From a virus, in IMG/VR virus record IMGVR_UViG_3300042301_002266, positions 1 to 64,000 of that record: 64,000 bases of DNA. One strand, written 5' to 3'. This document shows positions 1-64,000 of this stretch, piece by piece (within the stretch, counting starts at the first letter, position 1; each line of letters starts with the position of its first letter). The notes below the pieces were generated by a model. That model saw nothing but the letters and a program-made list of their open reading frames with translations, searched no databases and was not told where the DNA came from. The position numbers were made by a program, and so were the translations under genes.

Positions 1-208
1 GTATCTAAATGCTTTTGTAGCAGCTATTGCACCAGTTGCCCTTCGTTACTTGAATAAGAACGATATTGCATTTGGTAAGGTTTCTGGTAACTCAACACCT
101 GACGAACTTGCTGCTGAAGTAACTAAGGCAGTTAAGGCTGTAGCTAAAAAGGCACCTGCCAAAGCTCCAGCAAAGAAATCTACAGCAAAGAAGACTACCT
201 CAAAGTAG
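1..208 (+). CDS. 3' part of a holin-like membrane protein with a Lys/Ala-rich tail (truncated at window start)
   Basis: Frame from nt 2 reads YLNAFVAAIAPVALRYLNKNDIAFG...KKAPAKAPAKKSTAKKTTSK*. The P-x-x-L-R-x-L-N-x-x-D-x-x-F-G pattern resembles actinophage holins. TAG at 206-208. Confidence 0.55.
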   Translation, partial: YLNAFVAAIAPVALRYLNKNDIAFGKVSGNSTPDELAAEVTKAVKAVAKKAPAKAPAKKSTAKKTTSK

Positions 209-233
209 CTTTCTTGGGGGTGTATAATTAAAT

Positions 234-539
234 ATGGGATCCACTAATTTTCTAATGATGTTGGCTGCAGTAGTAACTGCTATTACCGCAATTGGATATG
301 GGATTCATAAGGTCAGTATTCTGACTAAAAGATTTATACACTTCCTTGATGATTACTTTGGTGAAGAAGAAAGACCAGGATTTGATGGTCGTCCTGGATT
401 ACAAGAAAGACTAAGAATTATTGAAATGGAAATCGAACACATTTCATATGAGATGAGACCAAATTCTGGCACATCAATTAAAGATGCTATTGGTAGAATT
501 GAAAAACGTTTAGAACAACTAGAACAAAGAAAAGATTAA
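234..539 (+). CDS. Membrane protein, probably lysis-cassette associated
   Basis: N-terminal TM helix, coiled coil and PNSGTSIKDAI motif, as in actinophage membrane proteins next to holins. Confidence 0.55.
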   Translation: MGSTNFLMMLAAVVTAITAIGYGIHKVSILTKRFIHFLDDYFGEEERPGFDGRPGLQERLRIIEMEIEHISYEMRPNSGTSIKDAIGRIEKRLEQLEQRKD

Positions 540-1489
540 TGAGATTTAGCATTACAAATGCTGCAAGTTCAGTACATACTGGTTATGGGTATGTTACTTC
601 TAAAATTATGCGTAACATTCTTGATACTGGTCATAAATTACTAATTGAAAGAGATGCAGATGTAGAGTTCTGTTTTAACCTACCAAAATTTTTTAAATTT
701 TCAGATAATCCTAGATCCCATAAAGTTGGATACATGGCTTGGGAATCTACAGAGCTTCAAGATGGATGGCAGGACATCATTAATGAAAAATGTGATGAAA
801 TCTGGGTACCAAGTAAATTTGTAAAAAGTGTTGTAGAAAAGTATACAGATAAAGAAATATATGTATTTGGTCATGGAGTTGATTCAACATTTGCTCCCCA
901 AAAAAAGGAACGTACAGATAAGATAAAATTTTTAAGTATGGGGCATCCTGCTCTTAGAAAAGATATTCCACATGTAATTGATTCATTCCTAGAGCTTTAT
1001 GCAGGTTCTAAGGATCACGAACTAACAATTAAGATTTATGAAAAATATAACAACTTAGAAATTAATGAGCCTAATATTAAAATTATTGACAAGACGGTAC
1101 CTTATGCAGAAGTAGCATCAATGATGGTAGAGCATGATGTTTTGTTATACCCATCTTGGGGTGAAGGATTTGGGCTTATCCCACTACAGACTATGGCTAC
1201 TGGAACCCCTTCGATCATAACAGGGGGTTGGGCTGATTACACAGAATTTTCTCAAGGTCTAGTAATACCATCAACATTGGAAGATAGTCCTTGGCAGAAC
1301 TACCATCCTGGAAAACAGTTTAAGCCAGATCATGAAGGCTTTATTAGACTTATTCAACATACAGTTTCTAATCTAGACTTTATTCAAAAAAATCAATTTG
1401 AACTAGCACAAGGTCTACATTTAAAGTACGACTGGAAGCGTGTAATTAAAGCACATTTTGATTCTGTTGAAGCCCGTTTAATGGTATAA
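539..1489 (+). CDS. Glycosyltransferase, GT-B fold (GT4 family)
   Basis: TGYG N-terminal motif, RKD, and YPSWGEGFGLIPLQTMATG signature. Confidence 0.88.
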   Translation: MRFSITNAASSVHTGYGYVTSKIMRNILDTGHKLLIERDADVEFCFNLPKFFKFSDNPRSHKVGYMAWESTELQDGWQDIINEKCDEIWVPSKFVKSVVEKYTDKEIYVFGHGVDSTFAPQKKERTDKIKFLSMGHPALRKDIPHVIDSFLELYAGSKDHELTIKIYEKYNNLEINEPNIKIIDKTVPYAEVASMMVEHDVLLYPSWGEGFGLIPLQTMATGTPSIITGGWADYTEFSQGLVIPSTLEDSPWQNYHPGKQFKPDHEGFIRLIQHTVSNLDFIQKNQFELAQGLHLKYDWKRVIKAHFDSVEARLMV

Positions 1490-1496
1490 TCTAAAT

Positions 1497-1988
1497 ATGT
1501 CAGCCCCAGATTCAATTACAGTAGAAGTTTTAAATGAAATTACAACCGTTACGGTTGAACCTGTTGAAACCATTGATTCTATTGCTGTTAATACTATTCC
1601 AGAAGTAGATGTAGTTACAATTGAGGATCAAAGCCCAATTTCAAATATTGTTATTGATGACAATCAAGAAAACATTATTGTTGAAATTTCAATGGTAGAT
1701 ACCTCTGCTGCAGTACAGTCTGTAAATGGAATGACAGGTCATGTTTTACTAGATCTTCAGTTTGAAGATATTGAGCAATCTGACCCAGTAACTCATGTAA
1801 AATATGTTCATACACAGGCATCCATATCGTCCTCTTGGGTAATAAACCATAATTTAGGATTTTTTCCAAATATTACAGTTTTAGATAATTCTAATAGAAT
1901 ACTAGAAACATTTATTCAATATAATAATGTAAATACTGCTACAATTATTATGAATAGTGCTGCTAGTGGCAAAGCTTTTCTAACATAA
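1497..1988 (+). CDS. Virion accessory/fibre-associated protein
   Basis: Acidic V/I/T-rich N-terminus, VQSVNGMTG fibre motif and C-terminal W-x-I-x-HNLG domain. Confidence 0.5.
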   Translation: MSAPDSITVEVLNEITTVTVEPVETIDSIAVNTIPEVDVVTIEDQSPISNIVIDDNQENIIVEISMVDTSAAVQSVNGMTGHVLLDLQFEDIEQSDPVTHVKYVHTQASISSSWVINHNLGFFPNITVLDNSNRILETFIQYNNVNTATIIMNSAASGKAFLT

Positions 1989-2015
1989 AATTTTTTAAAA
2001 AGGGTGGTGAAGTAA

Positions 2016-3038
2016 ATGGCAGAGAGATTGTTTGTTGTTGATCTTAACCTAAATGGCAATAAAGCCACAAACTTCAGAGTAGAAGATTATACAACCGATC
2101 CTACTTCTGGAAACTTTGCAGGTCGTCTTATCCATAATACAACGGGTACAGATAGACTTAAAATGCACGATGGCACAGAATTTAGAACCTTTGCATATAC
2201 TTCAGAACTAGGAGTAATCAGTCTTACTGGAACTGCAAATGAAATTCAAGTAAGCGGAACTGGTTCAGATCCTTATACAGGAGCAGTAACAATTGGTCTT
2301 CCAGACGATGTAACAATTGGTAGAAATCTTACTGTAACTGGAGACTTGACAGTAAATGGAGATGTAACAACTCTTAATACTGCAACAATGAATGTTGAAG
2401 ACAATATTTTTGTTCTTAACTCAAATGTTACTGGAACACCTTCTACTGATGCAGGTTTTGAAATTGAGCGTGGAACCTATACCAATGCATCCCTATTCTG
2501 GAAAGAAGCTTCCAATAAATGGTATTTAGGTACGCCAGTTGATAATACAGATGCTGTGGTTGAAGCAGAAATTTCTGTTGTAGGTCATATTCACTCTACA
2601 TCAGATATTACAGGTCTTCAAGAATATGTTGAAGATACAGTATCAACAGCATTTACCGATTCTGGAACAATTGATTTTACATACACAGATAATTCAGGTT
2701 CAGCAGGTACCATAAGTGCTGCAGTAATTCTTGCAAGTACAAATCCTTATCTTTCTACAACATCAGGTCTTGCAGTGGATATTTCTGCTCTTGAAACAAA
2801 ACTTACAACTGATGGTTACACAAAAAAGTACACAACTACAATTGGAAATGGAACTCTTCAAACTTTTACAGTAACACATAGCTTAAACACAAGAGCCGTG
2901 ACAGTACAGATTTATGAATCTGCATCACCTTATTCACAAGTAGAGGTAGAAGTTTTACATTCAACTGCTGATACTATTACAATTAACACAAACAGTGTGC
3001 CATCAGCATCCCAGTACACAGTGGTAGTAGTAGGCTAA
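2016..3038 (+). CDS. Virion fibre/decoration protein
   Basis: T/G/S-rich. LTVTGDLTVNG and VEDN..LN..DAGFEIERG fibre motifs; C-terminal THSLNT domain. Confidence 0.6.
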   Translation: MAERLFVVDLNLNGNKATNFRVEDYTTDPTSGNFAGRLIHNTTGTDRLKMHDGTEFRTFAYTSELGVISLTGTANEIQVSGTGSDPYTGAVTIGLPDDVTIGRNLTVTGDLTVNGDVTTLNTATMNVEDNIFVLNSNVTGTPSTDAGFEIERGTYTNASLFWKEASNKWYLGTPVDNTDAVVEAEISVVGHIHSTSDITGLQEYVEDTVSTAFTDSGTIDFTYTDNSGSAGTISAAVILASTNPYLSTTSGLAVDISALETKLTTDGYTKKYTTTIGNGTLQTFTVTHSLNTRAVTVQIYESASPYSQVEVEVLHSTADTITINTNSVPSASQYTVVVVG

Positions 3039-3039
3039 A

Positions 3040-3372
3040 ATGCTTCCAGGATATAAGCCCTTCAAAATTTACAAGGGAGATACCTTTGCTTTTAGATTAA
3101 GTCTTGACTCAGGAGAATCTAACTACAATATTTCTAGCCACACCTTTCTTGCTCAAATTAAAGAAAAAGGTAAATCAACTGCAGTTGCATCGTTTACCTA
3201 TACTATTGAAAATGGAGTAGGTGGAGTGGTTCTATTAACATTACCTGCAACAGAGTCAGCAAAACTAACTGGTGGTAAAAAATATGAATACGATGTTCAA
3301 ATGACTGTTTCTGGAGTTGTTTCAACTATTCTTTATGGTCCAGTTGTTGTAGTATCTGATGTTAGCTCTTAG
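3040..3372 (+). CDS. Small structural protein (BppU N-terminal-like adaptor domain)
   Basis: IYKGDTF...YEYDVQM...ILYG pattern. Confidence 0.5.
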   Translation: MLPGYKPFKIYKGDTFAFRLSLDSGESNYNISSHTFLAQIKEKGKSTAVASFTYTIENGVGGVVLLTLPATESAKLTGGKKYEYDVQMTVSGVVSTILYGPVVVVSDVSS

Positions 3373-3586
3373 TAAAACTTTCTAAAACAAATCTTATATA
3401 TCTTTCCATTTTATATCCAGGTGTTATTTTATAACTACATCCGAGACAATAAAAATATACTTCATCTTGTTCATTAAGTGACGGAAGTAAACTAGTGTGA
3501 TCTGAATCATTTCCACAAAGAATCTTTTTTGTAAAGCCATCACTTGCTAAGTTCATATATTTGTGCACTTCTTGTATTGTTAACAT
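3362..3586 (-). CDS. Small zinc-binding protein (C-x4-H...CxxC); the only credible minus-strand gene
   Basis: 74 aa from ATG at 3586. An extended -10 TGCTATTAT lies 6 nt upstream, and the gene fills the gap between + genes. Confidence 0.65.
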   Translation of the reverse strand: MLTIQEVHKYMNLASDGFTKKILCGNDSDHTSLLPSLNEQDEVYFYCLGCSYKITPGYKMERYIRFVLESFTKS

Positions 3587-3604
3587 GAAACAATAATAGC
3601 ACAC

Positions 3605-3633
3605 TTGACCCCTAACGCTAGTTGATGTACAAT
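3605..3633 (+). promoter_or_regulatory. Sigma70/SigA-type promoter of the RNR gene, back-to-back with the minus-strand promoter at 3593-3601
   Basis: TTGACC-17 nt-TACAAT. Confidence 0.65.
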
Positions 3634-3684
3634 AGTACTTACCCCATATTTGGGAATTTAAAAATAAACGGAGTGAATTTAAAA

Positions 3685-5628
3685 ATGATAGTTTCTTTGC
3701 CAACGGCATACCAACAAGTAATCCATAAGACAAGATATGCACGATGGAGAGAAGAAGATAATCGTAGAGAAAACTGGGATGAAACAGTTGATCGTTATAT
3801 GGACTATGTAACAGATGCAATTAAAAAGCATAACAACTTTGAGCTATCACAGGATATTAAATCACAACTTCGTAATGCTATTTTAGAAACAAAGGTAATG
3901 CCATCAATGCGTGGTCTTATGACAGCAGGACCTGCTCTTGATAGAGATAGTACATGCATTTACAACTGTGCCTACATGCCAGTTGATAGTTTAAGATCAT
4001 TTGATGAGGGTATGTATATCCTAATGTGTGGAACTGGAGTTGGATACTCCGTTGAGTCCCGTTATGTAAATCAACTACCAGAAATTTCTGAGCATTTTGA
4101 AAACACAGATACAACAATTGTTGTAGAAGATTCTAAAGCTGGTTGGGCACGTTCACTAAAAGAACTACTTGCACTTTTGTGGCAAGGTCAAGTTCCATCT
4201 TGGGACATGTCTCAGGTTCGTCCTGCAGGTGCTCGTCTAAAAACATTTGGTGGTCGTGCATCAGGTCCAGATCCACTAGATCGTTTGTTTAAGTTTTCTG
4301 TTTCTCTTATTAAGGGTGCAGCAGGTAGAAAATTAACTCCACTTGAAGCACACGACTTAATGTGTAAGATTGCAGAAGTAGTTGTTGTTGGCGGTGTTCG
4401 CCGTTCAGCGATGATCTCGCTATCAGACTTGGAAGACCGAAACATGGCAGCAGCTAAGTCTGGTTCCTGGTGGGAATACAGCGGTCAAAGAGCACTTGCC
4501 AACAACTCAGCAGTCTATAATACAAAACCAACTATGGAAGTGTTTATGGACGAATGGAAGGCTCTATATGATTCAAAGTCTGGAGAGCGTGGAATCTTTA
4601 GTCGTGAAGCAGCACAAAGAGTTGCATCAAAAAATGGTCGTAGAGATTCTACAGTAGACTTTGGAACCAACCCTTGTTCTGAAATTATCTTAAGACCAAA
4701 TCAGTTCTGTAATCTTACTGAAGTTATTGTTCGTGATACAGACACTCTTGAAGATCTTAAGGCAAAGGTAGAACTAGCTGCTATCCTTGGAACTATTCAG
4801 TCAACATTTACTCGCTTTAAGTACTTGAGAAAGATTTGGCAAAAGAATTCTGAGGAAGAAAGATTATTAGGTCTTTCTCTTACAGGTCAGCTATCTCATC
4901 CAGTTCTTAATGGTTCACAGGGCGTTGATTTACTATCAGCATGGCTAGATGAACTAAGAGAATATTCTGTTGTTATAAATAAAGAATGGTCTGAAAAGAT
5001 TGGTATTAATCAAGCATCAGCAATTACATGTGTTAAGCCATCAGGAACGGTGTCCCAGTTAGTAAATGCTTCATCTGGTATGCATCCATGGCACTCACAA
5101 TATTATGCCCGTACAATTCGTGGAGATATGAAAGATCCAATTACATCTTTCCTAGTTGATATGGGTGTAAAGAATGAGCCAGATGTTATGAAGCCAAATG
5201 ATACTATGGTATTTACATTCCCAATTGCAGCACCAGAAGGTGCAACACTTCGTCAAGATTTAACAGCAGTTCAGCATCTAGATATTTGGCTAACATACCA
5301 ACGTCATTGGGCAGAACACAAGCCTTCTATTACAGTATCTGTAAAAGAAAATGAATGGATGGCTGTAGGTGCATGGGTATTTGAACATATTGATGAAATG
5401 TCAGGAGTATCTTTCTTACCTTATTCAGAGCATACCTATCAACAAGCTCCTTACCAAGAAATTACTAAATCAGAATATGAAGTTCTTCTTTCAGAAACTC
5501 CATCTGATCTTGATTGGAAATGGCTTGAGATCTATGAAACATTTGATGCTACTACAAGCGTACAAGATCTAGCATGTGTTGCTGGAGCTTGCGATATAAG
5601 TGATTTTGGTACCGTTAAAGCTGTATAA
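3685..5628 (+). CDS. nrdJ: Class II (adenosylcobalamin-dependent) ribonucleotide reductase
   Basis: PSMR, YNC, GTGVG, VVVGGVRRSA, catalytic TNPCSEI, VKPSGTVS and C-terminal CVAGAC. No beta subunit nearby. Start moved to ATG 3685, downstream of GGAG. Confidence 0.9.
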   Translation: MIVSLPTAYQQVIHKTRYARWREEDNRRENWDETVDRYMDYVTDAIKKHNNFELSQDIKSQLRNAILETKVMPSMRGLMTAGPALDRDSTCIYNCAYMPVDSLRSFDEGMYILMCGTGVGYSVESRYVNQLPEISEHFENTDTTIVVEDSKAGWARSLKELLALLWQGQVPSWDMSQVRPAGARLKTFGGRASGPDPLDRLFKFSVSLIKGAAGRKLTPLEAHDLMCKIAEVVVVGGVRRSAMISLSDLEDRNMAAAKSGSWWEYSGQRALANNSAVYNTKPTMEVFMDEWKALYDSKSGERGIFSREAAQRVASKNGRRDSTVDFGTNPCSEIILRPNQFCNLTEVIVRDTDTLEDLKAKVELAAILGTIQSTFTRFKYLRKIWQKNSEEERLLGLSLTGQLSHPVLNGSQGVDLLSAWLDELREYSVVINKEWSEKIGINQASAITCVKPSGTVSQLVNASSGMHPWHSQYYARTIRGDMKDPITSFLVDMGVKNEPDVMKPNDTMVFTFPIAAPEGATLRQDLTAVQHLDIWLTYQRHWAEHKPSITVSVKENEWMAVGAWVFEHIDEMSGVSFLPYSEHTYQQAPYQEITKSEYEVLLSETPSDLDWKWLEIYETFDATTSVQDLACVAGACDISDFGTVKAV

Positions 5629-5644
5629 TGTATAAGAGGTCCCT

Positions 5645-8533
5645 ATGTCTTATACTGATTTAATTTTACAAGATTCACCTGTCTCAATTTGGAGTTTATC
5701 TGAGGCAAGTGGCACTGTAGCAAATAATGATGGTTTTTTACTAGGAGATTCATATAACGGAACATATCTAGGTACCAGTGGAGCAAATTCAAAAAGAATT
5801 AAAGTTCCTCTTGTATATGGCGGTGGACAGTGTATAAAATTAGTAGGAAATAATATACCTTCTCTTAGAATACCATCTTTAGATAAAATGTCTTCCGCAA
5901 ATAGACAATACACATCAACCCTAGAGTTTTGGCTTAAAATAACAAACTCTGTAAAAGATGAAACAGTAATTCTTAGAAAACCAAATAGTGCTACTGGTCT
6001 TTATATTAAAGATAACTATTTAATATTTAGAGTTGGAGATCAAGACACAATAGCAGTTTCCTTGCCAGTAGATACTTTCAATAAACCACTTCATATTGCA
6101 ATGACCTATAGCCCAAAAGGTATTAGTCTTTTTGTAAATGGTGTTCAGTCTTCAGCCCCAATATCAAATTTAAGATATTTTACAAAAACCTATAGTTCCG
6201 CTGACGAGTACTTTGATTTTTTTGGAAGTTTATCTTTAGGAATTTATGTAGATAGTATTGCAATTTATAGCTACCCATTTAATCCTACAATAGCAAAAAG
6301 ACATTTTATTTATGGTGTAGGATATGATATTTCTAGATTTGCCATATCAGCAAAAGCTGGAACAATGTATTCAATGCATATGGAAAATACATCTAAGCTT
6401 TACTCTCTGTCCTATAATGATAAGTCATCATGGTCTAATAATTTAGTTATTGAAAATAATACATTACAGATTCAAAAAGACGGGTATCTAACAACCAATA
6501 ATTATTCAACAATAGAGCATGTTACTTTTTCAGATGTTAGTTACGAAACAATGTATGGAACTACTGACGGAGAAATTTCTTTCCCACATGGAACATCTTT
6601 ATATATTTCAGATAAAGTTAATTCATTCCCTAACGGAATGATATCAAAACTTGATTTTACAGGAGCTACCTGGACAACAAAGCAGTTATTGTTTAAAATA
6701 GATTCATTGACAAATTCAGGTTTATCTGTATATGCTGAAAAAATTGGAACAGATTATAAAATTTATTATTCAACAGAATATGTAAATGGAACCAAAAAGG
6801 TTGATACTACGCTTTTATCAACTGATACACAGATAACTGGAAAAGTTTATTTAGGTTTTTATGAATCAAACAATATCCTAAGTCTGTTTTTGTATACACC
6901 TTCAAACCAATATACAGAATCTGACACAAGCCTAGAACTACCTATTATGTCATCATCAATATCATTTGGTGGAGAAAGCATAAGCCCTTTTGCAAATACT
7001 GAAATTCTTCCTTCAACAGAAACAGAAACTAATAGATTTACTGGAAAGCTAAACCTTATTGGTGCCCTAAAAGATACATCATCTATACCACAAAATTTTA
7101 CTGAATTAGAAAACTATGACTACAACTATAAAATATCTCCAAGCAAAGAAAAAAGATTGCTTAGATACACAAAGGGTAAAGCTAAGTTTTATGTTGGAGT
7201 TAATTTTCTAGGAACAACAACAGTTCTTCCACATAGAATAGATTTAGGATATGGAGAGGTTGAAGGAGATAGTTTTGTTAAGGTAGAGGCTACCGTATAT
7301 AATGAGACATCAGAACTTTTAGCATCTCAAGAAATTTTAAATGGAGATCCAATAAAAGGTTTAGTTGGTCAGGCTATCACAGATTATGTTGTTAGATTTG
7401 ATATAACTATGGAGTCAGATGATTATGAGCTATATCCTCCCGTTTTACAATATTTTAATCTTAATGTATTTAACTCAACAAACTCATCTGTTGAAATGAG
7501 ATCAGATATTGGTAGTCAAAATATAACCATCACACCAAAATCTGGAAAAGATTTATATCTGCCAGAAGTTAAGAAAACACCTTCAATGTACTATGGAAAC
7601 ACCACTGGTCTAAAGATTGGTGATCAGTATGGAACAATAAATTATTCAGCAAAAGCCATCGGAACAGAATCAACTGAAGGAATTAGTACAATTATATTTA
7701 CAGCAAAACCAACAACTACATCTCAGTGCAGATTTATTTATTCTAATCCAGTTATAATTAGGCAGACATCAGGCACAGTAGCAATTGCAGGTAGTGGAAT
7801 TACTGGTACGGTTTATGTTAATGGACTAGCAACAACAACTGCAGAAACTAATGAGTGGAATCACTATACTATTGTTTTAGATAATCCAATCCCAATTAAT
7901 ACTCTCACTGGAACACCTATTGAAATTGGAAACTCCTCATCAACAACAGGAACATTCTATATTGATAATTTGTGTTTCTTAGAATCTCAATTAACAGCAT
8001 CTCAAGCCTTAAAGTATTACAATTTATTTTATTCATCTTACTCAGAATCAGTGAAAGATTCTAGTGTTCTTAATATTAATTTTTATGACAAAGAAGTAAG
8101 ACACGAAAATCTAGAATACGAACTTCTTCCAAATCAAAACTTAATAAAAGCTACAGTATCCCTAGCAGCCACAGAAAATTATACCCTTTCTTCTAATACA
8201 ATAAATTATTCTAATGATATAGATCTAATTGAAATTGATAGTGTTAGTGCCCCAGGATTAGCAAGACCAGTTACAGTTTTACTGGCAAATCAAACATCAG
8301 CAGCAGATAGAGGTGTTTATTCAATTGGATTTTCTGATGGAATTGCTACTTTTACAGCTAACACATCACTAGAAGCAGCAGACATAGCAACTGGAGATTT
8401 AATATATGTTCAAAATGGTGATGAAAATGGAAAAGAATTTTTACAAAAACAATCCAACGGAACATATAGTCAAGTATTTATGACAAACAAAATAGTTTCA
8501 TACAAAGAAACAGACTTGGTTAGTTCAGATTAA
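5645..8533 (+). CDS. Large virion protein with LamG/concanavalin-A-like domains
   Basis: ILQDSPVSIWSL, TLEFW, HIAMTY, LFVNG and IDNLCF-type LamG motifs near both ends. Confidence 0.7.
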   Translation: MSYTDLILQDSPVSIWSLSEASGTVANNDGFLLGDSYNGTYLGTSGANSKRIKVPLVYGGGQCIKLVGNNIPSLRIPSLDKMSSANRQYTSTLEFWLKITNSVKDETVILRKPNSATGLYIKDNYLIFRVGDQDTIAVSLPVDTFNKPLHIAMTYSPKGISLFVNGVQSSAPISNLRYFTKTYSSADEYFDFFGSLSLGIYVDSIAIYSYPFNPTIAKRHFIYGVGYDISRFAISAKAGTMYSMHMENTSKLYSLSYNDKSSWSNNLVIENNTLQIQKDGYLTTNNYSTIEHVTFSDVSYETMYGTTDGEISFPHGTSLYISDKVNSFPNGMISKLDFTGATWTTKQLLFKIDSLTNSGLSVYAEKIGTDYKIYYSTEYVNGTKKVDTTLLSTDTQITGKVYLGFYESNNILSLFLYTPSNQYTESDTSLELPIMSSSISFGGESISPFANTEILPSTETETNRFTGKLNLIGALKDTSSIPQNFTELENYDYNYKISPSKEKRLLRYTKGKAKFYVGVNFLGTTTVLPHRIDLGYGEVEGDSFVKVEATVYNETSELLASQEILNGDPIKGLVGQAITDYVVRFDITMESDDYELYPPVLQYFNLNVFNSTNSSVEMRSDIGSQNITITPKSGKDLYLPEVKKTPSMYYGNTTGLKIGDQYGTINYSAKAIGTESTEGISTIIFTAKPTTTSQCRFIYSNPVIIRQTSGTVAIAGSGITGTVYVNGLATTTAETNEWNHYTIVLDNPIPINTLTGTPIEIGNSSSTTGTFYIDNLCFLESQLTASQALKYYNLFYSSYSESVKDSSVLNINFYDKEVRHENLEYELLPNQNLIKATVSLAATENYTLSSNTINYSNDIDLIEIDSVSAPGLARPVTVLLANQTSAADRGVYSIGFSDGIATFTANTSLEAADIATGDLIYVQNGDENGKEFLQKQSNGTYSQVFMTNKIVSYKETDLVSSD

Positions 8534-8582
8534 TTTTTGACAAGTACTAGCAATAAGATTTAAAAAATGGTATCATTGTGGT

Positions 8583-8918
8583 ATGTCAAAACCTAAAAAC
8601 AAAGTACAAGCAGTACAAAGCAATGCAGAATATGGAATTTATGTATGGCAACTGCCAAATGGATCTAACTTTCAAGACGATCAGGGTAATACTCTAAACG
8701 TACCTGCTCGCAAATATGATATTCAAAAGATGAAACAACTTGCAGATGCAGCAGCATACTGGGGCAAACCAGAAGGAAAAGCTGTGTTTATGCCAGGTGT
8801 TGGTAGGTCTTCTGATACTCAGGCTCAAGAAGATATTGATAGAATGGCAGAAGGTCTAACTCCATACGGAGACACAGATAACTGGAGAGAGGTGTTCCAC
8901 AATGCAAGAAATGCATGA
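8583..8918 (+). CDS. Hypothetical protein immediately upstream of portal
   Basis: ORF with phage-typical codon use, leaderless -10 (TGGTATCAT), overlaps the portal start. Confidence 0.7.
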   Translation: MSKPKNKVQAVQSNAEYGIYVWQLPNGSNFQDDQGNTLNVPARKYDIQKMKQLADAAAYWGKPEGKAVFMPGVGRSSDTQAQEDIDRMAEGLTPYGDTDNWREVFHNARNA

Positions 8919-10473
8919 AATTAACGGTAGAGATATCGGAATGGACAGCGTAGCTAAGTCCAACTCTTTAATTGGAAACAATGAAGTGGATGAATTTGCA
9001 AAGAATCCAAATGAACTTATGAAGCTTGCTGGATTAGGTCACAACTTTAAAAGAAATGCTAAAAGAAAGCTTGAAAAAGCAGATCAAAACTCTTTAAATG
9101 GTGATGATTCAGAATCTAAGCAACTTATTCCAGATAAGTACGGCTATGGTCTTTTTGATGTTGTTGAACCACCATATAACTTAATTTCACTTTCTAGAAT
9201 TTATGAAGTATCCGCTGCAAACTTTGCTGCAATTAATGCAAAGGTAGCAAACATTGTTGGTCTAGGTTATAGCTTAGATCCAACCCTTCAAGTTTTACAA
9301 ATGCTTGAAGAAACAACAGACCCAGATCAGCTTGCTAGAAGAAGACGTAAGCTTGATAGAACAAAGCTTGAGATTGAAGAATGGCTAGAGTCAAGAAATG
9401 ATGAGGATACTTTTACCGCAACTCTTGTAAAAGCCTACATTGATAAAGAATCAACTGGAAATGGATACCTAGAAATTGGTCGCAAGGTAACAGGAGAAAT
9501 TGGTTACATTGGTCATATTCCAGCAGCAACTGTTAGAATTCGTAGACTTCGTGATGGTTTTGTTCAAATTGTAAACGGTAAGTCAGTATTCTTTAGAAAT
9601 TTTCAAGATCTATCTCAGCCAAATCCAATCGGTGTAGATGGTCGTCCAAATGAAATCATTCATCTAAAATCATACACTCCAACTAATACTTATTATGGAA
9701 TTCCTCCAATTGTTGCAGCAAAAAATGCAATGGCAGGTACTGAATTTGCATCCAGATTTAACCTTGAATACTTTGAAAACAAAGCAACCCCACGCTACAT
9801 TTTCTGGATCAAGGGAGCAAAGCTTTCAAAAGATGCTGAGGCAAAGTTATTTGAATTCTTCCAGAACAATCTTCGTGGGCAATCACACAGAACTTTAGTT
9901 ATCCCAATTCCTGGTGATGAAAATGGTCAAAAGATTGATGTAAAGATGGAAGCTGTAGAAAACGGAATTCAAGATTCTTCCTTTAATAACTATAGAAAAA
10001 CTAACTTAAGTGAAATCTTGATGGCACATAGAGTACCAATTTCAAAGGTTGGAACAGCCGAAAATATTTCTCTTGCAAATGCTCGTGAGGCAGATAGAAC
10101 CTTTAAGGATCAGGTTTGTCGTCCAGAACAGGATACTTTAGAAAAGTCTGTAAACAGAATTGTTTCAGAAAAAACAGATATGTTTAAGCTTAAGTTTAAT
10201 GAACTTACCCTTACAGATGAAGATACTCAGTCAAAGATTGATGAGCGTTATTTAAGAATGGGAGTCTATTTGCCTAATGAAGTTAGATCAAGAAAGGGCA
10301 TGACAGCACTACCATCTGGAGATGAACCAGTTCAATTAACTGCACAAGGTCAAGCAGAACAAAGAGCTCAGGCTAGTGGAAACAGGCTAAGAGATCAGCA
10401 ACGAGATGCTAATGCTGCAGACAGTGGAACAGGATCTAGAGTACCTCAAGGTGAAGGTAGACAACAAGCATAA
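8902..10473 (+). CDS. Portal protein
   Basis: GNGYLE, EIIHLK...YYGIPP, YFENKATP, ILMAHRVP and PNEVR motifs of HK97/PBSX-type portals. Confidence 0.92.
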   Translation: MQEMHEINGRDIGMDSVAKSNSLIGNNEVDEFAKNPNELMKLAGLGHNFKRNAKRKLEKADQNSLNGDDSESKQLIPDKYGYGLFDVVEPPYNLISLSRIYEVSAANFAAINAKVANIVGLGYSLDPTLQVLQMLEETTDPDQLARRRRKLDRTKLEIEEWLESRNDEDTFTATLVKAYIDKESTGNGYLEIGRKVTGEIGYIGHIPAATVRIRRLRDGFVQIVNGKSVFFRNFQDLSQPNPIGVDGRPNEIIHLKSYTPTNTYYGIPPIVAAKNAMAGTEFASRFNLEYFENKATPRYIFWIKGAKLSKDAEAKLFEFFQNNLRGQSHRTLVIPIPGDENGQKIDVKMEAVENGIQDSSFNNYRKTNLSEILMAHRVPISKVGTAENISLANAREADRTFKDQVCRPEQDTLEKSVNRIVSEKTDMFKLKFNELTLTDEDTQSKIDERYLRMGVYLPNEVRSRKGMTALPSGDEPVQLTAQGQAEQRAQASGNRLRDQQRDANAADSGTGSRVPQGEGRQQA

Positions 10474-10511
10474 CACTATAATAACAAATATGTTATATAA
10501 TTAGAATTGTT

Positions 10512-12224
10512 ATGGTAGATTTACAAAAGGCATCCCTTACTACTAATGGTAATCAAGTTACTCTTACCATGCCTATCTCAAAGGTAGACGTAGAAAAAAG
10601 AATTGTTTCTGGCTTTGCAACCCTTGATAACATTGACCGTCAAGGTGATCGTGTTACAGCAGAAGCTTCACGAAAGGCATTTGAAAATTTCAGAGGAAAT
10701 GTACGCCTTATGCACCAGCCAATTCCAGCAGGTAAAGTTGTAAACTTTCGCACTGAAACATTTTTTGATCCAAACACAAACAAGCAATATAGCGGTGTTT
10801 ATGTAGATACATATGTTTCCAAAGGTGCACAAGAAGTATGGGAAATGGTTCTTGATGGAACCCTTACTGGATTCTCAATTGGTGGAAACGTAAAAGACTC
10901 AGAAAGCGTTCTTGATGGAGAATCAAAGAACAGCGTAAGAATTATCAAAGACTATGATCTAGTAGAACTATCATTAGTTGATTCCCCTGCAAATCACCTA
11001 GCAAATATTTTTTCAATTCAAAAAACAGACAGTGGAGATATCGCTACTGGAATTTTTAACAAGTCAAATATCCAAAATGTATTTTGGTGTGAAGTTGACG
11101 AACTAGCATACGTTGATGAAAATGAATCACACAAGTGTGCTAATTGCGATTCAGATCTAACCTCAATTGGTTGGATTGATGAGGTTTCTAAAGAAGATAT
11201 TGCCAAAGCAGTATTTTCTCTTATTCAAAAATCTAATGATAATGTCCTAACAAATGAAGAAACTCCAAATAAGTACCCAGAACAAAATGAACTAGAAGAT
11301 GAGCTATTAAAAGCAAAATATAAAGTTGGAGATTTTGTTCAATGGAACTCTTCAGGTGGTACCGCAAGAGGAAAGGTTACAAGAGTTGTAACTAATGGTA
11401 CAATAAAGGTACCCAACTCTGATTTCACTATTACTGGTACACAAGAAAATCCAGCAGTAGCTATTAGAGTTTACCAGAAGGATGGAAATTCTTGGAAACC
11501 ATCCGATACCACAGTAGGACATAGAATGAACACACTGAGATCTTGGGCAACAAAGGTTGCTAAATCTTTAGGTGTAACCACAGGTTTGCTACCATCAGAA
11601 GTAGTAAAAATGGCAGTTGACTTAGAATCAGTTGCCTACCAACAAAATGAAGGAGGTGTTGAAGTGGCTGAAAATACAGAGGTCGTAGAGACCAATGAAG
11701 ATATTATCAAGTCTGATGAAGTAGCTGAAGATGTTGTAGTTGATGAAGTTGTTGAAGAATCTGCAGAAATCGCAGAAGAAGCACCAGCAGAAGAAGCTCC
11801 AGTAGCAGAAGCACCAACAGAAGAATCTGTTGAAAAGTCTGATTCAGAAAATGTTGAAGCTACAGTAGCCTCCACCGATAACGGTGAGGTAACTGATATG
11901 GCTAAGGCTCTTGATGAGATTAAAAACTTCATTTCAGAAACAATTTCAACGAATACTGCAACAAATACAAATGCTATCAATGAGGTAGCAACATCTGTTG
12001 CAGAAGTAACAAAGGCTCTTGCAGATAAAAATGAAGAGTTAAACAAAGCTTTGGCTGATGTTAAAAGCACTTTGGAAAATCTAAATTCCAGAGTTGACTC
12101 GGTTGAGTCAGACACAGCCGTAAAGAAGTCTGGAGAATTGGAAAATGCTCCAGAACAGACTACCGTACTACGCAAGTCAGTATGGGGTGGACGCTTCCTC
12201 GGCTCCGCAGAATACCTAAATTAA
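10512..12224 (+). CDS. Prohead (capsid maturation) protease fused to a Zn-ribbon, a Tudor-like (DUF2945/Hva1-like) domain and an acidic scaffold
   Basis: HK97-type protease motifs VRLMH, GFSIGG, ELSLVDSPAN. Insert KVGDFVQWNSSGG...VGHR. E/A-rich coiled-coil C-terminus. Confidence 0.88.
   Translation: MVDLQKASLTTNGNQVTLTMPISKVDVEKRIVSGFATLDNIDRQGDRVTAEASRKAFENFRGNVRLMHQPIPAGKVVNFRTETFFDPNTNKQYSGVYVDTYVSKGAQEVWEMVLDGTLTGFSIGGNVKDSESVLDGESKNSVRIIKDYDLVELSLVDSPANHLANIFSIQKTDSGDIATGIFNKSNIQNVFWCEVDELAYVDENESHKCANCDSDLTSIGWIDEVSKEDIAKAVFSLIQKSNDNVLTNEETPNKYPEQNELEDELLKAKYKVGDFVQWNSSGGTARGKVTRVVTNGTIKVPNSDFTITGTQENPAVAIRVYQKDGNSWKPSDTTVGHRMNTLRSWATKVAKSLGVTTGLLPSEVVKMAVDLESVAYQQNEGGVEVAENTEVVETNEDIIKSDEVAEDVVVDEVVEESAEIAEEAPAEEAPVAEAPTEESVEKSDSENVEATVASTDNGEVTDMAKALDEIKNFISETISTNTATNTNAINEVATSVAEVTKALADKNEELNKALADVKSTLENLNSRVDSVESDTAVKKSGELENAPEQTTVLRKSVWGGRFLGSAEYLN
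11664..12224 (+). CDS. Putative nested scaffolding protein (internal in-frame start)
   Basis: AGGAGGT at 11651-11657, 6 nt before an in-frame GTG that begins the acidic region. Confidence 0.6.
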   Translation: MAENTEVVETNEDIIKSDEVAEDVVVDEVVEESAEIAEEAPAEEAPVAEAPTEESVEKSDSENVEATVASTDNGEVTDMAKALDEIKNFISETISTNTATNTNAINEVATSVAEVTKALADKNEELNKALADVKSTLENLNSRVDSVESDTAVKKSGELENAPEQTTVLRKSVWGGRFLGSAEYLN

Positions 12225-12251
12225 AAAGGAAAAGAAGGTGAAATAAATAAA

Positions 12252-13301
12252 ATGAGTGATATTATCGAAAAGGCTGCAGCAAGTGGTACAGTAATCTCTC
12301 CACTGGAATCCCCAGGTGCAATGACATCTTTTGATGTTAGCACAAACGAGGGTGGTGTACTTAACCCAGAGCAGTCACGTCAGTTTATCGACTATATTTT
12401 TGACGAGATGGTTCTCGCCAATGATGGTCGTAGAGTTGTAATGAGAGCAAATACAATGGAACTTGATAAGGTTCGTGTTGGTTCACGTCTTGTTGCTAAG
12501 GCAACACAGGCTGAGGATACAGGAAGCAATTCAGCTCCAGCGTTTACAAAAATCGAACTTACAACAACGAAGTTCCGTCTAGACTACGAACTTTCAACAG
12601 AATCCCTAGAGGATAACATTGAAGGTGAGCAGCTTGAGGATCACATCGTTCGCTTGATGGCAACTCAGTTCGGAAACGATCTTGAGGACATTGCTATCAA
12701 TGGTCGTCCAGCAACATCAGGAGATGGTTCTTACAATAACACCCTTGCAGGGTTCTATCGTCAGACACTTGATGCAACATATGCAGGAGCACACGAAGCT
12801 GCTGCTGCATCTGCAACAATGACCAACATTTGGGAGTCTACTCCTGAATCAAGCGATGGTTCAACAACGACACTTGGTTTGGACGCTATTGAAGCAATCT
12901 ACAATGCATTGCCTCGTAAGTTCAAGGCTCGCCGTCAGGACCTTAAGTTCTACATGAACAGCAAGCATCTATCAGAATTGCTTTCCGAGTTGAGAAACAT
13001 CGGAACAGTTCCAGATATGGTTGCTACCCGTGTAATCGATGGTGTAATTCCACAGGTTGGTGGATCCGCAGGTGCACAATACCTGATCTTCGGACTACCA
13101 GTTGTAGAAGTACCTTTGTATCCAGACAACTATGTTGATCTAACTCTACCAAGCAACAGAATCTGGGGCTTCCAGCGTGATGTAACCGTACATCGTGAAT
13201 TCAAGCCAAAGAAGGACACAGTAGAGTACACAGTATACGTCCGTATGGGTGTAGCAGTAGAAGAAAAGTCAGCGATTGCATACGCAACTCGTGCCAGCTA
13301 A
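12252..13301 (+). CDS. Major capsid protein (HK97 fold)
   Basis: GGVLNPEQ..QFID, ESLEDNIEG and FGNDLEDIAING motifs; biased codon use; position after the protease. Confidence 0.92.
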   Translation: MSDIIEKAAASGTVISPLESPGAMTSFDVSTNEGGVLNPEQSRQFIDYIFDEMVLANDGRRVVMRANTMELDKVRVGSRLVAKATQAEDTGSNSAPAFTKIELTTTKFRLDYELSTESLEDNIEGEQLEDHIVRLMATQFGNDLEDIAINGRPATSGDGSYNNTLAGFYRQTLDATYAGAHEAAAASATMTNIWESTPESSDGSTTTLGLDAIEAIYNALPRKFKARRQDLKFYMNSKHLSELLSELRNIGTVPDMVATRVIDGVIPQVGGSAGAQYLIFGLPVVEVPLYPDNYVDLTLPSNRIWGFQRDVTVHREFKPKKDTVEYTVYVRMGVAVEEKSAIAYATRAS

Positions 13302-13312
13302 TCTATCTATTA

Positions 13313-13344
13313 AAAACAGGGGCTGCTTCGGTAGCCCCTGTTTT
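13313..13344 (+). terminator. Intrinsic (probably bidirectional) terminator after MCP
   Basis: AAAACAGGGGCTGC-TTCG-GTAGCCCCTGTTTT hairpin with A and T tracts. Confidence 0.85.
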
Positions 13345-13378
13345 ACTTTTAGTGTATAATTTATCATAGGAGGATTTT

Positions 13379-13801
13379 GTGTTTAACGATAAAACTGTTT
13401 ACGAATTAAAAAGCATCTGTATGATGTATGATATTGAATATCCAAAAACTGCTAAGAAAGCTGATATTATTAAGCTAATTAAAGAAGCAGGGATTACAGA
13501 AGAAAAATATGCAAAAGACCTTGAAGATGCATTTGGTATCAAAGAGGCAGAAAAAGTAGAAAAAGAAGTAGAAGTTGTAGAAAAGAAGCCAGTTGAGACT
13601 AAGACCGAAGAAAAGGTTGTACTAAAAATGGTATACCCAAGAGGTGCTTATAATGTTGGAAACGGAATTGTTTTTACAATAGACGAGCCTTTTAAGATGT
13701 TTTCAAGATCTGTTGCAGATGACATCTTAAGGAGAGCAAAAGACGAAGTAAGGGAGGCTACTCCAGAAGAAGTTGCAACATTCTATGGCGTTAATGTTTA
13801 A
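13379..13801 (+). CDS. Protein with an N-terminal HeH/Rho-N-like domain
   Basis: KTVYELKSIC....I.YP..AKKADII pattern; AGGAGG SD. Confidence 0.6.
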   Translation: MFNDKTVYELKSICMMYDIEYPKTAKKADIIKLIKEAGITEEKYAKDLEDAFGIKEAEKVEKEVEVVEKKPVETKTEEKVVLKMVYPRGAYNVGNGIVFTIDEPFKMFSRSVADDILRRAKDEVREATPEEVATFYGVNV

Positions 13802-14949
13802 TGAAAGAATACTTAAGAACCGAAGGTGATGCTGTAACCATTCCGTATACAGCACCATTAGGTACTGATGCGGTTGTTTTTAGTGTTTATGATCTTGATT
13901 TAGAAGAGTATGTTCAGTCCGATGAGTCATTGGCAAAAAGAGCAACTGTAACAGCAGCATCTGGTAATGGAACTATAATTACCTATACCGCATCAAATAC
14001 TTTTGCTGTTGGTGACACAGTTACCATCACTGGTCTATCAGTAACAACTGGACTTACTCTTAATAAAACAAATGTTGTAATTGCAACCAGATCAGATTCA
14101 CAATTTACAGTAACAGACTCAACAATTGGAACTTCTATAGCAACACAATCTGGTACAGCGTTGCAAACAACAAGTGATTTTGATTTAGTTTTAGATCAAG
14201 ATGTTACTACATATGATAGAAGATTAAGAATTGAGCTTCAAATTATTGATGCATCTTCATATACAGAAGATGAGATTTATGCAAGCATTATCAGACCATA
14301 TGCCACAACAACAGAACTGGCAGATTACGCTGGATTAGAAATCGTTAACGGCACTCCAGGCTTTGGTGAAATTACCGAAGCAGAACTAATAAAATTAGAA
14401 AGAAAAGCAAGGCTTTATATTAATTCAAGAATTAGTGACAGTTTTAATTTTAACTATAAAACAGTAGGTGTTCTAGGTCAAGGAACAGATGTACTTTATA
14501 TGGGACAAAGAATTCAATCTTTTGATAAAATAATTAAAGACGATGAAGTAATTTATGATATTACAGCAGATCCAGAAATTAATCTTTTAGATTATCCATT
14601 TGCTGTAACTAACGGAAAAAACTCTCTAAAGGTTGTTTGGGAAGGTGAAAACATTATTGAATGGTCTGACACTAGCGTTATTAATTCTTCAGGATACTTT
14701 GAAAGAAATAGTTTGTATCTAGTTCGTGGTGAGTACGGATGGAAGTATGTTCCAAATGATATTAATCAAGCCACACTAGAGCTTGTAAATGACATGATTT
14801 GTTCAGATTTTAATTATAGAAACCGTGGAGTAAAGTCTGTTAAAAACGATGCCTACACAATTGAGTTCCAGCCTGGAACAGGTATTGGAAGCATTTTAGT
14901 AGAATCACTAATTGCACCTTATAAAAGACTTGATCTTTGGGCGGTGTAA
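13801..14949 (+). CDS. Head-to-tail adaptor with an inserted beta module
   Basis: PYAT..EL, AR.YIN and GEYGWKYVPNDI..A motifs; position after MCP. Confidence 0.7.
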   Translation: MKEYLRTEGDAVTIPYTAPLGTDAVVFSVYDLDLEEYVQSDESLAKRATVTAASGNGTIITYTASNTFAVGDTVTITGLSVTTGLTLNKTNVVIATRSDSQFTVTDSTIGTSIATQSGTALQTTSDFDLVLDQDVTTYDRRLRIELQIIDASSYTEDEIYASIIRPYATTTELADYAGLEIVNGTPGFGEITEAELIKLERKARLYINSRISDSFNFNYKTVGVLGQGTDVLYMGQRIQSFDKIIKDDEVIYDITADPEINLLDYPFAVTNGKNSLKVVWEGENIIEWSDTSVINSSGYFERNSLYLVRGEYGWKYVPNDINQATLELVNDMICSDFNYRNRGVKSVKNDAYTIEFQPGTGIGSILVESLIAPYKRLDLWAV

Positions 14950-14952
14950 TAA

Positions 14953-15396
14953 ATGAGTTGTCTAGCTCATGCCTCATACACAATGAAGGCAGATATCTAT
15001 AGTCCTAGAAAAATACAGGATGTAAACAGTGGAACTTTTCAGAACATATGGACCTTAACATCTACGGTTGATTGTTTAGCCAAGGGTATAGTTAGAGATA
15101 CTATATCTCAAAACTCCAGTGCTGTTGATATCAAAAACTATTTAACTGCAGTTAGTAATATCGTAAAGGTAAGAACTGCAAATCCAATAAGCTCAGAAGA
15201 CAGAGTGGTTAACGTCAGGAATGCCTCAGGAACCATCTGGAGCGAATCTGGGGTCATTACAACAAGTGGTGGTGTTGAAGGAGCAACTATCTTTGAGCCT
15301 CGTGGTAGTACCCCAATTATTGATTTTGATGGTAAAGTTCTAGAATATGAAACAGTTCTTTACAGACAGGAAATCCAAACTCTGGAGACAGAGTAA
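14953..15396 (+). CDS. Head closure/stopper protein (putative)
   Basis: Size and position in the neck module. Confidence 0.55.
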   Translation: MSCLAHASYTMKADIYSPRKIQDVNSGTFQNIWTLTSTVDCLAKGIVRDTISQNSSAVDIKNYLTAVSNIVKVRTANPISSEDRVVNVRNASGTIWSESGVITTSGGVEGATIFEPRGSTPIIDFDGKVLEYETVLYRQEIQTLETE

Positions 15397-16124
15397 TGGC
15401 TAGAAGTATCAATACAGGACCTTTAAGGGCACTTGTAAAGCCTAAATCAAGAAAGCATATACGAACAGGCAACATAACAGAAAAAATCGCTGCTAGTGTT
15501 TTATTTAATTCAGAACTCATTAATAGAATAAATAATCAGGATAAGTCAAGAATTCAAGTAGCAGGGCTAAAAATGATTGCTACCTATTTTGAGGCATATG
15601 TAGATAACTTAGCAAGAATGAATCATTCTAAGTTTCATCATATTTATGAACCAGGAATGACGGGTATGAAAACAGGAAGACTTTTTGAGTCTTCAATAAC
15701 CTCATCTGCAATTAAACCAAACTTAGTATATAACTTTTTGCCATCAAGAGTTCCACCAGAAAGTGGATATGTTTTTAAAAACAAAGCATATGTCATGGAG
15801 AATCAAATACCTCTTACAATCACAGCCAGAAATGCTGAGTATCTTAGATTTGAATATGAGGGTGAATTCTATTCAAAGAAAACAGTATTTGTTGCAGAGC
15901 CTGGTGGATCAGATGTTGGTGGAGCATTCGTTGAAACATTTAATACATTCATGACTTCAATGGCAGGAGCAGCATTAGCTGACTTGTCATTCTTTGATAG
16001 AATTGAAAAAGGAATTTCAAATGAATCAAGAATTGCACTTGCTAGAGTTTCTGCTGGTAAAATAGAAGGTATGGCATCTGAAGCAGCAAAATCAGCAAAT
16101 AATATTGTTAGGAGATTAAAGTAA
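15396..16124 (+). CDS. Neck/tail completion protein (putative)
   Basis: Position; HHIYE and FKNKAYVME motifs; basic. Confidence 0.45.
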   Translation: MARSINTGPLRALVKPKSRKHIRTGNITEKIAASVLFNSELINRINNQDKSRIQVAGLKMIATYFEAYVDNLARMNHSKFHHIYEPGMTGMKTGRLFESSITSSAIKPNLVYNFLPSRVPPESGYVFKNKAYVMENQIPLTITARNAEYLRFEYEGEFYSKKTVFVAEPGGSDVGGAFVETFNTFMTSMAGAALADLSFFDRIEKGISNESRIALARVSAGKIEGMASEAAKSANNIVRRLK

Positions 16125-16846
16125 TGACTTACAATAAGCTACCTATTCAATTAATAAATAAGTATATTTGGGATTTAGCAGCAGGTCTTGTAGATGGAAA
16201 TGTTGTTGATACTGGTGCAATAAACGTAGATAACTATTCTTTAAACGGAACAACATCAACTATTTCTGGAATAACATTTTCTGATGAGATATCCACAGTT
16301 ACAACAACTGAACCTCATGGAGTTATAGCCAACCAGCTATGTAAAGTATCTGGAGTAAATTCCTATTATGATAAGAATCATAGAGTTCTTTCAACGCCAA
16401 CACCAACAACCTTTACTATCGCTAGACCAGAACTAGGTTCAAATGCAGCAGGGGGAGGTACAGTCAAAGAAATAGGGCTATTCCCATTTTATCCAGTAGC
16501 AGAAAACTCTGGTGCAAATACAGACATTACACCATTCGTAATCTATGATTTCCTATTTACACCACCAAAAGATACTCAGTGGTTTATTGACTGTGAAAAA
16601 GCTGTATATACGATAGTAGGGGAGTTGCCTCAAATTTACTACTTTAGGAACTTTATCTACGAAACATTGAAAAAGTTTGATATTTCAGCTCAGGCAGTAA
16701 ATGAATATATTCAAGATGATGAGATTAAGTTCAAGTTTATCAAGTGTGAGCAATCAAACTATATGATTGATGAAAAAAGGGTTGATAGCTTTAAGCCTAA
16801 ATTTGTCACTTCTTTAATCTTAACTTACGATTATACTAAATCATAA
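16124..16846 (+). CDS. Tail terminator-like protein with an inserted beta module
   Basis: Directly upstream of the tail tube; PFVIYD motif. Confidence 0.55.
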   Translation: MTYNKLPIQLINKYIWDLAAGLVDGNVVDTGAINVDNYSLNGTTSTISGITFSDEISTVTTTEPHGVIANQLCKVSGVNSYYDKNHRVLSTPTPTTFTIARPELGSNAAGGGTVKEIGLFPFYPVAENSGANTDITPFVIYDFLFTPPKDTQWFIDCEKAVYTIVGELPQIYYFRNFIYETLKKFDISAQAVNEYIQDDEIKFKFIKCEQSNYMIDEKRVDSFKPKFVTSLILTYDYTKS

Positions 16847-16932
16847 ACTTAACTATGATACTATTAACTTGAGGAAGCAAGACCACAGCAAGTCATATAT
16901 CTAAAACATGACAGGAGGTGTAAAAATACACT

Positions 16933-17604
16933 ATGGCAATTGGTAATGCAAAAAATATTATCGTAGGTGCTGGTGCTCTTTATGTAGGGTCTACCACAGG
17001 CACTGAATACGGTGAAAATACTCTACCAGCAGCATCTTCAACACTTTCGGGTTCCGTAAAGCGTTTGACAGATCCAGCTAACGTAGATCCAACAGATTGG
17101 AAATCCGTAGGCTATACATCAGAAGGTGCAGAACTTTCTTTTGAACCAGACTTCGGTGAAGTTCAAGTTGATCAACTTCTTGACGTTGCAAAGATCTTCA
17201 AGCAAGGTCAGCGAGTAATGGTTAACACAACCCTTACAGAAGCAACACTAGAAAACATGCTAATCGTTCTTGGTGCTGATGCAGATGACCTTTCGGGTGC
17301 ATCTACAGCAGACATTCAGACTTTCACAATTAACGGTGGTTCTCTTGGATATACTCCACTAGAACGTTCCATCGCAATTATTGGTCCAGGTCCAGATTCA
17401 AAGACAACAGCAGGTGAAGTAGTCGAAAGAGTCTACTTAGCTTATCGTGCTCTTTCAATGGACACAGTAACAGTTGGCATTAGAAGAAATGAAGCTACAG
17501 TTTTCCCTGTATCGTTCAGACTTCTAGCGTCTTCAACTAATACTGCATCCGATGGAAACGCAGCATATGGTAAGATCATCGACAGAGTATTTACTCCAGC
17601 GTAA
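16933..17604 (+). CDS. Major tail (tube) protein
   Basis: NIIVGAG.LY, VGYTSEG, VDQL and TLTEATLEN motifs; strong SD AGGAGGTG. Confidence 0.88.
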   Translation: MAIGNAKNIIVGAGALYVGSTTGTEYGENTLPAASSTLSGSVKRLTDPANVDPTDWKSVGYTSEGAELSFEPDFGEVQVDQLLDVAKIFKQGQRVMVNTTLTEATLENMLIVLGADADDLSGASTADIQTFTINGGSLGYTPLERSIAIIGPGPDSKTTAGEVVERVYLAYRALSMDTVTVGIRRNEATVFPVSFRLLASSTNTASDGNAAYGKIIDRVFTPA

Positions 17605-17621
17605 ACATAATTAAATAATGT

Positions 17622-17655
17622 ATAATAGGGTAGGCAGCAATGCCTACCCTATTAT
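17622..17655 (+). terminator. Perfect 15-bp hairpin after the tail tube gene (terminator or processing site)
   Basis: ATAATAGGGTAGGCA-GCAA-TGCCTACCCTATTAT. Confidence 0.75.
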
Positions 17656-17705
17656 GTTATAACGATAAATGCTATATAATTAAAGAGAATCCAAAGGAGA
17701 AAAAT

Positions 17706-18041
17706 ATGGCAACGAAAGTATACGAAAGTGTTGAGCTAGAACTTCTAGATGGCACAATTGTAAATATTAAGCCTTTAAACCTAAAGAACTTAAGAGAACT
17801 AATGAAAGAATGGCAAAAGGCACAAGAAGCAAAAGATGAAGATGATTTCTTAAATATCTTAATCAATTGCACCCAGATTGCTTTTAAGCAATACAACGCA
17901 GAACTTGCTGGAGATAGAGAAGCACTTGAAAATGCACTTGACATCCAAACAATGTATAAAATCTTGGAGGTGGCTGCTGAAATCAAGCTGAACGACCCAA
18001 ACCTCGTAGCGATGGCTCAGGAACTGGTTGGAACGAACTAG
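17706..18041 (+). CDS. Tail assembly chaperone (gpG-like)
   Basis: Lies between tail tube and tape measure; AAGGAG SD before ATG 17706. Confidence 0.8.
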   Translation: MATKVYESVELELLDGTIVNIKPLNLKNLRELMKEWQKAQEAKDEDDFLNILINCTQIAFKQYNAELAGDREALENALDIQTMYKILEVAAEIKLNDPNLVAMAQELVGTN

Positions 18042-18379
18042 ATCTTGCAGAGCTAGAGGCAGAAGTGTTCTTGCTTGGACATTGGAAAGATTACGAAGAA
18101 CTTGAGGAAAATATCTCAATGCCTGAGTTAACAGCAACGTTAAAAGCAATTTACAAAGTGGAAAATAGAAAAAATAAATTCATTGCAGCAATGCAAGGAG
18201 TAGACCTAGACTCTGACAATACTTCTTCTGACTCTACAGAAAAGCCATCGACTTTTCAAGAAATACAGGCAAGGGCAATATCAAAGCTAACTAACAACGA
18301 AAACGTTGCTGGTGCAGCCGAGCTTGGAATAACCCCAGACATGGGTATTGGTTATGCAATATTAAGGAGTGGTGAGTAA
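17996..18379 (+). CDS. Tail assembly chaperone -1 frameshift extension (gpGT-like)
   Basis: The -1 frame is open from 17981 to 18379 (…GWNELDLAELEAEVFLLGHW…). Slippery C CCA AAC at 17996-18002. Confidence 0.7.
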   Translation, partial: PKPRSDGSGTGWNELDLAELEAEVFLLGHWKDYEELEENISMPELTATLKAIYKVENRKNKFIAAMQGVDLDSDNTSSDSTEKPSTFQEIQARAISKLTNNENVAGAAELGITPDMGIGYAILRSGE

Positions 18380-21300
18380 TGGCTGATGTGAACGCAACAT
18401 TTAATTATGATGCCAATTTCGGATCAGCCTTATCACAAATCAAGGCTCTCTCAAAAGAGCTTAGTGTTCTTAATAATTCTTTTAACTCACTAGATAAAAA
18501 TGCTCGTGTTTTAAGGAATGACATAGCCAATACCTTTACGTCTGCAGTAGGACAAATTGGTGGTTTTAGTGCTAAAACCGTAACCATTACATCTGATCTA
18601 GATAACTTTGGAAAGTCTCTTGATAGAAGCAAATTAAAACTAAGAGATTATTACAGAGAAGCAACTAGAGCATTTTCTGCAAATAGCAATGCTAGAAAGC
18701 TTGCTGAAGATCAGGTAAGAAGAACAAAAGGACAACTAGTTGAACTTGGCATGGATGCTGAGGGAAGACGTAAGGGTATTCTTGTAACCCCAATGCGACT
18801 TGATATGACTGATATGAATAATCAGTTACAGGTTGCTAGAAAACAATTTGATATATTTAATAGACTTATTCAAGATGGTGCTACCTCACTTATTAACTGG
18901 GGTAAAAATACACAGTGGGCAGGTAGACAGCTTACAGTAGGTCTTACAGTACCTATGACCATCTTTGCAACAACAACAATTAAGGCTTTTAATGATGTTG
19001 ATAAAGAATTAACAAGATTCCAAAAGGTATACGGTGCAGACCTTGTTGGAACAACAAAAGAAGCATCTATGGAAATGCGAAATGCAATTCAAGCAGTTGC
19101 AATTGATATTGCTAAGAGCTATGGTATAGCAGCAAAAGAAACTGCAGGTCTTGCTGCAGATTTAGCAGCAACTGGTCTTGAGGGTAAAAAATTAGTTGAC
19201 TCTGTTAAGCAAACATCAAGACTAGCAGTTCTTGGTGAACTTGATAGACAAGATGCTATGGCAACAACCCTGTCTCTTCAAAATGCTTTTAACATGAGTA
19301 CACAAGAGCTTGCAGAATCTATTGACTTTCTTAACGCAGTAGAAAACCAAACTTCTGTATCTTTGCAAGATTTAACTACAGCAATTCCAAAAGTTGGACC
19401 TGTTATGCAGTCCCTTGGTGGAGATGTAAAAGATCTTTCTGTTTTGCTTGTAGCAATGAAAGAAGGTGGCATCAATGCTGCTGAAAGTGCTAACGCATTA
19501 AAGTCTGGTCTTGCATCTCTTATTAATCCAACCAAAGCAGGTTCCGCAGTTGCAAAGCAATATGGTATTGATCTTGAAGGTATTGTAACTAGAAATAAGG
19601 GACAGTTAATGCCAACCCTTTTAGAATTCCAGGCATCACTTCAAACTCTTGATGATTTTGGTAAAGCAAAGATCATTGAACAGCTTTTTGGTAAATATCA
19701 GTTTGCTAGAATTTCTGCACTATTTGATAACCTTAATGCACAAGGATCACAAACAGTTGAAGTTATGAAATTAATGGGTGCTTCTTCCGAAGAACTTGCA
19801 AAGATTGCTGATGCTGAAATTAAAACTTTAACAGAGTCCACATCTATGAGATTCCAACGTTCTATGGAAGGAATTAAAGCAGCACTTCTTCCAGTTGGAG
19901 AAACTATTACAAGAGCAGTTATTCCATTTATGGAAAAGTTTGCAGAATTAATTGGTAGGGTTGTAGAGATTGGTAAAGGTCTTCCAGAGCCAGTTAAAAA
20001 TTTCTTAAAATTTGCAGCAGGATTAACTGCAATTGCAGGACCAGTAGTTATGATTACTGGTGTACTTGCTAACTTCCTTGGATATGTAACCAAGGGATCA
20101 ATGGGATTTGTTAACTTGGGTAGGAGGCTGGCTGGTCTCCCAACAAAACAATTTAGCTTACTTGATGATCAACAAATAGCAGCAGCAAAAGCAACAGATA
20201 CACTAACGGTTTCTATTCAAAATCAAGCTAGTGCAATGACTAGATTGGTTCAGTTAATGAGAGATTATAATGCAACTCTTCTTGCACAAAAATCTGCAAC
20301 TCCAGGTGCATTTTCAAGTACACCTTTAGTTAATCCTCCAAGAAGAGGTGGTAAGCCACCGCCTGGAACACCAATTAGAAGACAACAAGGATCATGGGTC
20401 CCAGGCTCTGGTAGCGGAGATAAGGTAAAAGCACTACTTGAGCCAGGAGAGTTTGTTGTAAATCGTAATGCAGCAAAACAATATGGTGGCTTATTGGAAA
20501 ATATTAATAATGGTACTCCAAGATTTCAAAATGGTGGAATCCTTCGTGCACAAGAGGGTGTTGATACTGCTCGTCAAGGTGCTAGAAGACCTCTTGTTTA
20601 TCAAGATCTAGAATCATCTGCTGCAAGATCACATATAATTGATCCAGCAAAACTTTATGATTTAATTATGGATGATCCAGATCTAAGCGATCTAAAACCA
20701 TTTTTAACTGCAGGAAATAAAAAGGCTGCCATGTCAGCATATGGATATTCAACAACTATGCTAGATATGCAATATGTTAATAATGCACTTAATCAAATAG
20801 GATCTAGTTCAGGAAGTGCGTCTATGCCAGTAACCCTTTCTGGAGTAGATGAAACTATTGGACTTTTGAAAGAAAAGCTTTTAAGTGAATCTATTTCTCC
20901 AAATACTACAGTAATGTTAGATGAATCATTAAAGCATTTTGAAGGAATTAAAAAAAGACATAAAAATGATAGAAGCTATCAAAGATTTCTAGCTAGACAA
21001 ATTGCGGTATCAAATATTGCAACTGGAACAGGTATTTCAGAGTCTATAAATGACGAGTATGAAAGAATTTATAGAGCAATAGAAGGATCAACATCACCCG
21101 AAGATTTACAAAAAAGATTGTTGCTGTTAGAAAAAGAAAGAATAAAGCAACTCGGAACTGGAAGAGGAAGAGCATTACAGTCTTATGATTCTGAAGCAGA
21201 AAAGAAAGCAATTGCAAGAAAAGGTCTTAGAGGTAGAAAAGTTGGTGACTATTTTAACTTAATAAAAGTCTATGGAGGAGCCGAAGAAAGATACAATATT

Positions 21301-24300
21301 CCTTCAGAAAGAAGAAGACAAGCTGAAGGTAGAGCACCTGTAGTTAGAATACCTAGAGTTAGAAGACCTGTAAGACGTGAAGAGTTTCCAATGGTTGATC
21401 CTGTTGGAACCATGGGTATGCAATCTGGTGGTCCATGGGTTCCTGGAAAGGGAACTGGGGACAGGATACCTGCGTTATTAGAACCAGGAGAATTTGTAGT
21501 CAATAAAAAAGCTGCCATGAAGCATGGTGGACTTTTAAATGATATCAACTTTAACAAAGCACCAAGATTCCAAGAAGGTGGAAGCTCTGATGAAATGAGA
21601 CAAAGTTCTGGGTTCTCAAAAAATCAAAGAATATCTGCAGGTACTGGAGCAGTAGGTATGATGGCTAGTTTTATGCCAATGCTTGCTCCAACAAATGAAG
21701 GTCTTGCAAAGTTTTCTAATAACCTTGCAGCAGCATCCTTTACGATATCAGCACTATCTGGTGTAGTGGATATGTTCGGTAAAAAATTAAATGCACAATC
21801 ATTGTCAGGAGTGCTTGAACGTGGTGCTGGTAAAAGAGCTAGTGGCTTAGAAGCCATTAAGGGAACTGGTGCAGCTGGTAAATCTGCTGGAGTTGTTGGT
21901 CGTGGTGCTCAAATGGCAAGTGGTGTAGGTAGGCTTGCAATGGGTGCCCTAATGTCTGGACCTGGAATAGCAGTAGCAGCAGGAGTAGCCCTTGCAGCAG
22001 CAGCGTGGGTTAAATATAAAAAAGAAGTTAATGAAGCAAAAAAGGCTACTCAGGAAGCCTACTCAGTTGGTCAAAAAACAGCACAAGCTTACGGATACGA
22101 ACTAACTCAAATTAGTGATAAAATTAAAGAAAATGCACAGCTTACAAAAGATCTTGGAATTGGTTTTACTCAAACAACCAATACTGCTGTTTCTGAAGAA
22201 AAGAAAGCTGCTATTAAAGAAGATAACGCAAACTTAATTGCAGATCTTACAGAAAATGAAAAAAGACTAGTTGAGTCTTCTGCAGGAAATGATTATTTTG
22301 ATAAAAATGCAACTAAGGTAAAGAGTCAATTAATTACTAAGTATGCAACTTTAAGACAGCAGGGTGTAAGTGTTGAAGATGCAGATGAAATTATTACAAC
22401 AATTGCAAGAGAAACTGGAGATGAAACTCTAAGCATTCTTAGCAACTTGAGACCACAACTTGAACAAATGAATAGTGATAATGTTAATGAAGTTTTTCAA
22501 GCTGCTCAACAAGCACAACTAAATGCATTAAAAGCACAAAACGAGTTTGGTCTGGGTGGTCCTGCAGGTGCTGATGCAGCATTTAAAGAAGCAATGAAAG
22601 GATCTATGGCTGTAATTCAGTATGCACCACCAGAAGATCAGCTTTCTGCATTAAATAATTTAATTAATAACATGAGAGACTTTAGTGCTGATCAGGTTGT
22701 TAGAGGAGCAGAAGCATTAAAAGAAGCAGCAGCAGCAGCCTATGGAACTCAAAGTGGAATGGGTGCCACCTTAGAACAACTATTTGGTACTACAACAGAA
22801 GATGGATATACAAAAACTGAAGATCAACAACAACAAGACTTAGTTCTTGGAACAAGAATTATGAATGCAGAACAGCAAGGAATTATTAACGAGTCTCAGC
22901 AAAGAATTATTAGTGTTGCTCTTGCAGAAGGAGACATAGAAAAAGTCAATTCAATTCTTGATGAGGTAGAAAGAAATAGAGATGTTAAAATAAACATTGA
23001 TATTCAAAATAAGGAAGCAGCAGAAGCTGCACTCAAGGATCTTGACAAACAAATAACGGCACAACAAGCAAAATTTGATAGTGAAATAATTGCTAATGAA
23101 AATGCAGTTGAGGCTGAAAATAAAAGATATGAAAATGCTCAAAAAGCATCTGCAAAATTTATTAAGCAAAAGCAAGATGAAATTGAAGCAATTGATAAGA
23201 GTGCTGATGCTTACATTAAGGCTCTTCAAGATGAACAAAGGGCAGATGATTTTGCACAACAACAAAGAGACACCGCAGTTGGCGGTTTAAAGTCTCTTGC
23301 AAGTGGAGATGTATTTGGTTTTGTTCAGTCTCAACAAGAGATGGCTGGTGCAGCACAACAGTTTGGTTTTGAGTCTGAAATTAAAGCAATTGATGAAAGA
23401 CGACAAGCAGCAATAGACGCAAAGCAAGAAGAAATAAAGAAAGAACAAGAACTTGCTGCACTAGCAGATGAACGTCATCAAAAGAGATTAGACGCAATTC
23501 AGGCTCAAAGAGATGCCTTAGTAGCAGCAAATGCTGCTGAAATGAAATCTTTGCAAGACCAACAAGGTGCCTGGAGCTCATTAAGTACAATGTCTGGTGG
23601 AGCATTTGACACAATGATGGGTGGATATAGCAAGGCAGCATCAGAAGCTGGAAAGGTTGTAGCCGTTCAAATTGCAATTGCTGAATTAGCCAAGGGAAAA
23701 ACTATTGAAGAAGCAATAGCTGCTGGTCAAGCATACATGAAGCAAACCTATGGAGTTCAAAACTCTGCTGGAGGAGAAGGATCTTCTGCTTACACCACAA
23801 CAGGAACAACTGCAGGAAATACTGGATCAGGAGTTAGCCCTACATCTGGAGGAGAGTCAAAGGGTGGGTATGCTATGGGTGGATACATCTCAGGTGCAGG
23901 TGGTCCAAAATCTGATTTGATTCCTGCTCGCCTATCTAATGGAGAATATGTTGTGCAAGCATCTGCAGTAGATCAATATGGCGTTGGAATGATGAATGCA
24001 ATTAATGAGCAAAAATTTGCTGATGGAGGATTAGTAGAACTTAATCCAAATAAACCAGGAAAGCTTGGAGATCCTAGCACAAAAAGAAAAATTAAAATTG
24101 CTGAACAAGAGTGGGGACAAAGTTTTAATATTGTTAAGGGGGGGTATCTAAAATCTGATAAGTATTCTGGTTCTACACATACTGGAGGTGGAGTATTTGA
24201 TGCCTACTATAGTGGAGGGTCTAAGCTTTTCCCTGTTGAAGCGGTAAAAGCTCTTAGAAAAGCAGGTTTTGCAGCATGGAATAGATGGCAGTTTGGAAAT

Positions 24301-24861
24301 AACAATAAGCACATTCATGCTATTGAAATTGGTAATTCAAAGCTAAGTAAGTCAGCAGCATCACAAGTTAGATCATACTTGCGTGGAGAAGACGGATTAG
24401 GTGGAAAAGATACCTTGTCTAATGATTATAAAATAGACACTACACCAACTTCACCAGATAGTGCATCTATTCCAGATGAGGTTGCTCCTAATCTTGATAA
24501 AATTGCAACAGCAATGGGAACTACAGCAGCTACATACAATAAAGTTATGAACGAGGGAGTCGCATCTCTAGTTGGTCGTCAATTTGGTGGATCAATGACA
24601 ATGAACAAGCCTTATATGGTTGGTGAAAATGGTCCTGAAATCGTAATGCCTTATGGTTCAGGTGGAAAAGTTGTTCCTATTAAATATAATGTTCCAGCGA
24701 TGGCTAGTGGTGGTATAATAAATGGTAGCATGGCTTCATCATCACCACAGATTAATGTTACTGTAAATGGTGTTAATGATCCTAAACAGGCAGCAGATAG
24801 AGCAGCCCAATTAATTAATTCAGAAATGAATAGAAGAAAGTTTAGCAGGAGCATAGGATAA
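18379..24861 (+). CDS. Tape measure protein (2160 aa) with repeated GG..G.G..D..PA.L..GE[FY]VV motifs and a putative Zn-peptidase domain
   Basis: Long helical Ala-rich protein after the chaperones; NWGKNTQWAGRQL motif, TP901-like core and hydrophobic segments. Confidence 0.92.
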   Translation: MADVNATFNYDANFGSALSQIKALSKELSVLNNSFNSLDKNARVLRNDIANTFTSAVGQIGGFSAKTVTITSDLDNFGKSLDRSKLKLRDYYREATRAFSANSNARKLAEDQVRRTKGQLVELGMDAEGRRKGILVTPMRLDMTDMNNQLQVARKQFDIFNRLIQDGATSLINWGKNTQWAGRQLTVGLTVPMTIFATTTIKAFNDVDKELTRFQKVYGADLVGTTKEASMEMRNAIQAVAIDIAKSYGIAAKETAGLAADLAATGLEGKKLVDSVKQTSRLAVLGELDRQDAMATTLSLQNAFNMSTQELAESIDFLNAVENQTSVSLQDLTTAIPKVGPVMQSLGGDVKDLSVLLVAMKEGGINAAESANALKSGLASLINPTKAGSAVAKQYGIDLEGIVTRNKGQLMPTLLEFQASLQTLDDFGKAKIIEQLFGKYQFARISALFDNLNAQGSQTVEVMKLMGASSEELAKIADAEIKTLTESTSMRFQRSMEGIKAALLPVGETITRAVIPFMEKFAELIGRVVEIGKGLPEPVKNFLKFAAGLTAIAGPVVMITGVLANFLGYVTKGSMGFVNLGRRLAGLPTKQFSLLDDQQIAAAKATDTLTVSIQNQASAMTRLVQLMRDYNATLLAQKSATPGAFSSTPLVNPPRRGGKPPPGTPIRRQQGSWVPGSGSGDKVKALLEPGEFVVNRNAAKQYGGLLENINNGTPRFQNGGILRAQEGVDTARQGARRPLVYQDLESSAARSHIIDPAKLYDLIMDDPDLSDLKPFLTAGNKKAAMSAYGYSTTMLDMQYVNNALNQIGSSSGSASMPVTLSGVDETIGLLKEKLLSESISPNTTVMLDESLKHFEGIKKRHKNDRSYQRFLARQIAVSNIATGTGISESINDEYERIYRAIEGSTSPEDLQKRLLLLEKERIKQLGTGRGRALQSYDSEAEKKAIARKGLRGRKVGDYFNLIKVYGGAEERYNIPSERRRQAEGRAPVVRIPRVRRPVRREEFPMVDPVGTMGMQSGGPWVPGKGTGDRIPALLEPGEFVVNKKAAMKHGGLLNDINFNKAPRFQEGGSSDEMRQSSGFSKNQRISAGTGAVGMMASFMPMLAPTNEGLAKFSNNLAAASFTISALSGVVDMFGKKLNAQSLSGVLERGAGKRASGLEAIKGTGAAGKSAGVVGRGAQMASGVGRLAMGALMSGPGIAVAAGVALAAAAWVKYKKEVNEAKKATQEAYSVGQKTAQAYGYELTQISDKIKENAQLTKDLGIGFTQTTNTAVSEEKKAAIKEDNANLIADLTENEKRLVESSAGNDYFDKNATKVKSQLITKYATLRQQGVSVEDADEIITTIARETGDETLSILSNLRPQLEQMNSDNVNEVFQAAQQAQLNALKAQNEFGLGGPAGADAAFKEAMKGSMAVIQYAPPEDQLSALNNLINNMRDFSADQVVRGAEALKEAAAAAYGTQSGMGATLEQLFGTTTEDGYTKTEDQQQQDLVLGTRIMNAEQQGIINESQQRIISVALAEGDIEKVNSILDEVERNRDVKINIDIQNKEAAEAALKDLDKQITAQQAKFDSEIIANENAVEAENKRYENAQKASAKFIKQKQDEIEAIDKSADAYIKALQDEQRADDFAQQQRDTAVGGLKSLASGDVFGFVQSQQEMAGAAQQFGFESEIKAIDERRQAAIDAKQEEIKKEQELAALADERHQKRLDAIQAQRDALVAANAAEMKSLQDQQGAWSSLSTMSGGAFDTMMGGYSKAASEAGKVVAVQIAIAELAKGKTIEEAIAAGQAYMKQTYGVQNSAGGEGSSAYTTTGTTAGNTGSGVSPTSGGESKGGYAMGGYISGAGGPKSDLIPARLSNGEYVVQASAVDQYGVGMMNAINEQKFADGGLVELNPNKPGKLGDPSTKRKIKIAEQEWGQSFNIVKGGYLKSDKYSGSTHTGGGVFDAYYSGGSKLFPVEAVKALRKAGFAAWNRWQFGNNNKHIHAIEIGNSKLSKSAASQVRSYLRGEDGLGGKDTLSNDYKIDTTPTSPDSASIPDEVAPNLDKIATAMGTTAATYNKVMNEGVASLVGRQFGGSMTMNKPYMVGENGPEIVMPYGSGGKVVPIKYNVPAMASGGIINGSMASSSPQINVTVNGVNDPKQAADRAAQLINSEMNRRKFSRSIG

Positions 24862-25382
24862 TGGCAACATATAGTTCATTAGATAAGGTTTGGAGAAGAC
24901 CCTCCCTAATTGTTTTTTCTACAGTAGAGCCAGAAGAAGGCATTGGAATAAATGCAAATAAGTGGGATTTCAAAGGTGGAACTACTTTATATTTAACAGA
25001 TGACAATAGGGCTCCTTTGCAAATTAACCCAGAAAGAATTGAATATAAAAGAAGAATGATTGATGGCACCATGCGTTCATACCATGTTGCAGATAAGAAA
25101 ACATTCTCTACATCTTGGTCGGATATTCCATCAAGAAAATTAAATGGTTCAGAATCACTAACCTCAGACACATTTGGTGCAGGTCTGGACATTAAAAATT
25201 GGCATGAAACAAATACTGGAGATTTCTGGATGCTGCTTGTATATGATACAGATGAATCAGACAATGTAGACGTTTCCGCAGAAATGTATCATGTCTTCTT
25301 CCAGTCTTTTGATTATTCCGTGTCTAGAAGAGGGCACTACAACGATCTTTGGAATGTAAATATTTCTTTGGTGGAGGTCTAG
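24861..25382 (+). CDS. Distal tail protein-like
   Basis: Follows the TMP; RMIDGTMRSY motif. Confidence 0.55.
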   Translation: MATYSSLDKVWRRPSLIVFSTVEPEEGIGINANKWDFKGGTTLYLTDDNRAPLQINPERIEYKRRMIDGTMRSYHVADKKTFSTSWSDIPSRKLNGSESLTSDTFGAGLDIKNWHETNTGDFWMLLVYDTDESDNVDVSAEMYHVFFQSFDYSVSRRGHYNDLWNVNISLVEV

Positions 25383-28300
25383 TGAAAACCACAGGAAGTA
25401 GTTTTGTAGATTTATTGTTTGATAGAGAGGCATCTCTTAAATCATCTCATGTTGTAGTTGCTGAGTTCAATATGAATTCATACTATGAAATTGCAAAGCT
25501 TGGATGCTACACTGGTGCACCCTCAGCTGTTCCACAAACCTACACGGCAAGTGGATGGGATAATGGAAATGATAAAAATGCATTTGGTTCAGATGACATA
25601 GGTAATATCTATACTGATAACGATGATAGATTAAAGGTAAGTCCATTAAGAGAATGCTTTAAGCCAAATAGACCAGATGCTGGTCTTATTCATGGAATAG
25701 CAATTAATGGATATCAAAAAAGAATAATCTCTAGTAATGAGTATATAAAGCAATCAGGTTTTTCAAATTCAGAGACCAGGCTTTACCCAGTATCTTCAGA
25801 CTCATCTTTTAAGTATTGGAACTCTTACAGAAGTTTAAATAAAACACAGGTTGGTTTATCTAACGGTTCTTTAAATATATCAAATGCTAATCCTTTTGTT
25901 GTTTATTCAAATAGCTTTAAGGCTAACAAGATAACAATTAAAACTCAAAAAGATAAAGGATATCCAAATAAGTTTAAAATTCAATATTTAAATACAAGTA
26001 ATAACTGGGTAACAGCAATTGATAGATCATCATCTGCAAGTACTGCTGGTATTAATGGAAAGATTGAGATATCTTATGATGGAACAAGTTGGTACTTTGT
26101 AAACTCATCAAATGCTCAGTCTTATTTAGATCAGTTTTCTGAGAACACAACACAGGCTGTAACAATGAAGGGTATAAGACTTCTTGTTTATGGAATGTCA
26201 AGACAGTATACCCCACTAGAACTTATTGAAATTTCACCAAGGTTGGTTGTAAATATGACAAACCATGTTATGTCTTTTTCCATAAGTTCAAGCATTGGAG
26301 ATAGTCAGTATGGATTGCCTTTAGGATCGCTTGTAAGCTCTAATGGAAGCATGGTCTTGTCAAATGAAACTAGAATATTTGACAAAATGAATCCAGATTC
26401 TATTTTTACATATGTAAAAGATTCTAGTGTAGAAAATTATGAACTAGAAACAATGCTAAGGGCAAATGTTAAGTTTGTATTTTATCAAATACTTATAAAT
26501 GATTTAAATGAGTATGCCGTTCCAATTAAAACTATGTATTCAACACAATGGTCTCAGGCTTCAGAATTTACTACATCAGTAAACCTAGAAGACTATATTA
26601 AATTCTTTAGAGAAACTCAGGCACCAAACTTACTTATTGGATACAAGAATCCACTAAAGTCATCACTAGCTATTAGAATGCTATTGGATAACATTGGATA
26701 TAATAAGTTTTCTTTTGAAACAAAAGATAGTATTGATCCAGAAATGAATTTCTTTTATTCCTCAAATGATTTTACAGTTGCAGAAGCACTTAATGATATT
26801 GCAACTTCGGTACAACTATCAATGTTTATGGATGCAGATAATAACTTTGTAGTTATGACAAAAGATAGAATATCTTCTAGAACTGCATTTGATATAAACT
26901 CCGCAGAAATAGAGGGAAAGAATTACTGGTTTATTGGAAACCAACCCGTTTCTAGTGATGCTGAATATTCTTATATTCAGGATAAGTTTTCTAACATTGA
27001 GTCAATTAGTGAAACATCTATTCCTCCAGTTACCGATGGTACCGTTCAATATAAAATTATTAATATTAAAAAGGAGCCAACAGCACTTGCAGAAGAATTT
27101 GATCCAGTAAAAAGACAAGAGCTTATTGATAAAGCATCCACTAGCCCAACTACAGTTTTAACAGAGCTTTCTTTTGTTCCAGGAATTCTTTGGGAAGCAA
27201 CTCAATCAGATAGTTCTCAATCAGTTTTGATTTCAGCAATCTTAGAAAAAAGTATGTCAAAAGATGGCAGACCATTAAAAGCACTATCTGGAAAAGTAAT
27301 CCCTGCCATAAATGAAGAAGATGCCATAAGGAAAGCTTTTAGTGCCACATATCAAAATCCTGGATATACAGATGCTGATCTTTTAATTAATATTGACAAC
27401 GACTCAGCATATCTATTTTTACAATCAAATAAATATGAAGGATATGTTTACATTAATAATGAAGTTATTAAATATAACGGAATCCTTGTTAGCGTTACAG
27501 AGCCTACAAAATCATATTCTAGATTTATTTTTAATCAAGATGAGCTTGAATCCCTTAGAGGAACTATCCCTAGCGGATCAAAAGTATTGCCAAAAGCCTT
27601 AATAGTTTATATGAACTTTAAGTTTGTTGGAAAGCCAACTCTTTCAGATAATAGTTTTAGATATACTATTCAAAGCGATGGAAGAGCTCAAAATGGTACT
27701 AGTGCTCAAAAACATGTTGCAAGGTCCTCATCAGATTTTAACGATGACTGGAAAAAAATGTCAACAATTATTGCTGATAAGAAATTAGATGGACTAGGAA
27801 ACAGAGAAGCTTCCTTATCTTACACACTTAATGGAAATCAATCAGGATATGCTAGGCTTTCAGGACCATCAAGTTTAAAGAAAGAAAATCAAAAACCAGG
27901 TGCATCAGTAAAGAACTTACAAATAGATGATTACGGTCAAAGATTTATTCATGGATATTCAAACAACTTAGAGGCTATTCCAGAAGCAGTTGGAACAAGA
28001 ATGAGACTTGTAATGACTGACGGTGATCCTAAAAAAGATACCTCGTCTCATATTGCAGGAATAGCAATGCACCTAACGGACTCTGGAATAGTTGGCGATG
28101 GCAAATATATGAGTGGATACTTTCTTGAAGTTGCACCATCAAGAGACGGAGAAGCAACTGGAAACATAAGACTTTACAGAATGACAACTACCTCTAATAC
28201 AACTGAATGCTTTGTTTTAGGAACTGCTAGAGCCAATATAAGTACAACTAATTTTGTTGGAAGTGTGTCTGAAAACTCAAAATCCTTAAAGGATGGAGTT

Positions 28301-29260
28301 ACTGCTACAATCTTTGAATTAGATTTAAAGTGTAAAGTAGTAAATAAAAAGGGATCCAAATTTGATTTAGAATTCAGCGTCCACTGGCAAGGTGAAAGAT
28401 TGTTTAAGATTATTGACAAAAACGCATCAAGACTGCCAAGAACAAACAGAATTGGAATGTTTGTTAGAGATGATAGTCAAGCAATATATGATCACATTTA
28501 TGCTTATTCTGATGCAGAAAATAAAATTACATCATCCTTTGAGGACTCACTTGGGTACCGCAAGATGAGCGTGGGTAAAGCAGTAAAGATGGCTGCTATA
28601 GGATCACAGAATAATAAAAAGGTTTACTTTGAAGACTTTGCTACAATGGCTAGAGAAATTAAAAAGTTTGATGTTAAGTTTGATGCACCAACATTTACTT
28701 CATCTATGATAGATTTTTCATCAGTAAGTTCAGATTACCTTGTTAAAAACTACTATCCAAATGCCTTTGGTGCTAAGTTTTGGGTATACAACACATCAAA
28801 CTCTACAATAACTCTTGGAGAAGATTCCCTAACACCACTATTTATTAGTGGGATTAAATTAGATTATGTTGCAGACGGAGAAATAAGTCTAAAGAAATAT
28901 ATTGAAGATCTTGAAGATAATAACGAATACGATATTTTACAGAATAGGTTGTATCAAAATAAACAAATGTATGGTGATGTTTCTGTAGGTATTGCATCTG
29001 AGTATATTGCAACAGAAAGACAGGCAGAAAAAATGATGCAATGGATTGTTAAGAATGCATCTCAAGAAAGAAAAGAATTAAATATTTCAGCTTTTTGCAA
29101 TCCCCTACTAGAACTAGGTGACAAGGTAGGAGTATTTTACTCAGATGCAGGTTACTCAGTAGATGATATTGGAAACAAGACCTATGTTGTTGCTGAAATT
29201 AACAGGGAAGTAAACGAAGCTGGTCCAACAACTTCTATCGTTATTAGGGAGTGTCCATAA
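25382..29260 (+). CDS. Large tail tip/hub protein
   Basis: Position; C-terminal NPLLELGDKV hub motif; GTG start after GGAGG. Confidence 0.65.
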   Translation: MKTTGSSFVDLLFDREASLKSSHVVVAEFNMNSYYEIAKLGCYTGAPSAVPQTYTASGWDNGNDKNAFGSDDIGNIYTDNDDRLKVSPLRECFKPNRPDAGLIHGIAINGYQKRIISSNEYIKQSGFSNSETRLYPVSSDSSFKYWNSYRSLNKTQVGLSNGSLNISNANPFVVYSNSFKANKITIKTQKDKGYPNKFKIQYLNTSNNWVTAIDRSSSASTAGINGKIEISYDGTSWYFVNSSNAQSYLDQFSENTTQAVTMKGIRLLVYGMSRQYTPLELIEISPRLVVNMTNHVMSFSISSSIGDSQYGLPLGSLVSSNGSMVLSNETRIFDKMNPDSIFTYVKDSSVENYELETMLRANVKFVFYQILINDLNEYAVPIKTMYSTQWSQASEFTTSVNLEDYIKFFRETQAPNLLIGYKNPLKSSLAIRMLLDNIGYNKFSFETKDSIDPEMNFFYSSNDFTVAEALNDIATSVQLSMFMDADNNFVVMTKDRISSRTAFDINSAEIEGKNYWFIGNQPVSSDAEYSYIQDKFSNIESISETSIPPVTDGTVQYKIINIKKEPTALAEEFDPVKRQELIDKASTSPTTVLTELSFVPGILWEATQSDSSQSVLISAILEKSMSKDGRPLKALSGKVIPAINEEDAIRKAFSATYQNPGYTDADLLINIDNDSAYLFLQSNKYEGYVYINNEVIKYNGILVSVTEPTKSYSRFIFNQDELESLRGTIPSGSKVLPKALIVYMNFKFVGKPTLSDNSFRYTIQSDGRAQNGTSAQKHVARSSSDFNDDWKKMSTIIADKKLDGLGNREASLSYTLNGNQSGYARLSGPSSLKKENQKPGASVKNLQIDDYGQRFIHGYSNNLEAIPEAVGTRMRLVMTDGDPKKDTSSHIAGIAMHLTDSGIVGDGKYMSGYFLEVAPSRDGEATGNIRLYRMTTTSNTTECFVLGTARANISTTNFVGSVSENSKSLKDGVTATIFELDLKCKVVNKKGSKFDLEFSVHWQGERLFKIIDKNASRLPRTNRIGMFVRDDSQAIYDHIYAYSDAENKITSSFEDSLGYRKMSVGKAVKMAAIGSQNNKKVYFEDFATMAREIKKFDVKFDAPTFTSSMIDFSSVSSDYLVKNYYPNAFGAKFWVYNTSNSTITLGEDSLTPLFISGIKLDYVADGEISLKKYIEDLEDNNEYDILQNRLYQNKQMYGDVSVGIASEYIATERQAEKMMQWIVKNASQERKELNISAFCNPLLELGDKVGVFYSDAGYSVDDIGNKTYVVAEINREVNEAGPTTSIVIRECP

Positions 29261-29796
29261 TGGCATCTAAATACTTTACATCAAGAGCTAAAGCTTCAAA
29301 GAAGATAACTCCTGCAGGATCAAGCAAGGTTTTTAATGATCCAAATGTTGATGAAAAATACAAAGAAGTTATTAATCAATTTCAAATGTCTCTTATAAAA
29401 AGCGGTGAAGGGTTATTAAATACATTTACTGCTAGTACTGTAAACTCTATTCCAGAATCAATTATTCCAGCGAATGATAGTATAACTAGGCTAAATGATA
29501 GAACTATTCCACAGGCATTTGCAGCAGCAACTGCACAGGTTAGTATAACTAAAAACCAATACCTTGAAAAAATAAATATAATCACAAGGTCTATAGAATC
29601 ATTGGTAAAGTTTGGTAAAAGTAATAAGGCTTCCCTGATTGACTATTTTGGTAAGATAGATACAGCTTCGGGAACCTTTTACCCAACAATTATAAAATAT
29701 GATGCTGAGGGTAATCCTGTGTACGATATGAGGGTATCTATTGGCAATACCATAGGTGAAATAGAAGCTGAAGTTAGGACAGAACATGTATCCTAA
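29260..29796 (+). CDS. Hypothetical (minor tail) protein
   Basis: TAATG coupling within the tail module. Confidence 0.5.
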   Translation: MASKYFTSRAKASKKITPAGSSKVFNDPNVDEKYKEVINQFQMSLIKSGEGLLNTFTASTVNSIPESIIPANDSITRLNDRTIPQAFAAATAQVSITKNQYLEKINIITRSIESLVKFGKSNKASLIDYFGKIDTASGTFYPTIIKYDAEGNPVYDMRVSIGNTIGEIEAEVRTEHVS

Positions 29797-29818
29797 TAAG
29801 GTGGTAAAATAGTATATT

Positions 29819-30757
29819 ATGAGAGGTTTTTATAGAATTTATAAGGGAGACACTCTTGTATGTGAACAAGATAATGCTTTAACAGTAGTTGGAAGATCCC
29901 TTATCCTTAAAAGTTTGCTAGGTCTTATTCCTTCAGTGGGAGGATCTATTGCTATTGGAGTTGACAGTCAAGCAAATCCAGCACTAAATGCCAATAAGTT
30001 AATTGACCTAAATACAATGGGGTTTTCAATTGGTCAATCCCCAGTACAACTTGCAACATTAAATAGAACAGATAATGTTGATGCCTTAATTTTTAAAACA
30101 ACAATTAACGACCCGTTAAAATACACAATCTATGAGGTTGGTCTTTATCCAGAAGCTATACAAAATCAGATTATTCAATTTTCAGATTTACTTTTATTTA
30201 ATGGAGAAAGCGATGATGGCTGGACGGAGGGAGTAGAAGAACTATCATCAAAAACAACTGGATCAAGAATGATTTCAGAAAACATTGCCAATGGCACATA
30301 CAGGATTGGAAACGAAGCAGTATACATAGATGCTGGATCAACAGTCTTTAGTACCGTATTTTCTAAAAACTTTACAGACTTTAGCGATAAAGATTTACTT
30401 AAACTAGCAGTTGACCCAACAGGTACAAGTGGAACTTTATTAATTAAGTTTGAAACAAATGATACAAACTTTTATTCAAAAACTTTTACAATAGCCTCTG
30501 GAGGATATCAAATATTAAATTGTGCAAAAGATGAAATCCTGGCAACTGGAGCACCTTCATGGGCAAACATAAATAAGATATCAATCACAATGACATCAAC
30601 TGGATTGGTTCTTGATGGAATTAAATTTGATGATACAGATAACGTAGATGTAAACTACGGATTAATTTCTAGAACAGCACTTGCAACACCTATTCAAAAA
30701 TCAGCAGGAGAGCCTATTACAATTGAATATTACTTAGTTTTAGGATTTAATGAATAA
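29819..30757 (+). CDS. Minor tail/baseplate protein
   Basis: N.LT..G, IAIG and IYEVGL motifs of tail-fibre-anchor proteins. Confidence 0.6.
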   Translation: MRGFYRIYKGDTLVCEQDNALTVVGRSLILKSLLGLIPSVGGSIAIGVDSQANPALNANKLIDLNTMGFSIGQSPVQLATLNRTDNVDALIFKTTINDPLKYTIYEVGLYPEAIQNQIIQFSDLLLFNGESDDGWTEGVEELSSKTTGSRMISENIANGTYRIGNEAVYIDAGSTVFSTVFSKNFTDFSDKDLLKLAVDPTGTSGTLLIKFETNDTNFYSKTFTIASGGYQILNCAKDEILATGAPSWANINKISITMTSTGLVLDGIKFDDTDNVDVNYGLISRTALATPIQKSAGEPITIEYYLVLGFNE

Positions 30758-31593
30758 TGGATATTACAATACCAAACTTAAAACCAGGAAAACATAGAGT
30801 TCTTTTAAAATACTCTGATCCATTTTCTGTAACAGATTCTTCATTTAGTAGAGCTTTGTTTATTGAAACACCAAAAGCTCCACCACTTATTTCTAATCCA
30901 GAATTTGCACCTATAGTGACAAAAAAAGTTGTAAAGAAACAAATAACACGAACATACAATGATACTGTTAGATATAGACAAAGATCAAAAAATGTAGTTA
31001 CTTTATGGACTACCGCAAATCACGGTCTTAAAAAAGGAAACAGGATAACTGTATCTGGAATGAATGGAACCGCAGCAGCAAACTTAAATGCAAGTCATGT
31101 AGTTACAACCGTACCAAATTCAAAAATGATTAAGTTTAATAGAAAAGGTACAACTTTTGCTAAAGCTGCAGACACTGGCACCATATCTTTATCTGAAACA
31201 CTAAGTGTTCCAGACTATTTTATAATTAAAACATTTCTTCCAAATAATCTTAAAAATACTTTAGAGTGGACCTCTACTTTAAGAGATGTCGTTTTCTTTT
31301 TATGGGAAGAAGATGACAACCCTGGAGAGCTTTATTATTTAGATTCAGACATATCAAATGGATCAACAGAATTTACCACGACACCCCCAGCATATCCTGT
31401 AGGCATAACTAGAAAAAGAGCCAATGCTGAAACTAGAATTGAGTCTGGAAATTATAAGTTTAGATATGTTATAGTTAGATACTATAAAAATTCTTCAGGA
31501 TCTTGGGTTGGATATTTTCCAATGCTTTTAGGAGATTCTGTAAGTGTATCATCAATTGACGATATTATAGTATCAGCAGCAGGAGTAGCATAA
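30757..31593 (+). CDS. Minor tail protein with a beta module
   Basis: TTANHGLKKGNRITVSG module; translational coupling. Confidence 0.55.
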   Translation: MDITIPNLKPGKHRVLLKYSDPFSVTDSSFSRALFIETPKAPPLISNPEFAPIVTKKVVKKQITRTYNDTVRYRQRSKNVVTLWTTANHGLKKGNRITVSGMNGTAAANLNASHVVTTVPNSKMIKFNRKGTTFAKAADTGTISLSETLSVPDYFIIKTFLPNNLKNTLEWTSTLRDVVFFLWEEDDNPGELYYLDSDISNGSTEFTTTPPAYPVGITRKRANAETRIESGNYKFRYVIVRYYKNSSGSWVGYFPMLLGDSVSVSSIDDIIVSAAGVA

Positions 31594-34500
31594 TGACTAA
31601 TCAAACACAGGACTCTTTAAGCTCTCCACAATCTAGCTACTTAGAAGCAATTTTTGACCCTTTTGATGGATCATCCAAATTACTTTCAACAATTTCTTCT
31701 GCAAACTTTAACGGGGCAATCCCAGACTTAGTTATACAATATCCAGATGCCGTAACAGATGACTTAATTCCAGGAAGATTTTTCTTAATAACAGATACCT
31801 ATTATTTAATTACTAGGGTTGATGAAAATATTGATCCCATAACAACTGATACCATATCTTATAATGTTTGGTATACAGCAGGTGGAGTAGAAAGATATAA
31901 AACTATTTTAAACGGTGTAAAGATATTTACAGACGGAACTGAGCTTCAAATTAGAAAAGATGATTGGGACAATAAATCCATAGGCTCTTCTGGATGGACA
32001 ATAACTACAGAAGGAAACTCGGTATTTTCAAATGTTGCTGTAAGAGGAACCATTGAAGCAACAGATGGTTACTTTGATGGGTTTTTAGTAATTGGTGATC
32101 CAAATGATCCAGAATTCCCAGGATCTATGAAAATTGGAACAAACGTAAATAGTACAAATGATGGTATTTATATTAATGCAAACAACTACTGGTATGATAA
32201 TGGATTGTTCAAGGTTGGTAATGCTACAAAGAATGTTACCTGGAACAATAATGACTTATCAGTAACTGGAGACATAAATGCTACTGGTGGAGTTTTCCAA
32301 GGAAAAATTCAAATAGGTAGCATGTTTCTTGGAGTAGATGCTTCGCCAACATTAGAAAATGGTATCTATATCGATGGAACAAATTATTGGTATGACGATG
32401 GAAACTTTTCGCTGGGAACGGGAACAAACACTATTTCCTTTAATGGGTCTAATATTGTTGTAGGAACTGGTGTTAACATTGCTGGTGAAATTAGTGCTAA
32501 CTCATTGCTTCTTACAAATGGTAGCTTTAGTATGTCTATTAAATCAAACCATACTCCAATCACATCTTCTATAAGAAATATAACAAAAGTAATTTTATCT
32601 GGAACATCTCCTCAATTAGCAGAGTTTACAACATCATCATCTCATCCTTTTGTAGAAGGAGACTTTATTTATGTTTCGGGTTTAAGTAATAGTGGTGGTG
32701 GACTGGGATCATTAAACAAAGTTTTTCAGGTATCTAGTGTAAGCTCAAATACGATAAATGTAAATGCAAGTAGTTCAACAAAAGTGGTAACTGTTAATGC
32801 GGATATTACAGATACAACACTATCTGTAATATCTTCAACTGGAGTTTTTGCAGGTATGGCTGTGTCTGGAACTGGAATACCACCTGGCACTACAGTAGTA
32901 AGTACAACCGCAACAGTAATAACAATATCGAATGATACAACACAAGCATTGTCTGATGCTCCAATTACTTTTTCTCCAATAAATGGTACATATGATTCTA
33001 CTGATACAGGATGGACCAATGGACAAGCAGAATTATCTTATGATGGAATTTATGTAAATCAACACAACTACTGGTATAGCAATGGTTTATTTGGAATTGG
33101 TGATGGAACCAAAGGACTAACTTGGAATGGATCAGCACTAAACGTAACTGGAGTTATTAACGCCTCAGCTGGTGGAACTATGGCAGGATGGGAAATTGGA
33201 ACAGATGAAATCTTTAAAGGAACTGGATCATCAAAGATTGCATTAAATGCAGGTGCAAACCCTAAAATATATATAGGTTCAGGATTTCACTCTAGTGCAG
33301 GTACAGGATTCTATGTAGATTCAACAGGTAAGTTTTCATTGTCAAACCTACTTACTTTTAGTCCAAGTGTTGATATTCCAGAAGCTACTACTACAGGAAC
33401 ATTTAATAGTGGAACAAATACAATAACTGTGACTAGTGCATCTGGAATTGTAAGAGGCATGACGGTTCTTGGAACTGGCATAGCATCAAACTCAACAGTA
33501 ACTAATATATCTGGAACAACAATTACTACTAGCAATAATGCAATTGCAAATGGTACAGGAGTTTCTTTAACATTTATTCTTGATGATTTCTCAGAACTTC
33601 AAGTAAATGGAAGAATTAAGGGCGTTTTAGAATCAACAAGCTCAATTGTAACACCAAGGCTTGCTACCACCGCAACCTCTGTGGTAGTTTCAGGATCTGT
33701 AGGATCTCAAATTGCAACAATAACAACAACAGGTCATGCATTTATTACAGGTGAAAAGATATTAATTGAAAATCTTCCAGCAACTAATGGATTAAATAAT
33801 CTTAACAGAGAGTTTGCTATTTTATCAATTACTGATAGTATAACACTTGTAATAAGTTTATCAGGTATAACTGGAGTAACTAGCTCAACAAATACCAGCC
33901 TAACAGGATCAATAACTTTAAGAGAACTCACAATGGGTCTTCATCCCGCTCAAGGCACAGAATCGTATGCACATAACGCTGGAACAGGAATTAGGCTCGA
34001 TAAGTTTAACTGGTGGTTTACAAATAATCAATTTAGAGTTGGCTCAGTAGATTCATATATTAAATGGACAACAGATCCTACCCCACTCCTTGACGTGGTT
34101 GGTCAAATTAGGGCTACCTCAGGGTATTTAGGTGGGACTGAAGATGGATGGTTAATAGAAACTGGTGTTATTAAGTCTAGTGGTTCTGGAAGTCCAGACT
34201 CTCAAGTGCACCTAGAATCTGGAAACAATGATAACAATCCAAAAATTTATATTGGACCAGACGGTGGTCAGTGGAATGATATAGATACTCCATTTTATGT
34301 AAATTCACAAGGAGAATTTTCGGTTGGTTCTGGAGACTCTTCTTTAACTTATGAGCCAGGAATTGGTGGTAAAGGTTTAATTACGGTAACTGGTAAAGTT
34401 CAGGCATCTGCTGGATATATTGGAGGCAAGGCTCTTGGATGGCAGTTTGGAAGCAACGGAATTCTACAAACTGGAGAAGGAGCAGGAAGACTGGCTCTAG

Positions 34501-36308
34501 CATCATCCGTAACACAGTTTTCTGGTGGATTGGCATCGATTAATATTCAAAGAATTATTGTTGATGATGAGTTTGAAGACTATGAAGAAAATTTTGCTTC
34601 TCTTTACGTTACGGTAGCAACATCAGGTTTTTCTGCAGGGCTGCAAGCACAATTGCCAGATATATTATTTGACACAATTATGAAATTTGATTTTCAGTTA
34701 CTTCCAACAAGCAACTTAAAAACACTTTTGGATGGAAAGAGCATCCCAGTTACTGATGTTCTTGAACAACAAAGAGTATTTTTTGTAAAAGAAATAGATA
34801 ATTATGATCCAGATGGTGGTTTTCCAGAAATAAGTTCGCCACAAGCTGCTGTAGATATTTATCCAGTATATGGATCTGCAACAACAACCCAGCTTTTCTT
34901 ATATTTTACAGAAATATTTACAGATGATGAGTTTACAACTTCTACTGGAGGTTTAGCAGTAGGTAATACCGTTGTGCTTGAATCAGGGGTGCTTCCTGGA
35001 GTAGCAGCTGGAAACTATGTAATTGCAGGAATTGGAACACAAGACCTTGATGAAGGAGTAATTTTATATGGAGAGCCTGATGAGTACAATGCAAGATTTG
35101 GAAGGCTTACCTTAACAAGAAGTGGAAGTGCAATATCTTTACAGGAAACGGGTGAAGGGGGTCTTACCCTGTTAGATACTCCTGGATACTATACGCTAGT
35201 GTTTTACCCAGAAGACTCTGGCATTATTGTTCACGATTCAGGCACAGAAGGATTTTATTCTTACACCACAACAAAGCCAAAATTATCATTTTATGATGAA
35301 TTGGCAGAAGTTCTTACATCAGATGGATACTATTACATGTGGGCAGGTGCAGATGATCCAGATCTAGCTTCATTTGCAATTAAAAAGTCCAATGCCGTGG
35401 GAGCAGATAATCTTACAATTCAGAATAAATCTTTGGGTCAAAGTTACGCATCCCAAGCATTAGAAACAACATTTGCTCCGTTTACAGCAAAAGCAACTGG
35501 AATATCAGGATCTAGTTTTGTTCCAATGGTAAAATCAAGAGTAGGTGGTGCAACAAAAACAAGAATATCTGTTTTAGGACAAATACATAACACAGATAAC
35601 ACAATTCATACAGTATTACATAATTTAAATAGCAGTGGAACAGAAGATCATAAATTCTATTTTAGAAATGATGGAATTTTACAAGCACCAGAATTTTTAG
35701 GAAAGGGTGCTGTTCCAGTAGGATCTATTGTTATGTGGTATACAGCAACACCACCTACAGGATGGTTATTGTGTAATGGTCAAGCAGTTGATTCAGGATT
35801 GTATCCATCACTTCGTGCAATAATGGCAACAACACCAGACCTAAGAGGAAGATTCCCAGTAGGATCTGGTGGAACTACGGGGGAGGTTGTAGCCAATCTT
35901 GGAACGATAGGTGGTGCTGTTAGTGCAACATACACAACTGTAACAGCACACTCACATACACTTAATGCATTTAACGTAAGCATTACAGAAGGAACAATTG
36001 CTACTAATAATACAAACCACAGCCACGGCGTAGTTGGTAACTCTTCTATTGCAGGAAATACCGATGCTGGCTCAAGAGGAATTAGCGGAACAACTATTTT
36101 AACTCCTACTGTTAACCACGCTCACGGAGACGGAAACTATGGAACAACTTCTGCAGGTGGAACAGATGACACAGATCATAGCCATGGCATTAATGCATTT
36201 ACTGGTTCTATTACAGAGGGAACAAACGATAATAATACGGCAGCAACATCTACAGTTGCAACAGTTCCACCATATGTTGCTGTAAACTTTATTATTTATG
36301 CAGGATAG
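31593..36308 (+). CDS. Tail fibre/receptor-binding protein with a C-terminal tail-collar domain
   Basis: DGIY...NYWY repeats; collar motif VPVGSIVMW...GWLLCNG...PDLRGRFPVG; four HxH motifs; ends PPYVAVNFII. Confidence 0.8.
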   Translation: MTNQTQDSLSSPQSSYLEAIFDPFDGSSKLLSTISSANFNGAIPDLVIQYPDAVTDDLIPGRFFLITDTYYLITRVDENIDPITTDTISYNVWYTAGGVERYKTILNGVKIFTDGTELQIRKDDWDNKSIGSSGWTITTEGNSVFSNVAVRGTIEATDGYFDGFLVIGDPNDPEFPGSMKIGTNVNSTNDGIYINANNYWYDNGLFKVGNATKNVTWNNNDLSVTGDINATGGVFQGKIQIGSMFLGVDASPTLENGIYIDGTNYWYDDGNFSLGTGTNTISFNGSNIVVGTGVNIAGEISANSLLLTNGSFSMSIKSNHTPITSSIRNITKVILSGTSPQLAEFTTSSSHPFVEGDFIYVSGLSNSGGGLGSLNKVFQVSSVSSNTINVNASSSTKVVTVNADITDTTLSVISSTGVFAGMAVSGTGIPPGTTVVSTTATVITISNDTTQALSDAPITFSPINGTYDSTDTGWTNGQAELSYDGIYVNQHNYWYSNGLFGIGDGTKGLTWNGSALNVTGVINASAGGTMAGWEIGTDEIFKGTGSSKIALNAGANPKIYIGSGFHSSAGTGFYVDSTGKFSLSNLLTFSPSVDIPEATTTGTFNSGTNTITVTSASGIVRGMTVLGTGIASNSTVTNISGTTITTSNNAIANGTGVSLTFILDDFSELQVNGRIKGVLESTSSIVTPRLATTATSVVVSGSVGSQIATITTTGHAFITGEKILIENLPATNGLNNLNREFAILSITDSITLVISLSGITGVTSSTNTSLTGSITLRELTMGLHPAQGTESYAHNAGTGIRLDKFNWWFTNNQFRVGSVDSYIKWTTDPTPLLDVVGQIRATSGYLGGTEDGWLIETGVIKSSGSGSPDSQVHLESGNNDNNPKIYIGPDGGQWNDIDTPFYVNSQGEFSVGSGDSSLTYEPGIGGKGLITVTGKVQASAGYIGGKALGWQFGSNGILQTGEGAGRLALASSVTQFSGGLASINIQRIIVDDEFEDYEENFASLYVTVATSGFSAGLQAQLPDILFDTIMKFDFQLLPTSNLKTLLDGKSIPVTDVLEQQRVFFVKEIDNYDPDGGFPEISSPQAAVDIYPVYGSATTTQLFLYFTEIFTDDEFTTSTGGLAVGNTVVLESGVLPGVAAGNYVIAGIGTQDLDEGVILYGEPDEYNARFGRLTLTRSGSAISLQETGEGGLTLLDTPGYYTLVFYPEDSGIIVHDSGTEGFYSYTTTKPKLSFYDELAEVLTSDGYYYMWAGADDPDLASFAIKKSNAVGADNLTIQNKSLGQSYASQALETTFAPFTAKATGISGSSFVPMVKSRVGGATKTRISVLGQIHNTDNTIHTVLHNLNSSGTEDHKFYFRNDGILQAPEFLGKGAVPVGSIVMWYTATPPTGWLLCNGQAVDSGLYPSLRAIMATTPDLRGRFPVGSGGTTGEVVANLGTIGGAVSATYTTVTAHSHTLNAFNVSITEGTIATNNTNHSHGVVGNSSIAGNTDAGSRGISGTTILTPTVNHAHGDGNYGTTSAGGTDDTDHSHGINAFTGSITEGTNDNNTAATSTVATVPPYVAVNFIIYAG

Positions 36309-36317
36309 GAGGAAAAA

Positions 36318-36542
36318 ATGAATAAAGAAGATAAGTTATTATTTTTAAACAAACAGTTAGAATTTAATAATTCAGAAAAAGAAACTTACTACGGTATTTT
36401 TAATTATTTTGAAGGAGTACCACATGAAGATATTCCATGGTTTTATCTTGACTTTAACCAAGTAAAGGATCAAATAATTGAATCTTTAGAGTCAAAACAC
36501 GTTTGGCTACAAGAAAGAATTCAAGAAATAGAAGCAGAATAA
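36318..36542 (+). CDS. Small protein, possibly a fibre assembly chaperone
   Basis: GGAGG SD; directly follows the fibre gene. Confidence 0.5.
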   Translation: MNKEDKLLFLNKQLEFNNSEKETYYGIFNYFEGVPHEDIPWFYLDFNQVKDQIIESLESKHVWLQERIQEIEAE

Positions 36543-36546
36543 AGGG

Positions 36547-36575
36547 TTGCAGAAACACTTTATAAATGATATAAT
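36547..36575 (+). promoter_or_regulatory. SigA-type promoter
   Basis: TTGCAG-17 nt-TATAAT with TG extension. Confidence 0.6.
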
Positions 36576-36599
36576 GTACAAGAGACAAAGGAGACAGTA

Positions 36600-36764
36600 A
36601 TGTCAAAAACACTGGAACTAGTAGTACAAGAACTGCAAAGCAGAATTGGACAAATGACTAGTAATTATGAAACACAAATGGCTGTGCTTAAGGCACAAGC
36701 AACAGAGGCACTTGAGGCAAAGGATGCAGAAATTGCAAGTCTCAAGGAATCTAAAGGAGAATAA
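36600..36764 (+). CDS. Small coiled-coil protein (54 aa, not in ORF track)
   Basis: AAGGAG SD; MSKTLELVVQELQSRIGQ...KESKGE*. Confidence 0.7.
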   Translation: MSKTLELVVQELQSRIGQMTSNYETQMAVLKAQATEALEAKDAEIASLKESKGE

Positions 36765-36769
36765 ATTTA

Positions 36770-37228
36770 ATGGCAGCACAACTAAGTGACGGACAACCAA
36801 TTACTTTTGAGTGGTTGAATAGTCTTGTGTCTGAAATTAATACCTTGCAATCACAACTTGCAGCTAACACTAAAGCAGATGCAGAGAACAGGGCAAGACC
36901 AATTACATATGCTGGAGATGCAATAGCCTCTGCAGGTAAAATTAAAGTAATTGCTGATCAACAAAAAATTGGTGATGCTAGAAAATCTAAAGCAGCATTT
37001 AATGCATACGTTGACTTCCCTGGAAATGGTTTTAAAGATGCAAGTGTAATTGTTGTTGCTACTGCAGATATGCGTAAGAACAAAACATCAGCAGAGCAAC
37101 TTGCTGTATCAGTAGCTAATGTTACAAAAAATGGTTTTACATGTACAGTTACTCCAATTGACGGTGAATCGCTAAAAGCAGGACAGGATGTAATTATTAA
37201 TTACATTGCGGTTGGGGATGCTCCATAA
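36770..37228 (+). CDS. Structural protein with a C-terminal H-type-lectin/gp53-like domain
   Basis: V.F...F....VVAT...NVT.NGF...INYIAVG pattern. Confidence 0.5.
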   Translation: MAAQLSDGQPITFEWLNSLVSEINTLQSQLAANTKADAENRARPITYAGDAIASAGKIKVIADQQKIGDARKSKAAFNAYVDFPGNGFKDASVIVVATADMRKNKTSAEQLAVSVANVTKNGFTCTVTPIDGESLKAGQDVIINYIAVGDAP

Positions 37229-37694
37229 AATACTAAATGGTTATGTTTTGGTAAAAGAGCCAAAACATCCAAAAGCCTTGCATGGAGGCTGGTATTTTGA
37301 GCACGTTATAAATATAGAAAAAGAACTTGGAAGATACTTAAAAGAGTATGAATCCGTTCACCATATAAATGAAATAAAAACAGATAACAGAACAGATAAT
37401 CTTTTTGTTTGTCATAGGGAAGAGCATGATAAAGCTCACGGAATGAAAAATGTATCCTTATACAGAATGCATGAAACTTGGGTTGGAAAACAATGTGAGT
37501 CCTGTGGCAAAACATTTTATGGCACACCAAGTGTTATGAAAAAAAGAAAAAGATGTAACTCTATGTGCAAATCTAAAAAAACTATTGATAAAATTTGCTC
37601 ACACTGTTACACTAGTTACACTATACCTGCATCTGCAGATAAGCACTACAAGTATTGCTCTAAGGTTTGTCGCCTTAGAGCCAAAGCTGCGTAA
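37218..37694 (+). CDS. HNH endonuclease with zinc ribbons (putative homing endonuclease)
   Basis: EH...E..LGR.L...E.VHHINEIKTDNR..NL...EH motif followed by CxxC repeats. Confidence 0.85.
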   Translation: MLHKILNGYVLVKEPKHPKALHGGWYFEHVINIEKELGRYLKEYESVHHINEIKTDNRTDNLFVCHREEHDKAHGMKNVSLYRMHETWVGKQCESCGKTFYGTPSVMKKRKRCNSMCKSKKTIDKICSHCYTSYTIPASADKHYKYCSKVCRLRAKAA

Positions 37695-37709
37695 ACAGAA
37701 AGGTTTACA

Positions 37710-38519
37710 ATGACAAACGATTTAAAGTGGATGATATCATCCGATCAGCAATTCCCATATCAAGATGATAAAATGATTGAGTTATGGTTTAAGGTAATGA
37801 GATGGTTTAAGCCAGACGTTGTTGATTACTTAGGTGATACTGACGATCAGGCTTGCTATAGCAAGTACACAGAAGGACGGTCAGCAGAGTTTTTAAAGAT
37901 GCACAAGGATAACAATGGCGATGCTATTGTTCCTCTTATGAAGCATGAAGCAAAACTAGCAAGAGATTTCTACACTAAGACACGCAAGGTTGCTAAAAAT
38001 GCACAGCTATTTTCTGCACTTGGAAATCATGATATTCGTGTGTTTGATTATGTAGATGCAAAGTTACCAGATTATATTGAAGTAACTACACCAGAAAGTT
38101 TGTGGAACCTGGATAGTCTTGGATATGATTACATCTATTACAACCAACCACCTGCTCATAGGTTTGGAGATATTCACGTTCATCATGGTAACGCTATTTC
38201 ACAAAATGCAGGTGAGTCAGTTCGTAAAGATGTAGATAACTTTGGCGTATCTTTAATTCGTGGACACTCTCATCGTGCAGGTGTATACTTTAATACCTAT
38301 GAACTTAGAAACGGTGGTAAGGGTGAAACCTTACGAGGTTATGAGATTGGTCATATGTGTGATGAAAAATCTACAGGAATGATGTATACAAATAATCATA
38401 ACTGGCAGAAAGCATTTGCTATTGCTCACATTGAAAATGGTAATTATCCACACATTCAACTAGTTCATGTATCACCAGACTACTCTTGTATCGTTGATGG
38501 AAAGATGTTTAAAGTATAA
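37710..38519 (+). CDS. Calcineurin-like metallophosphoesterase
   Basis: SDQQ, GDTDD, GNHD, HHG and GHSHR motifs. Confidence 0.85.
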   Translation: MTNDLKWMISSDQQFPYQDDKMIELWFKVMRWFKPDVVDYLGDTDDQACYSKYTEGRSAEFLKMHKDNNGDAIVPLMKHEAKLARDFYTKTRKVAKNAQLFSALGNHDIRVFDYVDAKLPDYIEVTTPESLWNLDSLGYDYIYYNQPPAHRFGDIHVHHGNAISQNAGESVRKDVDNFGVSLIRGHSHRAGVYFNTYELRNGGKGETLRGYEIGHMCDEKSTGMMYTNNHNWQKAFAIAHIENGNYPHIQLVHVSPDYSCIVDGKMFKV

Positions 38520-38539
38520 CTTTACGCTATAATTTAACA

Positions 38540-38752
38540 ATGTGGTGTAAAGTATGCAATGGCAGGGTGCTTGTTGATAGAGTTTTTAGTTCTGAAACAC
38601 ATATAGAATTATATTGTTTTACATGTGGAAAAAGATGGATCTTTAATCACCCCCAAAATAGAGGAAGTTTTGCAGTATGGATATGGAAAAAAGAAAGAGA
38701 AGTCCTAAAGCTTTCAGCGATGGGCAGTTGGTCAAGAAAAACCACAATTTAA
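38540..38752 (+). CDS. Small zinc-finger protein
   Basis: CKVC...CFTC; leaderless -10. Confidence 0.65.
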   Translation: MWCKVCNGRVLVDRVFSSETHIELYCFTCGKRWIFNHPQNRGSFAVWIWKKEREVLKLSAMGSWSRKTTI

Positions 38753-39219
38753 TATTCTTTCTTAATGGAGAATTACATAGGGTTGTTAGGACTAATGCCT
38801 CTGCAAACATTTGCCACGCACTTAACTATAATCAAAACAAGATAGTTAAATATACTTACAGTGACTACAAGAAGTTTAGAAAGCCAGCATTTAGAATCGG
38901 TGAGGTAGCCAGTATTCTAAAAAGACATGAAGATAGAATTAGAAGAGCCATTTGGAACCTAGATGTTTCCAGACCATTTATTGTAGAGTATGAAAATAGA
39001 AGTGGCGTATATTACTTTTCTGAAGAAAACATTTATGAGTTAAGAGAATTCTTTGCAAATGTTCATCGTGGCAGACCAAGAAAAGATGGCATAGTTGTAT
39101 CAAAGAATGTCCCAACGGTATCTGAGATAGATGCTGTACTGGGCAAGAAACCAATTTTATATATGAGAACGAAAGAAGGAAACTTTGTTCCAGTTTGGAG
39201 TGCTGAAGAATATGAGTAA
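38677..39219 (+). CDS. MerR-like HTH DNA-binding protein with an AT-hook-like RGRPRK
   Basis: FRIGEVASILKRH..RIR motif. Confidence 0.65.
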   Translation: MDMEKRKRSPKAFSDGQLVKKNHNLIFFLNGELHRVVRTNASANICHALNYNQNKIVKYTYSDYKKFRKPAFRIGEVASILKRHEDRIRRAIWNLDVSRPFIVEYENRSGVYYFSEENIYELREFFANVHRGRPRKDGIVVSKNVPTVSEIDAVLGKKPILYMRTKEGNFVPVWSAEEYE

Positions 39220-39532
39220 ACATAAGAAGAAAAACAAAGACAAAGAAGAAGTGTTGACAATAACTCAAGACTATGCAATAATTAACGCAGCAAGCTCTTT
39301 ACTATACGCTGAGGAACTAGCAAGACTAAATGCAGATACTGAAATGCTATTAGCAATATCAGATAGATGGCTTAATGTCTCTAAGGTTCTTGTACTTGAA
39401 GAAGAGTTTTCTAGGAACAAAGCATTTGGCTTTGTTGGATCAATGGAAGAAAGTGAATTAAATGGAGAAATCGGTACAGAAAGATCTGACACGGGTAAAG
39501 GTAGATCTAAAGTTCGTAAAAAATCTAGGTAA
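39212..39532 (+). CDS. Hypothetical protein
   Basis: Coupled ORF in the replication operon. Confidence 0.55.
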   Translation: MSKHKKKNKDKEEVLTITQDYAIINAASSLLYAEELARLNADTEMLLAISDRWLNVSKVLVLEEEFSRNKAFGFVGSMEESELNGEIGTERSDTGKGRSKVRKKSR

Positions 39533-39683
39533 CTATGAAAGCATTCACATTGACATTGGTGTAGATGATTTCGTTCGTGACATTGATGCTAACACAGATG
39601 CTGCAGTAGATCGTATCTATGAATTTGTTTCATCAAAGCTTGTAGAAAAAGTTCAAGAAATTGAAAAGGATCTTGGTAAGTGA
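39462..39683 (+). CDS. Hypothetical protein (NLGNYES motif)
   Basis: NLGNYESI motif that I recognise from other phage proteins. Confidence 0.65.
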   Translation: MEKSVQKDLTRVKVDLKFVKNLGNYESIHIDIGVDDFVRDIDANTDAAVDRIYEFVSSKLVEKVQEIEKDLGK

Positions 39684-40015
39684 CAAAAGAATCGGTAGGT
39701 GCTGCTTTTGGCATCCTTGCTCATTATGAAAAGTGTTACGAGAATAAGTATGGCAAGAAACCATCTTTAAATAAGTACAAAGAAAAGTGGGGAGCCATAT
39801 CTTTGTTAGATGACTATGGCAAAGAAAAAGTAACTAAGGGTATTGAATATTACTTTAAGTTAAATAAAGATGGTCATCCTTTAGGTTGGCTATTCAATAA
39901 TTTTGATGTAGTGTATAATTCTTATGAATCAAACATTAGAGATGAACAATTAAGAGCAGAACGTAGAGCACAAACAGCAAAGTTGAAGCAGGAGTTTTTT
40001 AATGGGAATGCGTGA
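39680..40015 (+). CDS. Hypothetical protein, possibly a helicase loader/replication protein
   Basis: Directly upstream of dnaB. Confidence 0.5.
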   Translation: MTKESVGAAFGILAHYEKCYENKYGKKPSLNKYKEKWGAISLLDDYGKEKVTKGIEYYFKLNKDGHPLGWLFNNFDVVYNSYESNIRDEQLRAERRAQTAKLKQEFFNGNA

Positions 40016-41222
40016 AGAAGTAGAAGTAATTTCTGCAGTATGTAAGAATAAAGATATTCATGTTTTGTATGAAAACAATATTGACTCAATGCTTAAAAGC
40101 TGTGCAGATGTATGGGATTTTGTTAAAGAATATTACAACGAAACAAAGCAGATTCCAGATAAGGATTTACTTGCAACTAGGTTTCGTGACTTTGAACCAG
40201 TAGATGCTGGACCAACCATTTATCATGTGAATAGACTAAAAGAAACATTTCTTGATGACTCATTAAGAAGTGCTGTTAAGAAAGCTGCTCAACTACTTCA
40301 AGATAATCAATCTTCTAACGCATTGAGTTCTTTAAACTTTGATATTTCTTCTATCTCTAGACTTACTGCAAAGGTAAGAGACATTGATGTAACTGATGTT
40401 GATGATGCACTTGCACACTTTGAAAAGACTCGTCAGGCTGCAAAGAATGGTGACGTAGGAATTAAAACTGGAATTGCTGCTTTTGATATTTGTTTGCCAA
40501 TGGGAATATCAAAGGGACAACTAGGTATCCTCCTTGCATACCCTGCTATTGGTAAGTCATGGATGGCTATGTACCTTGCTGTGAAGGCATGGGAAAATGG
40601 TCGTGTGCCAATGATCTTGTCTCTTGAAATGACAGAGCAAGAAGTTCGTAATCGTATTTTTACAATTGCAGGTGATGGAAAGTTTAGCCATCGTGCAATT
40701 AGTGCTGGTCGTATAGATGAGCAAGAGTTCAAAGACTGGGCAGATAAAAACGTTGTAGGAAAACAGCCATTTAAGATTATTTCAAATGATGGTGGTAGTG
40801 AAGTAACGCCAAACGTTATTAGAGCAAAGATTGATCAGTATAAGCCTGATATTGTATTTATTGATTACTTACAGTTGATGCAAGACAATGCAGGTACAAG
40901 TCAAAACGAGACTGTTAAGATTAAGAATCTATCTAGAGAGCTTAAACTTTTAGCCATATCTGAACAAGTACCTATCATTGCAATTGCCTCTGCGACCCCT
41001 GACGATGCCTCAGACCTTGAATCTGTGCCACAGTTAGGTCAGGTAGCATGGTCTAGACAAATTGCTTATGATGCTGACTGGGTTCTTGCTATGGGTAGAA
41101 AACAAAATTCTGATGCACTTGAATGTGCATTTAGAAAGAATCGCCACGGATTCCTTGGTGACTTTATTATGTTTGCTGATTTTGATAAAGGAAAGTTTGA
41201 GGAAATTGACGATCCTTCATAG
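40002..41222 (+). CDS. dnaB: DnaB-like replicative helicase
   Basis: Walker A AYPAIGKS, SLEM, IDYLQL, SRELK and YDAD. Confidence 0.93.
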   Translation: MGMREEVEVISAVCKNKDIHVLYENNIDSMLKSCADVWDFVKEYYNETKQIPDKDLLATRFRDFEPVDAGPTIYHVNRLKETFLDDSLRSAVKKAAQLLQDNQSSNALSSLNFDISSISRLTAKVRDIDVTDVDDALAHFEKTRQAAKNGDVGIKTGIAAFDICLPMGISKGQLGILLAYPAIGKSWMAMYLAVKAWENGRVPMILSLEMTEQEVRNRIFTIAGDGKFSHRAISAGRIDEQEFKDWADKNVVGKQPFKIISNDGGSEVTPNVIRAKIDQYKPDIVFIDYLQLMQDNAGTSQNETVKIKNLSRELKLLAISEQVPIIAIASATPDDASDLESVPQLGQVAWSRQIAYDADWVLAMGRKQNSDALECAFRKNRHGFLGDFIMFADFDKGKFEEIDDPS

Positions 41223-41246
41223 TCTTTAGTACAATATAATGGATAT

Positions 41247-41582
41247 ATGGAGTTCGCAGGACACAGGAAAATTAAAGACTTTTCAATAGATGGACAGATC
41301 TATGATGATGCTGATTTTCCAAGACTTAGAGCTCAATATGAAATAATTGTTGAAGAATATATGAGAATTAAGGGTTATGTTCCTCATCTTGATTTAGATC
41401 CAGCATTTAGTACAAGTTACAATGGACATTCGTTCGAATTTAAGATAACATGGTACGGTATATATCTAGGAAAGGTAAAAGCTAAATGTTACAAAGGAGT
41501 AGTTGGAAACAAGCTAGTTCCAATGAGTCCTACGACCCAGACCAAATCAGAGAAATCCTCAAAGTCTGTGGAATCGAAGTAG
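41247..41582 (+). CDS. Hypothetical protein
   Basis: Leaderless TATAAT 6 nt upstream. Confidence 0.65.
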   Translation: MEFAGHRKIKDFSIDGQIYDDADFPRLRAQYEIIVEEYMRIKGYVPHLDLDPAFSTSYNGHSFEFKITWYGIYLGKVKAKCYKGVVGNKLVPMSPTTQTKSEKSSKSVESK

Positions 41583-42436
41583 GAACAGAGTTAGACTCTG
41601 ACTATCTAGTATTCTGCCCATTTCACTATAATAAAAATACACCAGCGTGTGAAGTAAGCAAAGAAAAAGGTTTGTTTGTATGCTTCTCTTGTGGTGAGCG
41701 TGGAAACCTATTAGATCTTGTTATGAGAACTACTAATAGAAATTATTTTGAAGCAAGTAGAATTATTTCTTCAGCAGAAAGAAGCATTGACTTCTCTTCT
41801 GTTATTGAAAAAGATATTGAAGTTAAAGAAGAGTTTCAGGAGTTTGACCCTGGAACTGTAACAAGATTACATTCATCCTTAATGCAAGACGAAAGGGCAC
41901 TAAGTTATTTTAATCGTAGAAACATTCTTTCAGATGCAATGAAACACTTTAGGCTTGGATACTCAGAAAAGCAAGATATGGTAACTGTTCCAGTTTATTC
42001 TCACACAAACATATGTGTTGGATTCGTTGGTCGTTCAATTGAAGGAAAGTCTTTTAAGAATTCTACAGGTCTGCCAAGAAACAAAGTTTTGTTTAATCTA
42101 AACAATTGCAAGTTTAAAGATATTGTTATTGTAGAGTCATCTTTTGATGCAATTAGATTATGGCAACTTAACATCCCTGCTGTAGCAACTCTCGGTGCAA
42201 ATTTAGGAAAGAATCAGATTAAGCTTTTAAACAAGTATGCAGTTAGAGTTATACTTGCTATGGATCAAGATGAAGCAGGAATGAAGTTAATGACCAACTT
42301 AAACAATAACTTAACTGTACCAGTCCTGGCAATGGACTTCCCAGATGAAGTAAAAGATATTGGAGATATGACAGATGAGCAAATTTTATCTTCATACAAA
42401 CAAATTAAATCACTTGACTTAGCATTGTCAATCTGA
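41486..42436 (+). CDS. dnaG: DNA primase (CHC2 zinc finger + TOPRIM)
   Basis: CPFH...CFSC, VES.FD, D.D.AG and KDIGD motifs. Confidence 0.9.
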   Translation: MLQRSSWKQASSNESYDPDQIREILKVCGIEVGTELDSDYLVFCPFHYNKNTPACEVSKEKGLFVCFSCGERGNLLDLVMRTTNRNYFEASRIISSAERSIDFSSVIEKDIEVKEEFQEFDPGTVTRLHSSLMQDERALSYFNRRNILSDAMKHFRLGYSEKQDMVTVPVYSHTNICVGFVGRSIEGKSFKNSTGLPRNKVLFNLNNCKFKDIVIVESSFDAIRLWQLNIPAVATLGANLGKNQIKLLNKYAVRVILAMDQDEAGMKLMTNLNNNLTVPVLAMDFPDEVKDIGDMTDEQILSSYKQIKSLDLALSI

Positions 42437-42442
42437 TACAAT
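42414..42442 (+). promoter_or_regulatory. SigA-type promoter of ssb, with a TTGAC-N8-GTCAA inverted repeat over the -35
   Basis: TTGACT-17 nt-TACAAT with TG extension. Confidence 0.65.
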
Positions 42443-42490
42443 GTTTAGACAGGTTCACTTACCGAACCAACTATTAAGGAGAAATATATT

Positions 42491-43147
42491 ATGGCAAGTA
42501 TTACAGGTTTAGCAAATATTAAAAACCTAATTGATCGCCCAAGAAGCGAAAGTGGTCCAAAGGCTCGCTGGCTAAAGCTAGAAGATGGACAGTCCGTTAA
42601 GATTCGTTTTCTTAACGAAGTAGATGCAGATTCAAAAAATTACAATACAGAACGTGGTTTAGCAATTGTATGTGCAGAACATACAAACCCTAAGGACTAT
42701 CGCCGTAAGTGTGTATGCACTATGGACGAAGAAGGTCGCTGTTATGGTTGTGAGATGAACCGCCGTGATCCAAAAGCAGGATGGAAAGCTCGTCTTCGCT
42801 ACTACACAAACGTGTTGGTAGACGAGGGTACTGATGAACCATACGTTGCTATTTGGTCTCAAGGCGTTGGTCCAAAGTCACCAACAACAACAACAATTGT
42901 TGAATATGCTGGTGATACAGGGTCAATCACAAATGTCATTTGGAGATTAAAGCGAACAGGAACTGGAACACAAACCAGTTACTCCCTATTCCCACTAACT
43001 ACAGATGAGTCACCATTTGATTTTAAGGGTCTTGACCTTTACAATCTTGATGAAACTGCTGTACGTCAAGTAAAGTATTCAGACCAAGAAGCATTCTTCA
43101 TGGGTCTTGATGCAGACGTAAATGCAAGTGCATCAGTTGACTGGTAA
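42491..43147 (+). CDS. Single-stranded DNA-binding protein (gp32-like, Zn-binding)
   Basis: WLKL.DG.S.KIRF, Cys cluster, R.GTG..TSY, acidic/aromatic C-terminus; sits between primase and polymerase. Confidence 0.75.
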   Translation: MASITGLANIKNLIDRPRSESGPKARWLKLEDGQSVKIRFLNEVDADSKNYNTERGLAIVCAEHTNPKDYRRKCVCTMDEEGRCYGCEMNRRDPKAGWKARLRYYTNVLVDEGTDEPYVAIWSQGVGPKSPTTTTIVEYAGDTGSITNVIWRLKRTGTGTQTSYSLFPLTTDESPFDFKGLDLYNLDETAVRQVKYSDQEAFFMGLDADVNASASVDW

Positions 43148-43154
43148 AAGTTAG

Positions 43155-43200
43155 TTGACAATCGTGAGGGTGATGGGCTATAATTGCTTGTCACCCTCAC
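43155..43200 (+). promoter_or_regulatory. dnaE promoter embedded in an inverted repeat
   Basis: TTGACA-18 nt-TATAAT. The -10 lies in the loop of GTGAGGGTGA...TCACCCTCAC. Confidence 0.65.
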
Positions 43201-43219
43201 TCATTATTATTGGAGAAAA

Positions 43220-46200
43220 ATGTATCACAATCACCACTCGCACTCATACTATAGTTTGCTAGATGGTTTCTCCTCACCAGAAGAACTTCTGAAACGTGCA
43301 GAAGAGGTGGGGATGACAGCCCTATCGCTCACAGACCACGGAACACTTAGTGGTCATAGAGACTTTCTTATTGCTGCCAAAGACACAAAGGTAAAACCAA
43401 TTCTTGGTCTTGAGGCATACTTTACACCTGACCGTTTAGACAAAAGAGCAAAGAAAGATCGTGGAGCAGAAGATCAAATCTATAACCACTTAATTGTTCT
43501 TGCACAAAATGAAAATGGTTTACAGAACTTATCTAAGCTATCTGAAATTGGTTGGAACGAAGGCTTCTTTTCTAAGCCTAGAATTGACTTTGATGTCCTA
43601 GAAAAGTATTCATCAGACTTGGTAATTGTCTCTGGATGTATGAATGGTATTATTGCTAAGGCAATTCAAAATGGCAACATGGAGATGGCTAAGAAGCACA
43701 CAGCGTGGTTTAAAGAGGTGTTTGGAGATAACTTCTACATGGAGTTGCAGCCTCATAATCCTGCAGAACTAAATCATCAAATGTTAGAACTAGCAGACAA
43801 CATGGGTATCAAGAGTACAGTAACACTTGATTGCCACTATGCTTCTCCAGAGGATCGGATAGCAGAAGAAATTATGCTTATCCTTGGAACACACCCAAAC
43901 ATTCGCAAAGAAGCAAAGTTTGAAGATAGCCGTAAGATTAAAGACCTTATTGAAAGATTAGATTATCTTTATGGAGATCGCTTTATGTCATTCAAGGACT
44001 TAGACATTTTCCTTATGGGTCATAAAGATGTTAAAGACTTAATGATTGATCAAGGAATTGATCGTGATGATTTATATGAAAACTCAGTTGAGATTTCTGA
44101 AAAGATTGGCTCCTATGACTTTAAAGAAAATCTTGATTTGCTTCCTGCTGAATACAAAGATCCAGATTACGAACTTGAGCAGTTAGCACTTACAGGTCTT
44201 GCCAAGCGTGGGTTTGCAGACAATGAAGAATACCTTGCAAGACTAAATGAAGAATTAGATATTATTAAGTCAAAGAACTTCTCATCTTACTTTATTGTTG
44301 TAGGCAATATGATTAACTGGTCAAAAGATAATAACATCTTAGTTGGTCCAGGTCGTGGATCAGCAGCAGGTTCTTTAGTTTGTTATGCACTAGGAATTAC
44401 AGAAGTAGACCCAATTAAGTATGGCTTACTATTCTTCCGTTTTATTAATCCAGAACGTAATGACTTTCCAGATATTGATACAGACTATGAAGATCGTAAG
44501 CGTGGTCAAGTTAAAGAATATCTTTCTGACCAATACACTCACGTTGCATCTATCGCAACATTCTTAACATTCAAAGATAAGGGTGTTGTAAGAGACGTTG
44601 CTAGAGCTTTTCACGTTCCTTTGCCTGAGGTTAACAAGGCACTTAAAGGTGTTGAAACTTGGGATGAGTTTATGACAGCATCAGCATGTAAAGAGTTCCG
44701 TGAAAAATATCCAGAGGTCGTAAAGTATGCTGAAAGACTTCGTGGTCGTATTCGTGGAACAGGAATGCATGCAGCTGGTATTGTAGCCTCTAAGGATGAA
44801 ATCTGGCGTTATGCTCCAATGGAAACTCGTAAAGATACTCAGTCTGATGAAAGAGTACAGGTAGTTGCTGTTGATATGGAACAGGCTGCAGATATTGGTT
44901 TGATTAAAATTGATGCACTTGGTCTAAAAACTTTAACAGTAATTCACGATACATTAGATATTATTGTAGAGCGTAAAAAGAAGAAAGTTAATTTGCGTGA
45001 AATTCCTCTTGATGATAAAGAAGTTTATGCAGACCTAACAGCAGGGTTTACTCAGGGTGTATTCCAAGCAGAAGCAGTACCATATACAAACCTTTTGATT
45101 AAGATGGGTGTCTATAACTTTGACGAACTTGCTGCATCTAACGCACTAGTTAGACCAGGTGCCATGAATACTATTGGTGCAGAATACATTAAGCGTAAAA
45201 AGGGTAAGGCTCCAGTTAACTATGTACACGAAATTGTAAAAGACTTTACAAAGGATACCTATGGCTGTATCTTATATCAGGAACAAGTCATGCTTGCCTG
45301 TGTGCATCTTGGTGGCATGTCTATGGCAGAAGCTGACAAGGTAAGAAAGATTATTGGTAAGAAAAAAGATGCTCGTGAGTTTGATCAGTACAAGGAACAG
45401 TTCGTTACTGGTGCCTCAAAGCATATTGAAAAGAAGCAAGCAGAAAAGTTATGGCATGACTTTGAAGCACACGCAGGATACTCATTTAATAAATCACATG
45501 CTGTGGCTTACTCAATGTTATCTTACTGGACGGCTTGGTTAAAGAAATATTATCCACACGAATTTATGTATTCTCTTCTTAAGAATGAAAAGGATAAGGA
45601 TACTCGTACAGACTACCTGATTGAAGCAAAGCGTATGGGTATATCTATTAGACTTCCACATATTAACGAGTCTGACATTGACTTTTCCCTGGACGGAGAT
45701 GCTATACGATTTGGACTTGGCAACATTAAGTTTATTTCAGAAAACATTGGTAGCAAGATTATCGCTGAAAGACCATTTAGCAGTTATCAACAGTTTAAGG
45801 AATTTGTAACGGCTAAAGGTTCTGGAGTAAACAACAGAGCAGTAGAATCATTAAATAAGGTTGGTGCTGCAGCGTTTACGGATAATCCAAGAATTGGTGA
45901 TGAGAAGGATAACTATTATGAGTACCTTAACATTCCTGAGTTTACTAGTGACATGCCAAGATGGGTTGAAGCTTATGCAAGACCACTTGAAGAATACTCA
46001 GAAGAGGGTTCCTTCCTTGTAATGGCTATGGTAAAATCTATTAAGCGTGGTGACGGCTGGAGCAGAATTGAGATTGTAGACAAAACAGGTTCGGTTGGTA
46101 TCTTTGATAGATCAGATACAGTAATTGAACCAGGAAAGATCTACATATTCTTAGTTGCAGATAATCGAATTGGAGCATATGCAACTGCAGAAAACATGAA

Positions 46201-46480
46201 GGACCTAAGTGATCCATTTATTAAATATATACAGGCTAAGACAATGACTCTTGCTGACAATGAGCTATACACAATTAGTTTTATTCCAAGAAAAACAAAG
46301 AGTGGTCAGAAAATGGCTAATGCAGTATTAGCAGATAGAGATAAAGAGTTATATTCTCTTGTAATTTTCCCTAATATGTATGCAACTGCATTAATTAATA
46401 TGAAGCCAGGTACACATTGCAAGCCAGTATTACAAACAACAACATCAGGAAGCGTAACAGTAAAGGAGTTTGAAAGATGA
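43220..46480 (+). CDS. dnaE: DNA polymerase III alpha subunit (family C)
   Basis: PHP domain HSYYSLLDG/TDHG, GRGSAAGS, PDIDTD, GLIKIDALGL and YSFNKSHA. Confidence 0.95.
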   Translation: MYHNHHSHSYYSLLDGFSSPEELLKRAEEVGMTALSLTDHGTLSGHRDFLIAAKDTKVKPILGLEAYFTPDRLDKRAKKDRGAEDQIYNHLIVLAQNENGLQNLSKLSEIGWNEGFFSKPRIDFDVLEKYSSDLVIVSGCMNGIIAKAIQNGNMEMAKKHTAWFKEVFGDNFYMELQPHNPAELNHQMLELADNMGIKSTVTLDCHYASPEDRIAEEIMLILGTHPNIRKEAKFEDSRKIKDLIERLDYLYGDRFMSFKDLDIFLMGHKDVKDLMIDQGIDRDDLYENSVEISEKIGSYDFKENLDLLPAEYKDPDYELEQLALTGLAKRGFADNEEYLARLNEELDIIKSKNFSSYFIVVGNMINWSKDNNILVGPGRGSAAGSLVCYALGITEVDPIKYGLLFFRFINPERNDFPDIDTDYEDRKRGQVKEYLSDQYTHVASIATFLTFKDKGVVRDVARAFHVPLPEVNKALKGVETWDEFMTASACKEFREKYPEVVKYAERLRGRIRGTGMHAAGIVASKDEIWRYAPMETRKDTQSDERVQVVAVDMEQAADIGLIKIDALGLKTLTVIHDTLDIIVERKKKKVNLREIPLDDKEVYADLTAGFTQGVFQAEAVPYTNLLIKMGVYNFDELAASNALVRPGAMNTIGAEYIKRKKGKAPVNYVHEIVKDFTKDTYGCILYQEQVMLACVHLGGMSMAEADKVRKIIGKKKDAREFDQYKEQFVTGASKHIEKKQAEKLWHDFEAHAGYSFNKSHAVAYSMLSYWTAWLKKYYPHEFMYSLLKNEKDKDTRTDYLIEAKRMGISIRLPHINESDIDFSLDGDAIRFGLGNIKFISENIGSKIIAERPFSSYQQFKEFVTAKGSGVNNRAVESLNKVGAAAFTDNPRIGDEKDNYYEYLNIPEFTSDMPRWVEAYARPLEEYSEEGSFLVMAMVKSIKRGDGWSRIEIVDKTGSVGIFDRSDTVIEPGKIYIFLVADNRIGAYATAENMKDLSDPFIKYIQAKTMTLADNELYTISFIPRKTKSGQKMANAVLADRDKELYSLVIFPNMYATALINMKPGTHCKPVLQTTTSGSVTVKEFER

Positions 46481-46821
46481 ATCTAGATAATTTAGCAAAA
46501 GAAATTCATAAGAATGCAACAGAAAAAGGTTTTTGGGACTACATGTACTCAAATGCTGAACCAGTAGGAGATACATTTATCTTTTTTGGAAAGCAACTTG
46601 CAATGATTCATTCTGAAGTTACAGAAGTGCTTGAGGCTCTTCGTAAGCAAAAAGGTGAGCAAGAGGTAGTTGAAGAACTTGCTGACATTTTAATCCGTGT
46701 TCTTGATCTTTATGAGGGACTAAGAATGCATGGAGATGTAAAGGACTCTCTAGAAGATACTTTAATGAAGAAGATTAATATTAATACAGAACGCCCAAAA
46801 ATGCATGGCGTACTGGGATGA
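46477..46821 (+). CDS. MazG-like nucleotide pyrophosphohydrolase
   Basis: HSEVTEVLEA...EELADILIR. Confidence 0.8.
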   Translation: MNLDNLAKEIHKNATEKGFWDYMYSNAEPVGDTFIFFGKQLAMIHSEVTEVLEALRKQKGEQEVVEELADILIRVLDLYEGLRMHGDVKDSLEDTLMKKININTERPKMHGVLG

Positions 46822-46833
46822 TATAATAGACAG

Positions 46834-47112
46834 ATGAAAATAAGAGGATATCTTCTAGAAGGAGTAAATGAAGAATTACTACTTGTAATTAGAGGATACG
46901 ATGAAGAGCAAATGTATTCTATTATTAAAAAATTAGAATCTATGCGTGATCAAGAAGTAAAAGAATTAGCGGAAGTATTGGAGAATCATTTAAATGACCG
47001 AATTAGCAATGGAAGAAATTCTGTCAAAGCTAGACCCCAAAACAAGAAAAAGGGTTCAGGCAGCAACAGAAGTAGAAATAGAAAAACAATCAACACCAAG
47101 CCTCAGTCTTAA
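46834..47112 (+). CDS. Hypothetical protein
   Basis: Leaderless TGATATAAT promoter; overlaps the recA start. Confidence 0.55.
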   Translation: MKIRGYLLEGVNEELLLVIRGYDEEQMYSIIKKLESMRDQEVKELAEVLENHLNDRISNGRNSVKARPQNKKKGSGSNRSRNRKTINTKPQS

Positions 47113-48001
47113 CGTTGGACTAAAGGGTGGTTTTGGATATGGACGGCAGATCCTAGTATGGGGAAACAAGTCTGCTGGTAAATCATCTTTTTGTTTACAG
47201 ATGATTGGTGAAGCACAAAAAGCTGGAAAGACATGTGCGTGGATTGACTCTGAAGCATCATACTCTCCAGAGTGGGCAGAAAAACTAGGAGTAGATTCTA
47301 GCAAGTTAATTTACTCTTCTGCTAAAACAATTAATGACATGGTAGACGTTTCAGTAGACTTAATGAAAGCTGGAGTAGACATTCTTGTTGTTGATTCAAT
47401 TTCTGCATTACTTCCTGCTATCTATTTTGAAAAAGATGGTAACGAACTAAAAGACTTGCAGGATACTAAGCAAATTGGTGCAGAAGCAAAAGATATGACT
47501 CACGCAGTCAAAATGCTTAACTATGTAAATGAAAATACCTTGCTTGTTTTAATTTCACAGCAACGTAATAGTTTTGGTGGAATGCATGCAACTCACATCC
47601 CCACTGGTGGTATGGCTGTAAAGTTCTTTTCATCAACAATTGTAAAATTATGGTCATCAGAATCCGAAGCAAGTTCTATCAAAGACAAAGTATCTGTTGG
47701 AGATAGACTAATTGAACAGCGTGTTGGTCGTCCAGTAAATTGGACAATTGATTACAATAAGACAGGACCACAATTTATTAGTGGATCGTATGACTTCTAT
47801 TTCCAGGGAGACCATGTTGGTGTAGATAAGGTTGCAGACCTTGTTGATACAGCAGAGCTTATGGGAATCATTGAACGTGGTGGTGCTTGGTATACCGTAC
47901 TAGACCAGAGACTGCAGGGTCGTGCAAAGGTTGTTGAGTATGTAAGAGAAAACCAAGAAGTGTTTGATACTTTAGAGTCACAGGTATATTCAAAGCTATG
48001 A
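46994..48001 (+). CDS. recA: RecA-like recombinase
   Basis: GNKSAGKS, WIDSE, VVDSI, PTGG.A.KF and GGAWY. Confidence 0.93.
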   Translation: MTELAMEEILSKLDPKTRKRVQAATEVEIEKQSTPSLSLNVGLKGGFGYGRQILVWGNKSAGKSSFCLQMIGEAQKAGKTCAWIDSEASYSPEWAEKLGVDSSKLIYSSAKTINDMVDVSVDLMKAGVDILVVDSISALLPAIYFEKDGNELKDLQDTKQIGAEAKDMTHAVKMLNYVNENTLLVLISQQRNSFGGMHATHIPTGGMAVKFFSSTIVKLWSSESEASSIKDKVSVGDRLIEQRVGRPVNWTIDYNKTGPQFISGSYDFYFQGDHVGVDKVADLVDTAELMGIIERGGAWYTVLDQRLQGRAKVVEYVRENQEVFDTLESQVYSKL

Positions 48002-48183
48002 GTATAAATCCAGAAGACTTTATTAAGTTAAAAAAGAATGATGAATCAGAAGGACTAAAGGTAACTGGAACATTTGTTTGCCAAATCTGCATGGAGTCAA
48101 TTGGATTTGCTGTTCTTAATGAAGATGAAATGGTTCTTAAGTATACTTGTGCTGCAGGTCATAACAATGAGGCAAAGCTATGA
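47998..48183 (+). CDS. Small Zn-binding protein
   Basis: CQIC...C..GH; ATGA coupling. Confidence 0.6.
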   Translation: MSINPEDFIKLKKNDESEGLKVTGTFVCQICMESIGFAVLNEDEMVLKYTCAAGHNNEAKL

Positions 48184-48485
48184 GTGAAGCAGGAGAACTA
48201 AAAAGAATAGGTGCTAAAGCACACAAGAACTCTGGTCGTGGTCAGTATCAAAAAGGTGATGGGTCATGGGAAGAGTTTATTGTAGATGTAAAAGAGGCAG
48301 GTAAAAGCTTTACACTGAATGAAAATGTCTGGTCTAAGATTGTTACAGATACCTTAAGAACAGATATGAATAAATCACCAGCGTTACTCTTATCAATTGG
48401 TGAGAAAAGAAAGATAAGATTAGCAGTCATTGAATGGGCTGCTCTAGAAGATTTAATGGAGAGAGCAAATGGAATCAACACTTGA
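48180..48485 (+). CDS. PD-(D/E)XK nuclease, Holliday junction resolvase-like
   Basis: NSG...KGD...VDVKE...SF motif. Confidence 0.65.
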   Translation: MSEAGELKRIGAKAHKNSGRGQYQKGDGSWEEFIVDVKEAGKSFTLNENVWSKIVTDTLRTDMNKSPALLLSIGEKRKIRLAVIEWAALEDLMERANGINT

Positions 48486-48804
48486 TTATATTAACCAAGT
48501 AACAGAGTTTAATGACATTCATGAGTTTATGAATGATCCAGAACTTGATGAAGCAATGGCAATTATTGTTAAGATTATGATGAAGCCAGATATTCCATCT
48601 GTTCAGGCAGTAGCCCTAATTGGCAAACTACAAGCAATGAGTGTTAAGTTTGCTGTACTTGCAACATACTATACAACGGTAGCAAAAGGTCCATCTGGAA
48701 GCATTAATAACACAAAGAAAAACGTTTACTATACAATGAAAGATAGTCTTGATAAAATGGTAGATGCATTGAAGTATGTAGCAAGATATAACTTAGGAGC
48801 ATAA
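48469..48804 (+). CDS. Hypothetical helical protein
   Basis: Coupled ORF in the recombination block. Confidence 0.6.
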   Translation: MESTLDYINQVTEFNDIHEFMNDPELDEAMAIIVKIMMKPDIPSVQAVALIGKLQAMSVKFAVLATYYTTVAKGPSGSINNTKKNVYYTMKDSLDKMVDALKYVARYNLGA

Positions 48805-49580
48805 TGGCAAAGAATTTAATTAAAACACTAACAACAAAACCAAGAAACACAAAGGTAGATGCTAAAAAGCTTCGTCTTGCAATCGGTAAGTCTTATCTAC
48901 AGGGTAAGAATGGAACAGATTTTAAGAAAAAGAAAACCTTCTCACCATCCACAGTTGGTTATGGGTATGGTACTTGTGCCAGATACTGGAGCCTAGCGTT
49001 TACTGGAACTGAATTTAAAGATAGTTTTAATGCTCAGGGTATGGCTGCAATGAATGCAGGTACACAGGCTCATGAGCGTATTCAGGGTGCAATGGAAAAG
49101 GCTGGACTAGTTAAAGAACTAGAACGTGAAATTAAGTCAGTCAATCCACCAATTCGTGGGTTTGCAGATATTATCATGGAAATAGATGGCGAAGAAGTTG
49201 TAGGAGAGATTAAAACAATAAAGGCAGAAAGTTTTGATATTCGTAAAGACACATCAACTGGAGCAGACAGCCACGTTGTACAGCTTTTAATTTATATGAA
49301 AGTTCTAGGATTGGAAGAAGGATTCTTCTTGTATGAGAATAAGAATTCACATGAGATTGCAGTAATTCCAATTGTAATGTCTGAAGAAAATAAAGTTTAT
49401 GCTGATTACATCTTTGACTGGATGAAAGAAGTATATCAGGCTTGGGTAGATGGTAAAAACATTAAAAGACCATTTAAAGAAAATGCATTCCCTTGCACAT
49501 ACTGCCCAATCAAGGATTCTTGCTGGTCAAAACCAGATGGTAGAACTAAAATTGATTCATTAAAGGTACGCAGTCAATGA
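48804..49580 (+). CDS. Cas4-like PD-(D/E)XK exonuclease
   Basis: SPS...C, GT..HE, G.AD...EIKT, QL..Y and C-terminal CxxC-x5-C Fe-S ligands. Confidence 0.85.
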   Translation: MAKNLIKTLTTKPRNTKVDAKKLRLAIGKSYLQGKNGTDFKKKKTFSPSTVGYGYGTCARYWSLAFTGTEFKDSFNAQGMAAMNAGTQAHERIQGAMEKAGLVKELEREIKSVNPPIRGFADIIMEIDGEEVVGEIKTIKAESFDIRKDTSTGADSHVVQLLIYMKVLGLEEGFFLYENKNSHEIAVIPIVMSEENKVYADYIFDWMKEVYQAWVDGKNIKRPFKENAFPCTYCPIKDSCWSKPDGRTKIDSLKVRSQ

Positions 49581-49879
49581 TCAAAGCTTGTATTGAATGT
49601 GGAAATGATTTTGAGTTTAAGACTCATAATCAAAAGTATTGTTCTCAAACATGCTGCAGAATTTCTACAAACAAAAGAATTATGGAAAAGTATTATGCAA
49701 AAAAGGAAAGGCTTGCAGGTAAGCAAAGACTTTGTTCCTGTGGATCAACCCTAAGTATGCATAATCCAGATTCTATATGTGTTCTTTGCCAAAATAAAAA
49801 GAAAAGAGAAAGAGCAAATACCGCTAAGGAGGCAATAAAGAATGCAATTGTCAAAACTTCTAAAACAAAAAGCAGATAG
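49577..49879 (+). CDS. Zinc-ribbon protein
   Basis: Multiple CxxC motifs and YCS..C. Confidence 0.65.
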   Translation: MIKACIECGNDFEFKTHNQKYCSQTCCRISTNKRIMEKYYAKKERLAGKQRLCSCGSTLSMHNPDSICVLCQNKKKRERANTAKEAIKNAIVKTSKTKSR

Positions 49880-50411
49880 AGTACTTGGAATAGATGCCTC
49901 AACTGCCTCTGTTGCATTTTGTTTGTTTGAAGATGGAGTGCCAACTAAGATGGGCAAGCTTCCAATAGTCGGAACAGATATCTATGAAAAGATTAAAGAT
50001 GCCAATAATAAGGCAAAAGCAATCCATAAGCTTTGTAATCCTGAGTATGTCGCTGTTGAGTCTGCTATAATGGTCAGATCTGCAGATGCAGGTCTAAAGA
50101 TTGCTATGATTGTAGGTGCTATCTTGTCTGTAATTCTAAAGCCACAGACTAAAGTGGTCACAGTTGCACCCATTTCTTGGCAGTCCCATATTGGCAATAA
50201 AAACTTTACTAATGCAGAAAAGATGCAGGTACAAAAAGATTTCCCTGGAAAGTCAGCATCTTGGTATAAGAATAAGATCAGAGAAATAAGAAAACAAAGA
50301 ACAATGGATTTCTTCAATGATAAGTTTGGTACATCAATTTCAGACAATGATGTGGGAGATGCTACAGGAATAGCCTATTATGCATATAAAACGCTTACGG
50401 AGCGTCTGTGA
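49842..50411 (+). CDS. ruvC: RuvC-like Holliday junction resolvase
   Basis: LGIDAS, VAVE, P.SW and D..DA.GIA. Confidence 0.82.
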   Translation: MQLSKLLKQKADRVLGIDASTASVAFCLFEDGVPTKMGKLPIVGTDIYEKIKDANNKAKAIHKLCNPEYVAVESAIMVRSADAGLKIAMIVGAILSVILKPQTKVVTVAPISWQSHIGNKNFTNAEKMQVQKDFPGKSASWYKNKIREIRKQRTMDFFNDKFGTSISDNDVGDATGIAYYAYKTLTERL

Positions 50412-50572
50412 AGCTTTATAAGTCAAAATCATGGCTTACCAAGAGGTACGTTTTAGATAAAAAGACAATAGAAGAGATTGCAAAAGAATGCGAAACTAGT
50501 CACCAAACGATATACAGACATCTGGTAGAATATGGTTTAATCAAAAATCAAAGAACATGGAAAAAAAGATGA
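50408..50572 (+). CDS. Small HTH protein (54 aa, not in ORF track)
   Basis: MKLYKSKSWLTKRY...TIEEIAKECETSHQTIYRHL; GTGA and ATGA coupling at both ends. Confidence 0.75.
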   Translation: MKLYKSKSWLTKRYVLDKKTIEEIAKECETSHQTIYRHLVEYGLIKNQRTWKKR

Positions 50573-51594
50573 AGTTAAATTTAACAGGAGTAAACCTTCA
50601 TAAGGGATTTAAGAATCAGGATATGGGATATCCAACTGCTGCTGCAAACATGGCTCAGGGCTTTGTTGATAATGGATTTAAGATATCTAATTTTGATTTA
50701 AATTCTAAAGTTAATATCTCGTTTGCCACACCAAATCAACACATAATGTTTTCTGGAGCGTATAATATTTTATATTCTTCTCACGAAACAACAGAGATAT
50801 CAGATTACTGGGCTGAGTGTTTGAATAAGGGTGACGAAGTTTGGGCAGCATCAACATGGACTGCAGATGTATTCAGGAAAAAGGTTGATAAGCCAATCAA
50901 TGTTTATCCTCATGGTGTGTCTGGAAAGTTTGTCCCAGCAAAAAGAAAACTAAGAGAAGATAAATTTTTCTTTTTACATACTGGAGAGCCTTATGTTCGT
51001 AAAGGTGGACAGGTAGCAGTTGAAGCTTTCTTAGAAGAGTTTGCAGACAACGAAGATGTAATTATGATTATCAAAGCCTATGATCGTGGTCATACAATTC
51101 TTGTTGATGATGGAACAGGAAAAAAAGTTGCACCAGAAGTAGCTTATAAGAATGTTAAAACAATTAAACAGTCTTTAGGATTTAATGACTATCTTAAGAT
51201 GTTGCATAACACACATTGCCTTGTGTATCCGTCATGGGGTGAGGGGTTTGGAATGATGCCACTAGAAGCAATGGCAACGGGTCTACCAACAATTACAACT
51301 TGGGAATGGGCAGAATATAAAGACCTAATTGATTATAAGATTGATAGCACATTGTCTGATGTACCAGATGGCTTACCAGAATACCTTACAGACACTTATC
51401 TGGGAAAAATCTATCTTCCAGATATTAACTCTATAAGATATAATATGAAACAGGTTTATGAAAACAAGGAAGAAGAGTTTAAGAAATCTTTTGACAAGTC
51501 TATTGAAGTACACAAACAATGGAACTGGGAAGATATAACTGCTAAACATGCGGTACCAAGAATTAAAGAAATATATGGAGAGTTAAATGTTTGA
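50569..51594 (+). CDS. Glycosyltransferase GT4 (paralog of 539..1489)
   Basis: MGY, HET, PHGV, RKG and YPSWGEGFGMMPLEAMATG. Confidence 0.88.
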   Translation: MKLNLTGVNLHKGFKNQDMGYPTAAANMAQGFVDNGFKISNFDLNSKVNISFATPNQHIMFSGAYNILYSSHETTEISDYWAECLNKGDEVWAASTWTADVFRKKVDKPINVYPHGVSGKFVPAKRKLREDKFFFLHTGEPYVRKGGQVAVEAFLEEFADNEDVIMIIKAYDRGHTILVDDGTGKKVAPEVAYKNVKTIKQSLGFNDYLKMLHNTHCLVYPSWGEGFGMMPLEAMATGLPTITTWEWAEYKDLIDYKIDSTLSDVPDGLPEYLTDTYLGKIYLPDINSIRYNMKQVYENKEEEFKKSFDKSIEVHKQWNWEDITAKHAVPRIKEIYGELNV

Positions 51595-51850
51595 ATATAA
51601 AGATAAAGAAAAGTTTCACATTGAAGTAGATCAGGTAAATCATCCTGAGCATTATACATCTGATCCGTCTGGGGTAGAGTGTATTCAGATTACAAGACAC
51701 AGAAACTTTAATATTGGAAATGCCTTTAAGTACCTATGGAGAGCTGGCATTAAAGATGATAGAAAGCAAATAGAAGACTTGCAGAAAGCAATCTTTTATA
51801 TCAATGATGAAATTAATAGACTAGAAGGAAAATACAATGCCAACGTATGA
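51587..51850 (+). CDS. DUF3310 family protein (T7 gp1.7-like nucleotide kinase domain)
   Basis: VNHP.HY...ECI...GNAFKYLWR...EDL.KA. Confidence 0.8.
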   Translation: MFEYKDKEKFHIEVDQVNHPEHYTSDPSGVECIQITRHRNFNIGNAFKYLWRAGIKDDRKQIEDLQKAIFYINDEINRLEGKYNANV

Positions 51851-52010
51851 GTATACCTGTATTGAATGTGATAAGACTATTACAAAGTCAAATGTTAGGG
51901 TAGATGACAGAGATCATCAGCAATGTGGAGAATGTGAAAATGTTCTTACAAGAAGTTGGACAGTTGGACACGTTTCTGTTTGGGCTCCAACATCTGGTGG
52001 ATATCGTTAA
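51837..52010 (+). CDS. FmdB-family zinc ribbon protein (57 aa, not in ORF track)
   Basis: MPTYEYTCIEC...CGEC. Confidence 0.8.
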   Translation: MPTYEYTCIECDKTITKSNVRVDDRDHQQCGECENVLTRSWTVGHVSVWAPTSGGYR

Positions 52011-52279
52011 TGTCAAAAAGAAAGGTACAGTTAAAGTATAATCCTAATTGGGATGTTAAGTTTGAATACCAGCATGGAAAAGATACTATTGTGCCAGGAA
52101 CATTAGTTAAAATAAAGAATGTTCGTGGGGAATTTAAGTTTGAAAAGTATGTCAAAAATATAGAATCAGGTATGGAATGGATTGATGTTATTGGCAATAC
52201 AGGATACAGATCCTTTTATTTGCACGACTTTAAGGGTATAATTAAACCTAAGAAGAAAAGGATTAAAAAAGATGTCTGA
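52010..52279 (+). CDS. Hypothetical SH3-like protein
   Basis: TAATG coupling; G..VKIK..RG.FKF motif. Confidence 0.55.
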   Translation: MSKRKVQLKYNPNWDVKFEYQHGKDTIVPGTLVKIKNVRGEFKFEKYVKNIESGMEWIDVIGNTGYRSFYLHDFKGIIKPKKKRIKKDV

Positions 52280-52787
52280 AATTGAACTAGCTAATCGCTG
52301 GGAAAACATTAACAGAGTTGCAGAAGAGTTTTTGAGGGGAAATACAAACCCTACAGTTATTGCTAAAGCAACAGGCTTTAAAAGGGCTGAGGTTATTGAG
52401 TACCTTGATGAATGGCGTATGGTTATTCGTAGCGATAGACAAGTTCAAGTTCGTGCTCGTGAAGCACTAGCAGGAGCAGACCAACACTACTCAATGCTTA
52501 TCAAAGAAGCATGGGAAGTTATTGAAGAAGCCAAGAGGCAGGGTCAACTTCCTCAACAGACTGCAGCATTAAAGCTAGTAGCAGATGTTCAGCAAAAGCA
52601 AATTGATATGTTACAAAAAGCAGGTATGCTTGACAACAATGAGATGGCAGAAAAGATTGTAGAAACAGAAGAAAAACAACACGTTCTTGTAGAAATTATT
52701 CGTGATGTTGTTTCAGGCTGTGAAAGATGTAAGCCAATTGTGTTTGGAAAACTTAGCAAAGTAACAGGTCAAGCAGAGGAAATTTAA
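52272..52787 (+). CDS. Probable terminase small subunit
   Basis: N-terminal HTH and helical body; coupled to terL. Confidence 0.6.
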   Translation: MSEIELANRWENINRVAEEFLRGNTNPTVIAKATGFKRAEVIEYLDEWRMVIRSDRQVQVRAREALAGADQHYSMLIKEAWEVIEEAKRQGQLPQQTAALKLVADVQQKQIDMLQKAGMLDNNEMAEKIVETEEKQHVLVEIIRDVVSGCERCKPIVFGKLSKVTGQAEEI

Positions 52788-54568
52788 TGTTTGAAGATAT
52801 TATTGATCTTCTTGGTGGCGAAGAGTTTGAAGAAAAGCCAGTTCAGCTAGAAGAATTTGTTACATCTGAAGACTTCTTAGGTCTACCACCTCTTTCCAAG
52901 TATCAATATGATGCTATTAAAGCAATGAGTCAAATTTATAAAAAACAAACTTTAATAAACTTGTATGGAGAACAAATAGGAACAAAGATATGGAATCAAA
53001 CATGTAATGAAGTTATCTTACAGTTAGGTAAGGGATCTGGTAAAGATTATATGTCAACAATTGCTGTATCCTATATGGTTTATTTACTACTGTGTTTAAA
53101 AGATCCTGCAAAGTACTTTGGTAAACCTCCAGGTGACTCTATTGATATTCTTAATATTGCTATTAACTCTGAACAGGCAAAGAATGTTTTCTTTAAAGGA
53201 TTTAAAACAAGACTAGATAAGTCACCCTGGTTTCAAGGAAGGTACACCCCAACTGCTGGTTCTGTTACTTTTGATAAAGGCATTACCTGTCATTCAGGTC
53301 ACTCTGAAAGAGAATCATTTGAAGGATACAACGTACTGTGTGTAATTCTTGATGAGATTTCAGGCTTTGCAACAGAATCAACTTCTGGCTCTGATCAGGC
53401 AAAAACTGCTTCTGCTATTTATGAAATGTATCGTGCATCTGTTGACTCTCGTTTTCCAGACTTTGGAAAGGTGGTTTTACTTTCTTTTCCTAGATATAAA
53501 AATGATTACATACAAACAAGATACGAATCTGTTATTGCAGATAAAACTGTTGAGATAAAAGAGCATACATTTAAGCTTGATGAAACAATAGATGATGGAG
53601 TTTCTTCTAATGAGTTTACTGTTGAATGGGAAGAAGATAAAATTAATGCTTACAAGTTTCCAAAGGTATTTGCATTACGCAGACCAACGTGGGAGATTAA
53701 TCCTACAAGAAGCATAGATGATTTTAAGATTGCATTCTATAAAAATTCAATTGATGCCTTGTCTCGTTTTGCTTGTATGCCACCTGATGCTGTTGATGCC
53801 TTTTTCCGTTCAAGAGAAAAGATTGAAACTTGTTTTAGTGGAACTAATGGTGTAGATTCAACAGGAAGATTCTTTGAGTCATTTAAACCACAAGAAGATA
53901 AAGAATACTATGTTCACGTTGACCTTGCACAAAAGCATGACCACTGTGCGGTAGCACTTGCACACGTTGATAAGTGGGTAACTCTTAGTACCTTTAATGA
54001 TCATGAAGTAATTAATCCATTTGTGGTTGTAGATGCAGTTAGATGGTGGACTCCAACAGCAGATAAGACAGTAGAGTTTAAAGATGTAAAGAATTATATT
54101 CTTGAGTTAAGATCACGAGGGTTTAGAATTAAAAAGGTAACATTTGATAGATGGAACTCATTTGACATCATGAATGAACTTAAATCCCTTGGAATGAATT
54201 CAGAAACATTGTCTGTAGCAAAGAAGCATTATGAAGATATGCAAATGCTTGTAGCAGAGGAAAGAATCTATGGACCAAGAATTGATTTGCTTGTAGATGA
54301 ACTATTGCAATTACGCATTATTCGTGATAAAGTTGATCACCCAAGAAAAGGTTCTAAGGATCTAGCAGATGCTGTTTGTGGTGCGATATACAACTCAATT
54401 CTAAACACTTCTCGTGGAACTAGAGAAATTGAAGTTCATACTTTTAGAGACTCAAGAGACACAAGCCATAAAGAAAAAGCAGATACTTTTTATCAAGAAC
54501 CAAAGAAAAGCATGAAGGACATGCCAAATGATATATCAGATTTCCTAAGTGGAATTGGTTTTATTTAG
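52787..54568 (+). CDS. terL: Terminase large subunit
   Basis: Walker A GKGSGKD, Walker B ILDE, nuclease HVDLA, FDRW and KDLADA. Confidence 0.92.
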   Translation: MFEDIIDLLGGEEFEEKPVQLEEFVTSEDFLGLPPLSKYQYDAIKAMSQIYKKQTLINLYGEQIGTKIWNQTCNEVILQLGKGSGKDYMSTIAVSYMVYLLLCLKDPAKYFGKPPGDSIDILNIAINSEQAKNVFFKGFKTRLDKSPWFQGRYTPTAGSVTFDKGITCHSGHSERESFEGYNVLCVILDEISGFATESTSGSDQAKTASAIYEMYRASVDSRFPDFGKVVLLSFPRYKNDYIQTRYESVIADKTVEIKEHTFKLDETIDDGVSSNEFTVEWEEDKINAYKFPKVFALRRPTWEINPTRSIDDFKIAFYKNSIDALSRFACMPPDAVDAFFRSREKIETCFSGTNGVDSTGRFFESFKPQEDKEYYVHVDLAQKHDHCAVALAHVDKWVTLSTFNDHEVINPFVVVDAVRWWTPTADKTVEFKDVKNYILELRSRGFRIKKVTFDRWNSFDIMNELKSLGMNSETLSVAKKHYEDMQMLVAEERIYGPRIDLLVDELLQLRIIRDKVDHPRKGSKDLADAVCGAIYNSILNTSRGTREIEVHTFRDSRDTSHKEKADTFYQEPKKSMKDMPNDISDFLSGIGFI

Positions 54569-54594
54569 TTGTATACTATTAGTATGGAGGTATT

Positions 54595-54966
54595 ATGTTT
54601 GACGAATTAAACAGCTTTGATGAAGAAGAATTTGATGAAGAAGAAATGTTTACCTACATGATTGAAAATGGTTACATAGAGATTGCTGGTATAGATCCAG
54701 ATGGTGACTTTGTTTATAAAATGACTAGAAAGATGGGAGAGCATTTTCCTGAAGTTTTTGAAGAGCATTTGGCTATTACTAATGCCCTGGTTTTTGATGT
54801 TTGGCAAAAGGGACTCCTTGAAGTTGTAATGAATCCTAATGGCACTTGGACCATTCAAGAAAACGAAAAAACAAGGAAGTTTGAAGATTATGAAAATGAT
54901 CTTACTAAAGAAGAATGGCTTTTAATGGCTGAAGTCAACGCTATGATTGACGAAAATAGTATATAA
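54595..54966 (+). CDS. Acidic hypothetical protein
   Basis: GGAGG SD and TATACT -10 upstream. Confidence 0.65.
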   Translation: MFDELNSFDEEEFDEEEMFTYMIENGYIEIAGIDPDGDFVYKMTRKMGEHFPEVFEEHLAITNALVFDVWQKGLLEVVMNPNGTWTIQENEKTRKFEDYENDLTKEEWLLMAEVNAMIDENSI

Positions 54967-54973
54967 TATTATT

Positions 54974-55930
54974 ATGAATGAATTAGAAAACCTACTAACA
55001 CCTGACGAAAAAGCCTTGCATGACGCATTAGTAGAAATTGCCCAACAATACGGAAAGTTTGATGAAGACGGTTCTGGAATTTGGGCAGGTTATGAATCTG
55101 CTGAAGAAAATGATGAAAAAGAAATTGGAGTCAAGTGCTCAAACTGTGCATTATATGCAGGTGGAAACGTCTGTGAGATTATTGCTTTTGAAGTAGAAGC
55201 TGAGGGCAAATGCAGACTAGCAGTAATCCCTGATGGCTATGTAAACATGTCTGGTCAAATGGATGATGACATGGACGATGATATGTCTAAAGCAGATATT
55301 AGTTTAACACCAACAGATGGAATGAAGTCAGCAGCCAGAAGAGCATTGGAATGGAAAAAAGAAGGTAGGCGTGGTGGAACCAGAGTTGGTTTAGCCAGAG
55401 CAAATCAAATTGTAAATGGAACAGAGCTATCAGAGTCTACTGTTGCTCGCATGTACTCATTCTTTTCACGTCACGAAGTTGATAAGAAAGCCACTGGATT
55501 TAGTTCTGGTGAAGAGGGGTTTCCAAGTCCAGGAAGAGTTGCATGGGATCTTTGGGGTGGAGATGCAGGATACTCATGGTCAACTGCTAAGTGGAACAGT
55601 ATTAAAAACAGAAGAGAAAACAAATCTGATACAATTGTAACCACGGAGGCAGACGCAGTACAAAAAAGAGATTACTCCCCTAAGCAACGCAGAGCAATGG
55701 CAGCAAGAGGTCAGGCAATGGCAGATGGATCTTTCCCAATTGCAGACAGAGCAGACCTATCAAACGCAATTCAATCGGTAGGTCGTGCTTCAAGTTATGA
55801 AGCAGCAAAGAGACACATTATTCGTAGAGCTCGTGCATTAGGTCTTACAGAGATGCTCCCAGAAGACTGGAAGAAGTCCATGAGCAAGTCAGCAAATTAT
55901 TCCGATTCAAGATTTATGAAGTATATGTAG
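54974..55930 (+). CDS. Three-domain head-associated protein (4-Cys domain; RVAWDLWGG domain; GSFPI/DUF6582-like domain)
   Basis: Domains resemble modules found fused to phage prohead proteases/portals. Leaderless start at 54974. Confidence 0.6.
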   Translation: MNELENLLTPDEKALHDALVEIAQQYGKFDEDGSGIWAGYESAEENDEKEIGVKCSNCALYAGGNVCEIIAFEVEAEGKCRLAVIPDGYVNMSGQMDDDMDDDMSKADISLTPTDGMKSAARRALEWKKEGRRGGTRVGLARANQIVNGTELSESTVARMYSFFSRHEVDKKATGFSSGEEGFPSPGRVAWDLWGGDAGYSWSTAKWNSIKNRRENKSDTIVTTEADAVQKRDYSPKQRRAMAARGQAMADGSFPIADRADLSNAIQSVGRASSYEAAKRHIIRRARALGLTEMLPEDWKKSMSKSANYSDSRFMKYM

Positions 55931-55932
55931 TT

Positions 55933-56508
55933 ATGGAATGGAAACTATTTAAAGATAGTTCTGAATACATTACTGCTGAATGGTACGAAGATCGTGATGC
56001 AGCACATCACCTAGAGCAACCAGGACATCGTGAAAGACTATTAGCTGCACATCAATTTGTATTAGATGCAATTGAAATGGGAGCAAAAACAGTTGTTGAT
56101 TTAGGTTGTGGTGATGGCGGTATGCTATCTCTACTTAAAGAAAGCAACATTAAATCTTGGGGATATGACCTAGCACCCAATAATATTAAACATGCAACTG
56201 AGGTTCGCAAAGTAGATGCTAGGTATACAGATTTTAATAATGACTCTACTATTGAGTATGCAGACATTGCAATTATGACAGAGGTTCTTGAGCATCTTGA
56301 AGACCCACATGGTGTTGTAAGAGACCTACCCTCAAAGTATTTAATTGCATCTAGTCCATATCACGAAACTGATAAAAATTATTACGAATTTCACTTGTGG
56401 GCTTGGGATGTTGTAGGGTATAATAATCTACTAGAAGACAACGGATACAAAGTTTTAAAAACAGAACTTATTGACGGTTCGCAAGTATTATTAGGAGTTA
56501 GGAAATGA
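55933..56508 (+). CDS. Class I SAM-dependent methyltransferase
   Basis: VVDLGCGDG and EVLEHLEDP. Confidence 0.85.
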   Translation: MEWKLFKDSSEYITAEWYEDRDAAHHLEQPGHRERLLAAHQFVLDAIEMGAKTVVDLGCGDGGMLSLLKESNIKSWGYDLAPNNIKHATEVRKVDARYTDFNNDSTIEYADIAIMTEVLEHLEDPHGVVRDLPSKYLIASSPYHETDKNYYEFHLWAWDVVGYNNLLEDNGYKVLKTELIDGSQVLLGVRK

Positions 56509-56717
56509 TGACAGAATCAAAAGAACGACAACTACAAATTGCAGATCGTTGTGACAGATGTGCAGCACAAGCCTTTGTTTTAGTTAAAGGTGTAACTGGA
56601 GAACTATATTTTTGCGGTCATCACTTTAAGAAAAATGAAGAAGCCTTAACTAAGTTTGCTTTTGAAATTGTTGATGAAAGAGATTTTATTAACGATCATT
56701 CTGCTTCTTCCGTATAG
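56505..56717 (+). CDS. Small Zn-binding protein
   Basis: DRCDRC.AQA...L.FCGHH, a motif I associate with Actinobacteria and actinophages. Confidence 0.7.
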   Translation: MMTESKERQLQIADRCDRCAAQAFVLVKGVTGELYFCGHHFKKNEEALTKFAFEIVDERDFINDHSASSV

Positions 56718-56721
56718 CAAA

Positions 56722-56802
56722 GGTAGAGTTGGGCAGGTGGTGAGCCCCATTGACTGTAAATCAATCGCTTTAGCTGTGTAGGTTCGATTCCTATCTCTAC
56801 CA
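56722..56802 (+). tRNA. tRNA-Tyr(GTA)
   Basis: Acceptor GGTAGAG/CTCTACC, anticodon arm ATTGA-CTGTAAA-TCAAT, TTCGATT T-loop; CCA not encoded. Confidence 0.88.
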
Positions 56803-56821
56803 CGATATAATTAAATATCAT

Positions 56822-56894
56822 TCCCCAATAGCTCAATTGGCAGAGCGTTAAACTGTTAATTTAAATGTTCCTGGTTCAAGTCCAGGTTGGGGAG
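56822..56894 (+). tRNA. tRNA-Asn(GTT)
   Basis: TCCCCAA/TTGGGGA acceptor; TTAAA-CTGTTAA-TTTAA anticodon arm. Confidence 0.9.
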
Positions 56895-56898
56895 CAAG

Positions 56899-56971
56899 CC
56901 CTTCGTAGCTCAGTGGATAGAGCAATAGGTTTCTACCCTACAGGTCGGGAGTTCGAATCTCTCCGAAGGGA
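56899..56971 (+). tRNA. tRNA-Arg(TCT)
   Basis: CCCTTCG/CGAAGGG acceptor, loop TTTCTAC, TTCGAAT T-loop. Confidence 0.88.
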
Positions 56972-57051
56972 CAATGTATAACTAAATAATCAGTCTTTTA
57001 ACTTTCTTTATGCTAGGATAGATATATAGCATTTTAAGGGGAGAAAAAAAA

Positions 57052-57558
57052 ATGAATATTTATAAAACAATTGTTGCATTTATTATTGCTTTTGCACTAA
57101 TTTTGTCAACATCAGTTACTGCAAATGCAGAAGAATCTGTTAGAAAAAAGGCTGACTTTAACCAATCTATTAAAAAAGATAGATGGGTAACTCTTAAGTT
57201 TAAAGGTAATAGCCACTTAAAAGGTAATGGAAATAGGTCTCTATTTTGCTACCAATCATCAATAAAAATGAAAGGCAAAAAGAAGCCTAAATATGTTAAG
57301 CTAAGACTGGTTAGGCTTAAGGGTGGTAATAATGATTCAACAGCCACCAATACATACTATGTGGGATCAAAGCCAAAAAGCACTTTAGTATTTTCAAATT
57401 GTTGGGTAATTGAAACAAATTCCCCAGTAGTTGTACAAATTAGAATTACTGGTGGGAGCAAGTCTTATACTTCAGATATGAGACAGTTTAAAATGTGGAC
57501 TCCAGGGGCTGATTATCCTGCAGATTTTTCTGACTTTATTCCAGAGGGTACACTTTAG
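57052..57558 (+). CDS. Secreted beta-rich protein (signal peptide), paralog of 58062..58451
   Basis: Sec signal ending ANA|EE; shared motifs including FKMW.P. Confidence 0.65.
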   Translation: MNIYKTIVAFIIAFALILSTSVTANAEESVRKKADFNQSIKKDRWVTLKFKGNSHLKGNGNRSLFCYQSSIKMKGKKKPKYVKLRLVRLKGGNNDSTATNTYYVGSKPKSTLVFSNCWVIETNSPVVVQIRITGGSKSYTSDMRQFKMWTPGADYPADFSDFIPEGTL

Positions 57559-57613
57559 GATATAATAAAGGTGGGAATTAATCCCTAATTTATTATGAAA
57601 AGAGTGGTTCTAA

Positions 57614-58003
57614 ATGGGTTTACCTATTAAGGGTGGTAAGGTTACAACACCTTACAAGAAGCTTGGAAAGATGTGGTCCAAGGGCTACCACACAGGAGTA
57701 GATTTTGCAGTTCCAACTGGAACAGACATCATTGCTGTTGCGGATGGCAAGATTGAAAATGCATCCTGGGGTGCCAGCTACGGCACACAGTTGGTACAAA
57801 AAGTTGAAGGTGGATGGGTAATCTATGCACACCTTTCAAAGGCTCTAGTCAAGGCTGGAGATAAAGTAAAGAAGGGTCAGCACATTGGTGAGTCTGGTAA
57901 TACAGGCAACTCCTCTGGTCCACATCTTCACTTTGAAATGAGAGATAACATTAGATGGAGTGCAGGTAAGGACATTGATCCTGCCAAGATTCTTGCATCT
58001 TAA
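57614..58003 (+). CDS. Stand-alone M23 family peptidoglycan endopeptidase
   Basis: HTGVDF, YAHL and GNTGNSSGPHLHFE. Confidence 0.92.
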   Translation: MGLPIKGGKVTTPYKKLGKMWSKGYHTGVDFAVPTGTDIIAVADGKIENASWGASYGTQLVQKVEGGWVIYAHLSKALVKAGDKVKKGQHIGESGNTGNSSGPHLHFEMRDNIRWSAGKDIDPAKILAS

Positions 58004-58015
58004 TTAAATAGTTTT

Positions 58016-58043
58016 AGCCCCTGACTTGATTTTGTCAGGGGCT
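58016..58043 (+). terminator. Hairpin after the M23 gene, overlapping the next promoter
   Basis: AGCCCCTGAC-TTGATTTT-GTCAGGGGCT; TTGATT-17-TATACT. Confidence 0.65.
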
Positions 58044-58061
58044 TCTGCTATACTGTTACAC

Positions 58062-58451
58062 ATGAGTGAATATGTATCATGGAAAGCTGGAGATCCAAAA
58101 ATAAAACCAGCACCCCAGAAAATTCGTCCTAAGACATGGACGCAGTTAGATTTTGGAGCACAAGATTCTATTGTTCCAAAAACCACAGGAATTGCAAACT
58201 GGGCTTTTTACATTAATGTATCAGAGCTTGGTGGAGCAACCGATATGAAGATTCGTTTTACTAGAAATATTGGAACTAAAGAAGCAGACTTTACAGGTCA
58301 AAGAATGCTTGATCTAAAGCTAGACAATATCCACAGTGGAACATGGTTTTTCAAAGCAAATAAAGGACAGCCAGTAGGTCTTGAAGTTTATCACGCAGGT
58401 AAAACAGATATGACAGTTATTACCCGTGAATTTAAAATGTGGATTCCTTAA
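58062..58451 (+). CDS. Beta-rich protein, paralog of 57052..57558 without a signal peptide
   Basis: Leaderless start 7 nt after TGCTATACT; ends REFKMWIP. Confidence 0.65.
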   Translation: MSEYVSWKAGDPKIKPAPQKIRPKTWTQLDFGAQDSIVPKTTGIANWAFYINVSELGGATDMKIRFTRNIGTKEADFTGQRMLDLKLDNIHSGTWFFKANKGQPVGLEVYHAGKTDMTVITREFKMWIP

Positions 58452-58514
58452 ACTATTGACATTAATTTATTGTTATGATAACATTTACTATAACAACACT
58501 TAATAAGGATTTTA

Positions 58515-58667
58515 ATGGATAAAGGATTTCAATACGACTTCTTTGCACAAGAATGGTCACACGTTTGTGGTGCCTGTAAAACTGAACTATATGCTCCAAC
58601 CAAAAAACACATGGAAGGCAACTTCTGGTTACACACCCACTCAAATGATTGTTTGGGTGGCTGGTAA
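58515..58667 (+). CDS. Small C2H2-like zinc protein (50 aa, not in ORF track)
   Basis: CGAC...LHTH..C; AAGGA SD; promoter TTGACA-17-TAACAT at 58456-58484. Confidence 0.65.
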   Translation: MDKGFQYDFFAQEWSHVCGACKTELYAPTKKHMEGNFWLHTHSNDCLGGW

Positions 58668-58915
58668 TGGCAGCAGGTAGTGCATCAGATATTCCAGATT
58701 CCAAGTCTGATTACTGTCCTTGCAATAGATGTACTCTAGCTCGTAAACAAGGCAGACAAGAAATTATTAGACTTGTTCGTGAATTACACACACCAGTAAC
58801 TGATGGTGGCTGCGGTGATCCTGAGTGTTGTTCTTCAAGTGATTCTGAAGAATTTTGTAGCGAGTGTAACAACTATGATTATCCCTGCTCAACTATTAAA
58901 GCATTAGAAGGATAG
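58667..58915 (+). CDS. Cys-rich small protein
   Basis: VRELH.P...C.EC....YPC.T motif seen in actinophage small proteins. Confidence 0.6.
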   Translation: MAAGSASDIPDSKSDYCPCNRCTLARKQGRQEIIRLVRELHTPVTDGGCGDPECCSSSDSEEFCSECNNYDYPCSTIKALEG

Positions 58916-58917
58916 AA

Positions 58918-59196
58918 ATGAATAAAACAGAATTAGAAAGCTTAATTTATTACGAAACAGATGAAGAGATTATGCTCATGGACGGATTTGAAGAAGCATT
59001 TATTGGTTTCTCTAGACGTTGTGGTCAACCTACGTTAGCAACTTATTCTTTTGACAAGATGATTCAGGTACTTGTTGAGCGTGATGACATGGACGTAATA
59101 GAAGCTGAAGAATATATTTCTTACAACTGTGCTGGTGCCTGGATGGGTGAACTAACCCCAGTTATTTTATATGAACATGGAGAGTATAATGGTTAA
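58918..59196 (+). CDS. Hypothetical phage protein
   Basis: DGF..A.IG...Y...EA.EY..YN..GA..G..TP motif. Confidence 0.7.
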   Translation: MNKTELESLIYYETDEEIMLMDGFEEAFIGFSRRCGQPTLATYSFDKMIQVLVERDDMDVIEAEEYISYNCAGAWMGELTPVILYEHGEYNG

Positions 59197-59392
59197 GGAA
59201 ACACCAAGAAAAAGTTATTTTATTAAGTCAACAGATGAACTAACTGATATTTATATAAATGGTCTAAGAACCTATGTTAAAAATCGTTTAGGTGAAACTG
59301 AGATGCACATGGAAGACTTTGCGGTAGAAGCAGCAAACTTTGCAGAATGTTTTTATGCAACAATGACTGCTCTGCCAAGGGACAATGCGTGA
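59189..59392 (+). CDS. Hypothetical protein
   Basis: GGAG SD; coupled ORF. Confidence 0.55.
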   Translation: MVKETPRKSYFIKSTDELTDIYINGLRTYVKNRLGETEMHMEDFAVEAANFAECFYATMTALPRDNA

Positions 59393-59502
59393 AGCTTTCA
59401 CACTCAGTTGCTGAGTTATTAATTTTAACCTTTGTAGCATTAAACTGCTATGTAAATGTAAGAAGATATGTATGGGATAGGAGGAAGCGTAATGGAATTT
59501 GA
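59389..59502 (+). CDS. Small membrane peptide (37 aa, not in ORF track)
   Basis: GTGA coupling; MKLSHSVAELLILTFVALNCYVNVRRYVWDRRKRNGI*. Confidence 0.5.
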   Translation: MKLSHSVAELLILTFVALNCYVNVRRYVWDRRKRNGI

Positions 59503-59734
59503 GCTTCACCACGAAAAAGATGCTGGTCCAGTAGTCCGTTGGTTTGCAACAAAACTATTAAGTATTATGCACAAAATAGAAAAGCCCCTATATGACTATG
59601 CAGATATGTACACAGCAGTATGGGATGACTATGAAGATGAAGATAGCCTTTCTGTGCCACACAATCAAATGGGAATATTTGACAACTTAGAAACTTTACC
59701 ACAATTTGAACAACTAACAGAGGACTTAATTTAA
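59492..59734 (+). CDS. Hypothetical protein
   Basis: AGGAGG SD before ATG 59492. Confidence 0.6.
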   Translation: MEFELHHEKDAGPVVRWFATKLLSIMHKIEKPLYDYADMYTAVWDDYEDEDSLSVPHNQMGIFDNLETLPQFEQLTEDLI

Positions 59735-59904
59735 TGTCTGAAAATGAATATTATTACAGAGATCAAATGCGTGAACTGCAAAATGTAAATATGTTTGTAA
59801 GAGTAAATACTTTAAGAAGTGTTTTGAATAAACTTGAATGGATTAAAGAAAATGATGGAAGCATAGATCATGCTATTGAATTTATTAAATCGGAGTTAAA
59901 GTGA
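59734..59904 (+). CDS. Hypothetical protein (56 aa, not in ORF track)
   Basis: TAATG coupling; GAGG SD. Confidence 0.55.
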   Translation: MSENEYYYRDQMRELQNVNMFVRVNTLRSVLNKLEWIKENDGSIDHAIEFIKSELK

Positions 59905-60038
59905 TACAAAAAGTTTTAAGGTATGCAGAACATTTAGGTTTAGATAAAGAAGAGTTATTAGAAATGACAATGTTAGAAGCAATGTTATTAATTGAACAAA
60001 CAAAAGATATGTGGAAGGAAGTAAAACAAATTGGGTAA
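59901..60038 (+). CDS. Hypothetical protein (45 aa, not in ORF track)
   Basis: GTGA coupling; GGAG SD. Confidence 0.5.
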   Translation: MIQKVLRYAEHLGLDKEELLEMTMLEAMLLIEQTKDMWKEVKQIG

Positions 60039-60159
60039 GCATCACGATAAAGTTGCAAGAGCATTAGAAATTAGAATTAAAAATGTTCCTAATAGAAGCG
60101 GATATAATACTCCTGGATCAATGAATAAAAGAAAAACTGGATACAGTAAATCAAGATAA
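60031..60159 (+). CDS. Small basic protein (42 aa, not in ORF track)
   Basis: TTG start after GAAGGA; MGKHHDKVARALE...PGSMNKRK. Confidence 0.45.
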   Translation: MGKHHDKVARALEIRIKNVPNRSGYNTPGSMNKRKTGYSKSR

Positions 60160-60196
60160 CTTGACATTCTATTATTAACTATGTTAAGATAGAATA

Positions 60197-60700
60197 ATGC
60201 GATTCAAAACCTTGGTTTTGATTCCCGTTATTGCGGTTCTTGCAACATTTGTTGTATCCCTACCAGTAACCCAGAATCAAACCAGTGCTAATGAGGCACC
60301 GCAAAAAATAAAGTTAGTTGTAAGAACAACTGACACAGATAGAACAAGGCAAGTTGCAGCATCAAGATCTGCACAAAGATTTGCCTTCGGAACCCCAGCA
60401 TATAATAAACAGTTCGCTGCTTTTTATATGAAAGATAAATATAAGTGGGGTAACAAAGAACATTCCTGTTTAGTAAAGCTCTGGAACCGTGAAAGCGGTT
60501 GGCGACAAAACGCACATAATAAGAGCTCTGGAGCACATGGAATACCTCAGTCCCTGCCAGGTAAGAAGATGGCATCAATGGGTTCTGATTGGAAAACAAA
60601 TCCTGAAACACAAATAAAATGGGGTTTGAAATATATAAAGGGGAGATATAAAACACCATGTAATGCTTTAGGGCATTCTAATAAACACAACTGGTACTAA
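60197..60700 (+). CDS. Secreted/anchored lytic transglycosylase (actinobacterial SLT/Rpf-like)
   Basis: Signal anchor; CL..LW.RESGW...A.N.SSGA.GIPQ...QI.WG..YI..RY..PC.A; promoter TTGACA-18-TAAGAT. Confidence 0.85.
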   Translation: MRFKTLVLIPVIAVLATFVVSLPVTQNQTSANEAPQKIKLVVRTTDTDRTRQVAASRSAQRFAFGTPAYNKQFAAFYMKDKYKWGNKEHSCLVKLWNRESGWRQNAHNKSSGAHGIPQSLPGKKMASMGSDWKTNPETQIKWGLKYIKGRYKTPCNALGHSNKHNWY

Positions 60701-60704
60701 CCAG

Positions 60705-60734
60705 ATGTCCTGAGCAAAGACATTAAACTGCTCA
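60705..60734 (+). ncRNA. Compact H-type pseudoknot of unknown function
   Basis: S1 ATGTC/GACAT, S2 TGAGCA/TGCTCA; loops C, AA and TAAAC. Confidence 0.5.
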
Positions 60735-60741
60735 CCATCTA

Positions 60742-60815
60742 GGGGTGTTAGCTTAGTTGGTTAAAGCCCTGAACTCATAATTCAGTAATCGTTGGTTCAA
60801 GTCCAACACACCCTA
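60742..60815 (+). tRNA. tRNA with CAT anticodon (elongator Met or Ile2)
   Basis: GGGGTGT/ACACCCT acceptor, CTGAA-CTCATAA-TTCAG anticodon arm; lacks initiator features. Confidence 0.85.
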
Positions 60816-60841
60816 CGTTAATGTAGTATAATTTAATACAC

Positions 60842-60913
60842 GCCTCTTTAGCTCAGTGGTAGAGCAACGCTCTTGTAAAGCGTAGGTCTTCAGTTCAAGT
60901 CTGAAAAGGGGCT
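60842..60913 (+). tRNA. tRNA-Thr(TGT)
   Basis: GCCTCTT/AAGGGGC acceptor; ACGCT-CTTGTAA-AGCGT anticodon arm. Confidence 0.9.
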
Positions 60914-60916
60914 CTA

Positions 60917-61014
60917 GGTGGCAGGAAGTCGTCCTTAGTGATGGTTGATAGTTACAGTTACGAGTCCAGAGAGACACGTTTGCCAGTGTAGGTAAATAAG
61001 GTCTTCCTGTCACC
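60917..61014 (+). ncRNA. Candidate ~100-nt structured ncRNA
   Basis: Ends pair over 12 bp (GGTGGCAGGAAG/CTTCCTGTCACC), continued by CCTTA/TAAGG; internal ACAC/GTGT hairpin. Confidence 0.5.
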
Positions 61015-61035
61015 GTTTATTTAAAAGGAGAAAGT

Positions 61036-61329
61036 ATGAATATCGAAGAGTTTAATGAATTAGTTAAAGAAGGAACTACAATTGTAGATTTCTGGGCAGA
61101 GTGGTGTGGTCCATGTAAAATGGTTTCACCAGTACTAGATGAAATTGCACAAGAAACTGGATCAAAGCTAATTAAGATTGATGTAGACAATGAGCCAGAG
61201 TTAGCAAAAGAGTTTGGAATTTCTGGAATTCCAGCAATTATGATATATAATGATGGAGTAAGAACAAAATCAATTGTTGGTGCAAAACCAAAACCAGCTT
61301 TAAAGAAAGTACTATTTGACAATGTTTAA
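61036..61329 (+). CDS. trxA: Thioredoxin
   Basis: VDFWAEWCGPCK. Confidence 0.95.
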   Translation: MNIEEFNELVKEGTTIVDFWAEWCGPCKMVSPVLDEIAQETGSKLIKIDVDNEPELAKEFGISGIPAIMIYNDGVRTKSIVGAKPKPALKKVLFDNV

Positions 61330-61594
61330 GAAAAAAAAGCAAGATATCATGTTGGTAGAAGAGTATCAGTATCGTGCAGTAATTACTTACATGGCACAGA
61401 AGCAAGTGTATAGAGCATCCGTACAACGTAGAATTGGTATTAATGAATGGGTAAAAGTACAATGCGGTCTTAAAGGTGTTAACTTTGCATCTAAAGAACA
61501 AGCAGAAGGTGCTGCAAAACATAAAATTAGAGTACAAAAAAGTCTTGATGATCAAGTTAAGAGTCCTATTTCTTATATCATCTATGACGATTAA
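61322..61594 (+). CDS. Hypothetical protein
   Basis: Overlapping ORF downstream of trxA. Confidence 0.55.
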   Translation: MFKKKKQDIMLVEEYQYRAVITYMAQKQVYRASVQRRIGINEWVKVQCGLKGVNFASKEQAEGAAKHKIRVQKSLDDQVKSPISYIIYDD

Positions 61595-61611
61595 ATGGTA
61601 AAATAGGTATT

Positions 61612-64000
61612 ATGGCTTCTAAGCAATTTAAGGTACCAATTAATTTAGTTAATTTAACTTCTGATCCCTCAGGAGCAATAGAGGGTGACATTTACTGGAA
61701 CTCTGCAGACAATAAACTTAGAATATATTATGATTCAGCATGGAATGACGTATCCTCTGGTGGGGGTGGTGAAGGTGTAGCATCTGATAGCTTTAAAACT
61801 ATATCAGTAACTGGTCAATCTAATGTTGTAGCAGACTCATCTACAGATACTTTAAGCCTTGTAGCAGGTACAAACGTATCTATTACAACAGATGCTATCA
61901 ATGACTCCATAACCATTAACTCTACTGCAGCACTTACATCTGTTGATTCTATTACATATCCAGATTATATTACATTTGATACCACCCCAGAAACCGTTCC
62001 AACTGCAACAGGCTCTATTTTTTGGGACGATGGAGACGGTCTTTTAGCAACAGTTTTAAATGCAAATGTAACTATTGGATTAGGACAAGAACAGGTAGCC
62101 TTAGTTAAAAATGCTACAGGTGCATCTATTGCTAAGGGTAAAGTTGTATACATAAATGGTGCTGCTGGTCAAAGACCAACGATTGCACTATCTGATGCTG
62201 ATACAGAAGCAACATCTTCTAAAACATTTGGCTTAACAGCAGAAGCGATTGCAGACGGTGCAGAAGGATTTGTAGCAACCTTTGGGGTTTTGCGTGGAGT
62301 TAATACTCTTGGATTAACTGCAGGTGCTGCTTTGTGGCTATCTTCAACCGCAGGTTCATATACAACAACGGTACCAGCAGAGCCAGCACACTCTGTATTT
62401 CTTGGATATGTAGTTAAGGCTCATCAAACAGCAGGTGAAATTTTTGTAAACATTCAAAATGGCTATGAGCTAACAGAACTTCATGGTGTAGTAATTGAAG
62501 CAGATGAAAGTTTAACAGACAATGAGGTTCTTGCTTATGATACAACATCAGGACTATGGAAAAATCAAACAGCAGTAGAAGCAGGACTTTTAGATACTTC
62601 TGCAACAGAACAAACAAAGGCTGGTAATTTAATCCTTAGTGGAGACCTTACCGTAGCAACTGACATTTTTTCAACAGGATTAAATCTTGTTATATCAAAT
62701 GATGAAGTTGTTTCATTTAGTACATTAAATAATAATGCAGGTATTTCAGAAGATACTGGATTTACTATTACAACAAATGGAATTGCAACTTCAAAAGTCT
62801 GGATATTTGACAATAGCGGAAATCTTACATTTCCAGATGCTTCAAATCAGACCACCGCATTCCTGGGAATGTCTGCTTATAGCACAACAAACCTATCTGA
62901 AGGAACCAATCTTTATTACACGGACGAAAGAGCACAAGATGCAGTTGGAAATAATCTTGGAACTGGATTGTCCTACAACGACAGCACAGGAGCAATATCC
63001 AATTCTGGAGTCCTTGACCTAACTGGCACAGCAAATGAAATTGTTGTAAGTGCTTCAACTGGTAGTATTACAATTGGAATCCCAGACTCCCCAATTTTTG
63101 TTACCCCAACCATTGGTGTTGCAACAGCAACATCTATAAATGGAACAACCATTCCATCCTCAAAAACTTTAGTTGTAACAACTGATATTGGTTCATCTGT
63201 TCAAGCATATAGTGCTGTTCTAGCAGGAATAAATACTCTTGGAGCAGGAACTGGTTTCTTAAAAAATACTGGAGGTACATGGTCATATGATAATTCAACA
63301 TACGCACCTCTGGCTTCCCCAACATTCACTGGTACAGTAACAATTCCTGCAGGTGCAGATATTTCTGGGTACCTAACAACATCTTCTGCTGCCTCTACAT
63401 ATGCAACAACAGCATCTCTGTCTAACTACCAAACATTAGATGGAGATCTTAGTGCGATTGGAGCGATATCAAGTGGGGTAGGTTTATTAAAAAGAGTTGC
63501 TCAAGACACATGGACTATTGATACAAACACATATATAACAGCAAGCTCTCCAACCATAAATACGTCAATAATTTCAGGAACATCTACCTTTAACTTAATA
63601 AACACAACTGCAACTACAGTAAACTTTGCAGGTGCTGCAACAGCACTAACCATTGGATCAAATGATGCTGCAGCAATATTAACATTAAAGGCTCCAACAA
63701 TTGTAGGAACAGCAACATCTCAGGATATATTTAATACTGTTGCAACTACCGTTAATATTGCAGGTGCCACAACTACCCTTGTGATCGGTGGCACTCCAAC
63801 AGGGGCTGTTTCAGCAACTTTATTTGGTAACACAACATCAAGTGGAAATACTAAAACTATAAACATAGGAACTGGCGGTGCATCAGGATCTGTTACTAAC
63901 ATAAACATTGGATCTTCAACATCAGGTGCAACTGGAACAGTAAGCGTTTATCCAACAACAACATTTAGTGGAGTTGTAAATGTGCCTTACCCAACAAGTG
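61612..64000 (+). CDS. Long fibre/virion decoration protein (runs off window end; not in ORF track)
   Basis: MASKQFKVPINL...EGDIYWNS..., capsid-cement-like VKNATGASIAKGKVVY module, NLSEGTNLYYTDERAQDAV and T/G/S-rich repeats; leaderless TGGTAAAAT. I saw no in-frame stop in the segments I translated. Confidence 0.72.
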   Translation, partial: MASKQFKVPINLVNLTSDPSGAIEGDIYWNSADNKLRIYYDSAWNDVSSGGGGEGVASDSFKTISVTGQSNVVADSSTDTLSLVAGTNVSITTDAINDSITINSTAALTSVDSITYPDYITFDTTPETVPTATGSIFWDDGDGLLATVLNANVTIGLGQEQVALVKNATGASIAKGKVVYINGAAGQRPTIALSDADTEATSSKTFGLTAEAIADGAEGFVATFGVLRGVNTLGLTAGAALWLSSTAGSYTTTVPAEPAHSVFLGYVVKAHQTAGEIFVNIQNGYELTELHGVVIEADESLTDNEVLAYDTTSGLWKNQTAVEAGLLDTSATEQTKAGNLILSGDLTVATDIFSTGLNLVISNDEVVSFSTLNNNAGISEDTGFTITTNGIATSKVWIFDNSGNLTFPDASNQTTAFLGMSAYSTTNLSEGTNLYYTDERAQDAVGNNLGTGLSYNDSTGAISNSGVLDLTGTANEIVVSASTGSITIGIPDSPIFVTPTIGVATATSINGTTIPSSKTLVVTTDIGSSVQAYSAVLAGINTLGAGTGFLKNTGGTWSYDNSTYAPLASPTFTGTVTIPAGADISGYLTTSSAASTYATTASLSNYQTLDGDLSAIGAISSGVGLLKRVAQDTWTIDTNTYITASSPTINTSIISGTSTFNLINTTATTVNFAGAATALTIGSNDAAAILTLKAPTIVGTATSQDIFNTVATTVNIAGATTTLVIGGTPTGAVSATLFGNTTSSGNTKTINIGTGGASGSVTNINIGSSTSGATGTVSVYPTTTFSGVVNVPYPTS

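Follow-up and report, generated by a model that had tools for sequence, protein, structure and literature searches.

A predicted self-dismantling protease-scaffold polyprotein with an optional Tudor-type insert at the head locus of a phage

Protease and scaffold are encoded together in several well-studied viruses. The C/Nu3 proteins of phage lambda, P2 gpO, Mu I/Z and herpesvirus UL26/UL26.5 are protease-scaffold fusions in which self-cleavage frees the scaffold from the shell, and to our knowledge none of them carries a passenger domain. Engineered parallels to such a passenger are P22 scaffold fusions and HK97 protease-tail fusions, and encapsulins load cargo on the same principle. Natural loading of the head through an assembly handle is seen for T4 IPI-III and Alt, MuF-fused effectors and phage polyvalent proteins, some of which the prohead protease trims; fusions to MuF domains have been proposed as effector carriers (Iyer et al. 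2017, PMC5512222). The HK97 gp4 and T5 pb11 proteases (MEROPS S78) cleave after lysine (PMC13517437).

Here we describe the head locus of a phage from IMG/VR (record IMGVR_UViG_3300042301_002266), analysed as a window of 64,000 nucleotides (positions 1 to 64,000 of the record; all features below lie on the plus strand and are numbered as in the window). The ORF list and Pfam place a protease gene between the portal and major capsid genes, with no ORF between the three. The portal gene (8902..10473, 523 aa) matches PF04860 (E 3e-34), and the major capsid gene (12252..13301, 349 aa) encodes an HK97-fold protein (PF05065; phrog_1623, E 3e-71) without a delta domain, the fold beginning at about aa 31-34 according to Pfam and PHROGs. 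The gene between them (10512..12224) encodes a net acidic protein of 570 aa that matches PF04586 (31.5 bits, cut-off 21), PF14550 (26.2 bits, cut-off 24) and the head maturation protease family phrog_9427 (E 2e-116), and it has 3,023 homologues at E 1e-3 or better. By Pfam, HK97 gp4 and T5 pb11 belong to the same protease family, but at 225 and 210 aa they are too short for the zinc module and insert slot found here, and in HK97 and T5 the scaffold is fused to the capsid protein, whereas here it is fused to the protease. No separate scaffold gene is seen, and the protease gene itself ends in a helical scaffold and a conserved W-G-G-x-F-L-G. An N-terminal protease followed by a C-terminal scaffold in one reading frame is the layout of lambda C/Nu3, P2 gpO, Mu I/Z and UL26/UL26.5; the herpesvirus enzyme, however, is of another protease family and cuts at Ala|Ser sites rather than at a lysine motif.

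The explanation that we consider on balance probable is that this ORF encodes a self-dismantling protease-scaffold polyprotein, cut at lysines, from which an optional Tudor domain would be freed within the head. The polyprotein would have four parts, namely a prohead serine protease of the S78/XkdF type together with its constant zinc module, an insert slot holding an Hva1-type Tudor, an acidic spacer, and a helical scaffold with a capsid-binding tail. Running through it is the motif [ILVM]-x-K-[AS], which very probably marks the self-cutting sites predicted from the sequence.

The first of these sites, LQKA (10521..10532, cut predicted after K6), is among the most conserved: across 54 distant representatives K6 is kept in 94%, a hydrophobic P3 occurs in 94% and A, S, G or T at P1' in 98%. 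A cut here would take off only six residues, and the site could have a structural role instead. It is followed by the protease domain (10533..10991, aa 8-160; pLDDT 80-95), which has no motif site. H68, S122 and E152 do not vary in any of 70 sequences, the most distant at approximately 38% identity, and by analogy a catalytic role is assigned to H68 and S122 (and E152). In Foldseek the domain matches T4 gp21 (5jbl) with probability 1.0, but with a weak E of 6.5e-3 and a TM of 0.47-0.49 on the target; a herpesvirus/T4 gp21-like protease fold is what is expected of S78 and XkdF-type prohead proteases.

Behind the protease lies a zinc-ribbon-like module (11070..11180, aa 187-223; pLDDT ~87) of the form C-x2-[D/H/C]...C-x2-C. 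The candidate ligands here are C193-x2-D196 and C209-x2-C212. In 70 sequences each of the three cysteines is conserved to at least 90%, homologues differ in having D, H or C at the fourth position, and one homologue has a complete CxxC in the first knuckle. A sequence-only reading of this DNA had taken the zinc ribbon for a passenger. This has to be given up, because the module is kept in essentially all family members, including the minimal 400-aa forms, and no motif site parts it from the protease. The next element is a confidently predicted helix (aa 227-242, 11190..11237; AlphaFold) that carries IAKA (11199-11210) and IQKS (11223-11234); in close homologues, K232 and A233 are conserved to at least 90%.

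A disordered linker (aa 245-267) leads to the insert. The same earlier reading had placed a Tudor-like domain between LLKA (11304..11315, cut predicted after K267), which ends this linker, and VAKS (11556..11567, cut predicted after K351), and the two sites do bracket a Pfam domain, PF11160 (Hva1_TUDOR; aa 273-319, 30.3 bits against a gathering cut-off of 24.1), that is matched in diverged homologues as well. The fragment predicted to be released (11313..11564, aa 268-351) has 84 aa, a mass of ~9 kDa and a net charge of +8. Its strands (aa 275-338) are modelled with pLDDT ~95 in the full AlphaFold model and 81-90 in a domain-only model. Structure comparison with VIA puts Tudor domains in the top rows (Z 7.0-7.4; PHF19 Tudor 7.4, SMN Tudor 7.2) and finds Hva1 (4p5n) at Z 6.2 with 62 residues aligned at 26% identity; VIA Z values below 8 are weak taken alone, and here they agree with the Pfam match. 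Searches with the Tudor segment alone gave no family in PHROGs and no usable match in the ESM Atlas, and Foldseek against the PDB gave nothing beyond weak SH3-like rows (E ~0.04). The assignment of the insert as a five-stranded Tudor/SH3-like barrel holds as a structural prediction. According to PMC5008624, Hva1 (CNAG_02591) is a free-standing fungal protein tied to metabolism and virulence; the likeness to the phage domain is one of Pfam and structure, and no function carries over to a phage head protein.

Both flanks are conserved where a Tudor is present. The LLKA lysine is invariant in 26 Tudor-bearing homologues (40-70% identity), with an aliphatic P3 in 23 of them and A, S or G at P1' in 19; K351 is invariant in 27 close homologues, and in most diverged homologues a lysine with a hydrophobic P3 recurs at that place. 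The insert itself is not constant. Most family members (400-450 aa) have none, and other relatives carry DUF5824 or other modules at the Tudor's position, so that different inserts do exist at the same place, as swappable cargo had led the sequence-only reading to suppose. Hva1-Tudor, DUF5824, a Cys/His-containing module of 60 aa and a second SH3-like barrel have been found there. The stretch between protease and scaffold is, judging from these alignments, best read as an accessory insert slot with optional and varied contents.

The strongest competitor to this account grants that the sites are cut, but holds that the Tudor and the other inserts act only in assembly, through scaffold-scaffold, scaffold-portal or size-setting contacts, and are then discarded with the scaffold rather than kept as cargo. 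We regard this as a possibility to be taken seriously, though a doubtful one. It draws on the occurrence of the same Tudor in head-assembly proteins of three architectures: the protease-scaffold fusion, a separate scaffold, and a protease-scaffold-capsid fusion. The second is that of Limnohabitans phage DC31, in which gp128 carries the domain at 56% identity between LQK|A and VQK|S, within a scaffold that has 12 motif sites against 1.9 expected and is, in contrast to the present case, encoded separately from the protease. The third is that of Roseobacter phage CRP-811, in which gp45 carries it at 47% identity in a single 816-aa fusion that extends into the capsid protein, and there, unlike here, without flanking motif. 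Charge also speaks for an assembly role: the CRP-811 Tudor appears acidic by inspection and in one clade the net charge is only -1 to +4, which rules out that the domain is always basic and argues against a general DNA-binding role. Yet most members of the family assemble insert-free, the slot modules are unrelated from lineage to lineage, which is commoner among accessory functions than among core parts of assembly, and a folded 9-kDa barrel would be less apt than short peptides to leave through capsid pores. In the polyprotein reading we lean weakly towards the Tudor remaining inside the head beside the DNA, as a small internal protein, which seems somewhat more likely than its loss. Literature searches found no meaningful link between Tudor domains and prohead proteases and no virion proteomics for this protease-scaffold family, and the publication on cyanophage CL131 has nothing on this protein.

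The remainder of the ORF is where most of the predicted dismantling would take place. A disordered, strongly acidic spacer (11577..11891, aa 356-460; pLDDT 32-45), with a net charge of -25 over aa 386-460, contains IIKS (11703-11714) and VEKS (11829-11840); among homologues the spacer is hypervariable except for a recurring h-x-K-S-D, whose position shifts. The helical scaffold region (11889..12131, aa 460-540), modelled by AlphaFold as helices 460-481, 485-502 and 509-540, contains MAKA (11898-11909), VTKA (12006-12017), LNKA (12039-12050) and VKKS (12120-12131). Among 70 sequences K465 is at least 90% conserved and K539 and S540 are invariant, which with K6 makes these the most conserved sites across homologues. 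The C-terminal tail (12129..12221, aa 540-570) contains LRKS (12168-12179) and the W-G-G-x-F-L-G end (12183-12203). The 70 sequences conserve W558, G560 and F562 to at least 90%, and the tail is near-universal with the same ending across 150 representatives; by analogy with the HK97 gp4 C-terminus it is likely a capsid-binding anchor. A scaffold-only product made from a nested in-frame start, the arrangement of lambda Nu3 and UL26.5, is disfavoured here: homologues do not conserve the internal residues M367 and M463, a weak negative judged on methionine conservation alone.

All 12 motif sites attributed to the protease-scaffold by the sequence-only reading are present in the ORF at the positions it gave. 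IEKA near the capsid protein's N-terminus is likewise confirmed, as are VAKS and LEKA near the portal's, and we find three more: VAKA at capsid aa 81, and LVKA at aa 175 and LEKS at aa 413 of the portal. From each protein's own amino-acid composition, 1.42 sites are expected in the protease-scaffold (12 observed), 0.98 in the portal (4 observed) and 0.53 in the capsid protein (2 observed). The other 66 ORFs of the window, pooled, have 42 against approximately 44 expected; the motif is non-random, and its excess is confined to the head genes. Within the ORF its distribution is uneven as well, none of the 19 lysines of the protease, zinc module and Tudor barrel lying in a motif compared with 12 of 19 elsewhere, and in the AlphaFold model most sites fall in disordered linkers, helix ends or low-confidence scaffold helices. 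Across 150 representatives sharing at most 50% identity the scaffold part has 539 sites where 91 are expected, and the protease part 129 where 60 are expected. Family-wide, S and M are preferred over A at P1', and L is enriched at +2 of the lysine.

Scaffolds of other phages follow the same division. The degraded delta domains of HK97 (3 sites, 0.43 expected) and T5 (4 sites, 0.59 expected) show the excess too, and the mature parts of both capsid proteins have no site. P22 gp8, T7 gp9 and SPP1 gp11, scaffolds unprocessed by any protease, show no excess (1 site each, 0.3-0.8 expected). These counts support an enrichment of the motif in other scaffolds on which an S78 or XkdF-type protease acts, and not in those of protease-less phages. 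The HK97 maturation site, K103|S104, reads F-N-K|S and has the motif's form. The final T5 site, H-L-K|A, breaks the hydrophobic-P3 rule, so the motif is at best a preference.

Could the motif instead be a short binding or structural element, used for docking to the capsid shell or as a helix-capping pattern of head proteins, rather than a cleavage signal? We consider this improbable. An N-terminal M-x-x-h-x-K is common to the protease, the capsid protein and the HK97 and T5 delta-domain N-termini and could mean a common binding role; several sites lie within predicted helices, IAKA and IQKS in a confidently predicted one, and three others (MAKAL, VTKAL and LNKAL) match a helical h-x-K-x-h pattern, which counts against cleavage. 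However, the form shared with the HK97 maturation cut, the depletion from mature capsid parts with enrichment in the degraded parts of HK97 and T5, the lack of an excess in protease-less scaffolds, and the recurrence of the motif in disordered, hypervariable acidic spacers that have no fold, and even in regions too variable for alignment, all speak for a cleavage signal. That the count is a by-product of helical scaffold composition (Lys, Ala, Ser and aliphatic residues), scaffolds being rich in K, A, L and E and the L at +2 being as in amphipathic helices, is scarcely credible and is countered by shuffles that never exceeded 7-8 sites and reached 12 in none of 40,000 (20,000 whole-protein and 20,000 segment-wise, the latter preserving local composition and never above 8), by a marked I/L/M enrichment at -2 of K that is weak or absent at -2 of E, D and R, and by the P22, T7 and SPP1 scaffolds being at background.

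The predicted cleavage extends to the partner proteins. In the portal, VAKS (8950-8961) and LEKA (9070-9081) are candidate sites near the N-terminus, and LVKA (9424-9435) and LEKS (10138-10149) lie inside the fold. LEKA, at residue ~59, follows an NF[KR][KR] box, and of 46 unique full-length portals from relatives, 42 keep both box and site. In the capsid protein, the candidate IEKA (12264-12275) corresponds to an N-terminal h-x-K-[A/V/S] that all 26 unique N-termini of relatives share, ahead of a linker that is hypervariable; VAKA (12492-12503), in a region taken as the E-loop, is probably not a cleavage site.

Put together, a self-dismantling polyprotein would work as follows. The protease-scaffold would co-assemble with two partners, the portal and the HK97-fold capsid protein that lacks a delta domain. 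Once concentrated within the procapsid, the protease would cut after lysine at hydrophobic-x-K|[A/S] sites lying within linkers or on exposed helices. At K539 and K555 it would sever the tail by which the scaffold is held to the shell, and the acidic and helical parts would be reduced to peptides of 1-5 kDa able to exit. The capsid protein would lose seven residues and the portal ~59, and cuts at K267 and K351 would release the Tudor as an 84-residue, usually basic piece.

Compared with T4 IPI-III/Alt and the MuF-fused effectors, the handle here is the protease-scaffold itself and the putative cargo a small non-enzymatic barrel; loading would therefore be at scaffold copy number. In its most far-reaching form, the slot would be a natural capsid-loading site, in which any small inserted domain is packed at that copy number (roughly a hundred copies or more in each head), excised at lysines, retained with the DNA and passed on to the host, there to act early as an accessory factor, in DNA protection or counter-defence for instance; we think this speculative and unlikely in full. 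Since DC31 and CRP-811 are cultured and carry the same Tudor, the idea is testable at the bench. Provided that cleavage does occur at the predicted sites, a single short rule would give maturation maps from sequence for thousands of uncultured phages, and natural phages would be loading optional domains into their heads using the protease-scaffold as the handle.

The window, a segment of a tailed-phage genome, has a low GC content (about 36%). Its head module comprises the portal gene (8902-10473), the protease-scaffold gene (10512-12224) and the major capsid protein gene (12252-13301); from portal to capsid genes there is no separate scaffold gene, and the major capsid protein has no delta domain. 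The closest named relatives belong to Stanwilliamsviridae Streptomyces phages; their similarity is confined to aa 4-260, with an identity of about 51%, and closer relatives number in the thousands in metagenomes. The C-terminal tail of the portal (10330-10470) is low-complexity, Q/R/G/A-rich and outside the Pfam portal domain. A 962-aa ORF (5645-8533), lying between the head module and the ribonucleotide reductase gene (3622-5628), gave no PHROG hit at E 1e-5 or below; upstream of the reductase gene, apart from the head module, lies a 340-aa ORF (2016-3038) that matches head-decoration PHROGs (phrog_2647) over its C-terminal third.

The sequence-only reading had proposed that [ILVM]-x-K-[AS] motifs in the head proteins are maturation sites, cut after the lysine, that free zinc-ribbon and Tudor passengers from the protease-scaffold. 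All the tetrapeptides it listed are present where it placed them, and a comparison of head with non-head ORFs bears out their enrichment: 12 sites in the 570-aa protease-scaffold, whose own composition predicts 1.42, four against an expected 0.98 in the portal and two against 0.53 in the capsid protein, with 42 against about 44 in the remaining 66 ORFs pooled. Shuffling the protease-scaffold (20,000 whole-protein and 20,000 segment-wise shuffles) gave 7-8 sites at most. The protease with its zinc module (aa 9-225) and the Tudor (aa 269-348) together hold 19 lysines, none of them in a motif, while 12 of the 19 elsewhere in the protein are motif lysines.

We took the anatomy of the protein from an AlphaFold model with a 70-sequence alignment as input. 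The predicted protease domain (aa 8-160, pLDDT 80-95), a disordered loop (aa 161-184) and a small beta module with C-x2-D ... C-x2-C (aa 187-223) contain no sites. A helix (aa 227-242) carries IAKA and IQKS, a disordered linker (aa 245-267) ends in LLKA, and a beta barrel (aa 275-338, pLDDT about 95) has no site inside, with VAKS immediately after. There follow a disordered spacer (aa 356-460; net charge -25 over aa 386-460) with IIKS and VEKS, three helices (aa 460-540) with MAKA, VTKA, LNKA and, at their end, VKKS, and a disordered tail (aa 540-570) with LRKS and a terminal W-G-G-R-F-L-G. Were every motif lysine cut, the computed products would be a 25-kDa fragment holding the protease and zinc module, a 9-kDa Tudor fragment (net charge +8) and acidic peptides of 1-5 kDa. 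The zinc module belongs to the constant core and would remain joined to the protease; the passenger label therefore fails for it.

Across 27 close and 70 broader homologues K539-S540 is invariant, and conservation is 90% or higher at K6, K465 and the C-terminal W, G and F. The acidic spacer is hypervariable, and in it an h-x-K-S-D motif (h, hydrophobic) recurs at changing positions, as a short linear signal does and inherited fold sequence does not. Among 150 representatives of the wider family (identity 50% or below), 539 motif sites fall in the scaffold part, where 91 are expected, and 129 in the protease part, where 60 are expected. The P3 position of scaffold-part lysines shows a 2.3- to 2.9-fold excess of I, M and L, and their P1' position an excess of S and M of about 2.6-fold; I/L/M is not comparably enriched around E, D or R. 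In relatives, h-x-K-[A/V/S] falls within the first 14 residues of all 26 unique capsid-protein N-termini and is followed by a hypervariable linker, and NF[KR][KR]...h-x-K-[A/S] lies near residue 60 in 42 of 46 unique full-length portals. The capsid protein of the window begins likewise (12252-12290), with a conserved M-S-D/N-x-h-h-x-K-A/V and then the hypervariable linker, and resembles the first delta-domain residues of HK97 gp5 (L082 1529-1570) and T5 pb8 (L083 14950-14985, minus strand); this conserved start may be a remnant of the delta-domain start or a common docking or cleavage signal.

Lysine-specific cleavage by S78 proteases and protease-scaffold fusions are already known. At its established cut the HK97 capsid protein has the sequence T-F-N-K103|S104; residue 159 of the T5 capsid protein is a lysine (H-L-K|A), after which the cut was reportedly placed by Zivanovic in 2014. 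The delta domains hold three sites against 0.43 expected in HK97 and four against 0.59 in T5 (aa 1-159), and the mature parts hold none (T5, 1.0 expected). In phages that lack a head protease the scaffolds (P22 gp8, T7 gp9, SPP1 gp11) are at background, with one site each against 0.3-0.8 expected. The HK97 scaffold domain has 102 residues (PMC12749128), in agreement with the K103|S104 cut, and HK97 gp4 and T5 pb11, both S78, cleave after Lys (PMC13517437).

The barrel is an Hva1-type Tudor: it matches PF11160 at 30.3 bits (cut-off 24.1), the best rows of the fold search are Tudor domains (PHF19, Z 7.4; SMN, Z 7.2), and the match to Hva1 itself (4p5n) has Z 6.2 and 26% identity. In 26 Tudor-bearing homologues (40-70% identity) the upstream lysine is invariant and the downstream one nearly so, P3 being hydrophobic in most. 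Most representatives are 400-450 aa long and lack an insert; longer ones hold one or more modules at the same position, between the post-zinc helix and a conserved EGGVE box. The swappable inserts anticipated for homologues are found at this one place: the Tudor, DUF5824 (PF19141), a roughly 60-aa module with Cys and His, a second SH3-like barrel, and a P-Y-G-D-V...R-Y-P-I module. The literature searched does not describe a slot in a protease-scaffold that naturally takes inserts and has conserved sites on its flanks. Six homologues (P0028, P0030, P0046, P0089, P0146 and P0147; alignment A1 columns 320-380) carry, just upstream of the Tudor, a further module of about 60 aa with the pattern H-P-x-C-x-G ... 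G-x-L-x-x-C ... A-E-A-x-A-A-V-x-A-H.

A viral structure library holds the same barrel in phage proteins of 500-900 aa, among them proteins from Salinibacter and Nodularia phages; XkdF, prohead protease and serine protease are names given to some of the set. Two cultured phages carry the barrel. In Limnohabitans phage DC31 it lies between LQK|A and VQK|S in a separate 405-aa scaffold, gp128 (12 sites against 1.9 expected), whereas gp45 of Roseobacter phage CRP-811 (L084 3075-5525) is an 816-aa fusion of N-terminal domain, Tudor, S78 protease, scaffold and HK97-fold capsid protein, its Tudor acidic by appearance and without the flanking motif. CRP-811 gp45 is annotated 'major capsid protein', and in fact is this multi-part fusion. 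DC31 gp129 and the motif-rich, Tudor-bearing scaffold gp128 (L085 1329-3340) both have the annotation 'hypothetical'; gp129 resembles an XkdF-type protease and has in common with CRP-811 gp45 an N-terminal A-R-A-R-D-I...R-M...F-F-S-R-H domain.

The freed Tudor may be cargo. The inserts are dispensable and varied, and the Tudor is a folded 9-kDa unit, usually basic (mean net charge +6.6 in homologues, range -1 to +12, in whole proteins of -20 to -53), all of which favours cargo; neutral and acidic-looking versions occur, and speak against a uniform DNA-binding role. The best-supported prediction is that ORF 10512-12224 encodes a self-dismantling protease-scaffold. The lysine motif would be the preferred site of the protease: cuts at K539 and K555 would release the capsid-binding tail, the scaffold would be minced, short N-terminal pieces would be removed from the capsid protein and portal, and the protease/scaffold slot would accept optional modules, excised at their flanking sites.
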